Part shown: one piece after another, positions 1-64,000 of the stretch
Numbering within the stretch: position 1 is the first letter of the stretch
Layout of the letters: every line of letters starts with the position of its first letter
Assembly: GCA_964291405.2 (NCBI GenBank)
Contig: OZ219926.1
Location: 1,312,001 to 1,376,000, forward strand
DNA: 64,000 nt
Direction of reading: 5' to 3'
From: Thermodesulfobacteriota bacterium
Lineage (GTDB): Bacteria > Desulfobacterota > Binatia > Bin18
Notes under the pieces: generated by a model
The model's input: the letters and a program-made list of their open reading frames with translations, nothing else
The model's database searches: none
Told to the model about the DNA's origin: nothing
Program-made: the position numbers and the translations under genes

Positions 1-1
1 C

Positions 2-883
2 TTCACCGAAGACGGCTATAACCCGTCCACCCTGCCGACCGCCGCGGCCATTGCCGCGCGAACGAGCCGCATTCGGATTGGGACCTATATTCTGCTGATG
101 CCGTTTCAGCATCCGGTCCGAGTGGCGGAAGACGCGACGTGCATCGATATCTGGTCCAACGGCCGCTTTGATCTGGGTGCCGGTCAGGGCTATGCCGCGG
201 GCGAGTTTCACGCTTTGCATATCCCCCGCAAAGAACGCTCGGCGCGCCTGGCGGAAGGGGTCGAATTGGTCCGCCGCTTATGGACCGAAGAAAACGTGAC
301 GTTTGCGGGCCGTTTCACGCAGGTTAGCGGCCTGACGCTCTCTCCGAGGCCAGTCCAGCAACCGCATATTCCGCTGTGGATTGGCGCGCGGGCCGACAAG
401 GCAATTCGGCGCGTGGCTCAAATGGGCTGTCATCTCATGGCAACGATAGGGCCGGACCCCGCCCCCCTCTATATCCAGACCCTAAGAGAAAACGGCCATG
501 ATCCGGCCGAGTTCAACATCGGACAAATCCGGATGGTCTACGTCGCTGAGAATGAAGAGCAGGCCTGGGAAGACGTCCAGGAGCATCTGCACTATTCCAT
601 GCAGTACTACGGCGTTATCCTAGCCGAGGCCAACGACGCGCCGGGCGACGCAGACGGCTGGCAGTTTACCCACGCCAGCCAACTCCGTGACTCAGGCTTT
701 GGCCGGGCCGCCATGATCGGTACTCCAGACCAGGTCGCCCGCAAGATGGAGAAGTTCTACCAGCGTTTTCACTGCACCCATTTTGTGATGGGGACGCAAC
801 TCCCAGGGCTCGACTCGCAAAAGGTCACACGCTCGTTAGAGCTGTTTGCCCAGGAAGTCCTGCCGTCGTTTCGAGAGAGGTAG
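2..883 (+). CDS. LLM-class flavin-dependent oxidoreductase (5'-truncated by window edge)
   Basis: Frame is open from base 2 (FTEDGYNPSTLPTAAAIAARTSRIRIGT..), with HPVRVAEDA..D.WSNGRFDLGAGQGY, P.PVQQPH.PLWIG and IGTPDQV luciferase-like motifs. Confidence 0.9.
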   Translation, partial: FTEDGYNPSTLPTAAAIAARTSRIRIGTYILLMPFQHPVRVAEDATCIDIWSNGRFDLGAGQGYAAGEFHALHIPRKERSARLAEGVELVRRLWTEENVTFAGRFTQVSGLTLSPRPVQQPHIPLWIGARADKAIRRVAQMGCHLMATIGPDPAPLYIQTLRENGHDPAEFNIGQIRMVYVAENEEQAWEDVQEHLHYSMQYYGVILAEANDAPGDADGWQFTHASQLRDSGFGRAAMIGTPDQVARKMEKFYQRFHCTHFVMGTQLPGLDSQKVTRSLELFAQEVLPSFRER

Positions 884-943
884 CACATACGCCCGTTCCA
901 ATCCTCTCGCTTTTCAGTACAATAAAATGTAAGAATCTTCGCT

Positions 944-1207
944 ATGCTTCAAAGACTTCCTCAATTACTCAAAGAATTAACGCCTCAAGAACAGGCGCAG
1001 GTCGAAACCTTTGCGGCCTTCATTCTCGCTCGCCGAAAACTCCAGCAGCCTCAACTCCTCACGAACGATCCTTCAGTCCAAGAACTCACCGAGCTTGTTG
1101 CTTCAGCAGGAAGCTTTGGGTGGCTCGAAGAGGAAGAGGATATTTATTCTCCTGATGATGGTGAGGCAGTGCAGTGGCCCAGTCCCCCGTCAAACGAGGA
1201 AGCGTAG
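944..1207 (+). CDS. putative antitoxin (small acidic protein) of the PemK/MazF-like module
   Basis: 87 aa, acidic C-terminus (WLEEEEDIY), overlaps the start of the downstream PemK-like gene. Confidence 0.6.
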   Translation: MLQRLPQLLKELTPQEQAQVETFAAFILARRKLQQPQLLTNDPSVQELTELVASAGSFGWLEEEEDIYSPDDGEAVQWPSPPSNEEA

Positions 1208-1536
1208 TTCTGATACGCTATCCGTTTACGAACCTGACCGGAGCAAAGGTTCGACCCGCACTCGTTCTGACACCTGATTCTCTGCTTCCTCGTCTTGATG
1301 ATGTCCTCTGCCTCTTTATCTCATCCTCAATCCCTGAAGGCCTTCTCCCAACCGACCTTATCCTGAACGCGGAGCATCCTTCTTTTCCCAAAACAGGGCT
1401 GAAACGTCGCTCTGTGTTGAGAGCACACAAATTAGCCTTGCTTCAAAAGTCCCTTGTGCTGCGCCAACTAGGAGAAATTGAGCAGCCGCTACTTGAGGAA
1501 GTCAATCAGCGGTTACGGTTGGCTCTGGGGTTATAG
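1174..1536 (+). CDS. PemK/MazF family toxin (endoribonuclease)
   Basis: RGSVVLIRYPFTNLTGAKVRPALVL ... LFISS ... GLKRRS...K..L...LG, the typical PemK pattern. Confidence 0.88.
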   Translation: MAQSPVKRGSVVLIRYPFTNLTGAKVRPALVLTPDSLLPRLDDVLCLFISSSIPEGLLPTDLILNAEHPSFPKTGLKRRSVLRAHKLALLQKSLVLRQLGEIEQPLLEEVNQRLRLALGL

Positions 1537-1611
1537 TTCTATCGCGGACTGAGGCAACTCACGAAGTCCGCAGCATCACAGCAACCACCCACCCTCAGAT
1601 TGCAACGTACT

Positions 1612-2178
1612 TTATTGCTGCCAGGCCAACTCCTGCTCGATATACGCTAGGGCTTGCTGAGGCGCGGAGACCGCAGTGTAGAGACCACGAAATTTCTGGT
1701 TGATGAGCGCCTCGGCAAAGCCACGCTCGAATTGCTGCAATAAGCCGTCGAAATAGCCGTTGGTGTTCACCAGAACGATCGGCTTGGCGTGAAAGCCGAG
1801 CTGTTTCAAGGAGATGACCTCAAGGACCTCCTCAAATGTCCCGAACCCGCCCGGAAGGGCGATAAAGGCGTCTCCACGTTCATCCAGTCCTTGCTTCCGG
1901 CTACGCATATCATCGGCGGTATGCATTTCATGCCCGGCCTGTGCGTAGCCGTCTTCGAGAAAGCGCGTCAGGATAACACCGACTACCTTGCCGCCGGCGG
2001 CAAGCGTGGCGCGAGACAAGGCTCCCATCAAGCCGGTATTGCCACCGCCGTAGATTAAGGTGTAGTCGCGCTGCGCCAGCAGTTGGCCCAGTTCGGCCGC
2101 CACATCCAGATACACCTGCGGGCAGCGTTTGCTTGAAGCGCAGTAGACGGTGATGGCGCGTGGAGGGGAAGAGGGCAT
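1612..2178 (-). CDS. LOG family Rossmann-fold protein (cytokinin riboside monophosphate phosphoribohydrolase-like)
   Basis: VYCASS, YGGG..GLMG, ALPGGFGTFEE motifs. Confidence 0.93.
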   Translation of the reverse strand: MPSSPPRAITVYCASSKRCPQVYLDVAAELGQLLAQRDYTLIYGGGNTGLMGALSRATLAAGGKVVGVILTRFLEDGYAQAGHEMHTADDMRSRKQGLDERGDAFIALPGGFGTFEEVLEVISLKQLGFHAKPIVLVNTNGYFDGLLQQFERGFAEALINQKFRGLYTAVSAPQQALAYIEQELAWQQ

Positions 2179-2210
2179 AGCTGTGTAATGAACTTGTTAT
2201 GTAGTACACT

Positions 2211-2254
2211 CGGGGAGGAGGTCTGATCCCCCAGGGAGTCAGTACTCCTCCCCG
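2211..2254. terminator. long intergenic hairpin (possible terminator or mRNA-stabilising stem)
   Basis: cggggaggag (2211-2220) pairs with ctcctccccg (2245-2254); inner ctga/tcag and tccc/ggga arms. Confidence 0.45.
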
Positions 2255-2262
2255 CTTCTCCC

Positions 2263-2559
2263 TTACGAGAGATTGTTCACCACACCGTCCATACCACTCC
2301 ACTCAACAATAGGCGTGAGGCGGCGTTTGGTAATCAGGCCCTGGGCAACGAGGGTCGAAAAGGTGGTGAAGGTCTTGGCATGATCTTGGATATCCAGAAC
2401 CAGCACCATCTTTGCCTCTTCGTTCGAGGCCCAGGGTCCGGCCTTCAGCGTGACCCCCTCAGGAAAGCCGGTTTCCCCGCTTAAAACCCCCTTGAATATA
2501 TTATGGACCTCTTTAGTCCGGGACGGTTCCCAATAGATTTCGTCGAGATAGAGCGGCAT
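2263..2559 (-). CDS. small DUF3303-like hypothetical protein
   Basis: MPLYLDEIYW start after gaaggaggga RBS; FPEGVTLKAGPW ... LTPIVEW pattern. Confidence 0.6.
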   Translation of the reverse strand: MPLYLDEIYWEPSRTKEVHNIFKGVLSGETGFPEGVTLKAGPWASNEEAKMVLVLDIQDHAKTFTTFSTLVAQGLITKRRLTPIVEWSGMDGVVNNLS

Positions 2560-2722
2560 ACGATTTCCCTCCTTCTGGGATAGATTTGCTCGGGGCATAG
2601 CAAAAAAACCGCGCCCAGCCTAGCCCTTGACCACGCCAGGCAGCGCTCATGCCTTTGGCAATCCGGGTGCGGTGTGCTAGCGTCTGCGCACGGATTGTTG
2701 ACGACACGGGAAGGAGGCACCA

Positions 2723-3910
2723 ATGGCACTACCGCTGCAAGGGATTCGCGTTCTGGATATCGCCAGCATGTTGGCCGGTCCGTACGGCGCGACCATGTTG
2801 GGCGATATGGGTGCGGACGTGATTAAAATCGAGCCTCCCTATGGGGATGAGTCCCGTGCCATTGGTCCCAGGGTCGAGAATGACAGCGGCCTGTACGTCG
2901 GGATTAACCGCAACAAACGCGGCCTGGTGCTGGACCTGACCCAGCCGGAAGGTAAAGCCCTGTATTTCCGACTGGTCCGAACGGCCGACATTATTGTCGA
3001 CAACCTCCGCCCCCAAGCTAAAGCCAAGCTGGGGGTGACGTACGAAGAGACGCGCCAGTATAACGAGAAAATCATTTGCATCTCGGTCAGCGCCTTTGGC
3101 CAGGACGGACCGTATGGTGGACGACCGGGCATCGACCCCCTCGCTCAGGCGCTGACCGGCTTTATGAGCGTTACCGGAGAGCGGGACGGAAAACCCCTGA
3201 AGGCCGGGCCGGCTATCGCCGACGCCACCTGTGCCAATCTGGTTGCCTTTGCCGCCATGGTCGGCCTGTGGACGCGTGAGCAGCAGGGCGTCGGTCAGCA
3301 GATTGAGCTGTGCCTGATGGACGGACTGATCCACGTCCAGCCGTCCCAAGTCGGCCAATTCTTTCTCAGTCAGTACATCCAGCCGCGCGTCGGGAACGCC
3401 AGCCCGTTTTATGCGCCCTATGGAACCTTCAGGTGTAAAGACGGTCGGGATATTCAGATCGCCTCGTTTAATAACAAGTTCTTCCACAATATCTGCCGCG
3501 CGATAGAACGCGAGGACCTGATAGCGGACCCGCGTTTTGAGACCGGAGAACTCCGCTTGCAACACGAAGCAGCACTCAATGAGACGCTCCAGGCCGAGTT
3601 TGCCAAACGAGATGTAGACGACATGATGCGCCGCTTGAGCGAGGCGGACGTGATGGCCGCGCCGGTCAACACCTTTCACGAAACCTTTGCCGACCCGCAA
3701 GTCCAGCATAACAATATGGCGGTCGAGGTCGATCATGCACGGGTCGGGAAACTCAAGGTTGGCGGCATTCCGGCCAAGCTCAAGAAAACGCCGGGCGCCG
3801 TGCGCCTCGCCCCTCCTACTCTAGGTCAGCATACCTGGGAGATTTTGCAGGAGATAGGCTTGAGCGGCGATGAGGTGGAGCAACTGAAACACAAAGGTGT
3901 GATCAAGTAG
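2723..3910 (+). CDS. class III CoA-transferase (CaiB/BaiF family)
   Basis: PLQGIRVLD..SMLAGPY...LGDMGADVIKIEPP.GD, NRNKR, ADIIVDNLRP, PPTLGQHT. Confidence 0.95.
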   Translation: MALPLQGIRVLDIASMLAGPYGATMLGDMGADVIKIEPPYGDESRAIGPRVENDSGLYVGINRNKRGLVLDLTQPEGKALYFRLVRTADIIVDNLRPQAKAKLGVTYEETRQYNEKIICISVSAFGQDGPYGGRPGIDPLAQALTGFMSVTGERDGKPLKAGPAIADATCANLVAFAAMVGLWTREQQGVGQQIELCLMDGLIHVQPSQVGQFFLSQYIQPRVGNASPFYAPYGTFRCKDGRDIQIASFNNKFFHNICRAIEREDLIADPRFETGELRLQHEAALNETLQAEFAKRDVDDMMRRLSEADVMAAPVNTFHETFADPQVQHNNMAVEVDHARVGKLKVGGIPAKLKKTPGAVRLAPPTLGQHTWEILQEIGLSGDEVEQLKHKGVIK

Positions 3911-3928
3911 ATGCAGAAGGGAGGGGGC

Positions 3929-5548
3929 ATGCCCCGAGGAGCCGATGGCATAGTTCAAGCCCTGAAAGAGTCGGACGTCTCGACCATTTTTGGTATCCCC
4001 AGCATTCATAATATCGGCCTGTACGAATCCTTACGCCACGAGCCCTCGATTCGACATATTGGGTGTCGGCACGAGGCTGGCGCAACCCATATGGCGGACG
4101 GCTATGCTCGGGCAAGCGGGGGGCTGGGGGTTATTGTCTCGTCGACTGGCCCAGGCGCGGGCTTTACGGTTTCGGCCCTGCAAGAAGCCTGGGGCAGTTG
4201 CTCGCCGGTCCTGATGATTACGACCAATATCGACGCCGCCAAGATTGGCCAAGGCTTGGGTGTCCTGCACGAACTGGAAGGGCAGACTGCGCTCTTTCGG
4301 ACCATTACCAAAGAGGTGATTGTTGCCCAGGCGGACGACGACCTGTACGCGCTTGCCAGACGCGCCATCTCTGTGGCTCAAGCCGGCCGACCCGGTCCGG
4401 TGTGTTTGGAAGTCCCCACCGACCTGATGGCCGGAGACGTGCCTGCGGCGGCCCCAACACCGCAGGGCAGTACCCCAACCTCCCCGCCGCTGCCCCCCCG
4501 GCTCGACGAGGCCGTCGCCATTTTGCGCAACGCAAAACAGCCTCTCATTCTGGCTGGGACGGACGCGTCCCGGGCAAATATTGCTGGAGACATCCAAGCC
4601 CTGGCCGAAGCCTTATGCGCACCCGTTGTCACCAACACGCCGGGTAAAGGTGTGGTCCCGGAAGACCATGCCCTGGCCTTTGGCAATGCGGCGCGCCGAC
4701 TGGTTGTCAAAGAGATTGTGCCCGGCTGTGATGCGGCAGTGGTGATTGGTTCTCGGCTACGTGAGGTCGATGCCAAACGCCGAGGTCTGGTCCTGCCCGA
4801 ACAGTTGATCCATGTCGATTGGGACGAGCGCTGGATCAGCAAGAATTATCCAGCCGCGGTGCCACTGGTCGGAGATATTACAGCCATTACCCGAGCGCTG
4901 CGAGATCAACTTGAAGGAGAACCCTACACTGGGCCGCGCCAGGAGCGGACCGCAGCGTGGCGACGGGAGGCGGAGGCGGAGATCGAGCGTCTCAGCCAGG
5001 AGCGGGCGGAACTTCAGTCACTCCAGGCAATCCGGGCCGTGCTGCCACGGGACAGTGCCCTTGTGATTGATAACACCCAACTTGGCTATTGGGCCGAATA
5101 TTTTTATCCGTCCTACCAGGCCAACGGGATCATCGGGGCCAAAGGTTCCGGTCTGCTCGGCTTCAGCTTTCCGGCCGCCATTGGCGTCAAGCTGGCGCGA
5201 CCGGATACCCCGGTTGTCGGCCTGATCGGCGACGGGGGCTTTCTCTACACGGCTCAGGAACTAGCCACGTGCGTGCGCCACGATGTTGGCTTTCCGCTTG
5301 TTGTCGTCAACGATAACGCCTTTGGGGTGATCGACTATTTGCAGCGGACCGCATACCAGGAGGCATATCAGGCTCAACTGACAAATCCAGACTTCCTGGC
5401 CTTCGCCGCCGCATTTGGCGTCCCCGCAACGCGTGTTCAGTCCCCGGCAGAGCTCCAATCGGTCCTGGACCGGACGCTCGCCTCTGGGGAGATGTATCTC
5501 ATTGAGTATCAAATGACCATTCAGGAACCCCCGTTTGGGAAATATTAG
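3929..5548 (+). CDS. thiamine-diphosphate-dependent enzyme (acetolactate synthase-like family)
   Basis: FGIPS, RHEAGATHMADGYARASG, GPG, RPGPV..EVP.D and the GDGGF...VVVND ThDP motif; ATG 3929 follows gggagggggc. Confidence 0.92.
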   Translation: MPRGADGIVQALKESDVSTIFGIPSIHNIGLYESLRHEPSIRHIGCRHEAGATHMADGYARASGGLGVIVSSTGPGAGFTVSALQEAWGSCSPVLMITTNIDAAKIGQGLGVLHELEGQTALFRTITKEVIVAQADDDLYALARRAISVAQAGRPGPVCLEVPTDLMAGDVPAAAPTPQGSTPTSPPLPPRLDEAVAILRNAKQPLILAGTDASRANIAGDIQALAEALCAPVVTNTPGKGVVPEDHALAFGNAARRLVVKEIVPGCDAAVVIGSRLREVDAKRRGLVLPEQLIHVDWDERWISKNYPAAVPLVGDITAITRALRDQLEGEPYTGPRQERTAAWRREAEAEIERLSQERAELQSLQAIRAVLPRDSALVIDNTQLGYWAEYFYPSYQANGIIGAKGSGLLGFSFPAAIGVKLARPDTPVVGLIGDGGFLYTAQELATCVRHDVGFPLVVVNDNAFGVIDYLQRTAYQEAYQAQLTNPDFLAFAAAFGVPATRVQSPAELQSVLDRTLASGEMYLIEYQMTIQEPPFGKY

Positions 5549-5562
5549 CGCAGGGAGGCAGC

Positions 5563-7179
5563 ATGACACAGCGTCGAACCACTATTTGGGGCTGGGGCTT
5601 TGAAGACGAACAGCCCACCCCGGAACAGAAAAAAAATATTGCCAAAGGCATTGTCGAGAGCGTCGGAGCCAGCGACTTTACCCTTGACCCGGAGCCACGC
5701 GTCGAAGACATTCAGCTCCGCAAGCCGCGCCTCTCACCGCCCGCGTCTCTCGCCGGCATTTGCTCAATCGAGACTTACGACCGAGCGGCCCACTCCTACG
5801 GCAAAGCCCTGCCCGATATTGTGCGGGCCTTCCATCTGGACTTTCCGAACCCGCCTGATGTGGTGGCCTTTCCCAAGACCGAGGACGATGTGGTGTCCGT
5901 CTTAGACTGGTGCAACGAAGTGGGGGCTGCCGCTATTCCGTTTGGCGGAGGATCGAGCGTAACCAGCGGCGTCGAGCCTCCGACGGGGGATGTCTACCCT
6001 GGGAGCGTTTCCATTGATCTGCGCTACCTCGATAAAGTACTGGAAATTGATGAAGCCTCGCGCGCGGCCCGCATTCAGGCCGGCGTGTACGGCCCTGCCC
6101 TGGAGGCCCAGTTAAAACCGCACGGCTATACCCTGCGGCATTATCCGCAGTCGTTCGAGTTCTCGACTCTGGGCGGCTGGATCGCCACCCGCTCGGGTGG
6201 GCATTTTGCCACGCTGTACACCCATATTGACGATCTGGTCGAATCCACCCGAGTCGTCACCCCGAGCGGTACTGTCGCCTCGCGCCGCCTGCCGGGGTCG
6301 GGCGCCGGCCCAAGCCCGGATCGCATGTTTATCGGCTCGGAGGGGATTCTGGGTATTATCACCGAAGCCTGGATGCGCTTGCAGCACCGCCCCGTGTATC
6401 GGGCGTCAACCGCGGTGCACTTTGAAAAATTCGAGAATGGGGTTGAGGCAATTCGGTTGCTCAGTCAGTCGGGCCTGTATCCCACCAACTGTCGCATTCT
6501 CGATCCGACCGAGGTCAAACGGAACAATGTCGGCAATGGGACGGGCGGCAGCCTGCTCATGCTCGGCTTTGAATCCGCGGACCATCCGCTCGAACCCTGG
6601 ATCAACCGCGCGCTTGAGTGCTGCACCGACCTGGGCGGCACGACGCCCAACGGGGTGGTGATTAAAGGCGGTGGAGAGACTACTGGTCGCGGTGGCTCGG
6701 TTGGCGACTGGCGCAACGCCTTTATCCGCATGCCCTACGCCTTTTCGACCATGGCTGCCATGGGTGCGATATTCGACACTACCGAGAGCTCTATTCCGTG
6801 GAATCAGTTTCACGCATTCCACGCCGGCGTGATGCGGGATGTCCAAAAAGCGTTGGATGAGGTGTGCGGTGGCGGCGTGCTGTCGTGCCGCTTTACCCAC
6901 GTCTATCCCGACGGTCCCGCGCCGTATTTCACCTTTACCGGACTCGGCAAAAAGGGCAGCGAGTTGGAGCAGTGGCACGAGATCAAAACCGCGGCTTCCG
7001 AGGCGGTGGTGCGCTACGGTGGCACGGTGACACATCACCACTCCGTCGGTCGGACCCATCGGCCGCAGTACGAGAAGCAACGCCCGGAGCTGTTCGCCAG
7101 CGCCCTTCAGGCTGCGAAAGCCGCCCTTGACCCGCAGGGCTTGTTAAACCCGGGGGTGTTAATCGATCCGATTCACTGA
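5563..7179 (+). CDS. FAD-binding oxidoreductase, VAO family (alkyl-DHAP synthase / glycolate oxidase-like)
   Basis: PDVVAFP, PFGGGSSV, HYPQSFEFSTLGGWIATRSGGH, GSEGILGII, THVYPDG, THHHSVG, DPQGLLNPG. Confidence 0.92.
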   Translation: MTQRRTTIWGWGFEDEQPTPEQKKNIAKGIVESVGASDFTLDPEPRVEDIQLRKPRLSPPASLAGICSIETYDRAAHSYGKALPDIVRAFHLDFPNPPDVVAFPKTEDDVVSVLDWCNEVGAAAIPFGGGSSVTSGVEPPTGDVYPGSVSIDLRYLDKVLEIDEASRAARIQAGVYGPALEAQLKPHGYTLRHYPQSFEFSTLGGWIATRSGGHFATLYTHIDDLVESTRVVTPSGTVASRRLPGSGAGPSPDRMFIGSEGILGIITEAWMRLQHRPVYRASTAVHFEKFENGVEAIRLLSQSGLYPTNCRILDPTEVKRNNVGNGTGGSLLMLGFESADHPLEPWINRALECCTDLGGTTPNGVVIKGGGETTGRGGSVGDWRNAFIRMPYAFSTMAAMGAIFDTTESSIPWNQFHAFHAGVMRDVQKALDEVCGGGVLSCRFTHVYPDGPAPYFTFTGLGKKGSELEQWHEIKTAASEAVVRYGGTVTHHHSVGRTHRPQYEKQRPELFASALQAAKAALDPQGLLNPGVLIDPIH

Positions 7180-7219
7180 TGCCAACGGAGCAGCGCACGA
7201 GGAGGAGAAGTAGATAACC

Positions 7220-8605
7220 ATGACGATGGAGATGAAGAACATCCGTGAAGCCATCATGGATGGCCAGACCAAAACCGCAGACTTTGAGGGGCTTCCGCTC
7301 CCGGAATCAATGCTGGCGATCACTACCCATAAGGACGACGTGAACATGTTCCAGGGGCTGGAGTCCTGGGAAAAGGACCCCAGGAAGAGCCTGCACCTTG
7401 ACCGGGTATCGATCCCGGAGGTTGGCCCGAATGAGGCCCTGGTCGCGATCATGGCGTCCAGCATTAATTTCAATACGGTCTGGAGCGCCATCTTTGAGCC
7501 CCTGCCGACTTTTTTATTTTTGGAACGGAACGCCAAGAAAAGCCCGTGGGACAGCCGGCATAATCTGCCGTATCACATCCTGGGCAGCGACGCGTCCGGC
7601 GTGGTTTTGAAAGTTGGGCCTGGGGTGAACCTGTTCAAGCCGGGCGACGAAGTCACCGTTCACTGCAACTATGTGGATATGCAGGCCCCGGACGGCCACG
7701 ACGATTCCATGCTCGACCCGGACCAGCGTATCTGGGGCTTTGAAACCAATTTTGGCGCTCTGGCTGAAATTGCGGTTGTCCGGGCCAACCAGCTCATGCC
7801 CAAGCCGCCGCATCTCACCTGGGAAGAGTCGGCCTCTATGCCGCTGGTCAACTCCACCTCATATCGCATGCTGGTCAGCGAGAACGGCACCCATATCAAA
7901 CAGGGCGATATCGTCCTGATCTGGGGTGCGGTTGGCGGGCTGGGCGGCTTTGCGTTGCAGTATGTGTTGAACGCGGGCGCATTCCCCATCTGTGTGGTGT
8001 CCTCGCAAGACAAGGTCAAGTTATGCGAAACCATTGGTGCGCGCTGGGTGATTGATCGGAATGCCGAGGGCTACCGGTTCTGGAATGAAGACGGGTCGCA
8101 AAACCTGGGCGAACTGCGTCGCTTCGGCAAACAGATTCGTGACATGACGGGCGGCGAGGACCCGGATGTGGTGTATGAACATCCGGGCCATGAGACCTTT
8201 GCGGCCAGCGTCTTTATCGCACGGCCCGGGGGGCAGGTCGTCACCTGCGCTTCCACCAGCGGCTATAATCACGAATACGACAACCGCTATTTATGGATGC
8301 ACAAGAAGCGCATCATTGGCTCGCACTTTGCGAACTACAGAGAAGCCTGGGAGGCGAATCGCCTGGTCTGCAAACGCGCTATCCATCCCCTCCTGTCGGA
8401 GACCTATCCCCTGGCCGAGACCGGTGAGGCGGCATATCGGGTACACCATAATGCGCAGATTGGAAAAATCGGCGTGCTCTGCCTCGCCCCGGAAGAAGGG
8501 TTGGGCGTCACGGACGAGGAAGGCCGCGCGCGGCATATCGGGCAGATCAATTTGTACCGGAACGCCGTCAAGGGTGACTTCCGCCTGGTGAAGACCGAAC
8601 CGTAA
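7220..8605 (+). CDS. ccrA: crotonyl-CoA carboxylase/reductase
   Basis: KDPRKSLH, MASSINFNTVW, LPYHILGSDASGVV, QRIWGFETNFG, DNRYLWM, IGSHFANYREA; the Ccr CO2-binding Asn/Phe-Glu/His positions are present. Confidence 0.93.
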   Translation: MTMEMKNIREAIMDGQTKTADFEGLPLPESMLAITTHKDDVNMFQGLESWEKDPRKSLHLDRVSIPEVGPNEALVAIMASSINFNTVWSAIFEPLPTFLFLERNAKKSPWDSRHNLPYHILGSDASGVVLKVGPGVNLFKPGDEVTVHCNYVDMQAPDGHDDSMLDPDQRIWGFETNFGALAEIAVVRANQLMPKPPHLTWEESASMPLVNSTSYRMLVSENGTHIKQGDIVLIWGAVGGLGGFALQYVLNAGAFPICVVSSQDKVKLCETIGARWVIDRNAEGYRFWNEDGSQNLGELRRFGKQIRDMTGGEDPDVVYEHPGHETFAASVFIARPGGQVVTCASTSGYNHEYDNRYLWMHKKRIIGSHFANYREAWEANRLVCKRAIHPLLSETYPLAETGEAAYRVHHNAQIGKIGVLCLAPEEGLGVTDEEGRARHIGQINLYRNAVKGDFRLVKTEP

Positions 8606-8623
8606 TGGGGGAAAGTCCGGTTC

Positions 8624-9115
8624 ATGCCTCGCATCACTATTCGTTCCGCCACTGCGGACGACGTGCCGCTCATCCTTGAGTTTATCAAGGCATTGGCGCG
8701 ATTTGAGAACGAGCCGGACGCGGTCAAGACCACGCCCGAAGACCTGCTGCGCGACGGCTTTGGCGAACGGCCTCAGTTCGAGGTGCTGATTGCCGAACGC
8801 CATGAAAAGCCGGTGGGCTTTGCCCTGTTCTTTGTGACCTACTCCACCTGGGAGGGACGGCCGAGCCTGTATCTCGAGGACCTGTTTGTCACCGAGTCGG
8901 CGCGCAAACATGGAGTCGGGCGGGCGCTCATGGCAAAACTGGCCGCTATTTGTGTCGAACGCGGTTATCAGCGCCTGGAGCTCCAGGTTTTGGACTGGAA
9001 CCCCGCTCGTAAGTTCTACCATCGTTTGGATATGAGCCATATGAACGAATGGCTGCCCTACCGGCTCAGCGGTCAAGCACTGCACGTACTGGCGGCGGAG
9101 ATAAAGCCCTCATAG
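8624..9115 (+). CDS. GNAT N-acetyltransferase (diamine/spermidine acetyltransferase-like)
   Basis: FIKALARFE, VGFALFF.TYSTWEG, LYLEDLFV...RKHGVG, VLDWN.A..FY. Confidence 0.9.
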   Translation: MPRITIRSATADDVPLILEFIKALARFENEPDAVKTTPEDLLRDGFGERPQFEVLIAERHEKPVGFALFFVTYSTWEGRPSLYLEDLFVTESARKHGVGRALMAKLAAICVERGYQRLELQVLDWNPARKFYHRLDMSHMNEWLPYRLSGQALHVLAAEIKPS

Positions 9116-9138
9116 GGCCCCCTCGTCCGAATACGCAT

Positions 9139-9166
9139 GTAACCCAAATGTCTGGCTCAGGTGTCT
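9139..9166 (+). promoter_or_regulatory. candidate ECF sigma promoter GTAACCC-N15-GTGTCT (copy 1)
   Basis: Identical boxes and spacing recur at 10689-10716; lies directly upstream of the ECF sigma gene. Confidence 0.7.
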
Positions 9167-9180
9167 TATACAGATAGAGG

Positions 9181-9768
9181 ATGACTGCGTCCATGCTCGT
9201 CGGAGTTGGAATAGCTGAGATGGAAGCACTGCCGGCTGAACGTGAGGAGTGTTTCAGCGCGTTTGTCGCTCTTCAGCGCGACCGGGCGAGGCGGCTGGCC
9301 TGGCGCTTGGTCGGTGGCGACGAAGCCGCGGCCGAAGATGTCACCCAGGAGGCTTTTGTCAGGGCCTATCAGGCTCTTGACCGCTTTCGGGGCGAGGCGA
9401 GTCTCGAAACGTGGTTCTACCGCATCCTCGTTCGTCAGGCGCAGAATTATCGCCGCTGGCGGGCCGTGCGAACCCTCTGGCAGCCAGAAAGCGAAGCAGA
9501 GCCCGCCGACCCAACGCCTGTAGCGCAAGGCGACCCCGGGCTGCGGCGGCGGATCGCTCAGGCCCTGGACCACCTCTCACGTCGGCAGCGCGAAGCCTTC
9601 GTGCTGGTCCATCTTGAGGGATTTACGGTGCAGGAGTGTGCCGATTTTCTGGGGAAACCGAGCGGGACCATTAAGAGTCATCTCCACCGCGCTCTGGTCA
9701 AACTGCGCGCGGAACTGGCCGACCTGAACGAAGGTACGGACCATACATCAAAGACAGGAGGTGCATAG
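9181..9768 (+). CDS. ECF RNA polymerase sigma factor
   Basis: Region 2 AEDVTQEAFVRAY..L.RFRGEASLETWFYRI; region 4 LSRRQREAFVL...EG..VQECA..LG.P.GTIKSHLHRA. Confidence 0.95.
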   Translation: MTASMLVGVGIAEMEALPAEREECFSAFVALQRDRARRLAWRLVGGDEAAAEDVTQEAFVRAYQALDRFRGEASLETWFYRILVRQAQNYRRWRAVRTLWQPESEAEPADPTPVAQGDPGLRRRIAQALDHLSRRQREAFVLVHLEGFTVQECADFLGKPSGTIKSHLHRALVKLRAELADLNEGTDHTSKTGGA

Positions 9769-9770
9769 TC

Positions 9771-10178
9771 ATGCCCTCTTCAAATGAGCGTGAATACCTC
9801 AGGCCCGACGATCGGCGGTTTATTCGGCGTATGGCCGAGCACTATGCGCCCCAGCCACTCTCGGCGGCACGGCGGGCGACGTTTGACCAAACGCTTGAGG
9901 AACGGCTGACAGACTCTGCTCGACCCCCTTTCCTGCGGCCCGCCAGTATTCTTATCCCCATTTGTGCAGCCTTGTTGCTGTGGTTTGCGCTCCCTTCGCA
10001 GCAGGCTTCCAGTCCGAACTTCAAAGTGCTCACTCCACCGTCAGCCCCAACACCGCTCGCGCAAGACACGACCTCTCACCCCACCCTCTTGGCGTATGCC
10101 TATTACCAATCAGAAGCGCAGGACGACTTTCTTCCCGTTGAATATATCGCCTTGGCTGATGCTTTTGAGCTGCTGTAA
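9771..10178 (+). CDS. putative membrane-anchored anti-sigma factor
   Basis: Starts right after the sigma stop; single hydrophobic helix ILIPICAALLLWFAL. Confidence 0.6.
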   Translation: MPSSNEREYLRPDDRRFIRRMAEHYAPQPLSAARRATFDQTLEERLTDSARPPFLRPASILIPICAALLLWFALPSQQASSPNFKVLTPPSAPTPLAQDTTSHPTLLAYAYYQSEAQDDFLPVEYIALADAFELL

Positions 10179-10185
10179 ACAGGCC

Positions 10186-10692
10186 ATGATGAGAAAGACC
10201 GGCATATTTATACTTGTAGCCGTGTTCACTCTGTGTGAATGGAGCGGCTGGATGGCTGGCGGCTGGGCACAGCCCCAAGGTCCGCCCGCCCGTCATGCGC
10301 CTCCCGGTCTGCGCCTTGAGCGCCTAGTCGAGGAGTTGGGGCTTGATGCGCAAACCCTGGTCCAGGTAGACGCTATCATTGACGCTTCCCGTAATAAGAA
10401 GCGGACTCTGCGGCGTCAATTGCGGGAAGCACGCAAGCAGATGCGCAGCCTGTTGGAAGCAGAAGAGCCCCAGGAAGCCGAACTGTTGGAGCAAGCCGAC
10501 CGTATTGGTGGCCTGCGGACGGAACTCCGTAAAGAGCAATTAAAGACCATGCTCCGCGTCCGCGCTCTGCTGAGCCCGGAACAACGCGCTAGGCTGCTCG
10601 AACGGCTCAATAAGGGCCCCCGGCACGGCCGGCGTGGATTTGGTCGGCATCAGGGCTTCCAGTCCGCTCCCCCGCTGGACCCATCACAGTAA
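10186..10692 (+). CDS. Spy/CpxP (LTXXQ) periplasmic chaperone / heavy-metal-sensor family protein
   Basis: Signal peptide MMRKTGIFILVAVF, ELGLDAQT, LLSPEQR motif, helical composition. Confidence 0.8.
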   Translation: MMRKTGIFILVAVFTLCEWSGWMAGGWAQPQGPPARHAPPGLRLERLVEELGLDAQTLVQVDAIIDASRNKKRTLRRQLREARKQMRSLLEAEEPQEAELLEQADRIGGLRTELRKEQLKTMLRVRALLSPEQRARLLERLNKGPRHGRRGFGRHQGFQSAPPLDPSQ

Positions 10693-10716
10693 CCCGGAAC
10701 CCGTCCGGGCGTGTCT
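10689..10716 (+). promoter_or_regulatory. candidate ECF sigma promoter GTAACCC-N15-GTGTCT (copy 2)
   Basis: Same boxes and spacing as 9139-9166, about 35 nt before the second Spy/CpxP gene. Confidence 0.7.
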
Positions 10717-10751
10717 AATCAAACAGACTCACAGACCAAGGAGGTCGATTC

Positions 10752-11288
10752 ATGACAAAAAGCAAATGGATCATCGTCGGTGTCAGCGTGGTGAGCGCAG
10801 GATTTTTGCTCGCCTCGCTCGCGTCCGCCCGTCCCGGACACGGGCGCTCGGGTTGGGGCGGGCCGGGGTCCTTCCCCTTGCGGGTGTTACGGCACCTGGA
10901 CCTGAGCGAGACCCAGCAGGCCAGTATCGATACGATCAAGAAGAAACATCGAGAAAACCTGACCGGTCTCAAAAAAGATCTGAGGGCGACCCGTCAAGAG
11001 ATCATGAACCGCCTCCTGGGAGAGTCGGACGTTGAAGCTGGTGACTTCACCGCCCTGCAAGCCGAGTTGAGCCGGCTTCACGCGGCCCTGCTTGAAGAAT
11101 CGCTGACAATGGCTCTAGCTATCCGGGCCGAACTGACTCCGGCGCAACGTACGGAAGCCGCGACCCGGCTTGAGGAGATGCGGGCGCGTTGGGCCGAGAA
11201 ACGCGCCAAGCGGCATCACGGGGAATGTGCCGAACGACATCACGAGGAATGTGCCGAACGGCATAAAATGAAGAATAAGGACGGCTAA
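10752..11288 (+). CDS. Spy/CpxP (LTXXQ) periplasmic protein with His/Cys-rich tail
   Basis: aaggagg RBS, signal peptide, LDLSETQQ and LTPAQR motifs, C-terminal HHGECAERHHEECAERH. Confidence 0.85.
   Translation: MTKSKWIIVGVSVVSAGFLLASLASARPGHGRSGWGGPGSFPLRVLRHLDLSETQQASIDTIKKKHRENLTGLKKDLRATRQEIMNRLLGESDVEAGDFTALQAELSRLHAALLEESLTMALAIRAELTPAQRTEAATRLEEMRARWAEKRAKRHHGECAERHHEECAERHKMKNKDG
11211..11264 (+). repeat. 24-bp tandem repeat (2.25 copies) encoding RHHxECAE
   Basis: cggcatcacggggaatgtgccgaa / cgacatcacgaggaatgtgccgaa / cggcat. Confidence 0.9.
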
Positions 11289-11307
11289 CCGCCCGGCGCA
11301 ATCAAGC

Positions 11308-11336
11308 AAAGGGGGAGCCCAGGGCGCCCCTTTTTG
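11308..11336. terminator. probable bidirectional intrinsic terminator
   Basis: aaaggggg-agcccagggcg-cccc-ttttt between convergent genes. Confidence 0.7.
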
Positions 11337-11353
11337 CGCCGAATCGACAGTCG

Positions 11354-12115
11354 CTACTGCGCCACCAGGCCACCGTCCACCTGCATCGGAATGCCGGTCA
11401 CAAACGAGGCGGCATCCGAACATAGCCAGACGACGGCTTCACCGACTTCCGCGGGCTGTCCAAAGCGGCCAACCGGCTCCATAGACACGGCAAGTTCATC
11501 GAACCCCGGAGACAATTGCGCTCCCCGTTCGACCATGGGGGTTTGAATCACTCCCGGACAGACCGCGTTCACCCGAATGCCGGATTTGGCGTATTCCAGC
11601 GCTGCGGTCTTGGTCAGACCGACCACGCCATGTTTACTCGCCACATAGTCGGGCAGGCCGGGAAAGCCAACCAGACCGGCAGCCGAAGCCGTATTGACAA
11701 TAGCCCCACCGCCCTGGCTGAGCATCTGTTGGATCTCATATTTCATGCACAGCCACACACCGGTCAGATTCACCGCAATCGTCCGGTCGAACTCTTCCTC
11801 AGTACAGTCAATGGTCGGCTTCACACCACCCTCAATCCCCGCATTATTAAACGCGCAGTCGAGACGACCATACGTCTCGACCGTCTGTGTGATCAGCGCC
11901 TCTACATCGGCAGCCTTCGACACATCAGCTTTAACAAAGAGGGCCTCTCCACCCGAGGCTTCAATCTGCTGCACGGTTTCCTGACCACCTTCAACCACAA
12001 TATCCGACACAACGACTGTGGCACCTTCTCGGGCAAAGACGAGGGCCGTGGCCCGACCAATACCGGACCCCGCTCCGGTCACGAGTGCAATTTTGTTATC
12101 CAATCGTCCTGGCAT
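11354..12115 (-). CDS. short-chain dehydrogenase/reductase (FabG-like)
   Basis: TGAGSGIG, NNAG, YVASK, NAVCPG, VDGG; true start MPGRLDNK after ggaggagg. Confidence 0.95.
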   Translation of the reverse strand: MPGRLDNKIALVTGAGSGIGRATALVFAREGATVVVSDIVVEGGQETVQQIEASGGEALFVKADVSKAADVEALITQTVETYGRLDCAFNNAGIEGGVKPTIDCTEEEFDRTIAVNLTGVWLCMKYEIQQMLSQGGGAIVNTASAAGLVGFPGLPDYVASKHGVVGLTKTAALEYAKSGIRVNAVCPGVIQTPMVERGAQLSPGFDELAVSMEPVGRFGQPAEVGEAVVWLCSDAASFVTGIPMQVDGGLVAQ

Positions 12116-12135
12116 GCTTTCCTCCTCCTGGCCTC

Positions 12136-12897
12136 CTACTGGGTGACCAGACCACCATCGACCGCCATGGGGTGGCCTGTGACAAATGAAGCAGCGTCGG
12201 AACACAGCCAGACTACTGCCTCTGCAATCTCCTGGGGCTGACCGAGCCGACCGACCGGCTCGACTGCGGCGACCGACTCCGCCAGCTGCGGATTGTGGCG
12301 AAAGGCCCGCTGGACCATGGGAGTGTCAATCACACCGGGACACACGGCATTGACCCGAATCCCGGCCTTGGCATATTCCAGCGCTGCGGTTTTTGTCAGT
12401 CCCACAACCCCGTGCTTGGCCGCAACATAGGGAGCGATGCCCTGAAAGCCGACCAGCCCGGCGACCGAAGCCGTATTGACGATGGCTCCGCCGCCCTGTT
12501 TGAGCATCTGCGGAATTTCATACTTGAGACACAGCCAGACGCCTTTCAGGTCGATAGCCACGACCCGCTCCCAGTTGGCTTCGCTGCACTCGGTGGTGGG
12601 AGACTGCTCGCCCTCAATGCCCGCATTGTTAAACGCGCAGTCGATTCGCCCATAGGTTTCAACCGCCGTGTTGACTAACGCCTCGACCTCAGCGGCTTGA
12701 GCAACATCGGCCTTCACAAAGGCGGCCTGTCCACCTGCGGCAATGATCTGCTGCACGGTTTCCTCACCGCCCTCCACCACAATATCCGAGACGACAACCT
12801 GGGCGCCTTCCCGCGCAAAAGCGAGCGCGGTTTGCCGTCCAATACCCGAGCCTGCGCCGGTTACAAGCGCAACTTTTCCCTCGGTCAGTCCTGCCAT
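12136..12897 (-). CDS. short-chain dehydrogenase/reductase, tandem paralog of 11354-12115
   Basis: TGAGSGIG, NNAG, YVAAK; same length (253 aa) and collinear with its neighbour. Confidence 0.95.
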   Translation of the reverse strand: MAGLTEGKVALVTGAGSGIGRQTALAFAREGAQVVVSDIVVEGGEETVQQIIAAGGQAAFVKADVAQAAEVEALVNTAVETYGRIDCAFNNAGIEGEQSPTTECSEANWERVVAIDLKGVWLCLKYEIPQMLKQGGGAIVNTASVAGLVGFQGIAPYVAAKHGVVGLTKTAALEYAKAGIRVNAVCPGVIDTPMVQRAFRHNPQLAESVAAVEPVGRLGQPQEIAEAVVWLCSDAASFVTGHPMAVDGGLVTQ

Positions 12898-12951
12898 ACG
12901 TTTCCTCCTGTTTCGGTTGGTTTCTTGAAAGGTGTATCAGAAAAGGGTGGG

Positions 12952-14220
12952 TCAGATGATCGGTCCTGGCGAGAAACGACACGGCAGATGCTTGATCCCA
13001 TGAATAAAATTATGCGTCAACCGCTCGGGTTCTCCGGTGATTTCAATATCTGGAAGGCGTTGAAAAAGTTCCCGGAACATGACTTCCATCTCCCGCCGGG
13101 CCAGGTTTACCCCCAAGCAGAAGTGGGCACCCGCACCAAATCCGAGATGCTCATTCGGGCTCCGGGTGATATCAAAGCCATACGGGTCCTCGAAGACCGC
13201 TTCATCTCGATTGGCCGAGGCGTACAAGAGGAGGACCTTCTCGCCCTGACGTAGCAGCTGCCCCCCGACCTCGGTGTCACAGGTGGTCGTGCGCCGCATA
13301 TAGATGACCGGGCTGGCCCAGCGGACAATCTCTTCGATGGCGGTCTTGGCATAGGCGTTAAAGTCCGACTGCCATAGCCCGCGCTGGTCCGGAAAATCAC
13401 TCAGGAGCTTGATACCGTGGCTGATCGCATTGCGCGTGGTCTCATTGCCGGCGGCAACCAGGAGTACGAAAAAAGAGCTCAGCTCCTGGTCGGTCAGACG
13501 GTCCCCATCCAGTTCGGCATGCATGAGGGCTGAGGTCAGATCGTCAGTGGGGTGCTGGAGACGCTGTTGGCGCATATCGGCCATAAGCTGGCTTAGGCTC
13601 TGACCGGCTTGTATCACCGCTGTGAATCGCTCGGCCAGATCTTCTGTCCCGTACTCGGGGTCTATACCCCCCAGGATGATATTGGTTTGCTCGAAGACAA
13701 AGGCGTGTTGACTGTCTGGAACACCCAGCATGTCGCAGATGATTTGAATCGGAAACGGCGCGGCAATGGCATCGACAAAGTCACACTCGCCCCGTTCGAT
13801 GATGGTATTAATCACCCGCCGCGCAGCCGTTCGTACGTCGTCTTCGACCTGCCGTAAGTGACGCGGGGTAAAGGCTTGTGACACGAGGCTGCGGAGGCGT
13901 TTATGCCGAGGGTCGTCCATTACAATCATGGAGCCGAAAAATTCTCGCGCTTCGGACGGAGTATCGATGATGGTAATGCCTTTGGCCGAGGAAAAGATCT
14001 GGGAATTCAGGCTGGCGTGGAGCACATCGGCATGCCGACTCAACACCCAATAGCCCGCTCCCTGTATCGGAACGCTGGTCTCACCTTCCTCAAAGAAAGC
14101 AACGGGGTGCTCTTTGCGCAACAGTGCAAAGGCACCTTCTCGTTCTTCCAGACTTTTGCGCCAGAAGTCCCAGTTCGATAGATCAATCTCGTCAACAGAG
14201 TCAGGATAGTGAAGCTGCAT
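12952..14220 (-). CDS. cytochrome P450 (CYP124/125/142-like)
   Basis: AAGNETTR I-helix, EEIVR (ExxR), heme motif HLGFGAGAHFCLG. Confidence 0.95.
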   Translation of the reverse strand: MQLHYPDSVDEIDLSNWDFWRKSLEEREGAFALLRKEHPVAFFEEGETSVPIQGAGYWVLSRHADVLHASLNSQIFSSAKGITIIDTPSEAREFFGSMIVMDDPRHKRLRSLVSQAFTPRHLRQVEDDVRTAARRVINTIIERGECDFVDAIAAPFPIQIICDMLGVPDSQHAFVFEQTNIILGGIDPEYGTEDLAERFTAVIQAGQSLSQLMADMRQQRLQHPTDDLTSALMHAELDGDRLTDQELSSFFVLLVAAGNETTRNAISHGIKLLSDFPDQRGLWQSDFNAYAKTAIEEIVRWASPVIYMRRTTTCDTEVGGQLLRQGEKVLLLYASANRDEAVFEDPYGFDITRSPNEHLGFGAGAHFCLGVNLARREMEVMFRELFQRLPDIEITGEPERLTHNFIHGIKHLPCRFSPGPII

Positions 14221-14241
14221 GCCTCGCCTTACGGCCTGAGA

Positions 14242-14748
14242 CTAATCATTGATGCATGTCCAGCCCTCGCAGACCGCGGTGACTTCATTATTCACCAGGG
14301 ATTTGATATCGGCGGCCGCCTTTTTTGAGGTCGCGGTTCGGGTGCACATATCTGTGGTCACGGTCTCGCCGACCCCATTAAAGGCATAGACCAGATATTC
14401 TTCCCCTTCCCGGAACAGCACCCCGCACAGTTCGGTGGTGGCGTACGTTTCGAGGATCAGTTGGGATTTGTCCGTGCCTTTGATCGCGGTGCCGACATCC
14501 ATTGTGACCCGGAGCGTCTCAAACTCGTACAGGTGCTCAGAGCCCAACATGGACTTCCACGCCCCGTATAGCCAGCCGTCGGCCTCAATGTGCTCGACGT
14601 TCGCGGCCGTCCCCACAAACACGACGTCGACGGCTTCCGCTCCCTGGCTGGGCGACGGCGGAGTGAGACAGGTACAGGCCTGCACCGGAATAGGCAGCAA
14701 TCCGAACGCGACAATACAGCCAACTATAAGCCCTAGGAAACGATTCAT
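14242..14748 (-). CDS. secreted TIMP/NTR-domain-like protein
   Basis: Signal peptide MNRFLGLIVGCIVAFGLLPIPVQA followed by CTC; DVVFVG, ELCGVLF..GEEYLVYA, TDMCTRT. Confidence 0.7.
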   Translation of the reverse strand: MNRFLGLIVGCIVAFGLLPIPVQACTCLTPPSPSQGAEAVDVVFVGTAANVEHIEADGWLYGAWKSMLGSEHLYEFETLRVTMDVGTAIKGTDKSQLILETYATTELCGVLFREGEEYLVYAFNGVGETVTTDMCTRTATSKKAAADIKSLVNNEVTAVCEGWTCIND

Positions 14749-14836
14749 CACGCTTCTCCCCTTTCGCGCTATTTCAGAAACGTTAGCGTCCTTTCCGTCT
14801 TGTATCAATCTCCGTCCCTTCAGAGTTTTACCCAAC

Positions 14837-16010
14837 TCAGGGCACCACGAGCGGCAAACTCTTTGGTCCTCGAACGATGAGGGATTCCATCCTGGTAACC
14901 GGCTCATCCGTGCCAGCAAGCGCGGGAAACTGAGCAGATAATTCCTCAAAAGTAATTTTGGCTTCAAGCCGGGCGAGCTGAGCACCTAAGCAATAATGAA
15001 TCCCATACCCAAATGCTAAGTGACCGTCGGTATCACGCGTAATGTCAAGTCGTTCAGGGTCTGGAAACTTCCGCTCATCTCGATTTGCCGAGGCAATGAG
15101 AAGAAAGACCAACGCATTAGCCGGTAACGTCGTCTCGGCGATTTCTATATCCTGGGTGAGCTGTCGAGGGATACCCTGGACAGGACCATCAAAGCGTAAG
15201 GTTTCTTCTATGGCGTTAGGAATAAGAGACTGGTCGGCCCACAACTTTTCCATCTGATCCGGATGATCCAAAAGGGCGAGCATCATATTGCCGATGAGGT
15301 TTGTCGTTGTCTCGTTTCCTGCCACCAGAAGCAGCATGAGCAAGCTGAGCACTTCCCATTCATCCAGCTTTTGATTCTTCTTCAGCCTGGACCAGTGCGG
15401 TAGTCAGGTCCTCACGCGGGTCGACTCGACGCGCGGCAATCACAGCTTGGAAGTAAGCACGAAACTCAGCAATACTCTCGCGAATCCGTTTTTCATCTTC
15501 GGCGGTAAACATGCGGTTGGTCGCCAGAATGAGATCGTCTGACCAGCGCTTAAAGTCCGCTCGGTCTTCGGGCTTCACCCCGAGCATCTCGGCAATAACG
15601 ATAACTGGGAGTGGGCTGGAAAGGTCGTGGACCAGGTCGAACTCAGATTTTCCAGCGAGCTGTCCGACTAGCTCCCGAGCGACCTCACGAATGCGAGGTT
15701 CAAGACTTCGAATAATACGCGGTGTAAACGCTTTATTGATCAGTTTGCGTAAGCGAGTGTGATCGGGCGGGTCGCAGGAAACCAGGGAGGGCGCCTCCGG
15801 CACAGGATTAAGGTCGCCAAGCATATTTGCCAAGAATGTAGAGGAAGAGAAAAAACTCGGGTTTTTGAGCACGAAATCGATATCGTCGTAACGGCTGAGG
15901 GCCCAGAAACCGAGTCCTTCGATCTGATAAGCTGGCGCATGTCCACGCAGGTAGGCGTAATAGGGATACGGATTTTCTTTCACTTCCGGCAGCATTGGAT
16001 TGTACTCCAT
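14837..16010 (-). pseudogene. cytochrome P450 split by a frameshift near 15375 (pseudogene or sequence error)
   Basis: N-part ends ALVQAEEE, the other frame resumes NQKLDEWEVLSLLMLLLVAGNETT; EETLR, HLAFGYGIHYCLG. Confidence 0.88.
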
Positions 16011-16063
16011 AGGTCCTCCTCTTTCGCATTTTTCGCAAACGTTAGTGCCCGTTCTGTCTCGTA

Positions 16064-16729
16064 TCAGTCGCCACCCGCCCACGTGCCAGGTCCAGTCAGA
16101 TTCGGAGGCAGCACAGCTCTCTGGGCATCTGCTGGCGTGGTCAGTTCCCGGGCGAGCGTATTTTGCGGCACAACACGTTTGCGATAAATATCAACCTTCC
16201 ACGCTGCTTCATGAACCCCCTTGCTGTCCGCATACGTAAAACGAACCCAGCGTCCACCCGGCGCTTCAAAGATATTAAAATATTGGCTCAACGTCTCAGC
16301 GAGGCGGTCGGTCTGAGACTGTAGACCAGCCTCCCACATCCTCCAAGACCAAGCATTGCCAGCTTGTCCCGACTCTCGCGCTTTGTGATCAACGTTTGAG
16401 ACGACGCTGAAATAGCCTTCACTAGGCGCATAGCTTTTGACCAAGCGAATCGCTTGTTCTTCTTTGGCGGTCATTGGCCGCTCACCACAGGCAGTTCCAA
16501 AGAAACTCAGCAGCAGAAATACAAATGGAAGTACTCCTAACCGAGACTCTGAACGTCGTCGAGAGAGACTCTCTTCTTGTTGCTGAGAACGGTGTTTTCG
16601 ACGGGATGGGGGAGGAAGAAGATCGGCAAAAATATCGTTAGCGATCTGTCTGACATCGCGCTCTTTCCTCTCAGTCGGACTACCTGTTTTCTGATATAGA
16701 CGGTCTACAGATACTTTCATCGACGGCAT
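16064..16729 (-). CDS. hypothetical membrane protein/lipoprotein
   Basis: Long ORF with hydrophobic segment LGVLPFVFLLLSFFGTAC (lipobox-like); start uncertain. Confidence 0.5.
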   Translation of the reverse strand: MPSMKVSVDRLYQKTGSPTERKERDVRQIANDIFADLLPPPSRRKHRSQQQEESLSRRRSESRLGVLPFVFLLLSFFGTACGERPMTAKEEQAIRLVKSYAPSEGYFSVVSNVDHKARESGQAGNAWSWRMWEAGLQSQTDRLAETLSQYFNIFEAPGGRWVRFTYADSKGVHEAAWKVDIYRKRVVPQNTLARELTTPADAQRAVLPPNLTGPGTWAGGD

Positions 16730-16758
16730 AGTAACCCCCCTCTTAAATTTTCTTTACA

Positions 16759-16800
16759 AAATTATTTCATACTGAAACAATTTGAATATGTCAACATATT
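16759..16800. promoter_or_regulatory. two AT-rich palindromes, candidate MarR operators in a divergent promoter
   Basis: aaatt-a-tttca-tac-tgaaa-c-aattt (16759-16783) and aatatg-tcaa-catatt (16785-16800). Confidence 0.55.
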
Positions 16801-16865
16801 ATGCTAGACGGGACCGACAGGAAGAGAGATAAAGTTCTCGTGTTAGAGAAACGGAGAGTAGGGAA

Positions 16866-17363
16866 ATGACAACAAGGGTCTCTCAGCTAGACGTGCAGAA
16901 TGATTTCCCGGCTGAGGCAACCGAGCTGTTCCTACCGATTCACTATAAGATCGGTATGGCTCTCGAAGATGTGCTGCGTTGCGACCAGTTGTCACGCAAG
17001 CAGGTTGCCATCCTGTGGCTGATGCGGTCAGAGCGAGAGGCCGATGGGCATATGCGCCGGAAAGACATTGAACGCCTCCTCGCGTCCTGGTTTGAAACCA
17101 GCAGTTCCACGATTACGCGTGCCCTACGCGACATGGCGAATGCACCGCTCAAACTCGTCCGCCTCGTTGAGGACCCAAACTCAGGTCGAGAGAAACAAGT
17201 CATTCTGACCCCAAAGGGAGAACGCTTCCTTCAGACAATGGAGGAAGAAGGGAAGAAGTTTCTCCGGCCCTTCATGGCTCAGATGCCGCCAGCGGAATCG
17301 AGAGAACTCTTTCGCCTCTTACGCAAGGGCGTTAGCCTCTTTGAGAAGGAGGCAAAACGTTGA
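16866..17363 (+). CDS. MarR-family winged-helix regulator
   Basis: LSRKQVAILWL, SSTITRAL..M, DPNSGREKQVILTPKG. Confidence 0.85.
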   Translation: MTTRVSQLDVQNDFPAEATELFLPIHYKIGMALEDVLRCDQLSRKQVAILWLMRSEREADGHMRRKDIERLLASWFETSSSTITRALRDMANAPLKLVRLVEDPNSGREKQVILTPKGERFLQTMEEEGKKFLRPFMAQMPPAESRELFRLLRKGVSLFEKEAKR

Positions 17364-17469
17364 TGTCTCAGGCAATTCTTCTGTCAAACATAGCGTAACG
17401 AGGGCGGGCCTGTTAGGGTAAAATCCTCTTTTCACCACCTATTCGCAAACAATCCAAAGGAGGAAAGGT

Positions 17470-18666
17470 ATGAGCGGCTATACGATTATTGATGTTGATA
17501 CGCATGTGACGGAGAGTCCGGACCTGTGGACGAGTCGAGCCCCGGAGAAGATGCGCGACCGGGTACCCCACGTCGAAACCGATAAAGACGGGCGTTTGTC
17601 CTGGTTTGTGGGGGGAGAGTCATTACTGGCCAACCCCGGTATGACCGCGACCGCAGGCCGCGGTAATATGCAGAATCCGCCCAAGAACTACGAGGAGATG
17701 CACCCAGGCGCGCATGATGCCCAGGAGCGACTCAAGTATATGGACCAGATGGGCATTTGGGCCATGGTGATGTATCCCAACGTCGGCGGGTTCGGCGCGC
17801 AGGAATTCTTAAAATTGAACGATCCTGAGCTGATGCTGACCTGTGTGCAAATCTATAACGACTGGCAGACCGAATGGGCCTCGGCCGACTCGCGGCGCTT
17901 GCTGCCCATCACCTCGTTGCCCTTCTGGGATGTCGATGCCGCGGTCACGGAAATACGACGGTGTGCCACCATGGGACACCGCGGTATCCTGTTCACCGGC
18001 GAGCCGCAGTTCTGGGGGCAACCCCTGCTCGGCGACCCGCACTGGAATCCCCTCTGGGAGGTCTCGATTGAGTTGAACCTGCCGATCAGCTTTCACATTG
18101 GGTCGGGCAATATGGAGCTGGGCCTGCTCAAGAACAAGATCGAGTCCTACGGCAAGATGGCGGCTTTTACCGAACTCTCCGTAGATGTCTTTTTGCGCAA
18201 CGGCATGCAGATGAACGACCTGATCATGTCCGGTGTATTGGCCCGCTACCCGGAGATTCAATTCATCTCGGTCGAGAGCGGCATTGGCTGGATTCCCTTT
18301 GTGCTCGAAGCGCTGGATTATCAGTTTCAGGACAACGGAGTCTCCAAGGACAATCCGGAGTTTGACATGCTGCCGTCCGAGTACTTCGCGCGTAATATCT
18401 ACGCCTGTTACTGGTTCGAGCAGACCGCGCCCCGGCGGCTGATCGACAAGGTTGGGGTGGATAATATTCTGTTTGAGACCGACTTTCCCCATCCGACGTC
18501 GCTCTATGGCGACGAGGTGCATAAACGGATCAAGGGTGGCTTGTCCGACTGTGAGGAGTCCGTCCGACGTAAGATTTTGTGGGACAATGCGCAGCAGCTC
18601 TATAAAGTCGAAGTCCCAACCGCACAGGACGAGGCCAAACGCGAAACCGTAGCTGTGGCGGCATAA
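17470..18666 (+). CDS. amidohydrolase_2 family metalloenzyme
   Basis: IIDVDTHV.E, YNDW, FHIG, VESGIGWIP, LFETDFPH. Confidence 0.93.
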   Translation: MSGYTIIDVDTHVTESPDLWTSRAPEKMRDRVPHVETDKDGRLSWFVGGESLLANPGMTATAGRGNMQNPPKNYEEMHPGAHDAQERLKYMDQMGIWAMVMYPNVGGFGAQEFLKLNDPELMLTCVQIYNDWQTEWASADSRRLLPITSLPFWDVDAAVTEIRRCATMGHRGILFTGEPQFWGQPLLGDPHWNPLWEVSIELNLPISFHIGSGNMELGLLKNKIESYGKMAAFTELSVDVFLRNGMQMNDLIMSGVLARYPEIQFISVESGIGWIPFVLEALDYQFQDNGVSKDNPEFDMLPSEYFARNIYACYWFEQTAPRRLIDKVGVDNILFETDFPHPTSLYGDEVHKRIKGGLSDCEESVRRKILWDNAQQLYKVEVPTAQDEAKRETVAVAA

Positions 18667-18722
18667 CACGCAAGAGCAGCGCGATAGCATGTCACAATTC
18701 CGTGGTGTCAGGGAGGGAACAC

Positions 18723-19859
18723 ATGGGACGCACGTATAATGCGATCGATTCGGATGGTCATGTCCTCGAACCGCGCAATTTCTGGCGAGAGTATATTGAC
18801 CCGCAGTATCACGATCGGGCGCCTGAGCTGATCGTCGATGGCGACGGAAAAGAGCGCTTTCAGATAGAGGGGAAATTGCTCGGCCCGCCATCCGGCCTTG
18901 GATTGATCGGAGCGATTGGCGAGCGCGAAAAGATCGACGGCAAGTGGGTTCACGCGCCGAAAGTGTCCCTCAAAATGGCCTATACCGAGGGCCGGGCGGG
19001 CGGCTTTGATCCGCACGCCCGGATTCCGGATATGGACCTGGACGGCATTGACGCCGCCTTTCTGTATCCCAGCCTGGGTCTCTTTGCCGGGGCGATTGAG
19101 GACCCTCAACTCGCCGCCGCGGCCAGCCGGGCTTATAACCGCTGGCTGGCCGATTACTGCGCCCCCTACCCGGACCGGCTGTTTGGCGTAGCTATGCTGC
19201 CCATGCAGTCGATCGAGCTGGCGGTGGAAGAGATGCGGTATGCGCGCAACGAACTCGGCATGCGGGCCGGTTTTCTGCGGCCCAATCCGTATAACGACAA
19301 AATGCTCGGCCACCGGGACTACGACGTGTTCTGGGCCGAAGCCCAAGACCTCGACTTTTCGGTCGGCATCCACGAAGGAACCGGTGGCATGCCCGCCGTC
19401 GGGGTGGAGCGTTTTCGGAGCTTTGGGGCCAAGCACATGGTGTCGCACACCATGGAGATGATGCTGGCCGCGCTCTCGATCATCTGGGACGGTGTATGCG
19501 AGCGCTTCCCCAGGGTGCGGATCGGTTTTCTGGAGTCAGGCGGGGGGTGGATGGCCCCCTGGCTGGACCGTATGGACCGCCACTTTGAGGATAAAGGGCT
19601 GTTCAACGATTCCTCGCTGACCATGCCGCCCAGCGAGTATTTCAAGCGTCAGTGCTGGATTTCGTATGAACCGGTGGAGGGCAACCTCACTCATCTGGTG
19701 GACTATATCGGTCCGCACAAAGTCCTGTGGGCGACCGACTATCCCCATCCGGACGGTTTCTTTCCAGGGGCACCGGAACAGATTGCCGAGAAGCTGCCGG
19801 ACAAACATCGGCACGCGGTGTTGGCCGGGGGCGCTATGCAATTTTACAATTTGAGTTAG
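18723..19859 (+). CDS. amidohydrolase_2 family metalloenzyme
   Basis: AIDSDGHVLEP, AYNRWL, GIHEG, FLESGGGW, WATDYPHPD. Confidence 0.93.
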   Translation: MGRTYNAIDSDGHVLEPRNFWREYIDPQYHDRAPELIVDGDGKERFQIEGKLLGPPSGLGLIGAIGEREKIDGKWVHAPKVSLKMAYTEGRAGGFDPHARIPDMDLDGIDAAFLYPSLGLFAGAIEDPQLAAAASRAYNRWLADYCAPYPDRLFGVAMLPMQSIELAVEEMRYARNELGMRAGFLRPNPYNDKMLGHRDYDVFWAEAQDLDFSVGIHEGTGGMPAVGVERFRSFGAKHMVSHTMEMMLAALSIIWDGVCERFPRVRIGFLESGGGWMAPWLDRMDRHFEDKGLFNDSSLTMPPSEYFKRQCWISYEPVEGNLTHLVDYIGPHKVLWATDYPHPDGFFPGAPEQIAEKLPDKHRHAVLAGGAMQFYNLS

Positions 19860-19919
19860 GACCTGCGGTCCCGGAGAGCTAGAGCAATTCACGGTTCCGT
19901 ATAGCCCGCCGTTCCCTTC

Positions 19920-19971
19920 CGTAGGGTGCATCCCATGCACCAGCTTCCTGGTGCGCAGGGCGCACCCTACG
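19920..19971. repeat. GTAG-type REP doublet (inverted pair of small palindromes)
   Basis: cgtagggtgca-tccca-tgcacc ... ggtgcg-caggg-cgcaccctacg, downstream of a gene. Confidence 0.7.
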
Positions 19972-20100
19972 AGAGTCTGGGCCGGGAGTATACTGGTATC
20001 GCTACAACCTATCCTGAAACGCGCTAACTGCGATGGAGCCGCCCTCATGAATCTGCTGCAAATTCACAATTTATAGGATGTGGACGCCACCTCGTCGTCA

Positions 20101-20337
20101 CTACCCAGCTATCCGTAGTGCATCTGCCAGGGCTTGGGGGATTTCGAGCGGGAAAAATCGGTCGGCTGCATAACCATAATCTTCTCCGCTCTCGTCAATA
20201 ACGCGAATGTATCCGTGAGAGGCAGCTTCCTCATCCGGAATGACTCGATACAATTTCCCTACCTCCAACGACGCTTTGTAGTCCTCGTTGCTGATACAGA
20301 CCGCGAAGCGAGACGTTTTTACGATCTTCTCTTTCAT
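20101..20337 (-). CDS. small hypothetical protein
   Basis: 78 aa, FAVCI.N.DY.ASLE.GKLY.VIPD..A...GYIRVIDESGEDY.Y pattern, which I recall from conserved small hypothetical proteins. Confidence 0.65.
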   Translation of the reverse strand: MKEKIVKTSRFAVCISNEDYKASLEVGKLYRVIPDEEAASHGYIRVIDESGEDYGYAADRFFPLEIPQALADALRIAG

Positions 20338-20371
20338 GGCTTATCTGGAATGTTTTCTGAATATATGGAGG

Positions 20372-20408
20372 TTGAAATATACAGCCAAGAGCGTTATTAT
20401 TCCTAACG
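20372..20408 (+). promoter_or_regulatory. sigma70 promoter with overlapping inverted repeat upstream of the HTH-MTase genes
   Basis: TTGAAA-17-TATTAT; cgtta/taacg palindrome spans the -10; ATG only 9 nt after the -10. Confidence 0.6.
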
Positions 20409-20409
20409 T

Positions 20410-20622
20410 ATGAGAAAGTATTTCACAACAGGAGAGGCTGCCGAATACCTTGGTGTTACACCCTCACGAGTGCGTCAGTATATCGTTGAGGAACGCCTCG
20501 AATCTGAAAAATACGGCAGGGATCATATGATTCAGGAGAGCACCCTGGCCGAATTTGCAAAACACGGAAAAAAGAAGCGGGGCCGACCCAAAAAACAACA
20601 GCAAAACTCACGAATGCGCTGA
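20410..20622 (+). CDS. excisionase/MerR-like helix-turn-helix protein (putative R-M regulator)
   Basis: YFTTGEAAEYLGVTPSRVRQYI..ERL...KYGR; AT-hook-like KKRGRPKK tail. Confidence 0.85.
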   Translation: MRKYFTTGEAAEYLGVTPSRVRQYIVEERLESEKYGRDHMIQESTLAEFAKHGKKKRGRPKKQQQNSRMR

Positions 20623-20643
20623 GAGCATTTCAGGCTGCAAAAA

Positions 20644-21531
20644 ATGACGACAGCCCTTCAAACAACCGCCAAGACCAGCATAGCCCTACCAACTCGGCAG
20701 CATCCAGTTGTGACGCTGCATGGGGATACGCGTGACCTCATTCGACAACTCCCAGACGAGACGTTTCAATGCGCCATCACGTCACCACCGTATTGGGGTG
20801 TCAGAGACTATGGCACTGAAAATCAGATTGGTGCCGAGCCGGACTTATCCCAGTATATTGAACATCTTGTCGGCGTCTTTCGTGAAGTCCGCAGGGTGCT
20901 GAAGCCTGATGGTACATTCTGGCTCAATATCGGTAATACCTACTCGTCTGGTGGCAGGAAATGGCGAGATGCTGATGATAAAAATAAGGGTCGGGCCATG
21001 TCGTACCGCCCACCAACCCCGCCCGGACTGAAGAAGAAGGACTTGATTGGGGTCGCTTGGTTATTAGCCCTGGAATGTCAAAAAGACGGCTGGTATCTGC
21101 GGAATGATATTATCTGGCACAAGCCCAATTGCCAGCCTGAAAGCGTCAAGGACAGGTTCACGGTTTCCCACGAATATCTGTTCATGTTTTCAAAATCCGA
21201 GCGGTACTATTTTGACCAGGAGGCAATTAAGGAGAACACGACAAACGGCAATGGCCGGAAAAACAGGCGGACGGTCTGGTCGATCAATACGGAGCCCTGC
21301 CCAGAGGCGCATTTTGCGGTCTTTCCCAGAGCCTTGATTCGCCCCTGCATTGTTGCTGGCAGTCGGAAAGACGATATTATTCTCGATCCTTTTTATGGGG
21401 CCGGCACGGTTGGGATTGTGACAAAAGAACTCGGACGGCGGTGTATCGGCATAGAACTGAATCGTGAGTATCTGGACATCGCAGAGCGGAGGGCAGCAAT
21501 GGTGCAAGCGGCCCTCATTCCTGAGGTATAA
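20644..21531 (+). CDS. N4-cytosine DNA methyltransferase, beta class (M.SmaI/M.Cfr9I-like)
   Basis: Catalytic TSPPYW precedes SAM motif ILDPFYGAGT; IIWHKPN..PESVKDR, HFAVFP. Confidence 0.92.
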   Translation: MTTALQTTAKTSIALPTRQHPVVTLHGDTRDLIRQLPDETFQCAITSPPYWGVRDYGTENQIGAEPDLSQYIEHLVGVFREVRRVLKPDGTFWLNIGNTYSSGGRKWRDADDKNKGRAMSYRPPTPPGLKKKDLIGVAWLLALECQKDGWYLRNDIIWHKPNCQPESVKDRFTVSHEYLFMFSKSERYYFDQEAIKENTTNGNGRKNRRTVWSINTEPCPEAHFAVFPRALIRPCIVAGSRKDDIILDPFYGAGTVGIVTKELGRRCIGIELNREYLDIAERRAAMVQAALIPEV

Positions 21532-22282
21532 AAAATTCCCACTGCGCGTGCACTCGACAAGCATCTTTACTCAAGTTCTTGATCTGTAATTTCCTCTCAC
21601 CTCCGCCGTCAAAATACAGACTGAAAATAATCTGGCCGTCCTCATTACGAACGTAACAGTAGCCGGGCTTTGGAAACTGTTTGCTGCCTAGTTTCATTTC
21701 CAACTGACCGCCATTGGCGAGCCTGAGGATATCTATCGGGATTTCAACAAGTTCATATTTCCAGCGCGGGGCCTTTCTGACAGCCCGGAGACTCAGTATC
21801 TTCTCATAGCGCTCCAGATGGTTGAGAAACTGGATACGCAACCCTTCAAGGTCACTGGGGGCATCGCCCCAATCTCCTCTCCCCAATTCCATGAATTTAC
21901 TGATCCATAAGACGTTTTCCCTAATATTTTTATCCGCCTGCGTTTTCAGCGAGAATTGGACTCCATCAACGGTAGCGTCATGGCCCGGATTGCCTTTTGG
22001 GGCGAGTTCCGCCTCATGGCCGCTCATCTTCAGGACATGGACGAGAACGTATTCAAACTTATCTTTACTGAATGGTTCTGACGAGAAACTATGATGAACC
22101 CGCAGGGCATCTCCAAAGTTTTGTAGGGTGGTCTCATCGAACAAGTCACTCCCACTTAGGATAAATCTGTGATCGGCAGAGAAAACAGAGACCACACGCT
22201 GAATCCAATGGAGTTGGCCGGCGGTCAATTCCGGGATTGAGCGCACTAAGGATTCTATAAGCTGTCGTTTATCGTTATTCAT
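21515..22282 (-). CDS. type II restriction endonuclease, SmaI family
   Basis: Motifs matching R.SmaI as recalled: FGD.L..HH, NPGHD.T.D....LKT, SK.MELG.G.W, LVEIP, SKQ.PKPGY.YV, FSLYFDGG.ERKLQIK; convergent with the m4C MTase. Confidence 0.85.
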   Translation of the reverse strand: MNNDKRQLIESLVRSIPELTAGQLHWIQRVVSVFSADHRFILSGSDLFDETTLQNFGDALRVHHSFSSEPFSKDKFEYVLVHVLKMSGHEAELAPKGNPGHDATVDGVQFSLKTQADKNIRENVLWISKFMELGRGDWGDAPSDLEGLRIQFLNHLERYEKILSLRAVRKAPRWKYELVEIPIDILRLANGGQLEMKLGSKQFPKPGYCYVRNEDGQIIFSLYFDGGGERKLQIKNLSKDACRVHAQWEFFIPQE

Positions 22283-22322
22283 TCTTTTTCAGAGCTATCC
22301 ATCAGAGAGAATTGGCTCGCGC

Positions 22323-23543
22323 TCACGCCGGGCCGCTGCGCAGAATCTGCTTGCGTTCCAACTCTTGCACCTGCTCCGGCGTATAGCCGAGCCATTGGGT
22401 CAGGATTTCCCCGTTATGCTCGCCCAGTGTCGGGGCTTGCAGCTCAAGGGTCTGGGGAAATTCCGAAAACCGGAGCGCGAATCCCGGCACCTCCATCTCA
22501 CCGAGGAAGCGGTCATGGACCGTTCGGACCGTTCCCCGCTGGCGCAGATGCGGATGCTGGAGGGCCTCGGGTACGGATAGAATGGGCGCAACCGGCACAT
22601 GGTACTCCTTCAGCGTCGCAATGGCTGCATCATCGCTCGGCTGAGAGCGGAGCCAGACCTCAATGGTCCCCACCAATTCGTCCAGATGATTCATACGCGC
22701 CTCGTTGTCGGTAAAGCGCGGGTCCCGCGCCAACTCCGGCTGCCCCATTGCCTCGCACAGCCTGGTCCAGTGCTGCTCCAGGGGCGCAATCAAAATCATA
22801 TAGCGCTCGTGCCCCTTGAACACGCCAGCGGGAGCTGCGTACCACGAATGCGCTCCCGAACGGGTCGGGTTTATTTTTCCTTTGCTCAGGCTGTACATCT
22901 GAAAGCTGGCCTCATGGTAGTGCGCATAGGTATCGAGCAACGCCAGGTCCAAATGCTGTCCGCGCCCAGTTCGCTCGCGGTATAACAACGCTGCGCAGAC
23001 CGCGCCCATGGCATGCGCTCCGGTGGAGACATCGCCCAGGGCCACCATCGGGAATATGGGCGGGCCGTCCTTTTCGCCACCCATCGAAGTGACGCCTGAG
23101 TAGGCCGCGCCCACCCAGTCGAAACCGGGTTCGTGGGCGAGCGGTCCGGTCTGCCCAAAAGCGGAAATCGAGCACATCACCAGCCGGGGATTGATCTGAC
23201 TCACAACATCGTAGCCGAGACCCAGACGGCCAATGACTCCGGGGGCATAGTTCTCGACCAGCACATCGACTTTCTCGACCAGTTCTTTGAGAATGGCCAG
23301 CCCCTCCGGTGTTTTAGCGTCAATACATAAGTCCTTCTTGCCGCGGTTGTGCTGGACAAAATAGCCGCTCCGACCGTCAACTATAACCGGCCCTATGCGT
23401 GCGCCGTCGCCCGCCGGCGCCAATTCCACCTTGATCACCTCGGCTCCCATTTCCGCCAGCATCAGCGTACAGGTCGGTCCTGCCACGATCTGGGTGAAAT
23501 CCAACACCTTGTAGCCATCCAGCACGTGCTTCGGCTGATTCAT
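22323..23543 (-). CDS. class III CoA-transferase (CaiB/BaiF family)
   Basis: LDGYKVLDFTQIVAGP, MGAEVIKVE, NRGKK, DVLVENYAPG, APTLGEHN. Confidence 0.95.
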   Translation of the reverse strand: MNQPKHVLDGYKVLDFTQIVAGPTCTLMLAEMGAEVIKVELAPAGDGARIGPVIVDGRSGYFVQHNRGKKDLCIDAKTPEGLAILKELVEKVDVLVENYAPGVIGRLGLGYDVVSQINPRLVMCSISAFGQTGPLAHEPGFDWVGAAYSGVTSMGGEKDGPPIFPMVALGDVSTGAHAMGAVCAALLYRERTGRGQHLDLALLDTYAHYHEASFQMYSLSKGKINPTRSGAHSWYAAPAGVFKGHERYMILIAPLEQHWTRLCEAMGQPELARDPRFTDNEARMNHLDELVGTIEVWLRSQPSDDAAIATLKEYHVPVAPILSVPEALQHPHLRQRGTVRTVHDRFLGEMEVPGFALRFSEFPQTLELQAPTLGEHNGEILTQWLGYTPEQVQELERKQILRSGPA

Positions 23544-23763
23544 TGTGCCCTCCAAAAGTTTTATACTGCCCCCATACCAGCCCAGGGCAGAGAGGCAAGA
23601 GGAGGCAGCAGAGCCACATCAGATATGCTTGTGTTCAACGTCACTCTTGTTCTCATCTGCTCAATATGCCAAGAACTGACCGTGGTCAGCCAATGAGCAC
23701 GCCCGTTCGACCTCGTGCCATTCTGGAGGAGGTAGAACCCGGGCAATTCATAGGAACGGACGT

Positions 23764-24909
23764 ATGGACCTCGTCACCACCGCGCTCGAACTGCAACCCA
23801 TAATCCGGAAATATCTCGACAAGGGAGAGCAGGAAGCCAGACTGGCAAACGAAGTATTCGCCGCGGTCGGTCAGGCCGGGCTCTTCAGACTCTTCGCCCC
23901 GCACGAAGTCGGTGGCCTGGAAGCCTCCCCGGCTGTCGCGCTCGCCGCTATTGAGGCAGTCAGTGCCGCCGACCCGGCCGTTGGCTGGTGTATCGGAAAT
24001 TCTCAACCCGCTTGCTTGGCTGCCGGCTGGCTGGCTGAGGGCGAACGGGCGCAACTCTTTGCTGAGCCGAATCGCAACTTCGGCTTCTCAGCGGCACCGG
24101 CCGGACGTGCCGTTGCGGAAAACAACGGCTATCGCCTCAGTGGTCAGTGGCCGGTTGTGACGGGCTGTGAGGATGCTAGCTGGTGCGCCCTGGCGGGTCT
24201 CGTCATGGATGGGGATACGCCGCGCCAAGTAGATGGCGTACCCGATGGACGGCTTTTCCTGATTCCAACGGCGGACATTGTCATCTCTCCTACCTGGCAG
24301 GGGGCTGTGGCCATGCGTGGAACCGGCAGTAATGCGGTGAGTGTCGATAAGGTCTTCGTGCCTGAGGGCTTTGCCCATACTCCGGCGAAGCCACGCGTGA
24401 TTGACCGTCCCTTGTATCGCCTCCCACTCCCGTTGTTGTTTGCGCCCGCCGGTACTGCCGTCGCCCTGGGAGCCTTGGACACCGCCGTGGCAAGTGCCAG
24501 AGAAGCGCTGGGAGCAAAGGTCTCCTCCTTTAGCGGGCAGACGGTCCGTGACCAAACGCCGATTCAGGAGCTGATTGCTCACAGCAGCGCCGCATTACGG
24601 GCGGCCCGAGCAGGACTTTTGGCTGCAACAAACGCCGTCTGGGATCTGGTCAAGACTGGTTCTGAGGTCCCGCTGCCGCTCCGGGCGGAACTGTACGCCT
24701 CCGCTTTCTATGTCCTGGACACGGCGCGGGATACCGTCAGCCAGCTGTACGCCCGGGGGACGCGCGCAGGGTTTATGCAGGGCAACCCACTGGAACGGGC
24801 TCTCAGGAATCTCCACGCTATCGCCTTTGGCTATGAATCCTCGCGTGGCATTCAGCATTCTGCTGGGCGGGTATTACTCGGCGGCGCACCGCTCGACCCA
24901 CTGTTCTGA
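23764..24909 (+). CDS. acyl-CoA-dehydrogenase-fold flavin-dependent hydroxylase (HsaA/HpaH-like oxygenase)
   Basis: GLFRLFAP.EVGG.E, GYRLSGQWP.VTGC..A.W, MRGTGSN...VDKVFVP, NPLERALRNLH. Confidence 0.88.
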   Translation: MDLVTTALELQPIIRKYLDKGEQEARLANEVFAAVGQAGLFRLFAPHEVGGLEASPAVALAAIEAVSAADPAVGWCIGNSQPACLAAGWLAEGERAQLFAEPNRNFGFSAAPAGRAVAENNGYRLSGQWPVVTGCEDASWCALAGLVMDGDTPRQVDGVPDGRLFLIPTADIVISPTWQGAVAMRGTGSNAVSVDKVFVPEGFAHTPAKPRVIDRPLYRLPLPLLFAPAGTAVALGALDTAVASAREALGAKVSSFSGQTVRDQTPIQELIAHSSAALRAARAGLLAATNAVWDLVKTGSEVPLPLRAELYASAFYVLDTARDTVSQLYARGTRAGFMQGNPLERALRNLHAIAFGYESSRGIQHSAGRVLLGGAPLDPLF

Positions 24910-25016
24910 ACGGAGATGCCACGTGTCCGCTTTCGTGGCTGGGTCGTGCCACTCGAAACCAGCACGGGGATGCGATATATCTAGGCAACAAAGGACACCT
25001 ATTAAGGAGGGGGACT

Positions 25017-26645
25017 ATGGGGAATATGCAACAGCATCCGCAGAAGCCAAACGGCAACGGTGCGGTCGAGCAGTATGACGCGATCGTGATTGGCGCCGGG
25101 GTGTCGGGATTGTATCAGCTGTACAAACTCAGAGAGATGGGGCTGTCGGTGCGCGCCTTTGAGGACGCGGGCGGCGTGGGCGGCACCTGGTATTGGAACC
25201 GCTACCCGGGTTGCCGCTTCGACTCCGAGAGTGAAACCTATGGGTACTCATGGTCGGAGGAACTCCTACAGGAGTGGAATTGGAAGGAGCACTTTTCCGG
25301 TCAGCCGGAAAATGAGCGCTACCTCAACTTTGTGGCTGACAAGTTTGATCTGCGGAGAGACATCCAACTCGACTCTCGGGTCAGCTCGGCGGTCTACGAC
25401 GAGAAGGAGCACTGCTGGGAGGTGCAGATTGAGGGCGGGCAGCGCGCCCGGGCGCAGTTTCTGGTCGGCGCGGTCGGTGTTCTATCCGCGAAGTATACAC
25501 CGCCCTTTGAAGGCATCGACAGCTTCAAAGGCCAATCCTTTCACACCTCAAACTGGCCGAAGGAAAAGGTTGATTTTACTGGCAAACGGGTCGGCTGCAT
25601 CGGCACGGGGGCGACCGCGGTCCAGCTTATCCCGATCGTAGCGGAAGAAGCCGGTCAGCTGACCGTCTTTCAGCGTACCCCGAACTACTGTGCACCGTGC
25701 AGAAATTCGGAAGTCAGCCCGGAGGCCCAGGCCGCGTGGAAGGCCCGCTACCCGGAAATCCATAAAAAGTGTCGCGAAACCTCGGTCGGCTTTGAACATG
25801 AATTCGACCCACGCTCAGCCCTGGAGGTCTCGGAGGAAGAGCGCTTGGAGCTGTACGAGAAGTTATGGATACAACCCGGCTTCACCAAATGGCTCGGCAA
25901 TTTCTACGACATTATGACCAATCGGGAAGCCAACGAGACGTTCTCCGAGTTCGTTCGCAACAAGATCCGCGAGCGGGTGCACGACCCCGAGGTGGCCGAA
26001 TTGCTGGTTCCCAAGGATCATCCATTCGGGGCCAAGCGCATCCCGTTGGAAACCCATTATTACGAAGCCTACAACCGGGACAATGTGAAATTGGTTGACG
26101 TCCGCAAGGCCCCGATCGAACGCATCACACCCAAGGGAGTGCAGACGCAGGATGCCGAGTACGAACTCGACGTGATCATCTATGCCACCGGTTTTGACGT
26201 GGTGACCGGGCCGCTGACCCAAATCGATATTCGCGGGGAAGGTGGACAGCAGTTCAAAGACAAATGGGCCAATGGGCCACGGACTCATCTCGGTATTCAG
26301 ACCGCAGGCTTCCCGAATTTCTTCATTGCCGCGAGCACGGCCTTCTGCAACTACACCGTCTGCGCTGAGATGATTGTGGAGTGGATTGCGGACTGTATCG
26401 GCTATCTGCGCGAGAAGAAGCTATCGAGTATTGCGCCTACCCAACAGGCAGAGCAGGAATGGGTAGATCACTCGAACGAGATTGCTTCGCAGACGCTCCT
26501 GACCGATACCGACTCCTGGTTTATGGGAGCGAATATTCCAGGCAAGGCGCGCGCCCTGCTCCTGTACGCCAACACGGTTCCAGAGTATCGGAAGAGGTGC
26601 CGAGCCGCAGCTGATGGCGGCTATAAGGAGTTTGTCCTGCAATAG
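25017..26645 (+). CDS. type I Baeyer-Villiger monooxygenase
   Basis: GAGVSG, GGTWYWNRYPG, fingerprint FKGQSFHTSNWP, GTGATA, ATGF, SWFMGANIPGK. Confidence 0.96.
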   Translation: MGNMQQHPQKPNGNGAVEQYDAIVIGAGVSGLYQLYKLREMGLSVRAFEDAGGVGGTWYWNRYPGCRFDSESETYGYSWSEELLQEWNWKEHFSGQPENERYLNFVADKFDLRRDIQLDSRVSSAVYDEKEHCWEVQIEGGQRARAQFLVGAVGVLSAKYTPPFEGIDSFKGQSFHTSNWPKEKVDFTGKRVGCIGTGATAVQLIPIVAEEAGQLTVFQRTPNYCAPCRNSEVSPEAQAAWKARYPEIHKKCRETSVGFEHEFDPRSALEVSEEERLELYEKLWIQPGFTKWLGNFYDIMTNREANETFSEFVRNKIRERVHDPEVAELLVPKDHPFGAKRIPLETHYYEAYNRDNVKLVDVRKAPIERITPKGVQTQDAEYELDVIIYATGFDVVTGPLTQIDIRGEGGQQFKDKWANGPRTHLGIQTAGFPNFFIAASTAFCNYTVCAEMIVEWIADCIGYLREKKLSSIAPTQQAEQEWVDHSNEIASQTLLTDTDSWFMGANIPGKARALLLYANTVPEYRKRCRAAADGGYKEFVLQ

Positions 26646-26737
26646 ACCATGTCTTTCGGCGGGCGATCACAGGGGGTCGCCGCTCGTGGGGATGAGATAT
26701 ATCTGAGCAACGAAGAACGCCTGTAAGGAGGGGTCCT

Positions 26738-28366
26738 ATGGGGAACACACAAAAACATCCGCAGAAGCCAAACGGCAACGGCGCGGTTGAGCAGTATGAC
26801 GCGATCGTGATCGGTGCTGGGGTGTCAGGCTTGTATCAGCTGTACAAACTCAGAGAGATGGGGTTGTCGGTGCGCACCTTTGAGGACGCGGGCGGCGTGG
26901 GTGGCACCTGGTATTGGAACCGCTACCCGGGCTGTCGTTTTGATTCCGAGAGTGAGACCTACGGCTATTCATGGTCGGAGGAACTCCTCCAGGAATGGAA
27001 TTGGAAGGAGCACTTTTCCGGTCAGCCCGAGAACGAGCGCTACCTCAACTTTGTGGCCGACAAGTTTGATCTACGCAAGGACATCCAGCTCAACTCTCGC
27101 GTCAGCTCGGCGGTCTACGACGAGAAGGAGCACTGCTGGGAGGTGCAGATTGAGGGGGGCCAGCGCGCCCGGGCGCAGTTTCTGGTCGGCGCGGTCGGTA
27201 TTCTGTCCGCGAAATACACCCCGCCGTTTGAAGGCATTGACAGCTTCGAGGGGCTGTCCTTTCACACCTCAAACTGGCCGAAGGAAAAGGTTGATTTTAC
27301 TGGCAAACGGGTCGGCTGCATCGGCACGGGGGCGACCGCGGTCCAACTCATCCCGATCGTAGCGGAAGAAGCCGGTCAGCTGACCGTCTTTCAGCGTACC
27401 CCGAACTACTGTGCGCCGTGCAGAAATTCGGAAGTCAGCCCGGAGACCCAGGCCGCATGGAAGGCCAGTTATGATGAAATCCACAAACGCTGCCGCGAAA
27501 CCTCGGTCGCCTTTCGACATGAGTTTGATCCGCGTTCGGCGCTGGAGGTCTCGGAGGAAGAGCGCTTGGAGCTGTACGAGAAGTTATGGATGCAACCCGG
27601 CTTCACCAAATGGCTCGGCAATTTCCACGACATTATGACCAATCGGGAGGCGAATGAGACCTTTGCCGAGTTTGTCCGCAACAAAATCCGCGAGCGGGTA
27701 CATGACCCCGAGGTGGCCGAGCTGCTGGTTCCCAAGGACCACCCGTTCGGGGCCAAGCGCATCCCGTTGGAAACCCATTATTACGAAGCCTACAACCGGG
27801 ACAATGTGAAATTGGTCGATGTCCGTAAGGCCCCGATCGAACGTATTACACCCAAGGGCGTAAAAACTCAGGATGCCGAGTACGAACTCGACGCGATCAT
27901 CTATGCCACCGGTTTTGACGTGGTGACCGGGCCGCTGACCCAAATCGATATTCGCGGGGAAGGCGGGCAGCAATTCAAAGACAAATGGGCCAATGGGCCA
28001 CGGACTTATCTTGGTATTCAGACCACGGGCTTCCCGAATTTCTTTATTGCCGCGAACTCGGCCTTCTGCAACTATACCGTGTGTGCCGAGATGATCGCAG
28101 AATGGATTGCGGACTGTATCGGCCATCTCCGCGAGAAGAAGCTATCGAGCATTGCGCCCACCCAACAGGCCGAGGATGCCTGGGTCGAGCACTCCAACGA
28201 GTTGGCCTCGCATACCCTGCTGGGTGATACCGACTCCTGGTTTATGGGAGCGAATATTCCAGGCAAGGCGCGCGCCCTGCTCCTGTACGCCAACCGCGCC
28301 CCTGAGTATCGCAAGAAGTGCCAGGAGGCTGCGGCCAGCGGCTATCAGGATTTTGTACTGCAATGA
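26738..28366 (+). CDS. type I Baeyer-Villiger monooxygenase, near-identical tandem paralog
   Basis: Same length (542 aa) and motifs (FEGLSFHTSNWP); long stretches of DNA identical to 25017-26645. Confidence 0.96.
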   Translation: MGNTQKHPQKPNGNGAVEQYDAIVIGAGVSGLYQLYKLREMGLSVRTFEDAGGVGGTWYWNRYPGCRFDSESETYGYSWSEELLQEWNWKEHFSGQPENERYLNFVADKFDLRKDIQLNSRVSSAVYDEKEHCWEVQIEGGQRARAQFLVGAVGILSAKYTPPFEGIDSFEGLSFHTSNWPKEKVDFTGKRVGCIGTGATAVQLIPIVAEEAGQLTVFQRTPNYCAPCRNSEVSPETQAAWKASYDEIHKRCRETSVAFRHEFDPRSALEVSEEERLELYEKLWMQPGFTKWLGNFHDIMTNREANETFAEFVRNKIRERVHDPEVAELLVPKDHPFGAKRIPLETHYYEAYNRDNVKLVDVRKAPIERITPKGVKTQDAEYELDAIIYATGFDVVTGPLTQIDIRGEGGQQFKDKWANGPRTYLGIQTTGFPNFFIAANSAFCNYTVCAEMIAEWIADCIGHLREKKLSSIAPTQQAEDAWVEHSNELASHTLLGDTDSWFMGANIPGKARALLLYANRAPEYRKKCQEAAASGYQDFVLQ

Positions 28367-28422
28367 ACAGTGGAGGGGTGAATACAAGATGCGCCCCTCC
28401 ATAAAATAAGGAAGATCGCATC

Positions 28423-29037
28423 ATGCAACACGCAATCAGGTTGTATGGGGTTGGCGGGACTCGGTCGGCCCGGTGTCGCTGGGTGCTTTATGAGTTGGGT
28501 CTGGATTTTGAATATATAGACAGAGATGGCTTGATCGGCAGTGACGAGTTGCGCACCTTTCATCCTCAGGCGAAAAGCCCGGCAGCGGTCATTGATGGTC
28601 TCGTTTTGTTTGAGTCATCCGCAATCTGCAACTATCTTTGTGACATGGTCGCCGACAATAAACTGCTAGCACCGTCGGGAACACCGGCGCGAGGGCGGCA
28701 TGAGCAGTGGGTGTCATTTGCCCAGTCAGAGATAGAAGGATGGCTCTGGAGTAATTTTAAGCATAGAACACTGTACCCTGAGAAAAGACGTGTTCCAGCC
28801 GTCATCGAACAGAACTACAAAGAAATTCACGCGGGACTTTCGGTGTTGGAGAAGACGTGCACTGAATCGGATTATCTTGTTGGCGACGAGTTCAGTGCGA
28901 CGGATATTATTGTTGGTTGGACGGTGAACTGGGCGAGGAACGGAGGCAAGGTAAGCTTCGATGAATTTCCATCGCTGTCCGCCTATCTCGGTCGTCTGTT
29001 TGCGCGCGAGCATTGTACGCTGAGTCCTCCCGACTAA
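28423..29037 (+). CDS. glutathione S-transferase family protein
   Basis: TRSARCRWVLYELG, HPQAKSP, LFESSAICNYL, YLVGDEFSATDI. Confidence 0.9.
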   Translation: MQHAIRLYGVGGTRSARCRWVLYELGLDFEYIDRDGLIGSDELRTFHPQAKSPAAVIDGLVLFESSAICNYLCDMVADNKLLAPSGTPARGRHEQWVSFAQSEIEGWLWSNFKHRTLYPEKRRVPAVIEQNYKEIHAGLSVLEKTCTESDYLVGDEFSATDIIVGWTVNWARNGGKVSFDEFPSLSAYLGRLFAREHCTLSPPD

Positions 29038-29092
29038 AGCGCTCGCTGAGTCGGGAGCGTGTCATACAGATAAATTATTGGAGGAAAGCGTG

Positions 29093-29857
29093 ATGAAACC
29101 AGTCTGTTTGGTTCTGGGTGCCGGTGCCGGTATTGGCGGAACAGTGGCCGCTAAATTCGCAAGCGAGGGCTATCATTCGTGTTTATGTCGCAGAACCGAT
29201 CAAGAAGGTTTAGATCGGTTGGTCAAAAAAATAGAAAACGACGGTGGCTCCGCTACCGGGTTTTTAATGAACGCCATCGAAGACAACGTGATTGAAGACC
29301 TCATCGAGTCGATCGAATCGGACATCGGTCCGATAGAAGTCGTTGTCTACAATTTGGGTGCCCAAACGGGTATGAAGCTGCTGCATGAGACCACGTATAA
29401 GGAATTTGAGTGGGGCTGGAGAATAGCCAACCTCGGTTTATTCAGAACCGCAAAAGTCCTGTGTCCACTGATGGAAAAAAGAGGAAAAGGAACGATCCTT
29501 GTCACCTCTGCAACCGCTGCTATGCGAGGGAATAAGACGCAACATTCTCACGCCTCAGCGATGGGTGGAAGAAGAATGCTGTGCCAGTCGTTGAATGCGG
29601 AATTTGCTTCCAAAGGTATTCATGTCGCGCATATTGTTGTCGATGGTGCTGTCGATGCCCCGGACACTCTAGGCAAGATACTGGGTCCCGAAAAATACCA
29701 AGCGTTAAGAGAAACGAAGGGCATGGAGCACGATGGCTTAGTCTTGCCTGAGAAAGTAGCAGAAACTTATTATCATCTGGCCCAACAACATCGATCCACT
29801 TGGACTCACCAAATCGATTTGCGCGCCTTCTCAGATCTCGCCTGGTGGAATCACTAA
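29093..29857 (+). CDS. short-chain dehydrogenase/reductase (atypical)
   Basis: GAGAGIG, YNLG, TSATAAMRG, GIHVAHIVVDGAVD, QHRSTWT. Confidence 0.9.
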   Translation: MKPVCLVLGAGAGIGGTVAAKFASEGYHSCLCRRTDQEGLDRLVKKIENDGGSATGFLMNAIEDNVIEDLIESIESDIGPIEVVVYNLGAQTGMKLLHETTYKEFEWGWRIANLGLFRTAKVLCPLMEKRGKGTILVTSATAAMRGNKTQHSHASAMGGRRMLCQSLNAEFASKGIHVAHIVVDGAVDAPDTLGKILGPEKYQALRETKGMEHDGLVLPEKVAETYYHLAQQHRSTWTHQIDLRAFSDLAWWNH

Positions 29858-29926
29858 ACAGTCTTTGAATGCGTTGACTCAGAGTCTCGTATCTACTCGG
29901 CTGAGAGAATGACGGAGGTATCTTGT

Positions 29927-31009
29927 ATGATTGACGTTTCCTATACCACTGCTCCCTGCCCTGTCCGGGCGGACATCGAGGAAGCGCATACCCTTTTTTG
30001 GCAAAAACTCGCCGCTCCCGGCACGTGGTGGACTGGTGCTGAGCGTGTGGCTATCGGTGCAGAGGTGCGCCAAGCCCGTCACTGCCAGCTGTGCCAAGAG
30101 CGGAAGGCGGCCCTTTCGCCCACAGCGATCCAGGGGACTCACGATACTGGGGGAGTGTTACCGGAAACCGCCGTTGAGATGATTCACCGGGTCACGACGG
30201 ACCCAGGCCGGCTGAGTAAGCGGTGGTACGACGACCTGCTGGCCCGGGGACTGCCAGACACCCACTATGTCGAGGCGCTGGGCGTCGTTGGGCGCACGGT
30301 CAGTGTCGATTCGTTTTGTCGTGGCCTGGGTCTCCCGTTGCATCCCCTCCCAACCCCCGTTGCAGGCGAACCGAGCCGGCGGCGGCCGCCTGAAGCCACA
30401 CTCGATGGTGCCTGGGTTCCTATGGTTCCAAACGGACAAGCGAATGTCATCCGTGCCCTCAGTCTCGTCCCGGCCGAAGTGCACCTCAGTATCGAAGTTC
30501 TGCTTCCGGTTCAGTACATGGAAATCTCTGAGGTCAGGAATTTGTCGAGCGATCCCGGCCGTGCGATCAGTCGCTCCCAGATAGAGCTCCTCGCCGCGCG
30601 TGTCTCCGCGCTCAACCAGTGCTTCTATTGAACGACCGGTCATACGACACTGCTCCGGGGGAGCAGCCAAGTTGATGGAATCGATGTAGAACTGACGTCA
30701 GTTGTTGCTCCAGGTGTAGAGAGCGGCGTGCCTCATGGGGCATGCCTGACCGCCTTTGCGGAGGCCGTCCTCGGAACCGATGCTACCGCTCTGGTAGCGG
30801 CTCGTCAGCAGGTCCTGGCAGAGCTCGGTCCAGCAGGGCTGGTTGATGCGGCGGCCGTGGTGGCCACGTTCATGCAGATGGACCGGATTGCGGATGGGGC
30901 CGGGATCCCTCTCGACGCCGCTTTTGTTGAGCCAACCCAGGAAATGCGGACCAGACTGGGATTCAACGACTTCGCCTCGGCGCAGAATACGCTGAGCGTG
31001 GCTACCTAG
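29927..31009 (+). CDS. AhpD/CMD-like alkylhydroperoxidase-related selenoprotein (Sec at TGA 30629-30631, motif CFYU)
   Basis: ORFs 29909-30631 and 30728-31009 share a frame with only TGA between; context QIELLAARVSALNQCFY-U-TTGH is the AhpD CxxC..H site; SECIS-like hairpin 30650-30666. Confidence 0.88.
30650..30666 (+). promoter_or_regulatory. bacterial SECIS-like stem-loop
   Basis: ctgctc-cgggg-gagcag; loop starts 25 nt after TGA. Confidence 0.7.
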
Positions 31010-31190
31010 TCACATACGAAGAGAGGTCTTGCTGAGGCCTCGCCCAGCCCTCTTGGCTTTCCAGAGATGTTGGTCGAATGGCACCAGATGCACCCCTTGG
31101 CCTCGGCGTGTTGTCCAAGCACTCCTCCTGACGCGATCATCCGACGATCACTTTATTATGGGCTTTTAACAGACTCTCTGGAGGGGAAAA

Positions 31191-31844
31191 ATGAATAGAT
31201 ATCTTTTGGCCCCAGTCGCTTTCGCTATGAGTACGGTTCCAGCCTTTGCGCACCACCCGCTCGCCGGTGCGCCGATGGAAACCCTCACCGACGGAATCCT
31301 ATCCGGCGTTGGACACCCGCTCTTGGGCTTTGATCATCTCTTCTTCGTCATCGCCGTTGGCGTGGCGGCGCTGTACACCGGTCGCGCGAAACTGGCAACG
31401 GCAGCCTATGTTGGCGCGATGCTGACTGGGTGCCTGCTGATGAGTTTTGGCCTTGGTCTTCCTGTCAAGGAATTTGTGATCGGCATGTCGCTGCTGGTTG
31501 TCGGCTCTCTCATTTTGTCCGGTCGTGCCCTGGGTCTTACGCCGGCTGTCGGACTTTTCGCGGTTTTCGGCCTGTTCCACGGCTCAGCCTTTGGCGACAC
31601 GATCGCGGCCCAGGAAGCAGGGGCGAGTGCTGCTGTTCTGGTCGGCTATTTGGTCGGGCTTGGCCTGGTGCAATACGGCTTGGCGCTCTTGGCCGGATTT
31701 GTTGTTCACAATCTGCTGAAAGCAACAGCGGCGCAACATATTCATGCCCGCCTGGCGGGCGCTGTTGTTGCTGGTGTCGGCATGTTTTGCACGCTTGAGA
31801 ATATCGAAGGCCTCGTCTTCAATATGTTGGGCCTGGCTGTCTAG
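31191..31844 (+). CDS. hupE: HupE/UreJ family Ni/Co transporter
   Basis: AFAHH, SGVGHPLLGFDHL, FGLFHGSAFG; multiple TM helices. Confidence 0.9.
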   Translation: MNRYLLAPVAFAMSTVPAFAHHPLAGAPMETLTDGILSGVGHPLLGFDHLFFVIAVGVAALYTGRAKLATAAYVGAMLTGCLLMSFGLGLPVKEFVIGMSLLVVGSLILSGRALGLTPAVGLFAVFGLFHGSAFGDTIAAQEAGASAAVLVGYLVGLGLVQYGLALLAGFVVHNLLKATAAQHIHARLAGAVVAGVGMFCTLENIEGLVFNMLGLAV

Positions 31845-32096
31845 AGAAGCCAAGCCATCCGGCGCTGAAGTCCTGCATCCCGTGAAGCTGTTTGCGAAAG
31901 AGATTCTGCCAGGTCTGCCTTAAGCTGGTTCAATAAGGGAAGAACACCTCATGGCAGAAACACAAGAAATCATGTCGGGCCTCCTGTCGTGGTACAGGCT
32001 ACGGAAACGGTCCCTTTGTGTCATTTGGCCCGTTGTGCACGGCTTCCCGTTGGGACCGACGTGATCGGTCCCCTACTCTTTCATTCACCACGCGAT

Positions 32097-33239
32097 TTAT
32101 CTCAGCCCCCGGAAGCAGGTGCGCACCTCGCGTAGATACGACTCGGGTTGTTCGAACGCGGCAAAATGGCCGCCCTTGTCGAGTTCGTTGAAGTACACCA
32201 CGTTCGCGAAGCGCTTCTCGGCCAAGCGTCTGGAGGTGTGAAAGATTTCCTTGGGGAAGATGGAGCATCCGACGGGGACGTTGACCGGATCCTGCCGGGC
32301 GAATGCCTCGTTGAAGCTCTCCCAATACAGTCGTGCAGAAGATGTGGCGGTCGCCGGCAACCAATACAGCATCACGTTGTCGAGCAGCTCATCCCGCGTA
32401 ACAACGTTCTCCGGATGGCCATCGCAGTCCATCCACGACCAGAACTTCTCGATAATCCAGGCCGCTTGTCCGGCGGGGGAATCGGTCAGACCATACCCGA
32501 CCGTTTGCGGCCGGGTGCTTTGCTGCTTGGAATAGCCGGAGTCCCAGTCGTTGTAATACTTCATTTTTTCGAGCGCCGATTTTTCCTGTTCCGTCAAATC
32601 GTCCATCGTCGGATCGGGCATCGCCAGCACGAGGTTCATGTGAATGCCGAGGCAATTGTCTGGATCCTGCACGCCGATGTACATCGTCACCACCGCGCCC
32701 CAATCGCCGCCCTGGGCAGCGTAGCGCGTATAGCCGAGCCGCTGCATCAACTGCGACCAGGCGCGTGCAATGCGTTGCACCTTCCATCCGGTGCGTGACG
32801 GCTTATCGGAGAATCCGTAGCCCGGCAGCGACGGGGCAACCACGTGAAATGCGTCGGCAGCATCGCCCCCGAACGCGGTCGGATTTGTCAGCGGCTCGAT
32901 GACTTTATGGAACTCGACGATCGATCCCGGCCAGCCGTGCGAAATCACCAGCGGCATCGCATCAGGATGCGGCGAGCGAGCGTGAATGAAATGAATCCCC
33001 AGTCCGTCGATCGTGGTCCGGAACTGCGGAAAGCGATTGAGCTGCTCCTCGCGCGCCCGCCAGTCGTATTGTTCGAGCCAGTATTGGCACAGCTCCTGCG
33101 TGTAACTGAGCGGGATACCCTGGGTCCAGTCGTCCACACATTCCGGCTCGGGCCAACGGGTGTTGCGCAGCCGCTGGTTGAGGTCGTCGAGCTGCGCGTC
33201 AGTTGCCGCAATGCGAAAAGGTTCGATATGATCACTCAT
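32097..33239 (-). CDS. epoxide hydrolase (EHN + alpha/beta hydrolase)
   Basis: YDWRARE, HGWPGS, PSLPGYGFS, QGGDWG, GGHFAAFE. Confidence 0.95.
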   Translation of the reverse strand: MSDHIEPFRIAATDAQLDDLNQRLRNTRWPEPECVDDWTQGIPLSYTQELCQYWLEQYDWRAREEQLNRFPQFRTTIDGLGIHFIHARSPHPDAMPLVISHGWPGSIVEFHKVIEPLTNPTAFGGDAADAFHVVAPSLPGYGFSDKPSRTGWKVQRIARAWSQLMQRLGYTRYAAQGGDWGAVVTMYIGVQDPDNCLGIHMNLVLAMPDPTMDDLTEQEKSALEKMKYYNDWDSGYSKQQSTRPQTVGYGLTDSPAGQAAWIIEKFWSWMDCDGHPENVVTRDELLDNVMLYWLPATATSSARLYWESFNEAFARQDPVNVPVGCSIFPKEIFHTSRRLAEKRFANVVYFNELDKGGHFAAFEQPESYLREVRTCFRGLR

Positions 33240-33288
33240 GAATTGCCATCCTTCCGATCATGGGTTTACAGCCAGCAGTCATCATAGG

Positions 33289-33357
33289 ATGCCTTTACGT
33301 ACCACAGACTCAGATCAGAATCATCGGTTTCCACCCGCAACCATTAGCGACCAGTGA
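33289..33357 (+). mobile_element. IS6-family transposase N-terminal scar
   Basis: MPLRTTDSDQNHRFPPATIS*; shares cgtaccaca and gaatcatcggtttccacccg with the scar at 56243-56337. Confidence 0.55.
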
Positions 33358-33547
33358 CAACAAGGCTTGACAAAATCAATGAAACGAGAAGATATGGCAC
33401 CAGCTTTTTTTGAGATACCGGGGCATTTTCCTATCGGGATAGACTGCCGGTGAGGTGGCCGCACACTCACTCGTTTCCCATTAGGGCACTGGCTTCTCCT
33501 TCATTGGCATTTTCCTGGAAGACGCTCGGAAAGGGGAGGGAAATCAT

Positions 33548-34072
33548 ATGAGTGACACGATCGACGATCTGGTGGCGCGTCTGACACGCCTGGAAGACCT
33601 CGAAGCCATTCGGCATACGTGGCGGGACTATTGCATGCGACTGGATTCTGCGGATTGGAGTGCGCTCGGTGATGTGTTCACCGAGGACGCCGTCCTCGAG
33701 ATGGATGGACTGGACCATCTGATCGAGGGACTAGATGGTCAGTATTGCGGCCGACAGACGATCATCAACGACTTCTATCGGCAGACCGGGTCTGTGCTTC
33801 CGCACGGCGCCAAGCCACTGTTCGTCACCGGTCATCTCAGCACAAACATGCAGATCGAGCTCCAGGGCGACGAGGCCACCACGCTCGCGTACTTTTTCGA
33901 GATCGTCGCGAACGATCGGGTGTTGATCGGGACGTATCAACATCGACTCCGTCGCGAAGCGGATCGCTGGCGGTTTCGCTTCTTGCGCATCGCGATTCGG
34001 TATCGGGCTCGGCTGGAAGCCACGGACGTAGGCGGCCAATCGCTGAACGACATCCTCGCACGTCCGGTCTAG
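33548..34072 (+). CDS. SnoaL-like / NTF2-fold protein
   Basis: RLTRLEDLEAIR....DYC..LD, VFTEDA, G..TI, H.STNM.IEL.GD.A, G.Y...LRRE...WRF. Confidence 0.85.
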   Translation: MSDTIDDLVARLTRLEDLEAIRHTWRDYCMRLDSADWSALGDVFTEDAVLEMDGLDHLIEGLDGQYCGRQTIINDFYRQTGSVLPHGAKPLFVTGHLSTNMQIELQGDEATTLAYFFEIVANDRVLIGTYQHRLRREADRWRFRFLRIAIRYRARLEATDVGGQSLNDILARPV

Positions 34073-34156
34073 CTTATCGCTGGTCGTCCTCCTGAACTCT
34101 TGCGTCCGCTGGACAGGGTGTGAAAGAACCACGGAGAGAAAAACAAGGAGGAAGAG

Positions 34157-35230
34157 ATGGCAGACCCACAGTTTGACCAGGCAAGAGCCGACGCCTTTTC
34201 CCAAAAGATGCTCGGCATCTTAAATGACGCGAGTGTGGCCCAGATGATAGTCATCGGCCACCAAGTCGGCCTGTTTGACACACTGGCCGGCTTAGCCCCC
34301 TCGACGAGTGAGCAGATTGCGGCGGCGAGTGACTTAAACGAACGCTACGTACGCGAGTGGCTCGGAGCCATGGTGACCGGCCGGATTGTAGACTATGACC
34401 CTGCCGGGAAAACCTACCGCCTCCCGCCTGAGCATGCCGCCGCCATCACTCGAGCGGCCGGCCCGAAGAACCTCGCGGCGCTGCTGCAAATGGTGCCAAT
34501 GGTGGCGAGAGTCCAGCAGGGCATCGTGGACAGTTTTCGCAATGGCGGCGGCGTGCCGTATTCAGCGTTCAGCGACTTCCATCAGCTGATGGCCGAGGTG
34601 AGTGGAGCCGTCCACGATGTGTCTCTCGTGAACACGACCCTGCCCCTCGTCTCCCAGCTGGTCGAGCGTTTACGCACGGGCATTGACGTCCTCGACGTCG
34701 GGTGTGGAAGTGGCCATGCGGTCAATCTCATGGCGCAAGCGTTTCCGCAGAGCCGCTTTACAGGCTATGACTTCTCGGAAGAAGGCGTCGCTGCGGGACG
34801 GGCGGAGGCGCAGGAGTGGGGGCTCACCAATACCCAGCTGGCCGTCAAGGATGCGGCCGAGCTCGACGAGGTCAGCCGCTACGACTTTATCACCGCCTTT
34901 GATTCTATCCACGACCAGGCGCATCCCCGCGCCGTGCTCAAGGGCATTGCCCAGGCCTTGCGGCCCGACGGCACGTTTTTGATGGTGGATGTGAACAGCT
35001 CGAGCAATTTGGAGGAGAACCTCGACCATATCCTGGGGCCGATGCTGTATAGCATCTCATGTATGCATTGAATGTCGGTCTCATTGGCCCTCCGGGGTGA
35101 GGGTCTCGGCGCGATGTGGGGCAGACACAAGGCTCAGGAGCTGTTGAGCGAAGCCGGCTTTACTCAGGTCACCATCAAGAATGTGGAACAGGATATGATG
35201 AATAACTACTACATCTGCACGAAGGGCTAG
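34157..35230 (+). CDS. Rv2258c-like class I SAM-dependent methyltransferase with N-terminal winged helix; in-frame TGA (probable Sec305, CMHU)
   Basis: [26 protein letters not shown]; after TGA 35069 the frame continues [25 protein letters not shown].....[12 protein letters not shown] to TAG 35228, which is the conserved family C-terminus. Confidence 0.88.
35086..35105 (+). promoter_or_regulatory. bacterial SECIS-like stem-loop
   Basis: ggccctc-cggggt-gagggtc; loop starts 22 nt after TGA. Confidence 0.65.
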
Positions 35231-35289
35231 CGAAGACGGCGGCATGTGGAGGGGTTAGAGGTTGTAGGGACAAAGATAGGCCGTTGTCC

Positions 35290-36468
35290 TTATGTGGGAG
35301 ATATCTGAGTATCCTCCAGGCTTTCCATTTCCTCCTCCCATGTCATACGCTTCCTCAAGGAGTTCAAGACCGGTTCGGAAGGCAGGGCTTCAGGGAAAAG
35401 GACCCCTCGCTGCGTAATGGTCCCATCGGCTAAGAGCATGATGGCAGCGACCGCTGGTCCGGTGATAATCAGGTTTCGATCGGCTGAAGCCCCACGAAAC
35501 GTACAGCGGGTACGGACACCGTGCTTCTCTCCCTCGACATAGACAACGACCCCAAATCCAGTCCCCTTGGCAGCATCGAGCGCTGTAATCCGCTGAAATA
35601 GTGGGCTCTCGACAAAGTACCGCGAGGTCAAAAACTCCACCATAAAATCAAAGGGGACAATAGGACTCTCGCCAACTTGCAAGGGTTCTGTGGTGCATAA
35701 ACGCGCGTCTCGCAGAAAGGTCAGGAGTGAGTTAAACTCCTCCACCCAATACCCACCCTTACACACGACTGCCTGCGGCTCCTTGAGCAGGGCACGAGAG
35801 GCGTGGAGCATCAAGGGCTCCCCATGTCCTACTACCCGTACGGTCTGCCGACCGATCGGCGGGGGAAAATCTAAGCTTTCCTCCTCTGTCCAGGCCTGGA
35901 TCTCTTGGATCTGGCCAGCGCGACAGACAGGAACAGAGGCGCTCGCCATACCCATCCGATGGATCCACAGGGCGCGGGCAAAAACGCTGATGCTGGCAAT
36001 CCAATTGAGACCAATCCGATCTACGCGCTCCAGCCTATCTGCCCCAGCTCGGGCCCAGAGGTTCGTCAGTCCTGGGGAACCTCCGATTCCCAGGACGAGC
36101 GTACAGCCACGCCGCTCAGCTTCTCCACTATACTGAGCCGCCAGATCACTGACGTTGAGATCATCGTTGATATCGACATAGTGGACTCCCGCCTCTACCG
36201 CAGCGCGCATACCGGGCAGACCCGTATCGGAATACGGGCCGGCAAAGTTGCCGATGAGATCCGTGTTGCGCGCGGCCGCCAAGAGGGCCGTATGATCACG
36301 AATATCCAGACCGAGACCTGCGCTCGCCCCAACCTCTTGAGCAACCCGCTTGGCCCGCTCCCCGTCCAAATCTGAGACGACAAGTTCAGTAATACTGTTT
36401 TCCTGGGCCAAAAGCTTGGCAATCCGAGAGCCTTGGGTGCCCGCGCCTCCGAGTAGCAGCACACGCAT
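35290..36468 (-). CDS. saccharopine dehydrogenase-like oxidoreductase
   Basis: LLGGAGTQG, NFAGPY, A.EAGVHYVDI.DD, G.GGSPGLTN, GHGEP, GVLFPEA. Confidence 0.88.
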   Translation of the reverse strand: MRVLLLGGAGTQGSRIAKLLAQENSITELVVSDLDGERAKRVAQEVGASAGLGLDIRDHTALLAAARNTDLIGNFAGPYSDTGLPGMRAAVEAGVHYVDINDDLNVSDLAAQYSGEAERRGCTLVLGIGGSPGLTNLWARAGADRLERVDRIGLNWIASISVFARALWIHRMGMASASVPVCRAGQIQEIQAWTEEESLDFPPPIGRQTVRVVGHGEPLMLHASRALLKEPQAVVCKGGYWVEEFNSLLTFLRDARLCTTEPLQVGESPIVPFDFMVEFLTSRYFVESPLFQRITALDAAKGTGFGVVVYVEGEKHGVRTRCTFRGASADRNLIITGPAVAAIMLLADGTITQRGVLFPEALPSEPVLNSLRKRMTWEEEMESLEDTQISPT

Positions 36469-36500
36469 CAGTCCCCTCCCCTTGTGGCGAGCGCTCGTAT

Positions 36501-37142
36501 TTAGGCAGTCGCCCGCAGGCGGTCCGGCACTTCGAGCTCAGCGATCACTTCATCGCTCGTGAGCACCCGGCAGAAGGCCAGACGCAGAATTTCGAGGCTT
36601 GCCTCATGGGCCTGTTGCGAATAGGTGGCGTTGGCGTCGCTGACAAAAAACACCTTATAGTCCAGCATCGCAGCGTCCCGTGCGGTGGACTCACAACAGA
36701 TATTGGTAGCAACCCCGGTGATAATCAGACTTTCCCTTTTGAGACCTCGCAGGAGGCCCTCAAGGTTAGACGAGCCAGGAATGAGCGCGCTCCAGCGACA
36801 CTTTTGGACCTGATGATCTTCAGGCTGGACGTCAAGCTCGGCGTAGAGCTCGACCCCCGTCGTCCCTTCGATCATGGGCGGCAGAAAATCCCACATCAGG
36901 CCGGCATCGCTGCCGTCTTTCCGTTCAACATGCCGGATCCAAATGACAGGGACTCCCGCCTGCCGGCACGTGTGAGCCAGCCGGTTGATGGTTGGGACGA
37001 TCTCACGAGCGGCCGGGACCTCGCTGTGCGCTCCAGGTAGCAGGACGTCGTTCTCCATATCGATAACGAGAAGCGCGACGTTTGCCGGATCAATGTGCCA
37101 ATCGGTTTTCCTGTGCGGATCAAACGCTGTCGTGTGTGCCAT
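36501..37142 (-). CDS. isochorismatase-family cysteine hydrolase
   Basis: ALLVIDMEND, K.RWSA, ITGVATNICCESTARDA. Confidence 0.93.
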   Translation of the reverse strand: MAHTTAFDPHRKTDWHIDPANVALLVIDMENDVLLPGAHSEVPAAREIVPTINRLAHTCRQAGVPVIWIRHVERKDGSDAGLMWDFLPPMIEGTTGVELYAELDVQPEDHQVQKCRWSALIPGSSNLEGLLRGLKRESLIITGVATNICCESTARDAAMLDYKVFFVSDANATYSQQAHEASLEILRLAFCRVLTSDEVIAELEVPDRLRATA

Positions 37143-37370
37143 GGGACATCCTCCTTTTCGTCAGCGAATTGTCAGATAATTCGTGCAGGGAGTATAGGCT
37201 CTTTGGCTTCTGCAAGTCAAAGAGACATTGAAAAGCCAACCATACAGTCGAGCTAAGAAGATGACGAAGCCCTGCCCAAGGTCATGGGGACGAGGTTGCT
37301 CTGCCTATCCCCGAAGCCGCTCCGGTAATCAGGGCTACTTTATCTTCGAGTCGCATGGGTCCACTCTCCC

Positions 37371-38882
37371 CTATTTGGACAGCAAACTGGCCGCCACCCC
37401 ATTCACTTGCACGGCGGGGGTTCCTGCGGCGAGCACAGCGGCGGCCTCTTTCTCGACCAGCGTGCCATTGAAAAAATCCGGGTTGGCGTCGGCCCAGAAA
37501 TGGACCGGATTCGCCAGTACGAAGTCACGAAAATTGTCTGCATCCATCAAGCCATCTTCAACCAGTTCGTAGGCTTCGGGTAAGACCCCAGCCATGTCCG
37601 TCACGTCGAAATGGCCAATGTCCGAACCGAATAAGGCGTTCAACTGCGAGCCGAGCGGAAGATTCTTCCGATTAAAAGCCACGGCGTTCATTTTATCATC
37701 CGCCTCGCAGCCGAAATAAAAATTCTTGGCAAACAGCTCGTGAAAGTCCTGCTTCTTATCGATCTGGCACGCTGCGTAATCATCCAGATTCTCGATGCCA
37801 CCCGTCTCGGGACCATACGGCTGCGTGACCGTGTCCAGGGGCGATTCACTCTCTGTTAACGCGTCGACGATTTCTTGACTTCCGTACGATTCAGCCAACT
37901 GCCGCAGCAAATCCACATCGAGATTGTCTGGCCTGACTTCCTCCAAGGCGTCCACATTACGCTTCTCCCAGTGCTCGATCAGATCAACGTACAGCTGACA
38001 CGCCCAGCCGACGCCGCCTTCCAGAAAACCAAACTTCAGGGTCGGAAACCGACGAGTCACACCGCCCAAAAAGAGCGCTTTACACACCGCTTCACCGGCA
38101 GCGGCAAAATGGCCAATGTGGTTGTAGCAAAAGTTCGAGGGCGAGACGCGCAAGCCGTAGCCTTTGCTACCGGAATGGAAGGTCGGCGAGAAGCCTAACT
38201 CGACACACTTCGCCCACACGGGGTCATAATCATGTTCGCTGTCGAGTCCGAGGACATCGTACCAGGCGGCAACGCCTGCGGCTGTGGGATGTTCTTCGGC
38301 AATAGCGGGTATCTGACGTCGCATCATGCTGCCCAGCATGACGACCTTTAAGCCTAGTTGATGTTTCACATGTTCGAGTTCTGTAATGGCTTCTTCCGGC
38401 GTGTGCATCGGAATTACAGCCACCGGCGTCAGGCGATCCGAGAAGTTGCGAAAATAATCGGCACTAAATGTATTGAAGGCCCGGCAGGTCACCCGTCGCG
38501 TCTCGTCATCGGCAATCGTGGGGAGTGACAGACCTATAGTCGGATACATGACCGAAAAATCGAAACCGAGTTCATCCATGCGTTCATACAGCAACTGCGG
38601 CATAAACGCCGTAGCACGGTCGCGCGTATTCCTGGTTGGGAATCCCCAGAACCCCTGCTGCCCAATCCGTCGCTTACGCCGCTCAGCCACCGACATCGAG
38701 AGTTGCCGGTCGACCAGCGCGGGGCGTAATGAGAACCCCTCCGCGGCCATGTCCCCACCAATCTTTCGCAGCCGTTCCTCGACCAACGGCCCAAACTCCA
38801 GCCAGTGTCCGTCGGCGTCAATGATCGGGTGGTTCAGCTGCTTCCGCAGTACTGTGTTCCTGGTAGTTCCGTTACGACTCAT
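37371..38882 (-). CDS. amidohydrolase_2 family protein (long type)
   Basis: PIIDADGHWLE, CRAFN, PTFHSG, FGFLEGGVGW, FGSDIGHFD. Confidence 0.9.
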   Translation of the reverse strand: MSRNGTTRNTVLRKQLNHPIIDADGHWLEFGPLVEERLRKIGGDMAAEGFSLRPALVDRQLSMSVAERRKRRIGQQGFWGFPTRNTRDRATAFMPQLLYERMDELGFDFSVMYPTIGLSLPTIADDETRRVTCRAFNTFSADYFRNFSDRLTPVAVIPMHTPEEAITELEHVKHQLGLKVVMLGSMMRRQIPAIAEEHPTAAGVAAWYDVLGLDSEHDYDPVWAKCVELGFSPTFHSGSKGYGLRVSPSNFCYNHIGHFAAAGEAVCKALFLGGVTRRFPTLKFGFLEGGVGWACQLYVDLIEHWEKRNVDALEEVRPDNLDVDLLRQLAESYGSQEIVDALTESESPLDTVTQPYGPETGGIENLDDYAACQIDKKQDFHELFAKNFYFGCEADDKMNAVAFNRKNLPLGSQLNALFGSDIGHFDVTDMAGVLPEAYELVEDGLMDADNFRDFVLANPVHFWADANPDFFNGTLVEKEAAAVLAAGTPAVQVNGVAASLLSK

Positions 38883-38999
38883 GATCGCCCTCCTTGCGCC
38901 GATTTTCGTATGTTCCTCTTCGCCGTTATCACTTGAGACACTTCACGGATATTCCGCGGAGAAGTCAAGCGGGACAGCGGGTGCTGTCTGACTGAACTT

Positions 39000-39192
39000 C
39001 TACCGAAAGGCGTTGCGGTGTGCCGCCGCCGGGTGGGTAGCCGGAAGCCTATCGTCACCAAAGATTTTTCGGCGCAGGGTACCGGGAGTGTACACCTCTT
39101 TGGCAAGCCCCCGCTTCCGCAGCTCGGGCATGACGTGCTCGATGAACTCCGTGTAGCTACCGGGGATGGTGGCGTTGATGACATTGATACCG
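39000..39192 (-). pseudogene. C-terminal remnant of a NtaA/DszA/SoxA-family flavin monooxygenase
   Basis: GINVINATIPGSYTEFIEHVMPELRKRGL.KEVYTPGTLRRKIFG..RLPATHPAA; no upstream part, abuts the higB promoter. Confidence 0.75.
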
Positions 39193-39207
39193 TTTCTCCC
39201 CTTTCTT

Positions 39208-39236
39208 TTGACACCCGATACGTAACGGGTTACACT
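39208..39236 (+). promoter_or_regulatory. higBA sigma70 promoter with HigA operator; leaderless start
   Basis: TTGACA-17-TACACT; gtaac-gg-gttac palindrome overlaps the -10; ATG at 39242 has no RBS. Confidence 0.8.
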
Positions 39237-39241
39237 GCGCC

Positions 39242-39520
39242 ATGATTCGCAGCTTTCGCCACAAGGGATTACGGCAGCTTTACCGGACGGGCAAGACTGC
39301 CGGGCTGAATCCCCAATGGTTGAAACGTTTGCGGGCCATCCTGGCGCGATTGGACGCCAGTACACGGCCCCAGGATATGGACCATCCGGGGTTACGGCTC
39401 CACCCGCTCAAGGGGGAGTGGGCCGGATTTTGGGCGGTCGAGGTATCGGGGAACTGGCGGGTGGTGTTTCGCTTTGAAGATGACGCCCCCAGCGACGTCG
39501 ATTTGATCGATTATCACTAG
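39242..39520 (+). CDS. higB: HigB (RelE/ParE superfamily) toxin
   Basis: MIRSFRHKGL, PGLRLHPLKG, W.V.VSGNWRVVFRF, DLIDYH. Confidence 0.95.
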   Translation: MIRSFRHKGLRQLYRTGKTAGLNPQWLKRLRAILARLDASTRPQDMDHPGLRLHPLKGEWAGFWAVEVSGNWRVVFRFEDDAPSDVDLIDYH

Positions 39521-39532
39521 GAGCAAAAGACC

Positions 39533-39826
39533 ATGGTAATGCATAATCCTCCCCATCCTGGCGAAACGATCCGGGAACTGTGCTTGGAACCTTTGGGCCT
39601 GACGGTGACGGCGGCGGCGGAAGGTCTGAGGGTCTCGCGGAAAGCCTTGTCTGAACTGCTGAACGGCCATAGCAGTATTTCTCCGAGTATGGCCGTTCGC
39701 TTAGAAAAGGCTTTTGGTGGGAGTGCGGAAAGCTGGCTGCGGCAGCAAATGCAGTATGATCTATGGCAGGTGCAAAAGCAGGCCGGGAAGATCAAGGTCA
39801 AACGCTTTGAGTTGCCCCCGGCCTAG
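39533..39826 (+). CDS. higA: HigA antitoxin (XRE HTH)
   Basis: [26 protein letters not shown]...IS..MA.RL.KAFG.SAESWL..Q..YDL. Confidence 0.95.
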
Positions 39827-40055
39827 ACCCTGCGGTTGCGTCTCGGTATGGAGATAAGCGCTCCGTTGAAACACGACCTTCCAAAGCTGCGAGGATGGTA
39901 GGTGTATAGGGAAAATCCTTGGCCAATGGAAGGTTGCGTACTTCTCAAGGATTGTTGTAGATCAAATGGGAGACGCTCTAATTTTAGAGGCTTTCTTAAC
40001 AGGAAGGACTGTAAAGCAGCGATAGGAAGCCATCCCTCCAGATTCCCAGCAACGT

Positions 40056-41749
40056 TTAGACTCGTTTACGCTGATATTTTCGACCTAACGCCTCCTCATC
40101 GCGCAGATATTTGGCCATCCGTTCATGGCTGAATCCATACGGTCCGCTACCGAATAAACCGACTTCTTCAATCGCCAGCCGCTCTAATTCAGCATTACTA
40201 GATAAATCGCCTAAGCCTTGCTCAGTCGGCAGCTCGGCAGCCCGCCAAGCGTCAAATCCGCCCTGCAATACTGCGACGCGGGTATAGCCCATGGCTTTTA
40301 AGGTGGGGACGGATAAGGGCGAGAGATTCCCCTTGCGGCACATCAGCACCACCAGGGTCGTTTTGTCCGGTACTTCATGTTCAATCTGGAGGTCGAGCTT
40401 GCCCCGCGAGAGCCAGCGTGCGCCCGGCACATGAGCAGTGGCGAAATCGCCCAGACTCCGCACATCGAGCAGTGCAGGCTGCTCACCAGCATCAGCTGAG
40501 TCTGCAAGGCTTGCGGCGTGAGGAGTTCGGCCTGCGCACGAGCTTCAGCCAAGCCGGGGATCGGCAGAGCCTGGGGCTCTACCCCGGCCGGCAGTCCCTG
40601 CAGCAGCCGCGCCATCCATACGGGCTGGCCAAAATCAATCTCTTGGGGGTCGCCAGTCTCAAGCTCAAAACCGGCGGCTTTCCAGGCGGTCGTGCCGCCG
40701 TCCAGGACACTCACGTTTGGATAGCCAGCTCCCTTGAGTACAGACGCGGCGATAATCGCCCGGGCGCGGCCGGCACACATGGTGATAATCGGTGCGTTCT
40801 TCACGCCGATCAAACTCTCGACCAGGAGGGCAATCTGAGTCGCGGGACAAAAATGGGCGCCGGGAATATGGCCGGCCTGATACTCGTCGAGCAAACGCAC
40901 ATCGAGCAGGTAGAGCAACTCACCCTTTTCCTGCCGAGCGTGCACGTCCTGAGGGGTGATACTGGAAACGTTGTCTTCTGTGGCAAGGTGCTCGGCAAAC
41001 TGTTTGCACGTTGAGATACCAGTCTCAGAAAGTCGGGGCACGGGGACGCCGTCGCCTTTCTCAAGTTCCCCGGTGTAGCCGGCAATGCGCCAGGCCCCGG
41101 TGCCACCCTTCAGCGCGTAGACGTCGGTAAAACCCATCCGCCGTAAAATATGAGCTCCCAGCAAGCTGCGTGTGCGGCCGGCACAGTTGGTGACAATCGT
41201 CCGGCCTTTGTCTGGTACAACCTCGGGCGCGATCAGGGCTAACTGCCCGCCTGGAGCGCAATACGCGCCTGGCAAATGCGCAGCCTTGAATTCCGGCTCA
41301 GTGCGAGTATCAAAGATATACAGCTGTTCGCCTTGCTTCAGGCGCGCATGGAGTTCTTCGGCCATCATCTCGGGGATGTCCTCCTCGACCTGGAGACGCT
41401 CGCCATAGACTTTGCCCCGTAAACTCCAGCCATGCATTGTCTCATAGCCAGCCGCTGTCCAGGCGGTGAGACCGCTGTCCAGGACCGACACATTGGTATA
41501 GCCCAGGGTTTCCAGGCTGAGGGCCGCCCGAGTCGAACGTTGGCCGGTATCGCAGTACAGAACTGTAGGGATATCGGTCTTGGGGACTAACACCGAAATA
41601 TACTTTTCTAATGATCCGCGCGGGATGCAGTTGGTGCCAGGAATCTGGCCCAGGGAAAATTCTCCCCAGTCCCGGACATCAATGACCGCATACAGCACCT
41701 GGCTGTCTAGAAGCGCTTTGAGATCTTGGGCACTCATACTGCCTGCCAT
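40056..41749 (-). pseudogene. multi-domain (4x) rhodanese/sulfurtransferase, 1-nt frameshift near 40493 (probably sequence error)
   Basis: Repeated DVR...E(F/Y)..GH.PG motifs, NCAGRTRS, MCAGRARA; adding one G (ctg gat) joins QL-DAGEQPALLDVRSLGDF. Confidence 0.85.
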
Positions 41750-41887
41750 GAGAGTTCCTCCTTGTGACGCGTACGGAAAAGTCCGCAGGTGCTTGACCGC
41801 GCCCATATGACGTTGGACAATCGAAGCCTAGGCTCGAGAGATGGTCAATACCCATAAGATGAGCTGACTGCTGCAAGGGAGGGAGAT

Positions 41888-42493
41888 ATGGCTGAAAAAT
41901 GGAAAATTGAGGGTGATTATTTTGAATCGTGTAATTGTGACACGATCTGTGCCTGTTTGATCCAGAACCCGCCCCCTCGTGGGCGGTGTGACGCGGCCCT
42001 GGCGTTTCATGTGAATCAGGGGAGCTATGGCCAGACGAGCCTCGGCGATCTGAACGCCGTGCTCGTGGTGTCCTTTCCCGGTCCGGGCAAGATGGGGGAC
42101 GGCAACTGGACTGCGGCCCTGTACGTGGACGACAAGGCCTCCACAGACCAGCAAGAGGGGCTGAGTGCGATTTTCTCCGGTCAGGCGGGTGGGCCCATGC
42201 AGCTGGTCTCGGGTCTGATCAGTAATTTTCTGGGGATCAAGACCGCTCCCATTGCGTTTACGATAGACGCCAACAATCGGCGGCTGACGATTCCGGACGT
42301 GCTGGAGATCGACATTGAGGCACTGACCGGTCGGGACGGCAGTGAGCCGCTATGGGTCACCAACGCCAATCACCCGGTTTCGCCCAGGCTGTCGCTGGCC
42401 AAATCCAACGCGTATCGCTACACCGACCACAACCTGGCCTGGGACGTCGATAATACCAACGGCCACTTTGCGCCGTTTAGCTGGCAGAATTAG
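41888..42493 (+). CDS. DUF1326 family protein
   Basis: WKIEGDYFESCNCDTICAC, G.YG...L..L, PG..M.DGNW, IFSGQAGGP. Confidence 0.88.
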   Translation: MAEKWKIEGDYFESCNCDTICACLIQNPPPRGRCDAALAFHVNQGSYGQTSLGDLNAVLVVSFPGPGKMGDGNWTAALYVDDKASTDQQEGLSAIFSGQAGGPMQLVSGLISNFLGIKTAPIAFTIDANNRRLTIPDVLEIDIEALTGRDGSEPLWVTNANHPVSPRLSLAKSNAYRYTDHNLAWDVDNTNGHFAPFSWQN

Positions 42494-42599
42494 CCCGTTT
42501 TAACGTGGCTGGACCGTGCGTTCAGCCCCCGACCCCTATCGACCTGGTTGCCCTTTCCCCGTTGGAAAAGGACTGAGGTGAGGGAAGAGACTGCCAGCC

Positions 42600-43367
42600 A
42601 TGACCTTACGAGATAAGATCATCATCGTCACCGCTCTCGTGCTGCTGTCCGTTCTGGCCTGGATTGCCACCGTGCACCAGGCCGGAGGGATGGGGCTTGG
42701 CCTGATGACCATGAGTATGACTATGGGCCTGCCATTCTCGGTCTCTAATGCAGTCCTGTACATTGCCCTCTGGGGTGTCATGATGGTGGCCATGATGTTC
42801 CCGTCTGTCGCGCCAACGGCCGTGCTGTTCGCCACCGTAACGCGCCAAAAACGAGAGCAGGCTGCCCCCTTTGCTCCGGCGTGGCTCTTTACCGCTGGGT
42901 ATGCCGTGCTGTGGACCCTGACTGGCGGGGTGGCCTATGCTGGGGACATCGCCATCCAGTCCCTGCCCGACACTTTTCTTGGCCTGCGAACGTATGGCTC
43001 TGCTATCGGTGGGCTGACCCTGATCATCGCCGGCCTGTATCAGCTCAGCCCGCTCAAATACGTCTGCCTGTCGAAATGTCGCTCCCCACTCGGCTTCCTG
43101 CTCAATAGTTGGCGAGACGGGTACTGGGGGGCGTTTCGGATGGGCTTGCACCACGGCGCCTACTGCCTGGGGTGTTGCTGGAGTCTGATGGCCGTGCTGT
43201 TCGTTGTCGGCACCATGAACCTGGTGTGGATGGGTGTTTTGACCCTGATTATTTTTATGGAGAAGATTCTTCCCTACGGGGTGGCACTGGGAAAAGGCAC
43301 GGGCATTGGCCTGATCGGCCTGGGACTGGTCCTGGTTGTCGCCCCCAGTACGCTGGCCGTGGGCTAA
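42600..43367 (+). CDS. DUF2182 family metal-binding integral membrane protein
   Basis: WGVMMVAMMFPS..P, GYA..W, AGLYQLSPLK..CL.KCRSP, G.YCLGCCW.LM, G.MNL.WM. Confidence 0.9.
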   Translation: MTLRDKIIIVTALVLLSVLAWIATVHQAGGMGLGLMTMSMTMGLPFSVSNAVLYIALWGVMMVAMMFPSVAPTAVLFATVTRQKREQAAPFAPAWLFTAGYAVLWTLTGGVAYAGDIAIQSLPDTFLGLRTYGSAIGGLTLIIAGLYQLSPLKYVCLSKCRSPLGFLLNSWRDGYWGAFRMGLHHGAYCLGCCWSLMAVLFVVGTMNLVWMGVLTLIIFMEKILPYGVALGKGTGIGLIGLGLVLVVAPSTLAVG

Positions 43368-43420
43368 GCCGGCGACGCAAGAGCACTATTCGTTGTTTTT
43401 TTAAGACATAGGAAACACGA

Positions 43421-44980
43421 ATGCCAACACCAGGTTGGGACGATTATATCGCCCAACTCCGGCACCGAAAGACTGAAGCACGGAGCCAGGGCGGTCCCGA
43501 GGCCATCGCTCGGGCGCATAGGCGGGGGAAGCTGACCGCCCGTGAACGGCTGACCTTACTCCTAGACGAGGACAGCTTCCACGAAATTGGACTGCTGGCC
43601 GAAGGCAGCGTAGACACGCCTGGGAAACCCGCCCAGCACCTCCCAGCCGACGGAGTGGTAACGGGCTGGGGCACGATACACGGCCGCCATGTGTGTGTGG
43701 TGGCCGACGACGGTACCTTGGTGGGAGGAGCGGCCAGCCTGAAGAATATTGCCAAACGCTTTCGCCTGCGCCGCTTGGCCCTGGAACAGGGCTATCCTTT
43801 CATTGGCCTCTATGAAGGCTCTGCCATCCGCTTCCAGGACTCGATGCAGGCCCGCCAGATGACCCAAGTGCCGGCCTTTCGAGAAGTCACCGATTGTGTA
43901 GGGAGGATTCCTCAGGTCGCCGCCATGCTGGGTGCCTGTTTTGGCCGGCCGCCCATTGATGGGCTGTACGCCGATTTTACGCTGATGGTCAAAGGTTCCG
44001 GCTTTGTCGGCTGGTCCGGACCGACCCTGGTCCGGGGCGGGCTTGGCGAGGCGGTCGATATCGACCGCCTCGCCGGCCCTGATATGCACGCCCGGACAAC
44101 CGGGTTTGTTGATCGGGTCTCAGCCAATGAGCAGGAGTGTATTGCCGCTATCCGGACCTTTCTCACCTTTATGCCTCAAAACTGCTGGGAGCTGCCGCCG
44201 CGCGAGCCCTCCACCGATGACCCCAACCGTCTGTGCCCCGAACTGCTCGATATCGTCCCTACTCGTCTCCGCAAGCCGTACGACGTCGCCCGGGTGATCG
44301 CCGCTCTTGTTGACCACGGTCAGACCTTTGTTTACAAGCCAGACTTCGGCCAAAGCGTCATGACCTGCCTCGCCCGTCTTGACGGGCTCGTGGTGGGGAT
44401 TGTGGCCAGTCAGCCGGACTACCAGGCCGGAGCCCTGGACTGGGCGTCAGCGGCCAAGGTCCGCCGTTTTATTGCAGTCTGTGACTCGTTTCACATTCCG
44501 CTCGTTTTTCTGCAGGACCAACCAGGCTTTCTCATTGGCCAACAGGCCGAGACCAGCAATATGCTCTACTGGGGCGGTACGCTGATCGATGCGGTGGAGC
44601 GGGCAGGCACTCCCAAGATCACTCTTATTCTGCGCAAGGCGCATGGCGCGGCGATGTGGGCCATGGGTGGACGCGGGAGCCCGTATTCGCCCGATCTACA
44701 AATTGCCTGGCCGCTCGCGATCATGACCGGCACCGGTCCGACCTCGGCCGTCTATACGGTCCACAGCCGGGAGCTGCAAGAAGCGCGCGACCCAGACCAG
44801 TTACAGGCTGAACTGGAGGCCAAGTACAGTCGCCAGGGATCGGTCTACGAAGCCGCGGCCGCATTTGGGGTTGATGATATTATTGAACCGCCCGAGACCC
44901 GTCGGTACCTGATTCAGGCCCTGGCCTTTCTGTGTGGCAAACAGACCCGACAGCTCGGACCCAAAGTCCGCTGTCCCTAG
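43421..44980 (+). CDS. acyl-CoA carboxylase carboxyltransferase (beta-subunit-like)
   Basis: GKLTARERL..LLD..SF.EIG, PADGVVTG.G.I.GR, CDSFHIPLVFLQDQPGF.IG, RKAHGA, DDIIEP.ETR. Confidence 0.92.
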   Translation: MPTPGWDDYIAQLRHRKTEARSQGGPEAIARAHRRGKLTARERLTLLLDEDSFHEIGLLAEGSVDTPGKPAQHLPADGVVTGWGTIHGRHVCVVADDGTLVGGAASLKNIAKRFRLRRLALEQGYPFIGLYEGSAIRFQDSMQARQMTQVPAFREVTDCVGRIPQVAAMLGACFGRPPIDGLYADFTLMVKGSGFVGWSGPTLVRGGLGEAVDIDRLAGPDMHARTTGFVDRVSANEQECIAAIRTFLTFMPQNCWELPPREPSTDDPNRLCPELLDIVPTRLRKPYDVARVIAALVDHGQTFVYKPDFGQSVMTCLARLDGLVVGIVASQPDYQAGALDWASAAKVRRFIAVCDSFHIPLVFLQDQPGFLIGQQAETSNMLYWGGTLIDAVERAGTPKITLILRKAHGAAMWAMGGRGSPYSPDLQIAWPLAIMTGTGPTSAVYTVHSRELQEARDPDQLQAELEAKYSRQGSVYEAAAAFGVDDIIEPPETRRYLIQALAFLCGKQTRQLGPKVRCP

Positions 44981-45439
44981 GCGATAAATTCTCGGAGAAA
45001 ACGGATGCTACGCTATAGAGGCTATCGAGTCGAGCACCTGGATATCATCTTCACCGAAATCTTTCACCCTTCGTATAGGTCGAACCGTCTTCCTTTATGT
45101 ATCGACGAAGGCCGCCGTGCTCCGAGTAGTGGTTCACCTATTCCGGCGTTGGGGTCATCTCGGGCTGGAAGTGTGAGGCCAACGAGCCACTGTCCATCTC
45201 AATGAAGACATGGTACTCGCTTGGGACCCGATTCCCCGGGACCGAGCGGACCGATGTCCTCAACGCAGGTGCCTGTGACAGTGCAGATGTCGGCTTTGTC
45301 GCCATCTGGAACTGGGGGAATCTGGGGGGGGATGGGACCTACACGGCCATTGTCTACGATAACGCGGTGGAGTTTGCCCGCAGCACGTTTACGGCCACAA
45401 CGCTGGAGAGGCATTTGTGGAGGGGGCGAGCGGCAAGTG

Positions 45440-46285
45440 CACTATTGCGGATTTTCCGGCCTCTGGGGAGAGTGCGCGGTTTGCGTGGAATGAGAACTCG
45501 TGCTGGTTCTTGGCTCATCCGCGCCCTCCAGGGCACCAATGAGCTCGGTCCATGGACGACCTGGCTCCGATGCAGCATTATGACGCAGCGGTTATCCCAG
45601 ATCACCAGGTCACGGGACGTGTATCTGCCACCGCCGCCCGACCGGTCCAGAGCAGCTCGGCGATCCCGGCCAACCCCAGACCGGCGTGGCGGCTGACCAT
45701 GGCGGCCCGACCACCCGGCAGCTTTCCGTCAGTCGTATTGCCGAACGCAGCAGTCCCTGGGGATCGGCCCAATGATTTCGGGCAGGACTCCGTGCCATGG
45801 TCAACCGTGTACGGGCCTTCTCCCACAATGTGGCTGGCATGCCGACTTCTTTGGCTCGGGCTCGACAAAGAGTGAGTGCTTTCTGCGGATACCGTCTCTT
45901 CGATGAGCGTTGAAACTCCAGGCGAGTTATGAGCAGATATTTCAGGCACCTCATTCCACTGGCGGAGCGCCATCCGAAGCGGCCCGTTGTTTTTCGGATG
46001 TGGTTGAAGCCCCCAGCAATCCCGGCTCAGACTTTCAGGTTCGGCGGACGGGGGCGACGCGTTCAGGCGTCGCGTCATTAAATCGGCAGATTTACCGTGG
46101 CTGTACGCAGTGGAGTGTGGGGAGTCCCATGCGGAGGCCACACTGCCGACAACCGCGTGCGGGTTGTGCATGCGCGCCGGAGGAGCGCCGTGGCTGACCA
46201 GATCGGTAGCGGTGGCGGCGGTGATTGAAGGCGAGCGCATAGCCGGTCGTCGGCAAGCCTCGCGCCAGGGCACCGATAGCAGCTT
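45440..46285 (-). repeat. garbled, insertion-riddled direct copy of the tauD-like 3' half (about 46310-46735)
   Basis: Collinear exact islands: ttcttggctcatc, gcggttatcccagatcaccaggtcac, ttctcccacaatgtggctggcatgccgac, attaaatcggcagatttaccgtggctgtacgca. Confidence 0.8.
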
Positions 46286-47141
46286 ATCGCGACGAACTCC
46301 TGACGTTATCGGCTCCATTGTCCGGGTCATCGCAAGCCACCCGAATTCTTGGCTCATCAGGGGGCCATGGTCGACCGCGATGCAGTAAGCGGTTATCCCA
46401 GATCACCAGGTCACCGACGTGCCACCGGTGTGTAAAAATACGCGGCGGCTGACACGCGCTTTCCGTCAGCTCACGCAGCAGTGAACGACTGCGTTCAACA
46501 TCTTCTCCCACAATGTGGCTGGCATGCCGACCGACAAAGAGTGACTTTCTGCCCGTCTCTTCATGGATGCGGACGATCGGATGCGCGACCGGCGGCAGGG
46601 CTGCGCGTTCGGCGTCGGTCATTAAATCGGCAGATTTACCGTGGCTGTACGCAAAGTCATGCACAACCAGCTTGTCTGCGAGCCAGTCTTTACGCGCGGT
46701 GTCGAGCGCGTCGTACGCCGCCCGCATATCGGCGAACTGGGTTTCTCCTCCCGACGAGGGCAAAGTATGGGCTCGGAGAGCTGAAGCCTTTGAGGTAATA
46801 CGTTTGTATGAGCTGTCGGAGTGCCACTGCCGGTTGCCCCGATTTAACGCATCATAGGGGCCTCCTGCGGAGTCGAGGATGCCGTCCGGACGGACATTCG
46901 CAACTCGGAATATCTCAGGCTTTGTGCCCTCGATTGCCGTTGTGAGCAGACGTTCCAAATGGCCAAAGCGACGACTGAAGGTGATGTGAGCCTCATCATC
47001 GAGATGTTGTTCGGGAAAGGCGAGCACGCCGTATTCGTGCCACGCTTCAATGATCCGCTTGCCGGTTCGATCATCGAGATGATGCAGATTCACACCGTAG
47101 ATACTGGCCCCAAGTGTTGCCTCGCTGGGAACGATCTCCAT
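46284..47141 (-). CDS. TauD/TfdA family Fe(II)/2-oxoglutarate dioxygenase (3' end damaged)
   Basis: LGASIYGVNL, WHSDSSY (HxD), GGETQFADMRAAYDAL, HPIVR.H.ETGRKSL, W..GDLVIWDNR..HR. Confidence 0.9.
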   Translation of the reverse strand: MEIVPSEATLGASIYGVNLHHLDDRTGKRIIEAWHEYGVLAFPEQHLDDEAHITFSRRFGHLERLLTTAIEGTKPEIFRVANVRPDGILDSAGGPYDALNRGNRQWHSDSSYKRITSKASALRAHTLPSSGGETQFADMRAAYDALDTARKDWLADKLVVHDFAYSHGKSADLMTDAERAALPPVAHPIVRIHEETGRKSLFVGRHASHIVGEDVERSRSLLRELTESACQPPRIFTHRWHVGDLVIWDNRLLHRGRPWPPDEPRIRVACDDPDNGADNVRSSSR

Positions 47142-47236
47142 GAGGCATACTCCTTTCGTTCGTCTCTATGCCAGCCCAATCCCACCTGCAAAACAGGCTG
47201 TCCGCGATCATTCGTCGTGCGTCGAAGCTGCGTCGG

Positions 47237-48250
47237 CTAGTGTATGTGCGGCACGATGTGCGATGTAAAAAGATCGAGCGATCTTTGGCTTTCCTCCGGA
47301 CTCAATGAGCCCCATGCGAACGAACCGACGAAATAATTGATCCCACTCTCCGAGACCAATTGTTGAATTTGATCGCGGACTTTGTCGACCGATCCGATCA
47401 GTATCGTTTCTCCCGCGAGGCAGAGGTCCCACGCAAAAAAATTGTCGTAGGCGTGATCATTGTGCTGATGCCAGAGCTGCATGATTGAGTTGTACCAATC
47501 ATCGTACGCCGGCTTCGCCACCGCAAAGGCTTGTTCGTCGGTTTCCGCCACATAGATTTGGCGCATTGCGCCCAGTTTCAGCGTGTCGGCGCCGCCATTG
47601 CCGCTGTCAGCGGCGACTTCTCGATATCGAGCCATGAGATTCGTGATGAGCGACGGTGGGCCGAGGGTCATGAAGTGCATTCCCTCACGCGCGGCAAATT
47701 CGACCCCGGATTCACTGAACGATGGATACCAGAGCGGCGGATACGGGTCCTGAAACGGTTTGAGAGTCATTGGTACATCTCGAAATTCGAAATGTTTTCC
47801 GGCGTAATTCAGTACATCGTTGCACATCCCTTTACGGAATATCTCGAGGACTTCGGTGAAGATTTCCCGGGTCTCTTCCGGATCGACACTGTAGGTAGCG
47901 ATTTCGTACGGTGACACGCCACGGCTGATGCCAAGTTCCATGCGCCCGTTTGAAAGGTGGTCCAGCATGCAGACTTCCTCTATGAGGCGCAGTGGATGAT
48001 ACATCGGTAACAAATACGCCATGGGGCTGAAGCGGATATGCTTGGTCCTCTGCGCGAGCGCCGCGAAGAATACCGATGGAGAGGGCGCCATACCGAGCGG
48101 AGTCGAATGGTGTTCCGCCAGATGATAGCCGTAAAAATTGGCCTTGTCCGCCGATTCGATCAGTTTGAGACGCGACTCGTACAGATCGCCGACCGAATTC
48201 GAGCCGCGATCAACCCAGTCGAACATCCCGAATTCGATTTTTGCTGACAT
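47237..48250 (-). CDS. LLM-class flavin-dependent oxidoreductase
   Basis: AEHHSTP, HPLRLIEEVCMLDHLSNGR.ELG, P.Q.PYPPLW. Confidence 0.93.
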   Translation of the reverse strand: MSAKIEFGMFDWVDRGSNSVGDLYESRLKLIESADKANFYGYHLAEHHSTPLGMAPSPSVFFAALAQRTKHIRFSPMAYLLPMYHPLRLIEEVCMLDHLSNGRMELGISRGVSPYEIATYSVDPEETREIFTEVLEIFRKGMCNDVLNYAGKHFEFRDVPMTLKPFQDPYPPLWYPSFSESGVEFAAREGMHFMTLGPPSLITNLMARYREVAADSGNGGADTLKLGAMRQIYVAETDEQAFAVAKPAYDDWYNSIMQLWHQHNDHAYDNFFAWDLCLAGETILIGSVDKVRDQIQQLVSESGINYFVGSFAWGSLSPEESQRSLDLFTSHIVPHIH

Positions 48251-48414
48251 TACGGATTCTCCTCTTCCATGCTCACGCTCGCCGTACTTTTCCGAATCTT
48301 ATGATAAGAGGAAAACGGCGAGGGTTTTAGGGCTCGTACAGCTCATAATAATGCTGTTGAGGCATTCCTACCAGGAATCCACTTTTTGCTTAAGATGGTC
48401 CTCAACTCTCCTGA

Positions 48415-48906
48415 TTACAAGAGAATGGACTTGTTCTTATGGCCTGACCACTTCGGCAGATCATCGTGCATGTCCATGACCCGCATCCCATAGAAAATAT
48501 GACACGTGGGTGTGAAGCTCGGTGGCACCTGGGGCGGGCGCCCGAAATCAAATAGGGAGGGAAACGCCAGCCACATCTTGCGGCCCTCATCCGCGATCAG
48601 CGTTCCACACACGGCACAGCTGACTTTGCAGGGGAGAATGCGCTCATACTGCTGCCGCTCGCTATTGTAGAAGCGGAGTTGAGCGATGCCGTGCGTGATG
48701 CGCACGTGGCGTTTGTGAAAAATAGCAGCCCACTGCATAGGCGCGCCGTGCAGCGTCTGGCAGACTACGCAGTGACAGATTTTCGCGTCAACCGGATCTG
48801 CGCTCACTTCGTATTGGACGGCCTGACAGTGGCATCCGGCGCGATATTTTGCCGTAAAGGTCGTGTCCTCAATCGACGCAAATGCGTCTCCAAATTCTTT
48901 TTGCAT
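48415..48906 (-). CDS. GFA/CENP-V family Zn protein
   Basis: GCHCQAVQY, CHCVVCQ, CAVCGT, HIFY. Confidence 0.88.
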   Translation of the reverse strand: MQKEFGDAFASIEDTTFTAKYRAGCHCQAVQYEVSADPVDAKICHCVVCQTLHGAPMQWAAIFHKRHVRITHGIAQLRFYNSERQQYERILPCKVSCAVCGTLIADEGRKMWLAFPSLFDFGRPPQVPPSFTPTCHIFYGMRVMDMHDDLPKWSGHKNKSILL

Positions 48907-48918
48907 AAGGACGCTGCC

Positions 48919-49929
48919 CTACTCCTCCGTACGAGAGAGGCTCAAGCTGGCCTCGGCCAGGCACACGAGCGAGCCCAGTTGATTGGTCCCACGTACGGTA
49001 CAGCCGACCCGACAGTGATCTCCCATGGTCTGTGCCGCCGTCACTTCGCCCTGCAGGGTCACTACATGCCCGGCCCGAAACGGCTCGATCGCACGCATGA
49101 GCAAGCGGCCACCGGAGTAAAACGCGGATAGCGGAAACGACAGAGTGAGCATCTGCTCCACGTAGGACATGGTGGCAGGCCCGGCGTTGACGGCCCCGCC
49201 AAAAATGTTCTGGCGCGCAAACTCCTCATCTGTATGGATATTGCTCGTCATGAGCCGGCCCGCCAACTGGATATCGTTATAGCCCAGAATCGTGTCCTGG
49301 CTCTCCGTGACCTGAAGCGCCGGCAGCGTTGTGCCCACCGTAGCCTGCTCGGTCGTCAGGACCCGACGCGCCTCGGCCACAGGCTGCCCGGGCTTGACTG
49401 TCGTTTCCCACGCCTCGGCCCCTCCTGAGGCCGGTACGGTCTTCTGTCCCTGGACATAGGCGAAGATACAGGTGTAATCGTAGTCGGCGACCATGACCCC
49501 GCGTTGGTTCACCGCTTCCACGCGAAAGGTCACAAACCTGCTGCCGCGTCGTTCATACTTGTCCAGGACCCGACGGGTGGCGGTGATGCAATCGCCGATC
49601 GCGACCGGCACGTGCCACCGAATATCGCACTTGGCAAACGGCGTCTGGCGGCGCGCGGTCTTGGAGTCTTCGAGCGCCACAAAACCGTTGTTCTCCGCCA
49701 GGTCGTAGCGCAGCAGCGGCGCGTAGGCCAACACCATGCTGGGCATGGCCAGGACTGCGGCCGGGTGTGTCGCATCGTTGGTCTGATCCAGTTCCGACCC
49801 ACGGACGTGTTGGGTGGCCTGGGCGTACTCGCGCAGCGTATCCATGGTGATGGTGACCGTAGTCTCGGTTCCGGTCTGACCAATGGCCACCGCGTCATAG
49901 TCCCATAGTTTCTCGGGCTCGTTTGGCAT
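48919..49929 (-). CDS. double hot-dog (MaoC-like) dehydratase-family protein
   Basis: Two MaoC-like halves: PVAIGD..T....V.DKYERRG..FV...VEA.NQ.G and NIHTDEEFAR...FGG.V..G. Confidence 0.75.
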   Translation of the reverse strand: MPNEPEKLWDYDAVAIGQTGTETTVTITMDTLREYAQATQHVRGSELDQTNDATHPAAVLAMPSMVLAYAPLLRYDLAENNGFVALEDSKTARRQTPFAKCDIRWHVPVAIGDCITATRRVLDKYERRGSRFVTFRVEAVNQRGVMVADYDYTCIFAYVQGQKTVPASGGAEAWETTVKPGQPVAEARRVLTTEQATVGTTLPALQVTESQDTILGYNDIQLAGRLMTSNIHTDEEFARQNIFGGAVNAGPATMSYVEQMLTLSFPLSAFYSGGRLLMRAIEPFRAGHVVTLQGEVTAAQTMGDHCRVGCTVRGTNQLGSLVCLAEASLSLSRTEE

Positions 49930-50113
49930 GCATCCCTCCCTGCTCGTCCGTCCGGTGCTCCAGCCTACTCGAGACTGCTCCGGGGTGCAATTTGCGGTAG
50001 CTTGCCAAGAGACGACTCTGTAAGGGTATAAAGAGGAAAGCCCCTTGGGGAGAATCAGTGGAGGGGTCCGCAGGCTGGCCCTGGTACGACCGGCAGAGGA
50101 AAGGAGCAGAGCA

Positions 50114-50485
50114 ATGAGTGCAATTGGAGAGAAGATTTCAGACTACACCGGGAAGGTCACGACGGTGACGCTGACGGAGGCAGGCTCCGTTATGAATGCA
50201 GAGGGAGAAGCCGGACCGTTCGGCACGTACCTGTATACGGCAACGTTCGGTCCGGCGGTGGGTCCGACGGGAGAAACGGGCCCACTGACGGGCCGGGTCC
50301 AGGATTTTCGCCCGGATGGCAGCGTGGTGCCCCAAGTCGTCACGGGAGTGTGGCGTAAGAGCGGGCACCGCCAGTGGGAAGTGAAGGCGATCAACATGGC
50401 CGCAGACGGGAAGTGCCTTTTCTTCGTCGAAGTGTGGGATTTGGCGACGCAGTCGATCTCGGGCACGATCTACGCCTTGGACTAA
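50114..50485 (+). CDS. hypothetical protein (all-beta)
   Basis: aaggag RBS before MSAIGEK; coding-like codon usage. Confidence 0.65.
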   Translation: MSAIGEKISDYTGKVTTVTLTEAGSVMNAEGEAGPFGTYLYTATFGPAVGPTGETGPLTGRVQDFRPDGSVVPQVVTGVWRKSGHRQWEVKAINMAADGKCLFFVEVWDLATQSISGTIYALD

Positions 50486-50641
50486 GCTTCATCGCCTCCG
50501 AGATTCAAGCTCCAGAGGCGATGATGGCCGTTGACATGCCATTTTCAGCGGGGTATCTCACGTCCACCATATGTCCGCCGCCGGGTTATTCCCCGGTTGC
50601 ATATCACAATAGCAAGCCGTCCAAGCCAATAGAGCACTGGT

Positions 50642-51826
50642 ATGAGTCAAGAAGGAAAACCATTTCTGTTGCAGATGTCCGCGGATCACATGCTGGCCCA
50701 GGCGCGCGAGATGACCGGTATCGACATCATCGACGAGGCGGCCGTAGAACCGTTCCGGCTCTTACACACCGCATATAATACCGATGCCTGTCTGCATGAA
50801 CAGGGCGCGATCGCCATTGAAAAAAAATTATTGCGCCTGCTCTGTAATCGGTTACGGATGCAACGGGACTTTGCCCGGTATCCGGAAATTGCCGAGATCG
50901 AGATTCAAAATCCGGCCTTTGTCTATGGCCAGCTGCGAAGCGGCACCACAAAGATACAGAAGCTCCTGGCAGCCTCCGGTGATTTTCACTATCTCCCCTT
51001 CTGGTGGACGTATAATCCGTCGCTGATCACCGGGTCCATGACGGAGTCACCGCAACCCCGGATTGATGAAGCGGACGCATTTATCCGCTGGTTCGATAGC
51101 ATGTCTCCAGATGCCAAGTTGGGGCACCGTTTTCAAACCTTTGAACCGGAGGAGGAAAGTCTCTTACTCGAACACAGCCTGGTCAGCGGCGTATTCATCG
51201 CGTTCAATACGATGAGCAGTTATATGCAGTGGTTTGCCACCCAGAACCCGACCATGACCGTCGAATACCTGCGCGATATGCTGAAATACCTGCAATGGCA
51301 ATCGGGTGAAAACAAACCCTGGGTCCTAAAAAGTCCGCTGTGGTGCGGCCTGGAACCGTTTATTATTGATGTCTTTCCGGATGCCCGCCTGCTCATGACC
51401 CATCGCACTCCGCACAAGACCATCCCCAGCCTGTTCCGCTTACTGGACACCTTTCACGCCCCGTTTTCCGACAAGCCCCCGGAGTATGAAACGCTCAGAA
51501 TGGGGCTCGCGATGGGCATGGAGCAGCATCTCAAGGTCCGGCAAAGCCGGCCAGACATCAAGATTCTGGACATTCCCTATAATGAAGTCACCGGCCCCAG
51601 TGAGGACGCGGTCACAAAGATCTATAACTTCTGTGGCATGCCCTTGCGTGAGGAGGCCCTACAAAACATACGCAACTGGGAGGCGGCGAATCCCATCCAC
51701 AAATTAGGCGCGTTCACCTATGATCAGGCGGACTATCAGCTGACACAAGACCTGATTAACCGGGACTTCGGCTCTTATTTGGAGTTCCTCAACAGCACGT
51801 TTCCTACAATCTCGAACGCTCAATAA
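50642..51826 (+). CDS. sulfotransferase (Sulfotransfer_3 / mycobacterial Stf-like)
   Basis: PAPS loop YGQLRSGTT, PEEE, LKYLQWQ, WVLKSP, FPDARL..THR.P. Confidence 0.88.
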   Translation: MSQEGKPFLLQMSADHMLAQAREMTGIDIIDEAAVEPFRLLHTAYNTDACLHEQGAIAIEKKLLRLLCNRLRMQRDFARYPEIAEIEIQNPAFVYGQLRSGTTKIQKLLAASGDFHYLPFWWTYNPSLITGSMTESPQPRIDEADAFIRWFDSMSPDAKLGHRFQTFEPEEESLLLEHSLVSGVFIAFNTMSSYMQWFATQNPTMTVEYLRDMLKYLQWQSGENKPWVLKSPLWCGLEPFIIDVFPDARLLMTHRTPHKTIPSLFRLLDTFHAPFSDKPPEYETLRMGLAMGMEQHLKVRQSRPDIKILDIPYNEVTGPSEDAVTKIYNFCGMPLREEALQNIRNWEAANPIHKLGAFTYDQADYQLTQDLINRDFGSYLEFLNSTFPTISNAQ

Positions 51827-51917
51827 GCAATGAAGGCCGTGGGACCGGGTGATACGGGCTCTTGCAAAGACAAACCCGGTGTGACACCATCGGCTATCTT
51901 TAACTGGAGGGCATGTT

Positions 51918-53183
51918 ATGGGGCTTAATACCATCGAGAACAACGCTGTAGGGGTTAATTCGTCGGCCTATGTGCCTTCTCTCCAGCTCACCGCCGGGCA
52001 GCCGGCACCCATCGCGGCGAACGGCGGTTTGTCCTACATGTCGTTCGATCAGGACGGGGATGCGGGAACCGCGGCGGCGATGGAGGCGGCGATCCGCCAG
52101 GTTGCCGAGGGCGAAGGGCAAGCGGTCATCGACATGATCGAGAACGCCCCTCCCGGCCCGATCGAGACCAGGTGGGGTCTTGGGTTTCGGAGCTACGACG
52201 AGTGCCTGGACTATATTCGGGCGAACAACATCCAGGCTCCCGAAGGCGGCGTCGCACTGCCGTTGCGCTACACGGTCTACGAGCAGCCGTCCTACTCGGT
52301 CGTCTCGTCCAACGCCATCTGGCGGGACCCGGCGCGCGCGGATGTGGCCAAAATGTTTCGCCAGGAAGAGCAGGAGATCGGGCGGAGAGGTCTCTATTTC
52401 CCGCAAATCCTGCGCGACGCGCGCCGGATGGCAGAGTACTACCCCGGTCTCTCGCCCACGAGCCCCGAGTGTATGGACAAGCTCGGCGTCTCGCTCGCCC
52501 ACTGCGAATCGAAATGCCAGAATTTCTACGACGCCGCCGAGGTGGAGCGCGTCTTCTACCCGGAGATCGAGAAACTCCTGCTCGATTTCTTCCCCGGTGC
52601 AACGGATGCACTCGTGTATAACCACGACGTGTTTGACAAGGACTACACGGGCCCCGTCAAGGAAGATCAGGACAACAAGGACCCGGGGGTCAACACCTTC
52701 TACGCCAACATCGTGCATAACGACCTGAACGACAACAGCGGCCGCGTGCGGTGCCGCGAACTGCTGACGAAGAACCTGCGCAACTTTGGGCGCCGGCAGC
52801 ACTACACCGAGGCGGAGGCCGACGCAAAGATGTCGCGGCGGTTCATGTCGATCAACCTGGCCAAGCCGATGGAGACCGTGGGCCAGAACCCCTTTGTCCT
52901 GTGTGCCTGGCCGTCGTTTGCTGACCAGCCGTATATCACCAACTACCGCATCTACGACGACCGCGTGGGCGAGACCACCCGCTTCACCTACCGTCCCAAC
53001 CATGAGTGGTACTGGCTTCCGCAGCAGACGTCGACCGAAGTGTCGATGCTCAAGTGTTACGACTCGGTGACCGACGGCTCGGTGTCGCGGTGGTCGTTCC
53101 ACTCGGCCTGCATCGACCCGACCGCGCCCAAGGACGCCCCGTGCCGCAAGAACGTGGTCGTCCGCTCCTATATCTTCTTCTAG
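51918..53183 (+). CDS. CmcJ/NvfI-family oxidoreductase with N-terminal extension
   Basis: FYPEIE.LL, VYNH, VHND, RRF..IN..KP...V..NP, Y.DRVGE, P.HEWY..P.Q...EV..LKCYDS, HSA..DP..P.DAP.R..V.VR. Confidence 0.8.
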   Translation: MGLNTIENNAVGVNSSAYVPSLQLTAGQPAPIAANGGLSYMSFDQDGDAGTAAAMEAAIRQVAEGEGQAVIDMIENAPPGPIETRWGLGFRSYDECLDYIRANNIQAPEGGVALPLRYTVYEQPSYSVVSSNAIWRDPARADVAKMFRQEEQEIGRRGLYFPQILRDARRMAEYYPGLSPTSPECMDKLGVSLAHCESKCQNFYDAAEVERVFYPEIEKLLLDFFPGATDALVYNHDVFDKDYTGPVKEDQDNKDPGVNTFYANIVHNDLNDNSGRVRCRELLTKNLRNFGRRQHYTEAEADAKMSRRFMSINLAKPMETVGQNPFVLCAWPSFADQPYITNYRIYDDRVGETTRFTYRPNHEWYWLPQQTSTEVSMLKCYDSVTDGSVSRWSFHSACIDPTAPKDAPCRKNVVVRSYIFF

Positions 53184-53346
53184 GGAGACAACCCGACGTA
53201 GCGCTCTCCTCGCTGCGTCGGGGAGATCAGGGACGTAGCAATCTTTTACCCGGTGGGTGAGTGCCGGTTGCCAACGCGCCGCCCCCACTCGCCCGCGCTG
53301 ACAGATTTTCCGGTTCGAGGTATTCACCGCATCTTAGAGGGACAAA

Positions 53347-54525
53347 TTGACGACATACGAACCTTTCACGGTCGACATTCCGGAAACGGCTCTCGTAGAT
53401 CTTCGCGAACGTCTGCAACGGACTCGACTGGCACCGGAGTTCGCGAACGATGATTGGCGCTTCGGCACGAATGGGGCCTATTTGCAGGAACTGCTGGACT
53501 ATTGGGCGACAGATTTCGACTGGCGCGCACAAGAAGCCGCGATCAACCAGTTTTCGAACTACAAAACGACGATTGACGGTGTTCCTATCCACTTCATCTA
53601 TGAAAAAGGCAAGGGTCCGAACCCGACGCCGCTGATATTAAGCCATGGCTGGCCTTGGACGTTCTGGGATTGGCACAAAGTTATCGGTCCGCTCACTGAT
53701 CCCGCGGCCTACGGTGGCGATCCAGCAGATTCATTTGATGTCATCGTGCCGTCCCTGCCAGGCTTTGGTTTTTCGACACCACTTACGACGACCGGGTTCA
53801 ATTTCTGGCGCTCTGCTGATCTGTGGGTCTCACTCATGCGCGAGGTGCTGGGTTACGACAAATTTGCCGCCGGCGGAGGAGATTGGGGTTCGCTCACAAC
53901 CGCCCAACTGGGACACAAATACGCCGAGCACATGATCGGCGTGTACCTACTTTTGATGGCGCCGCTCACGCTCTTCAACGTGCCGCTCAGCACATTACCC
54001 GAAGAATCGGAGTTTTCCGCAGATGAAGCCGGTTGGTACGAACGAAACCAAGATTTTTTCACGGATGGAAGTGGCTATTCGGCCATTCAATCGACGAGAC
54101 CCCAGACTATTGCCTACGCAATGAACGACTCGCCCACCGGGTTATGCGCCTGGCTCCTGGAGAAACGCCGCAGTTGGAGCGATTGCGGCGGCAATGTCGA
54201 GAGCCGCTTCAGCAAAGATGACCTGCTGACGGGGATCAGTATCTACTGGTTCACCCAGTCGTATGGAACCTCGGCACGCTACTACTATGAGTGTACACAC
54301 AACCAGTGGCAGCCAGCGCATGATCGGACCCCGGTGGTCGAGGCCCCGGCCGGAGTTGGCGTGTTTTCAGAAGAGGCGTTCTTCATGCCACGGAGCTGGG
54401 CCGAGCGTTATTACAACCTTCAACATTGGACGATGATGAAACCTGGCGGGCACTTTGCGCCGATGGAAGAGCCACAGGCGCTTACTGAGGACATACGGAC
54501 GTTCTTTCGCTCATTGCGGGGATAG
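53347..54525 (+). CDS. epoxide hydrolase (EHN + alpha/beta hydrolase)
   Basis: FDWRAQE, HGWPWT, PSLPGFGFS, GGDWG, GGHFAPME. Confidence 0.95.
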   Translation: MTTYEPFTVDIPETALVDLRERLQRTRLAPEFANDDWRFGTNGAYLQELLDYWATDFDWRAQEAAINQFSNYKTTIDGVPIHFIYEKGKGPNPTPLILSHGWPWTFWDWHKVIGPLTDPAAYGGDPADSFDVIVPSLPGFGFSTPLTTTGFNFWRSADLWVSLMREVLGYDKFAAGGGDWGSLTTAQLGHKYAEHMIGVYLLLMAPLTLFNVPLSTLPEESEFSADEAGWYERNQDFFTDGSGYSAIQSTRPQTIAYAMNDSPTGLCAWLLEKRRSWSDCGGNVESRFSKDDLLTGISIYWFTQSYGTSARYYYECTHNQWQPAHDRTPVVEAPAGVGVFSEEAFFMPRSWAERYYNLQHWTMMKPGGHFAPMEEPQALTEDIRTFFRSLRG

Positions 54526-54712
54526 TGTCCGCCCAGAAACCGCGCTCAATAACGACGCCGAACGTAGTGCGCGCAACGCTTCAGCACGGAAAATTCATAC
54601 TCAAGCCCAACAGACCTACAAAACCAGTGAACGGGATCCCATCGGAACGAAATTGAGCGAAAGATCCAGAACAACCTGCTCAAGAGCGTCAGTGAGGAGG
54701 CGCGCTGCTCCG

Positions 54713-55159
54713 TCAGGCTAGGATGGCCTGAAATTCCTCCTCTGTTGGCTGGGTCTCAAACTTCGGAATCGCGGGGTTCATCGCATCCCACGGTTGGGCA
54801 CTGGCCGTCCAAATGTCGGCGGTAGGCCGAACCCAACTGGGATCGTCCAAGCTACCGACGCGGAGGGACATCATGGCGGGATACGCCGACGGGAGGGCGA
54901 CCAGCGGAGAGCTACACGTCGGACAGAAGCCATGGCGGACCGAGGTTCCGCGCTCCCCAACCGTCTCATAGTATTGAGGGCTCCCTTGGGTGAACTGCAC
55001 CTTGGCGGCAGGAACACCAACGACGGTACTGTGTGCGCTGCCCGTGATACGTTGGCAGTCACGACAGTGACAATTGAGAGACATCATAGGCTCAGCCGAA
55101 CAGGCATACCGAACCGCGCCACACGCGCACCCACCCGTAAAGGGAGTTGAAACCGGCAT
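54713..55159 (-). CDS. GFA/CENP-V family Zn protein
   Basis: TGGCACGAVRY, CHCRDCQ, FCPTCSSP, GSLDDP. Confidence 0.92.
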   Translation of the reverse strand: MPVSTPFTGGCACGAVRYACSAEPMMSLNCHCRDCQRITGSAHSTVVGVPAAKVQFTQGSPQYYETVGERGTSVRHGFCPTCSSPLVALPSAYPAMMSLRVGSLDDPSWVRPTADIWTASAQPWDAMNPAIPKFETQPTEEEFQAILA

Positions 55160-55312
55160 AATAGAACCCTCCTTTTGCCTACGGCCTTAGCAGGGTGGCG
55201 GGTGTGTCACAAGTCGAAAGGCGAAGGCGTTATTGGAAGCGCTGGCAGAAGCTGATTCTTGTCCTGACTTGTGGTAGATGAGGGTGAGAATACATTTTTG
55301 AGGGGCGCAAGG

Positions 55313-56251
55313 ATGACAACAGCACAGATCAATTATGCCATCCCGAACGCGGATGGCAGCCAGCGCTACGCGTATGACAACAGTTTTCAACCACTGCCGG
55401 CCGGGGTGACGCGGCGCAAGAATGGGGAATCGCAGACGTGTACCGTTGAGGTGCACGACGGCCGGACGTTGTCACCGCCCCCATCGTTAATGAGAAACGG
55501 CTATTGCCTGGCCCGGGATTTCGACACCGCACTCGATTTACAGAGCGAGGGCTTGGACTCCGAGAAGATCGTGCATACGTATTACCCCGAAATTCGCCAC
55601 CTCGTCACTGAAGCGCTTGGCGGTGCCGACGCGGTGAAACGCGCGATTGTTTTCGACCACACGATTCGCTCAAGGGTCCGAAGAGCCACAGGAGAAAAAG
55701 AGACCAACGGCGAGAACGTCGGCGGCTATGCGAGTGCGGCGCATAACGACAACACGAGTGCTTCGGCGAAAAATCGGGTGCGCTTATTGTCTCAAGCGAA
55801 AGCGGCAGGCGGGAGTTTGACCTTGCCCACACCGCCGGTAACGGAGCGCGAGGCGGAAGAAATCGTGTCCGGACGGTTTGGGATATTTAATGTCTGGCGG
55901 CATTTCCGCAAGGACTACCCAGTCTTGGATTACCCACTCGCGATACTCGATGCCCAATCTACCCGTCCGGAGGACTTCCTCGCCAGTCTCTATATTTATC
56001 CCGACCGAGTAGGGGAAGTGGTCAGTGTTGTCAGAAATCCCGAGCATCGTTGGATCTACTATAGCGAAATGCGTCATCACGAGGCTTTGATTTTTAAAGT
56101 GTTCGACTCTTCATCCGAACTCGGGGTGTGCACCGCCGAACAATGCCCGCCCAATACCGCGCATACCTCTTTTCGCCTCGCCGACTCGGATGCTTCCACA
56201 CCCGCGCGCGAATCGATTGAGTGCCGGGTTTTGGTGGAGTTTATGGCATAA
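55313..56251 (+). CDS. CmcJ/NvfI-family oxidoreductase
   Basis: V.VHDGR, YYPEI, VFDHTIR, AHND, RF...NVWR, PLA..DA.S, H.W.Y...M...E...FK.FDS, RESIECR. Confidence 0.88.
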   Translation: MTTAQINYAIPNADGSQRYAYDNSFQPLPAGVTRRKNGESQTCTVEVHDGRTLSPPPSLMRNGYCLARDFDTALDLQSEGLDSEKIVHTYYPEIRHLVTEALGGADAVKRAIVFDHTIRSRVRRATGEKETNGENVGGYASAAHNDNTSASAKNRVRLLSQAKAAGGSLTLPTPPVTEREAEEIVSGRFGIFNVWRHFRKDYPVLDYPLAILDAQSTRPEDFLASLYIYPDRVGEVVSVVRNPEHRWIYYSEMRHHEALIFKVFDSSSELGVCTAEQCPPNTAHTSFRLADSDASTPARESIECRVLVEFMA

Positions 56252-56337
56252 CTGATGATTTCGGGTGGAAACCGATGATTCCTGTAGCGACGTGTGGTAC
56301 GAGTGAGGATATCGTGATGAGTGCACACCACAGTGAC
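56243..56337 (-). mobile_element. IS6-family transposase N-terminal scar
   Basis: TRTTRRYRNHRFPPEIISYAI matches the IS6 N-terminal Y..HRFP.EII..A motif; gtcactgt at the outer end resembles an IS6 IR. Confidence 0.65.
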
Positions 56338-56423
56338 TCCTCACAGGGGAGTCACAATTTAACAATACTGTACGGTAAGGTAGCACGAGGGACCGCGCTC
56401 ACGCGCGGAAAGGAGGGTCTCAA

Positions 56424-57599
56424 ATGACATTGACCGCAACTGAACTCTATACCGGCAACTACGGTATCATGGACACGGACGGGCATATCATTGAACCGGC
56501 TGATCTGTGGACCGGCGACCTGATGGAAGCCAAGTATAAGGATCGGGGCCTCCGCTTCGGTCGGACTGCTGAGGGGCCGCATCTCCAGCTAGACGGGCAA
56601 TTCCTCCGAGGCAATGACCTCAAGAGTGTACAAGCGATCATGGGTATGGGTCGGACACTCACGGAGATGGAGGGATTAAAGATGGAATGGCCGGGGGACG
56701 CTGATCCAGCTGGCTACAACCCCACGGCGCGACTGGCCCGAGCGGACGCTGAGGGACTCAAATACACCGCTATCTTCACGTCCCTCGGGCTCCTGTGGAA
56801 CACCCACATCACGGATATTGAGTTGGCCCATGCAATGTGTAGGGCCTACAATCGGTGGGTGATTGACTTCTGCTCCGGGAGCAATGGCCGGCTTGTGCCG
56901 ATAGCGCATTGCTTTCTTGGGGACCCCAAGGTCGCCGCGGAAGATCTCACAGCAGCGGTGAAGGCAGGCGCCAAGGGTGCGATGATCGTGACCTTTAATA
57001 TCCGGAGATTACCCTTGGGGGATACGGAATGGGACCCCTTTTATGCCGCAGCGCAGGATCTGGATGTGCCTATTTGCATCCACGTGTCTGGCGAGCTCCG
57101 GGAGTATCGGCCGTTTACCAGAATCCAGCCTAAAATCCTGCATGACGGTGGACAATTTCTGATGTCCGTCCTGGGTGGCAGAGTGGCAATGGAAATCGCT
57201 CTCGTAGATATGTTTCAGTACGGGCTGTTCGAGCGCTTCCCGCGACTGCGCGTCGGCTTCTTTGAAGGAGGCGCGGGTTGGGTCCCCTCCTTGCTCGATA
57301 AGATGGAAGCGGTCTTCGATACCCAGGTCGGTGAGCGCAGCATCAAGCGAACCGCTCGACCGAAGGAGACGTTCGCTCAGCAATGCTTTGTGAGTGGCGA
57401 TCCAGACGAAACGGGGTGGGCAAAAACAATCGAAGACTTCGACTCCCATCAATTCGGCTGGGCGTCGGATTTTCCGCATCCGGACCACCCCGGAAACTAT
57501 ATGGAACATCTTGCTCACCTCGCCGGGAGCCTCCACACACCGGAAGCACGCAACGGCCTGTTAGGAGATGCTTCGGTCCGGTTTTTCGGGCTGGCTTGA
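56424..57599 (+). CDS. amidohydrolase_2 family metalloenzyme
   Basis: IMDTDGHIIEP, CRAYNRW, CIHV, FFEGGAGW, WASDFPHPD. Confidence 0.92.
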   Translation: MTLTATELYTGNYGIMDTDGHIIEPADLWTGDLMEAKYKDRGLRFGRTAEGPHLQLDGQFLRGNDLKSVQAIMGMGRTLTEMEGLKMEWPGDADPAGYNPTARLARADAEGLKYTAIFTSLGLLWNTHITDIELAHAMCRAYNRWVIDFCSGSNGRLVPIAHCFLGDPKVAAEDLTAAVKAGAKGAMIVTFNIRRLPLGDTEWDPFYAAAQDLDVPICIHVSGELREYRPFTRIQPKILHDGGQFLMSVLGGRVAMEIALVDMFQYGLFERFPRLRVGFFEGGAGWVPSLLDKMEAVFDTQVGERSIKRTARPKETFAQQCFVSGDPDETGWAKTIEDFDSHQFGWASDFPHPDHPGNYMEHLAHLAGSLHTPEARNGLLGDASVRFFGLA

Positions 57600-57700
57600 G
57601 GACGTCTACAGCACGCATTCGCCGGCAAGCCGCTGCACTTGCCGGTTTTTGTCAAAAGAATGTCCTGTCCTTGGGCACTGTCATACAGCTGAGGAACTCC

Positions 57701-58513
57701 ATGGCCAAACCTCGTTTCCCGACGGACGGTCCACTCCGCCTGTACTACCACCACACCAGCAGCGCCTCGATGCGCGTGACGCTGTATTTACGGTGTCGTG
57801 GCGTGCTGTCTTCGCAAGTCACCCTGGTGAGTACGGGTTTCGGCACCGATGACCGCGGTATCCCCGTTTACAGCATGCCGAAAAACGATCCCGAAACGGA
57901 GCGGCTGGGTACGGCGGATCTGAAGGCATTCAACCCGGAGGGGCGCGTCCCCGTACTGTTGCTGCCGGACGGAAGAACGATGACGCAATCGGGTCCGATC
58001 ATCGAGCTGATCGAAGACTGGTTCGATCATGACGGCCCGCCGCTGTTGCCTGCTGACCCCTGGCTGCGGGCGCAGGTTCGCCGCATCATGTGGATCATTG
58101 CTGCCGATACCCAGCCGTATCAGAATATCCCGTTTATTATCCAGGCAATCGGCGAATGGGGTATGACCAAAGCACCTCCGACGGAGCATCCGCTCCGGCT
58201 GCACTTCATCCGCCGTGAATTCGGGGCCATCGAACACATCATGTCGCAGTGTGCAGGGAAATTCTCTGTCGGCGACTCGATCACCTACGCCGACTGCTTC
58301 ATCGTCCCTCAGATACGAAACGCGCTGCTGGCAGGCATTGACCTGCCTCATGAGTTCCCAACGCTGAACCGCGTGTGGGAAAACATGCTGGCCGTGCCCG
58401 AAGTCCACGCGGTTCTGGACCAGGCTGGCGGTGTAGTTCAACCGCTATTTTTCGATAAGGAAAAATTCGAAGTCTACGCTGACAACGCCAAACCCGAGGC
58501 GGGGTTGTCGTGA
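57701..58513 (+). CDS. zeta-class GST (maleylacetoacetate/maleylpyruvate isomerase-like)
   Basis: LYY..TSSASMRV, NPEGRVPVL, TQSGPIIE, LLPADP, DTQPYQN, GDSITYAD...VPQ; gagg RBS before ATG 57701. Confidence 0.85.
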   Translation: MAKPRFPTDGPLRLYYHHTSSASMRVTLYLRCRGVLSSQVTLVSTGFGTDDRGIPVYSMPKNDPETERLGTADLKAFNPEGRVPVLLLPDGRTMTQSGPIIELIEDWFDHDGPPLLPADPWLRAQVRRIMWIIAADTQPYQNIPFIIQAIGEWGMTKAPPTEHPLRLHFIRREFGAIEHIMSQCAGKFSVGDSITYADCFIVPQIRNALLAGIDLPHEFPTLNRVWENMLAVPEVHAVLDQAGGVVQPLFFDKEKFEVYADNAKPEAGLS

Positions 58514-58534
58514 TGAATCGTCACAGATCCTCAA

Positions 58535-59736
58535 CTACGCTTCGCTAACGACACGGCTCGCGGCTTCGACGGCCCCTTCGCCATGGGGGATGTTCAGCGC
58601 TTTCAGACCTGCGTCGATCACCGCGAGCATGCCCAAGGTCATGTGCGCATTCACGTGACCCATGTGGGCGACGCGGAAGAAACCATGGTAGGCAGGGTCG
58701 GAAGGTTCCGCCATGCCCAGTCCGATGCCCAGGGTCACCCCGGACTTTTTTTCGGTCCAGCGTCTCAGCTCGGTGGCATGAGGGGCATCCATGGAAGCCG
58801 CAGTGACCGAGTGGGAACGGTCTTTTGGGTCGTTGATGTTAAGACGAATGGAACTGCCCATTCCCCAAGCATCGAACGCGGCCCAGACCGCTCGGCTGAG
58901 TTTCGCATGCCTGTCCCAAGCTGCCTCGAGTCCTTCCTCTTCCAGCAGCATAGTCAAAGCTTCACGCAGTCCAAAAAGATGGTGCGTCGGGGCGGTACCG
59001 AAAAAGTAGTGATAAAACACTTCCGGGTGGATTCGCGGACGGATATCCCAGTAAGGGGTAACCAGGTCCGCTTTCTTCCGAGCTTCGAGCACCCGTTGGT
59101 TGAAAAACATGAAACCCAGTCCCGGCGGAGTCATCAGGCCTTTCTGGCTGCCCGCCACCATCAGGTCTACGCCCCAGCTATCCATTTCAAAGGGTTCACA
59201 GGCCAAGCTGGCCATGGAGTCGACCATGTACAAGGCCGGGTGCCCGGAGGAACGGATGCACTCGCCCAGGGCGGCGAGATCATTTCTCACCGAACTGGCC
59301 GTGTCCGTTTGCACGACCAGAATCGCTTTGTAGCGACGGTTCGAATCGGCTTTCAGCTTGGCTTCTACCTGATCCAGGTCCACCGGAGCCGATTTGCCGA
59401 AATCCACCAGGTCGACCTCCACCCCGAGCCGTTCAGCCATGCTGGCCCAGAATACGACGAAGCGTCCCGTAGCCAGGGCGAGCACCCTGTCCCCGCGCGA
59501 GAGGATGTTGGTCAGGGCGGCCTCCCAGGTGCCGTGCCCGTTGGCGATGTAGATGGCGACTTCCCCGGAACTCCTGGCCACCCGGTTCAAATCTGGAATC
59601 ATGCCTTCCACCATTTCGTGGAGGGCGCGCCCTCATAGATATTCGGCGCGGCCTGGTGCATTGCCTGCAGGACGCGGTCCGGAATCACCGAAGGACCCGG
59701 AATAGCAAGATAGTGACGACCATGGCTTAATGACAT
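58535..59736 (-). pseudogene. class V PLP aminotransferase (serine-glyoxylate aminotransferase-like), frameshift near 59628
   Basis: Upstream frame MSLSHGRHYLAIPGPSVIPDRVLQAMH..PNIYEG joins the ORF; VDSMASL, GSQKGLMTPPGL, FRVAHMG. Confidence 0.88.
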
Positions 59737-59765
59737 CGAATTCCTTGCCTCTCTTTTTCTCTTTG

Positions 59766-60058
59766 TTACGCGGCTTCAAACTCTACTCTTTGGACATGTG
59801 AGAGATCTGTCGTTTTTCTGGTTTGCCACAAGCCATAGTTGTCCTGCATAGCCAGCCAGCTCTCCGGGGAACGACCCAAAGCCTTCGACAACCGCAATGC
59901 CATTTCCGGGCTGATAGCGCTCCGCCTATTAATGAGGCGAGTCAGCGTTGAAGGGACAACTCCTAAACTCGCCGCCAGTTACCGCATGCTTATGTCGAAC
60001 GGTTCAAGGTAGGTGGACCGAATAAACTCTCCGGGATGTGGGGGTTATACATAGTCAT
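59766..60058 (-). pseudogene. higA: HigA antitoxin pseudogene (1-nt deletion and in-frame TAA)
   Basis: MTMYNP[P]HPGEFIRSTYLEPFDISMR*LAASLGV...ISPEMALRLSKALGRSPESWLAMQDNY. Confidence 0.8.
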
Positions 60059-60165
60059 GAGTCATAATCCTCATAGTCTAATATGTGTATGTTTCCATCC
60101 TTAAACTCAAACGTAGGCCGCCAGTTACCGCTTGCCCATATTGACCAGCGACCCTTCAACTTTCC
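60055..60165 (-). pseudogene. higB: HigB toxin C-terminal remnant
   Basis: GKLKGRWSIWASGNWRPTFEFKDGNIHILDYEDY; N-terminal half missing. Confidence 0.75.
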
Positions 60166-60326
60166 AGCCTCCCCGAGATCGCTTCGGGCAGAGAGTATCA
60201 GCAAAGCTGAGAAAGGGAAATTTTCTAAACCTGAAGAAACATGCAACGTCTCTCATTTTCTTGGGCTTATTGAATTAACGGCACCAACGCACGTGGGATA
60301 GTCCTTGACCCCCAATGCATGCTGTT

Positions 60327-60599
60327 TTAGAAGCCATCTGGTTCAAAAATTGAAGTTGCCTGAGTGGGGAAGATGCGCAGGTCGGACCAGCTCGCACGCA
60401 ACTGTTTACTGCAGTCCTTGCCCGAAAACGGCTCAGTCGCGTAAAGGACATGGACCTCGACTCCCGCTGGCATCTCCCTCAGGAGGCGCAGCAGGGCTTC
60501 CCCGCCGCTGCCTTGACCCACCAGCAAGTGGTATAGACCACTGGGATCAGGCTTAAGAGTCGTGTAGACCGGCTTACTCTTGATGCCTGTGACTAACAT
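60327..60599 (-). pseudogene. N-terminal fragment of a DmmA-like (dimethylamine monooxygenase subunit) protein
   Basis: MLVTGIKSKPVY..L..D.SG..HL.VG.G.GG.A resembles the DmmA N-terminus as recalled; only 90 aa. Confidence 0.5.
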
Positions 60600-61026
60600 T
60601 GATCACGAGTCTCCTCTCTACCCAAGTGTTCTGCTCAGCCGCCACGCTTCGGAGCCGTAGTGTACTCAAGCAAATCCAACACTTTTCACTACCCGCAGCA
60701 AGAGCCAGCTGGCTGGTTCGGTGCACGGTCCCATCAACAATCTCTTTCGTGTTGAGCGCCATCTACTGAAAGCCGCGCATTATCGACTGCTCCTTGCTCG
60801 GGCCTTTACGACGTAGCGAGAGATGACGTATGTCCAGCATGCAGCCTAACGGAAACACACAGTGACCTCCGCATATGATGCTCTTCGCCTTTTTCTTAAT
60901 AACTTGACAAAACCCTGCGAAGTTAGCACGATGATTCCGGTGGGACCGGTGACGTCTGGTCTGTCCCTTGCCTTTCATACCTGACAATACCGTTTTAGAG
61001 TCTTTCAATCACAGGAGCTTGAAGCC

Positions 61027-61383
61027 ATGGCTAATCCATTATTTTCCAAGATAGGTAACAAAACGGTTACACCCATCGAAACTGACCTCGACGGCTGGAA
61101 GAAGGTCGAAGGTCACCCGACTATGAAGACTTGGATCGAATACACCTCGGATGACAAATCGATGATCAGTGGCTGGTGGGAAGCTACACCCGGCACCTAC
61201 CATGCAAGCTACGAATCCTGGGAATTCGTCCACCTGATTGAAGGCCAGATCACGATCACGCCAGATGGAGGTTCTCCGCAGCAGGTCGGCCCCGGAGATG
61301 CGTTCGTGGTTGAAAAGGGCTTCAAGGGAACCTGGAAAATCCAGCAAAAGGCACTCAAGCATTTTGCTATTAAACTGCAATAG
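61027..61383 (+). CDS. cupin (DUF861/EutQ-like)
   Basis: SGWWEATPG.Y...Y..WEFVHLIEG.ITITPDGG....GPGDAF....GFKGTW. Confidence 0.9.
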   Translation: MANPLFSKIGNKTVTPIETDLDGWKKVEGHPTMKTWIEYTSDDKSMISGWWEATPGTYHASYESWEFVHLIEGQITITPDGGSPQQVGPGDAFVVEKGFKGTWKIQQKALKHFAIKLQ

Positions 61384-61752
61384 TGGGCCTTCAGCTCGGG
61401 AAGCTGGCATACGGTTTCGAGGATATGCGGAGCACAGTATATTTGAGGCGTCATGCCGAGTTCCGGATCATGCCGAGTTTTGACCTCTCATCCCTCTGCG
61501 ACTCAATCAGGTTGGTGGGTTCCCATTCTCTCTACTCGGGGAACGATATCTACCTGCCAGAAAGTGGGCCATTTGCTGGCAGAGCGAGGGTGGAAGGCGG
61601 GAGGCCGGACGTGTGGGAAAGTAGAGCCAGACTCGACTATCCACCCAAGCCATATGGAAAGATCATAAAGTGGGATATCCCCGCAGCATTTGCGGAAGAA
61701 GTCCCATTAGTCGAGTCTGACCCCATATATCGAGCGTGGTTATCGCACGCGA

Positions 61753-62045
61753 TCAAAGCTGCGGCGCTACCTCAGAAAGAAAGCGCGCGATCTGCCCCCT
61801 CTGGTCGTATGAAGGGAAACGGATGATCATCGTTTGCACGTCGGCCGCGTCGAACGCGCGCAGCCGCTCTACACACTCCGTGGGTGCACCGTAGCCGGTC
61901 CAGACGTTCACTTTCCATTCCGGCCAATCCGAACTGTAGTGCTCATCGAGGAAACGCTTACTTTCCGTGTATGCGGCTACACGGTCGTCGTTGATGTTGA
62001 GGTTGAAGTACAGTGCATTTTCCATCCGTGCGGGCTCTCTGCCAT
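61753..62045 (-). pseudogene. C-terminal remnant of an LLM-class oxidoreductase
   Basis: YG.P.ECVERLRAF.AA.V..MIIRF.S.DQ..Q..RF..EVAP; no N-terminal part. Confidence 0.65.
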
Positions 62046-62240
62046 GGTTAACGGTGGCGGTAAGAATCTCCTGCTAAGCCATGCTGAACTGTTTCGGCGT
62101 CGCACCTACTGTCATCCACCCAGGCAGAGAAGTACCCATAAAAGTTCTAGCCTAAATCAGGTTCCGTACAATCATTACTTCTTATAGCACCTCACCATAT
62201 CAAATAAGGCTTGGCTTCCACTCTGAGTTAGGAGCAACAC

Positions 62241-63278
62241 ATGAAAACATCCATCATGATCGGCGGAGCGACGTATACCGATATGCAGGGCATGGTTGAG
62301 TTTGTCCAACACGCTGAGCGTGTTGGCGTCGATCATGTCTGGTCGGCCGAGGGGTGGAGCCAGGATGCGGCAACATCCCTTGCCTATCTCGCTGGCCAGA
62401 CTGAGCGCATCATCCTCGGCACCGGTATTATGCAGATCAGCGCCCGTGCGCCGTCTATGATGGCTATGACAGCCCTGTCCTTACACGATCTCTCCGGAGG
62501 ACGCTTCATCCTGGGCTTGGGAACAAGCGGCCCTCAAGTTGTAGAAGGGTTGCAGGGCGTCCCATTTCACGCGCCGCTTACCCGACTGAAAGAGACAGTC
62601 GATATTATCCGCATGGCTTTTCGAGGTGAGAAGCTACGCTATGAAGGCAAGCTCCATACCCTGCCGCGACCGGGTGGTGAGGGCAAGGCGCTCCGGCTTG
62701 ACCATAAGCCCGTGGACATCCCCATCTTTCTGGCAACCCTGGCACCCAAGGCGCTTGAATATACAGGCGCAGCGTCAGATGGTTGGCTAGGTACCTCATT
62801 TTCGCCTGAGTGTCCCGAAGCCCATCTGGCTTATATTCGCAAAGGGGCAGAAGCAGCAGGACGAAAACTCAGCGACATTTCCCTGCATGCTGGGTGCGTG
62901 GTTGCGCTTGGCGACAATGTCGAGGAGCTCATCAACATGCGCAAGCCGTCTGTCGCCTTTAGTATGGGCGCTATGGGCTCGGCCACAACGAATTTTTACA
63001 ACGCGGCCTTCCAACGCGCAGGGTTCGAAGACGATGCCAAAGCCATTCAACAACTATGGAGTAAGGGAAAACGCAAAGAAGCCGCAGAGCGCGTTCCGGA
63101 CGCTATGGTGACGCAGTTCGGGGCTGTCGGGACCCCAGACATGATTCGTAAACGCTTTCAAAAATACAAAGACGTGGGAATTGACGGACTCACACTACGC
63201 ATTGAAGCCGCAGATCATGCGAAACGCATGGCAGATCTCGAACAAGTTATGGATGTGGTTGGCTCGATTGAAAAGTGA
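62241..63278 (+). CDS. LLM-class (F420-dependent type) oxidoreductase
   Basis: VWSAEGWSQDA, LGTGIMQISARAP, LSGGRFILGLGTSGPQVVEG, IPIFLA.L.PK, VGTP. Confidence 0.93.
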   Translation: MKTSIMIGGATYTDMQGMVEFVQHAERVGVDHVWSAEGWSQDAATSLAYLAGQTERIILGTGIMQISARAPSMMAMTALSLHDLSGGRFILGLGTSGPQVVEGLQGVPFHAPLTRLKETVDIIRMAFRGEKLRYEGKLHTLPRPGGEGKALRLDHKPVDIPIFLATLAPKALEYTGAASDGWLGTSFSPECPEAHLAYIRKGAEAAGRKLSDISLHAGCVVALGDNVEELINMRKPSVAFSMGAMGSATTNFYNAAFQRAGFEDDAKAIQQLWSKGKRKEAAERVPDAMVTQFGAVGTPDMIRKRFQKYKDVGIDGLTLRIEAADHAKRMADLEQVMDVVGSIEK

Positions 63279-63360
63279 ACTGATAACGCCTTTTCCTGAG
63301 ATGGGACCTTTTATTATCGCGGAAGACACGCAATTACCATATCTGTTCAAAGGAGCAAAG

Positions 63361-64000
63361 ATGCACGACAACGACCAAGCCATGCGCGAGTTTGCCAAGA
63401 CCTTAGCGCTGCCAGAATTTGAAGAAGCCGCTTTCACGAAACCACCACCGCTGCGAGAGGCGCACGTGGCGATCGTGACCAGCGCTGCGCTCCACCGAAT
63501 CGGCAGCCCCAAGTGGAAGGTTGAGGATTTCCACTTTGAGACCTTGCCGAATGACGCCCGCGATCTGAAGCTCGGCCACCTGAGCCCGAACTTTGATCGG
63601 GCTGGCTTTGCCGCTGACATGAACGTCGTCTATCCGGTCGACCGCCTGCAGGAACTCTCCGATCAGGGGGTGATCGGCAGCGTCGCTAATTACCACTACG
63701 CCTTCGCCGGCAACCAACCCGAAGGGCTATCCGCGCTGCGTTTGGATACTGGTCCGGCCTGCGCTCACAAGATGCGTGAGGATGGAGTGGATGTTGTCCT
63801 GCTCACTCCGGTTTGACCGCTGTGTCCGCGTACCGTGTGTACGCTGGCCCACGTCTTCGAGGCGGCTGGTCTGTCAACGGTCGTGATCTCACCGATGCGT
63901 GATGTTGCAGAACGCATGCGTCCACCACGCGTACTGTATGCAGAATTTCCATTAGGGCTGCCTCTCGGCAAGCCCCGCGACGCGGCCTATCAGCACCGGG
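63361..64000 (+). CDS. PrdB/GrdB-like reductase selenoprotein (UxxC, Sec at TGA 63814-63816), runs off the window
   Basis: PL....VAIVTSA.LH, D.N.V.P.DRL.EL...G.IG.VA, DGVDVVLLTPV-U-PLC, continuing GLSTV..RPPR.L...FPLG.PLG.P; SECIS-like hairpin 63828-63844. Confidence 0.9.
63828..63844 (+). promoter_or_regulatory. bacterial SECIS-like stem-loop
   Basis: gcgtac-cgtgt-gtacgc; loop starts 18 nt after TGA. Confidence 0.7.

Follow-up and report, generated by a model that had tools for sequence, protein, structure and literature searches.

The window, the 64,000-nucleotide stretch of a sponge-associated Candidatus Binatia genome that was analysed here, carries on its plus strand a gene with an interrupted reading frame. 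The frame opens at ATG 34157, meets an in-frame TGA at 35069–35071 and continues for 52 more sense codons to a TAG at 35228–35230, which confirms the stop and the open frame beyond it that the preliminary description had pointed out. The peptide around codon 305, SISCMH-U-MSVSLA, holds a CxxU pair if the UGA is read as selenocysteine (Sec). The gene and its parts are as follows:

34145–34151, plus strand: Shine-Dalgarno-like AAGGAGG, 5 nt upstream of the start codon, read directly from the sequence.
34157–35230, plus strand: complete read-through CDS of 357 codons, with UGA codon 305 counted as Sec, followed by the TAG stop; PDB 5f8c is matched by residues 11–356 and homologs match end to end.
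34229–34453, plus strand: Rv2258c-like winged-helix domain, residues 25–99 (PF21320, HTH_65; 119 bits at E 7.6e-35, the cut-off being 24 bits).
34646–35164, plus strand: class I SAM methyltransferase domain, residues 164–336 (Pfam PF13489, PF13847), with the UGA inside it.
35060–35062, plus strand: codon 302, the Cys of the CxxU pair (TGT or TGC in all 19 Sec orthologs; Cys in 34 of 80 family members).
35069–35071, plus strand: UGA codon 305, putatively read as Sec and aligned to the invariant Cys of the family in homolog alignments; TGA in 19 genomes.
35086–35105, plus strand: upper hairpin of a candidate SECIS, with a 7-bp stem (GGCCCUC/GAGGGUC) and the loop CGGGGU, from fold and conservation.
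35072–35227, plus strand: post-UGA coding segment, residues 306–357, under purifying selection (pooled pN/pS 0.106; 4, 3 and 22 variable sites at first, second and third codon positions).

Judged by its sequence, the predicted 357-residue product is a full-length winged-helix/class I SAM methyltransferase of the Rv2258c type. Both domains score above their Pfam cut-offs, PF21320 as listed and PF13847 with 80 bits against 27 (residues 174–290, E 1.4e-22), while PF13489 covers residues 164–336 at E 2e-20 and the glycine-rich motif VLDVGCGSG can be read in the methyltransferase sequence. PF13649 ranks fifth, with 63 bits, among the 16 Pfam families that match. A phmmer search against PDB 5f8c aligned query residues 11–356 with chain residues 24–369 at E 5.1e-122. 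In public protein sets the methyltransferase ends at 304 residues, and 40 database clusters of exactly 304 residues were found.

The identity of the residue at position 305 was examined across the family. U305 is aligned with Cys in 22 of 22 stop-free homologs from related genomes, in 9 of 9 full-length database homologs of 62–72% identity and in 78 of 78 stop-free loci drawn from many phyla; Rv2258c itself (5f8c) has Cys there as well, at about chain residue 318. Chloroflexota, Actinomycetota, Cyanobacteria, Acidobacteriota and archaeal MAGs harbour Cys-type homologs of 54–64% identity. The Sec protein begins and ends where the Cys homologs do, and the post-UGA tail aligns to their C-termini. 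Selenocysteine therefore almost certainly stands in, as far as these alignments tell, for the invariant Cys of the family motif H-C-M-(T/S)-V-S-L-A. The other half of the CxxU pair is less general, since C302 is Cys in just 34 of the 80 family members versus all 19 Sec orthologs.

Conservation of the TGA was followed at three levels. Within the genus, 12 of 28 genomes carry an ortholog, each with one TGA (12/12). In a 401-genome sample of the class, whose tallies include one Cys-type row (49% identity) from the unpublished genome G340, 19 places have one TGA, all of at least 85% identity and spread over three Candidatus Binatia genera, and no stop occurs at any place of 62% identity or less; among the orthologous sequences of at least 85% identity, none has a sense codon at position 305. 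Two named Binatia MAG records also have the TGA. A metagenome scan for the pattern H-U-M-(S/T)-V-S-L-A returned 45 stretches, four of which are orthologs with a stop from the same clade. The other 41 lack similarity to the methyltransferase and were dismissed. The scan found no independent Sec lineage for the exact motif with Ser as TCN, a definition that other Sec forms may escape. Contigs from four public runs of three studies show no variant at 35069–35071. The TGA is genuine and no sequencing error, because it is seen in 19 independent genomes, two MAG records, four metagenome contigs and the public-run contigs. Contigs from two metatranscriptome libraries (34988–35395 and 35013–35298) cross the TGA, although such libraries may contain DNA and the contigs cannot show translation; stretches of the gene that no RNA-library contig covers carry no weight either way.

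Purifying selection acts on the segment downstream of the UGA, where pN/pS is 0.106 compared with 0.182 upstream. Between loci L015 and L025 the downstream segment differs by 15 changes that are synonymous and 4 that are not (dN/dS 0.049), and overall the tail shows a dN/dS of 0.05–0.1 with neither a frameshift nor a second stop. The same TGA is kept in three genera despite a synonymous divergence of about 0.6–0.7.

A quick IQ-TREE phylogeny grouped all 19 Sec sequences as a single clade (SH-aLRT 100) that sits within the Cys forms. The Sec input comprised 19 of 25 sequences, with the partial L059, L197 and L219, as well as L189, L070 and L071, omitted; L070 and L071 have the coordinates of L017 and L020. 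The Cys input comprised 55 rows, made up of a subset of L026–L047, all of L060–L069, every third of L072–L149 and nine database proteins. Judging from this topology, the Sec form very probably has a single origin from a Cys ancestor, within a sponge-associated Candidatus Binatia clade.

Bacterial SECIS elements of the E. coli fdhF type are hairpins that lie in the coding region soon after the UGA. The methyltransferase mRNA likewise has a hairpin soon after the UGA, and its apical loop has an early G: GGCCCTC-CGGGGT-GAGGGTC begins 14 nt past the TGA, with its loop starting about 21–22 nt past the UGA. The 7-bp stem and the loop position given earlier were confirmed, and the hairpin belongs to the minimum-free-energy fold. 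All seven stem pairs are present in 19 of 19 TGA genes, whereas the hairpin is intact in none of 15 gap-free Cys homologs, which form 2–6 pairs (mean 3.7); four of these 15 encode the same SLAL.GEGLG peptide and still lack the hairpin. The loop reads CGGGGU or CGUGGU in the TGA genes. The sole stem change among them is G.U to G-C, and no compensatory double substitution occurs among these orthologs, which are close kin of at least 85% identity. Within the genus, the single invariant 19-codon window out of 339 begins at codon 303.

Several observations temper the assignment. The 71-nt region as a whole folds no better than its shuffles (z = -0.26), which counts against a SECIS. In a hand count of the first 51 nt, third positions vary at 1 of 5 stem sites versus 6 of 9 non-stem sites, a difference that is not significant (one-sided hypergeometric p ~0.13). 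Lower-stem pairings differ among genera, and neither a bulged U nor an extended lower stem is conserved. An Rfam scan of 34900–35300 at E values up to 10 found no SECIS family and returned one chance snoRNA match.

The Sec machinery is complete in the genome, which encodes tRNA-Sec (69 bits, anticodon tca), SelA, SelB and SelD. SelA is present in all 12 genomes of the genus that carry the gene and in 5 of 5 tested in the other two genera, hence in 17 of 17 carriers tested; the two SelA-negative genomes of the genus both lack the methyltransferase gene. No Sec-type formate dehydrogenase was found that could serve as a control, an internal stop being present in 0 of 12 molybdopterin-domain matches of the genome, and a whole-genome scan for TGA-interrupted genes was made for this reason. 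It gave 63 candidates, of which 16 were followed up and 13 fell in known selenoprotein families: UGSC (four), AhpD/CMD-like (five), rhodanese, DsbA-like, PrdB-like and Prx-like, with domains that cross the TGA. Two candidates (L174 and L175) end in ordinary stops, their domains finishing before the TGA. Another, L173, combines PhyH with CCG.

These known-family genes supplied an own-genome description of the hairpin. In 10 of the 13, a 6–8-bp stem begins 9–13 nt after the UGA and closes a 5–6-nt loop that starts N-G-(G/U). The methyltransferase hairpin resembles them, and its loop start, CGG or CGU, obeys the same rule. It differs in spacing: the loop lies at 21 nt after the UGA compared with 16–19 nt in the controls, and because it starts 2 nt beyond their range, the hairpin fits the own-genome descriptor solely after a post hoc widening of that range. 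The descriptor fits 6 (strict) or 9 (widened) of 994 ordinary TGA-terminated long coding ORFs of the genome, and the coincidence of TGA and hairpin is more than chance.

The gene neighbourhood proved less informative. The upstream SnoaL/NTF2 gene, described earlier as apparently co-transcribed with the methyltransferase gene, is not a conserved operon partner, since it is intact at 7 of 19 Sec loci and absent at all 32 Cys loci checked. A scan of the interval between SnoaL and the methyltransferase found neither promoter nor terminator, an absence that is uninformative in itself. In the 3-kb flanks of 80 loci, the neighbour cluster seen most often, a LuxR/MalT-like regulator, occurs at just 10 loci, and the other neighbours are lineage-specific, such as the Zn-ADH and beta-lactamase-like genes in mycobacteria; a conserved neighbourhood was accordingly dropped as a clue to function.

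Other readings of the interrupted frame have to be weighed against these data. UGA305 could end translation and the AUG at codon 306 restart it, so that a 304-residue protein and a 52-residue peptide assemble without the Cys. The ATG directly follows the TGA in 19 of 19 orthologs, which makes reinitiation formally possible, and selection on the tail is also expected for a separately translated essential peptide. M306 is nevertheless ancestral: it is found in the Cys homologs (MHCM), and the ATG was thus not made for a restart. No Shine-Dalgarno-like purine run precedes codon 306, whereas the true start has its AAGGAGG. A split gene further demands that a residue conserved as Cys in 78 of 78 homologs be lost, and it leaves unexplained both a clade-specific hairpin 14 nt into the putative new ORF and the Sec machinery in all tested carriers. 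We regard it as very improbable.

Programmed or leaky read-through, with a standard near-cognate tRNA for Trp, Cys or Arg decoding the UGA, would give a selenium-free product of full length and keep the downstream frame under selection equally well, and UGA is in general the leakiest stop codon. Such decoding sits poorly with a genome in which the Sec system is complete, at least 13 further Sec genes carry hairpins of a similar kind and TGA ends at least 994 long coding ORFs; moreover, the UGA coincides precisely with an invariant Cys, a placement that is the hallmark of Sec/Cys pairs. Its probability appears as slight as that of a split gene. A recent nonsense pseudogene whose tail stayed open by chance or recency would suit the gene callers' stop at 304 residues in the database clusters, but it is contradicted by the retention of the TGA across three genera at the divergence given above and by a constrained tail free of frameshifts and further stops. 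A real decayed copy, found in genome G019, looks different and has 9 stops. This last alternative is the most remote of the three.

The best explanation is that the gene very probably encodes a 357-residue selenoenzyme, an Rv2258c-type SAM-dependent methyltransferase with Sec placed at UGA305 by hairpin-directed decoding. Its grounds are the Sec/Cys alignment, a UGA that is conserved, a tail under selection, the clade-specific hairpin and the complete Sec machinery. The preliminary description had called the gene a Sec-containing Rv2258c-like methyltransferase with UGA in place of a conserved Cys, and every check run supports it: the tabulation of the codon at position 305 (Cys in all stop-free homologs, TGA in 19 orthologs), the hairpin (19/19 TGA genes, 0/15 Cys homologs), the presence of selA, selB, selC and selD in the genome, the unchanged TGA in contigs of four public runs, and a post-TGA segment that shows no relaxation of selection. 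On this reading the gene is systematically mis-annotated, 40 public protein clusters stopping at residue 304. The genome is rich in selenoproteins, with at least 14 Sec genes in one sponge-associated Candidatus Binatia, and a non-redox-looking enzyme joins the selenoproteome of this group.

In the decoding event as we envisage it, a ribosome arriving at UGA305 would encounter the 7-bp hairpin 14 nt downstream, which may recruit SelB-GTP-Sec-tRNA(Sec); Sec would be inserted, and translation would run on through 52 codons to the UAG. In the folded protein, residue 305 is predicted to lie on a stretch that faces the substrate, after the fifth strand and before the last alpha/beta unit, where it may act as a reactive nucleophile or a soft ligand, and C302 could form a protective selenenylsulfide with U305.

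Natural Cys-to-Sec swaps occur nearly always at reactive, functionally essential Cys residues, and the swap therefore marks residue 305, within H-C/U-M-T/S-V-S-L-A, as the probable functional centre of the family. A widespread, strongly conserved orphan methyltransferase family with a crystal structure thereby becomes testable; the literature that mentions Rv2258c yielded neither a substrate nor a function for it. We tentatively propose, as a possibility that we hold to be rather doubtful at present, that the invariant Cys/Sec305 is a catalytic or substrate-ligating residue across the whole Rv2258c family, whose members would be thiol- or selenol-dependent methyltransferases and not ordinary acid/base O- or N-methyltransferases. 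If this is true, a covalent or chalcogen-ligated intermediate might be expected, for example one that involves a soft metalloid or a small electrophilic molecule. The Binatia enzyme would be the first selenoenzyme among the winged-helix methyltransferases of small molecules and would found a selenoprotein family not yet described, separate from ArsM and from MduS, the latter compared by description only.

The novelty of the family, suggested earlier, agrees with the available portion of the 2026 selenoprotein review (PMC13188914), where PF21320 and the Rv2258c-type family are not among the families given, and with NCBIfam, where no model claims the methyltransferase and none matches the C-terminal Sec segment. 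No Rv2258c-type selenoprotein was found in print by a literature search whose reach ended before deep-Sep (PMC12013277, Table S2), BSepDB and Haft and Tolstoy 2025. The available portion of the review attributes to Haft and Tolstoy 2025 a selenoprotein with a methyltransferase domain, MduS (PF13649, CxxU, two Sec, WP_332845911.1; PMC13188914). Like the Binatia protein, which PF13649 also matches, MduS is a methyltransferase-domain selenoprotein with CxxU; by its table description it differs in having two Sec, compared with one in-frame TGA in the 357 codons of the Binatia gene.

Known Sec-containing class I SAM methyltransferases likewise have Sec for Cys and give weak, domain-level matches to the Binatia protein. 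It scores 34.4 bits with ArsM (NF008823) against a cut-off of 263, and with the other models of this group 31 vs 575, 27 vs 510 and 27 vs 460 bits (score vs cut-off). The analogy to arsenite methyltransferases drawn in the preliminary description finds no support in this score, nor in C302, which is Cys in 34 of 80 family members. Unlike the Binatia protein, these enzymes lack the winged-helix domain, and their motif, in the same portion of the review, is UxxG and not CxxU (PMC13188914). A marine algal 'methyltransferase' selenoprotein, said in the available text to be homologous to a bacterial selenoprotein (Lobanov et al. 2007, PMC2375036; MT in PMC7539508), is similarly a predicted SAM-dependent methyltransferase with Sec from a marine source, known from texts in which neither a domain accession nor a motif or sequence is given. 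Rv2258c of Mycobacterium tuberculosis (PDB 5f8c, 5f8e, 5f8f) shares the architecture, the length and the motif MH-C/U-M-(T/S)-VSLAL with the Binatia protein, and differs from it in having Cys in place of Sec and, at position 302, Leu where the Binatia protein has Cys.

The preliminary description had an annotated ORF stopping at a TGA at 35069, followed by 52 open codons and a hairpin, and the sequence matches it:

34157 (+): ATG start codon, with AAGGAGG upstream
35069–35071 (+): in-frame TGA, codon 305, by direct reading
35086–35105 (+): hairpin GGCCCTC-CGGGGT-GAGGGTC, 14 nt past the TGA, present in the minimum-free-energy fold
35228–35230 (+): TAG, end of the frame, 52 sense codons past the TGA

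The read-through product has 357 residues, with the UGA in the peptide context SISCMH-U-MSVSLA. An N-terminal Rv2258c-like winged-helix domain (Pfam PF21320, E 7.6e-35) precedes a class I SAM methyltransferase domain, which runs across the TGA, as the PF13489 match covers residues 164–336. The crystallised Rv2258c (5f8c) matches residues 11–356 (E 5e-122). No NCBIfam model reaches its cut-off against the whole product (best BioC, 47 bits versus 185), and the 87 C-terminal residues around Sec match none of these models even at E 10. In a public protein collection, 40 clusters with 80–97% identity are each exactly 304 residues long, ended at the TGA, and none of the 40 is named as a selenoprotein. 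Another public protein, the ortholog P0039 (378 aa, 88% identity), departs from the family past residue ~298 and continues in sequence unrelated to it; this has the look of a frameshift or a chimeric assembly and not of a Cys or Sec form.

The UGA replaces a conserved cysteine, as had been proposed. Cys stands opposite U305 in all 22 homologs without a stop that come from related genomes, in all nine full-length database homologs (62–72% identity), in Rv2258c, and in each of 78 stop-free loci (66 TGC, 12 TGT) spread over Chloroflexota, Actinomycetota, Cyanobacteria, Acidobacteriota and archaeal MAGs; TnmJ (8g5s), a more distant protein, carries Ser. Two further loci bring this set to 80; both have TGA, and both come from Candidatus Binatia MAGs. 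The position adjoins a nearly invariant His where the C-terminal half is most strongly conserved, and outside the SAM-binding loop (VGCGSG) the family has a single invariant Cys, the one replaced by Sec here. Residue 302 is Cys in every Sec form, yet in just 34 of the 80 loci, and is Thr in P0029 and P0046, the closest Cys relatives. The source genome also encodes three Cys-type paralogs (L045–L047; G000:C3:4893975-4895021, 27830-28876 and 3977508-3978461; 33–37% identity by tblastn), a distinct subfamily with the motif MGCMSSALSEP or MCCMSSAMSTP and the same conserved Cys. Three MAGs with the labels Bathyarchaeota, Nitrososphaera and Methanoperedens contain homologs with 54–59% identity (L090, L122, L135), which would reflect either cross-domain transfer or binning contamination.

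Within the genus, an ortholog is present in 12 of 28 genomes, with exactly one TGA in each. Across 401 genomes sampled from the class, one TGA is found at 19 places (12 in this genus, six in genus g19 and one in g2, a genus of another family), all with at least 85% identity, and all remaining places (at most 62%) are stop-free. A pseudogene would show relaxed selection after the TGA; none is seen. Pooled pN/pS is 0.106 in the post-TGA segment versus 0.182 upstream (11 orthologs), variable sites number 4, 3 and 22 at the three codon positions, and the TGA orthologs L015 and L025, from different genera, differ there by 15 synonymous and four non-synonymous changes (dN/dS 0.049). A decayed copy in a genome of the same genus (G019:C1:49205-50158) instead carries nine stops (four TGA, four TAG, one TAA), and the pseudogene reading is therefore ruled out. 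That genome has no intact ortholog, and segments of its decayed copy are still 65–75% identical.

A quick maximum-likelihood tree of 74 rows groups its 19 Sec sequences in a single clade (SH-aLRT 100), sister to two Cys-type metagenome proteins (SH-aLRT 99) within a large Cys radiation; a single Cys-to-Sec change therefore suffices. A metagenome scan with the degenerate pattern H-U-M-(S/T)-V-S-L-A returned 45 stretches, among which no independent Sec lineage was found, since four are orthologs with the stop (88–97% identity) and 41 are unrelated.

The downstream hairpin, whose conservation was to be checked, is kept in the TGA genes. All seven stem pairs form in 19 of 19 of them, where the stem varies solely by a G.U to G-C replacement and the loop reads CGGGGU or CGUGGU, versus 2–6 pairs (mean 3.7) in 15 Cys homologs free of indels in the segment; 17 further Cys homologs carrying an indel there were set aside. 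Four of the 15 encode the identical SLAL.GEGLG peptide through different synonymous codons without the full stem; the hairpin thus does not simply follow from the peptide sequence. Within the genus, one of 339 19-codon windows has zero variable codons, and it starts at codon 303. On the weaker side, folding of the entire 71-nt region gives no stability beyond that of shuffled sequence (z -0.26), no Rfam model matches the hairpin region, the 19 TGA genes hold no compensatory double changes in the stem, and lower-stem pairings are not alike between genera. Across all genera, third positions vary at 1/5 stem versus 6/9 nearby non-stem sites, a hand count that is not significant.

Other selenoprotein genes of the source genome provide an internal standard. 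A scan for TGAs flanked on either side by coding-like sequence gave 63 candidates, of which 13, outside the window, were confirmed in established selenoprotein families, with the domain spanning the TGA: UGSC (four), AhpD/CMD-like CxxU (five), rhodanese (UQGGIR loop), DsbA-like UPYC, PrdB/GrdB-like UPVC and Prx-like UPYC.

TGA positions of the 13 genes (L160–L172) on G000:C3
First seven: 4698685(+), 1786108(-), 687905(+), 3630639(-), 3985167(-), 3329219(-), 1470432(+)
Last six: 4136132(-), 3555442(-), 758881(-), 1781645(+), 822307(-), 1239000(+)

This is a selenoprotein-rich Binatia genome, in which a TGA interrupts no fewer than 13 other genes of known families. No Sec formate dehydrogenase was found in it (TGA in 0 of 12 molybdopterin-enzyme matches). 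Ten of the 13 controls have a 6–8-bp stem beginning 9–13 nt past the UGA and a 5–6-nt loop N-G-(G/U), a descriptor matched by six ordinary TGA stops out of 994. In stem and loop the methyltransferase hairpin obeys these rules, but its loop starts 21 nt past the UGA versus 16–19 in the controls; it fits only when the range is widened to 16–21, where nine of the 994 ordinary stops also fit. One other locus, L173 (G000:C3:4123032-4124894; TGA 4124049(-)), joins a PhyH dioxygenase domain (19–206) and a CCG cysteine-rich domain (328–409) in one frame, with the TGA at residue 282 between them (VTYUGAALM) and a poor hairpin; the choice lies between two neighbouring genes and an unlisted Sec candidate.

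The Sec machinery sought in the genome is present: tRNA-Sec (69 bits, anticodon tca, ARAGORN) adjoining selA, together with selB and selD. SelA occurs in 26 of 28 genus genomes, including all 12 carriers, and in all five carriers tested from the other two genera; both SelA-negative genomes, one just 65% complete, are without the methyltransferase gene. The two are convergent neighbours: tRNA-Sec, on the minus strand, lies ~250 bp beyond where the plus-strand selA match ends (G000:C3:2982807-2984246; L001, L009). The SelD match (308 bits; L011, G000:C3:39564-40481) lies within a stop-free 759-codon open frame, which suggests that SelD is fused to another domain and is itself without Sec.

The TGA is upheld by contigs from four public runs (three studies), which span 35069–35071 with no variant reported. 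Two sponge metatranscriptome libraries contain contigs across the TGA and tail (34988–35395 and 35013–35298), compatible with transcription of both without proving it, and silent on translation. The organism appears to be sponge-associated, because a sponge metagenome (X5) and two sponge metatranscriptome libraries (X15, X16) contain near-identical contigs for 33500–35400 of the window.

Upstream, a strain-variable SnoaL_4 gene (within 33548–34083) is intact in seven of the 19 Sec loci, a remnant of 30–93 residues in four and absent from eight; none of the 32 Cys loci checked has it. Contigs from runs X2 and X16 depart from the window sequence at 34083, 11 nt after the SnoaL stop. No conserved neighbourhood was found, the commonest neighbour occurring in 10 of 80 loci. 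Natural Sec/Cys pairs mark reactive cysteines as a general rule, according to reviews (including PMC13188914), and by this rule U305 may be a nucleophile or soft ligand in the substrate pocket, where C302 could pair with it in a selenenylsulfide. For the CxxC/CxxU subset, an analogy with arsenite methyltransferases is possible but drew no support from the tests made.

Among known systems, a 2026 review of prokaryotic selenoproteomes (PMC13188914) lists as methyltransferase-type selenoproteins ArsM, two ArsM fusions, MGMT, a methyltransferase/UXPK-star protein and MduS (PF13649, CxxU, two Sec), and makes no mention of PF21320, PF13847 or PF13489. The Binatia protein scores below the cut-offs of the NCBIfam models existing for the others (ArsM, 34 bits versus 263); by its description MduS differs in Sec count, with two against one. 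Earlier literature mentions a 'methyltransferase' selenoprotein from marine algae and bacteria, too thinly described for its relation to be judged (PMC2375036, PMC7539508). The suggestion that the family is absent from described selenoproteins stands to the extent that no Rv2258c-type description was found, and it is rather unlikely that such a selenoprotein family has already been named. It is well supported that the Binatia gene is the selenoprotein form of a methyltransferase family not found described as a selenoprotein.
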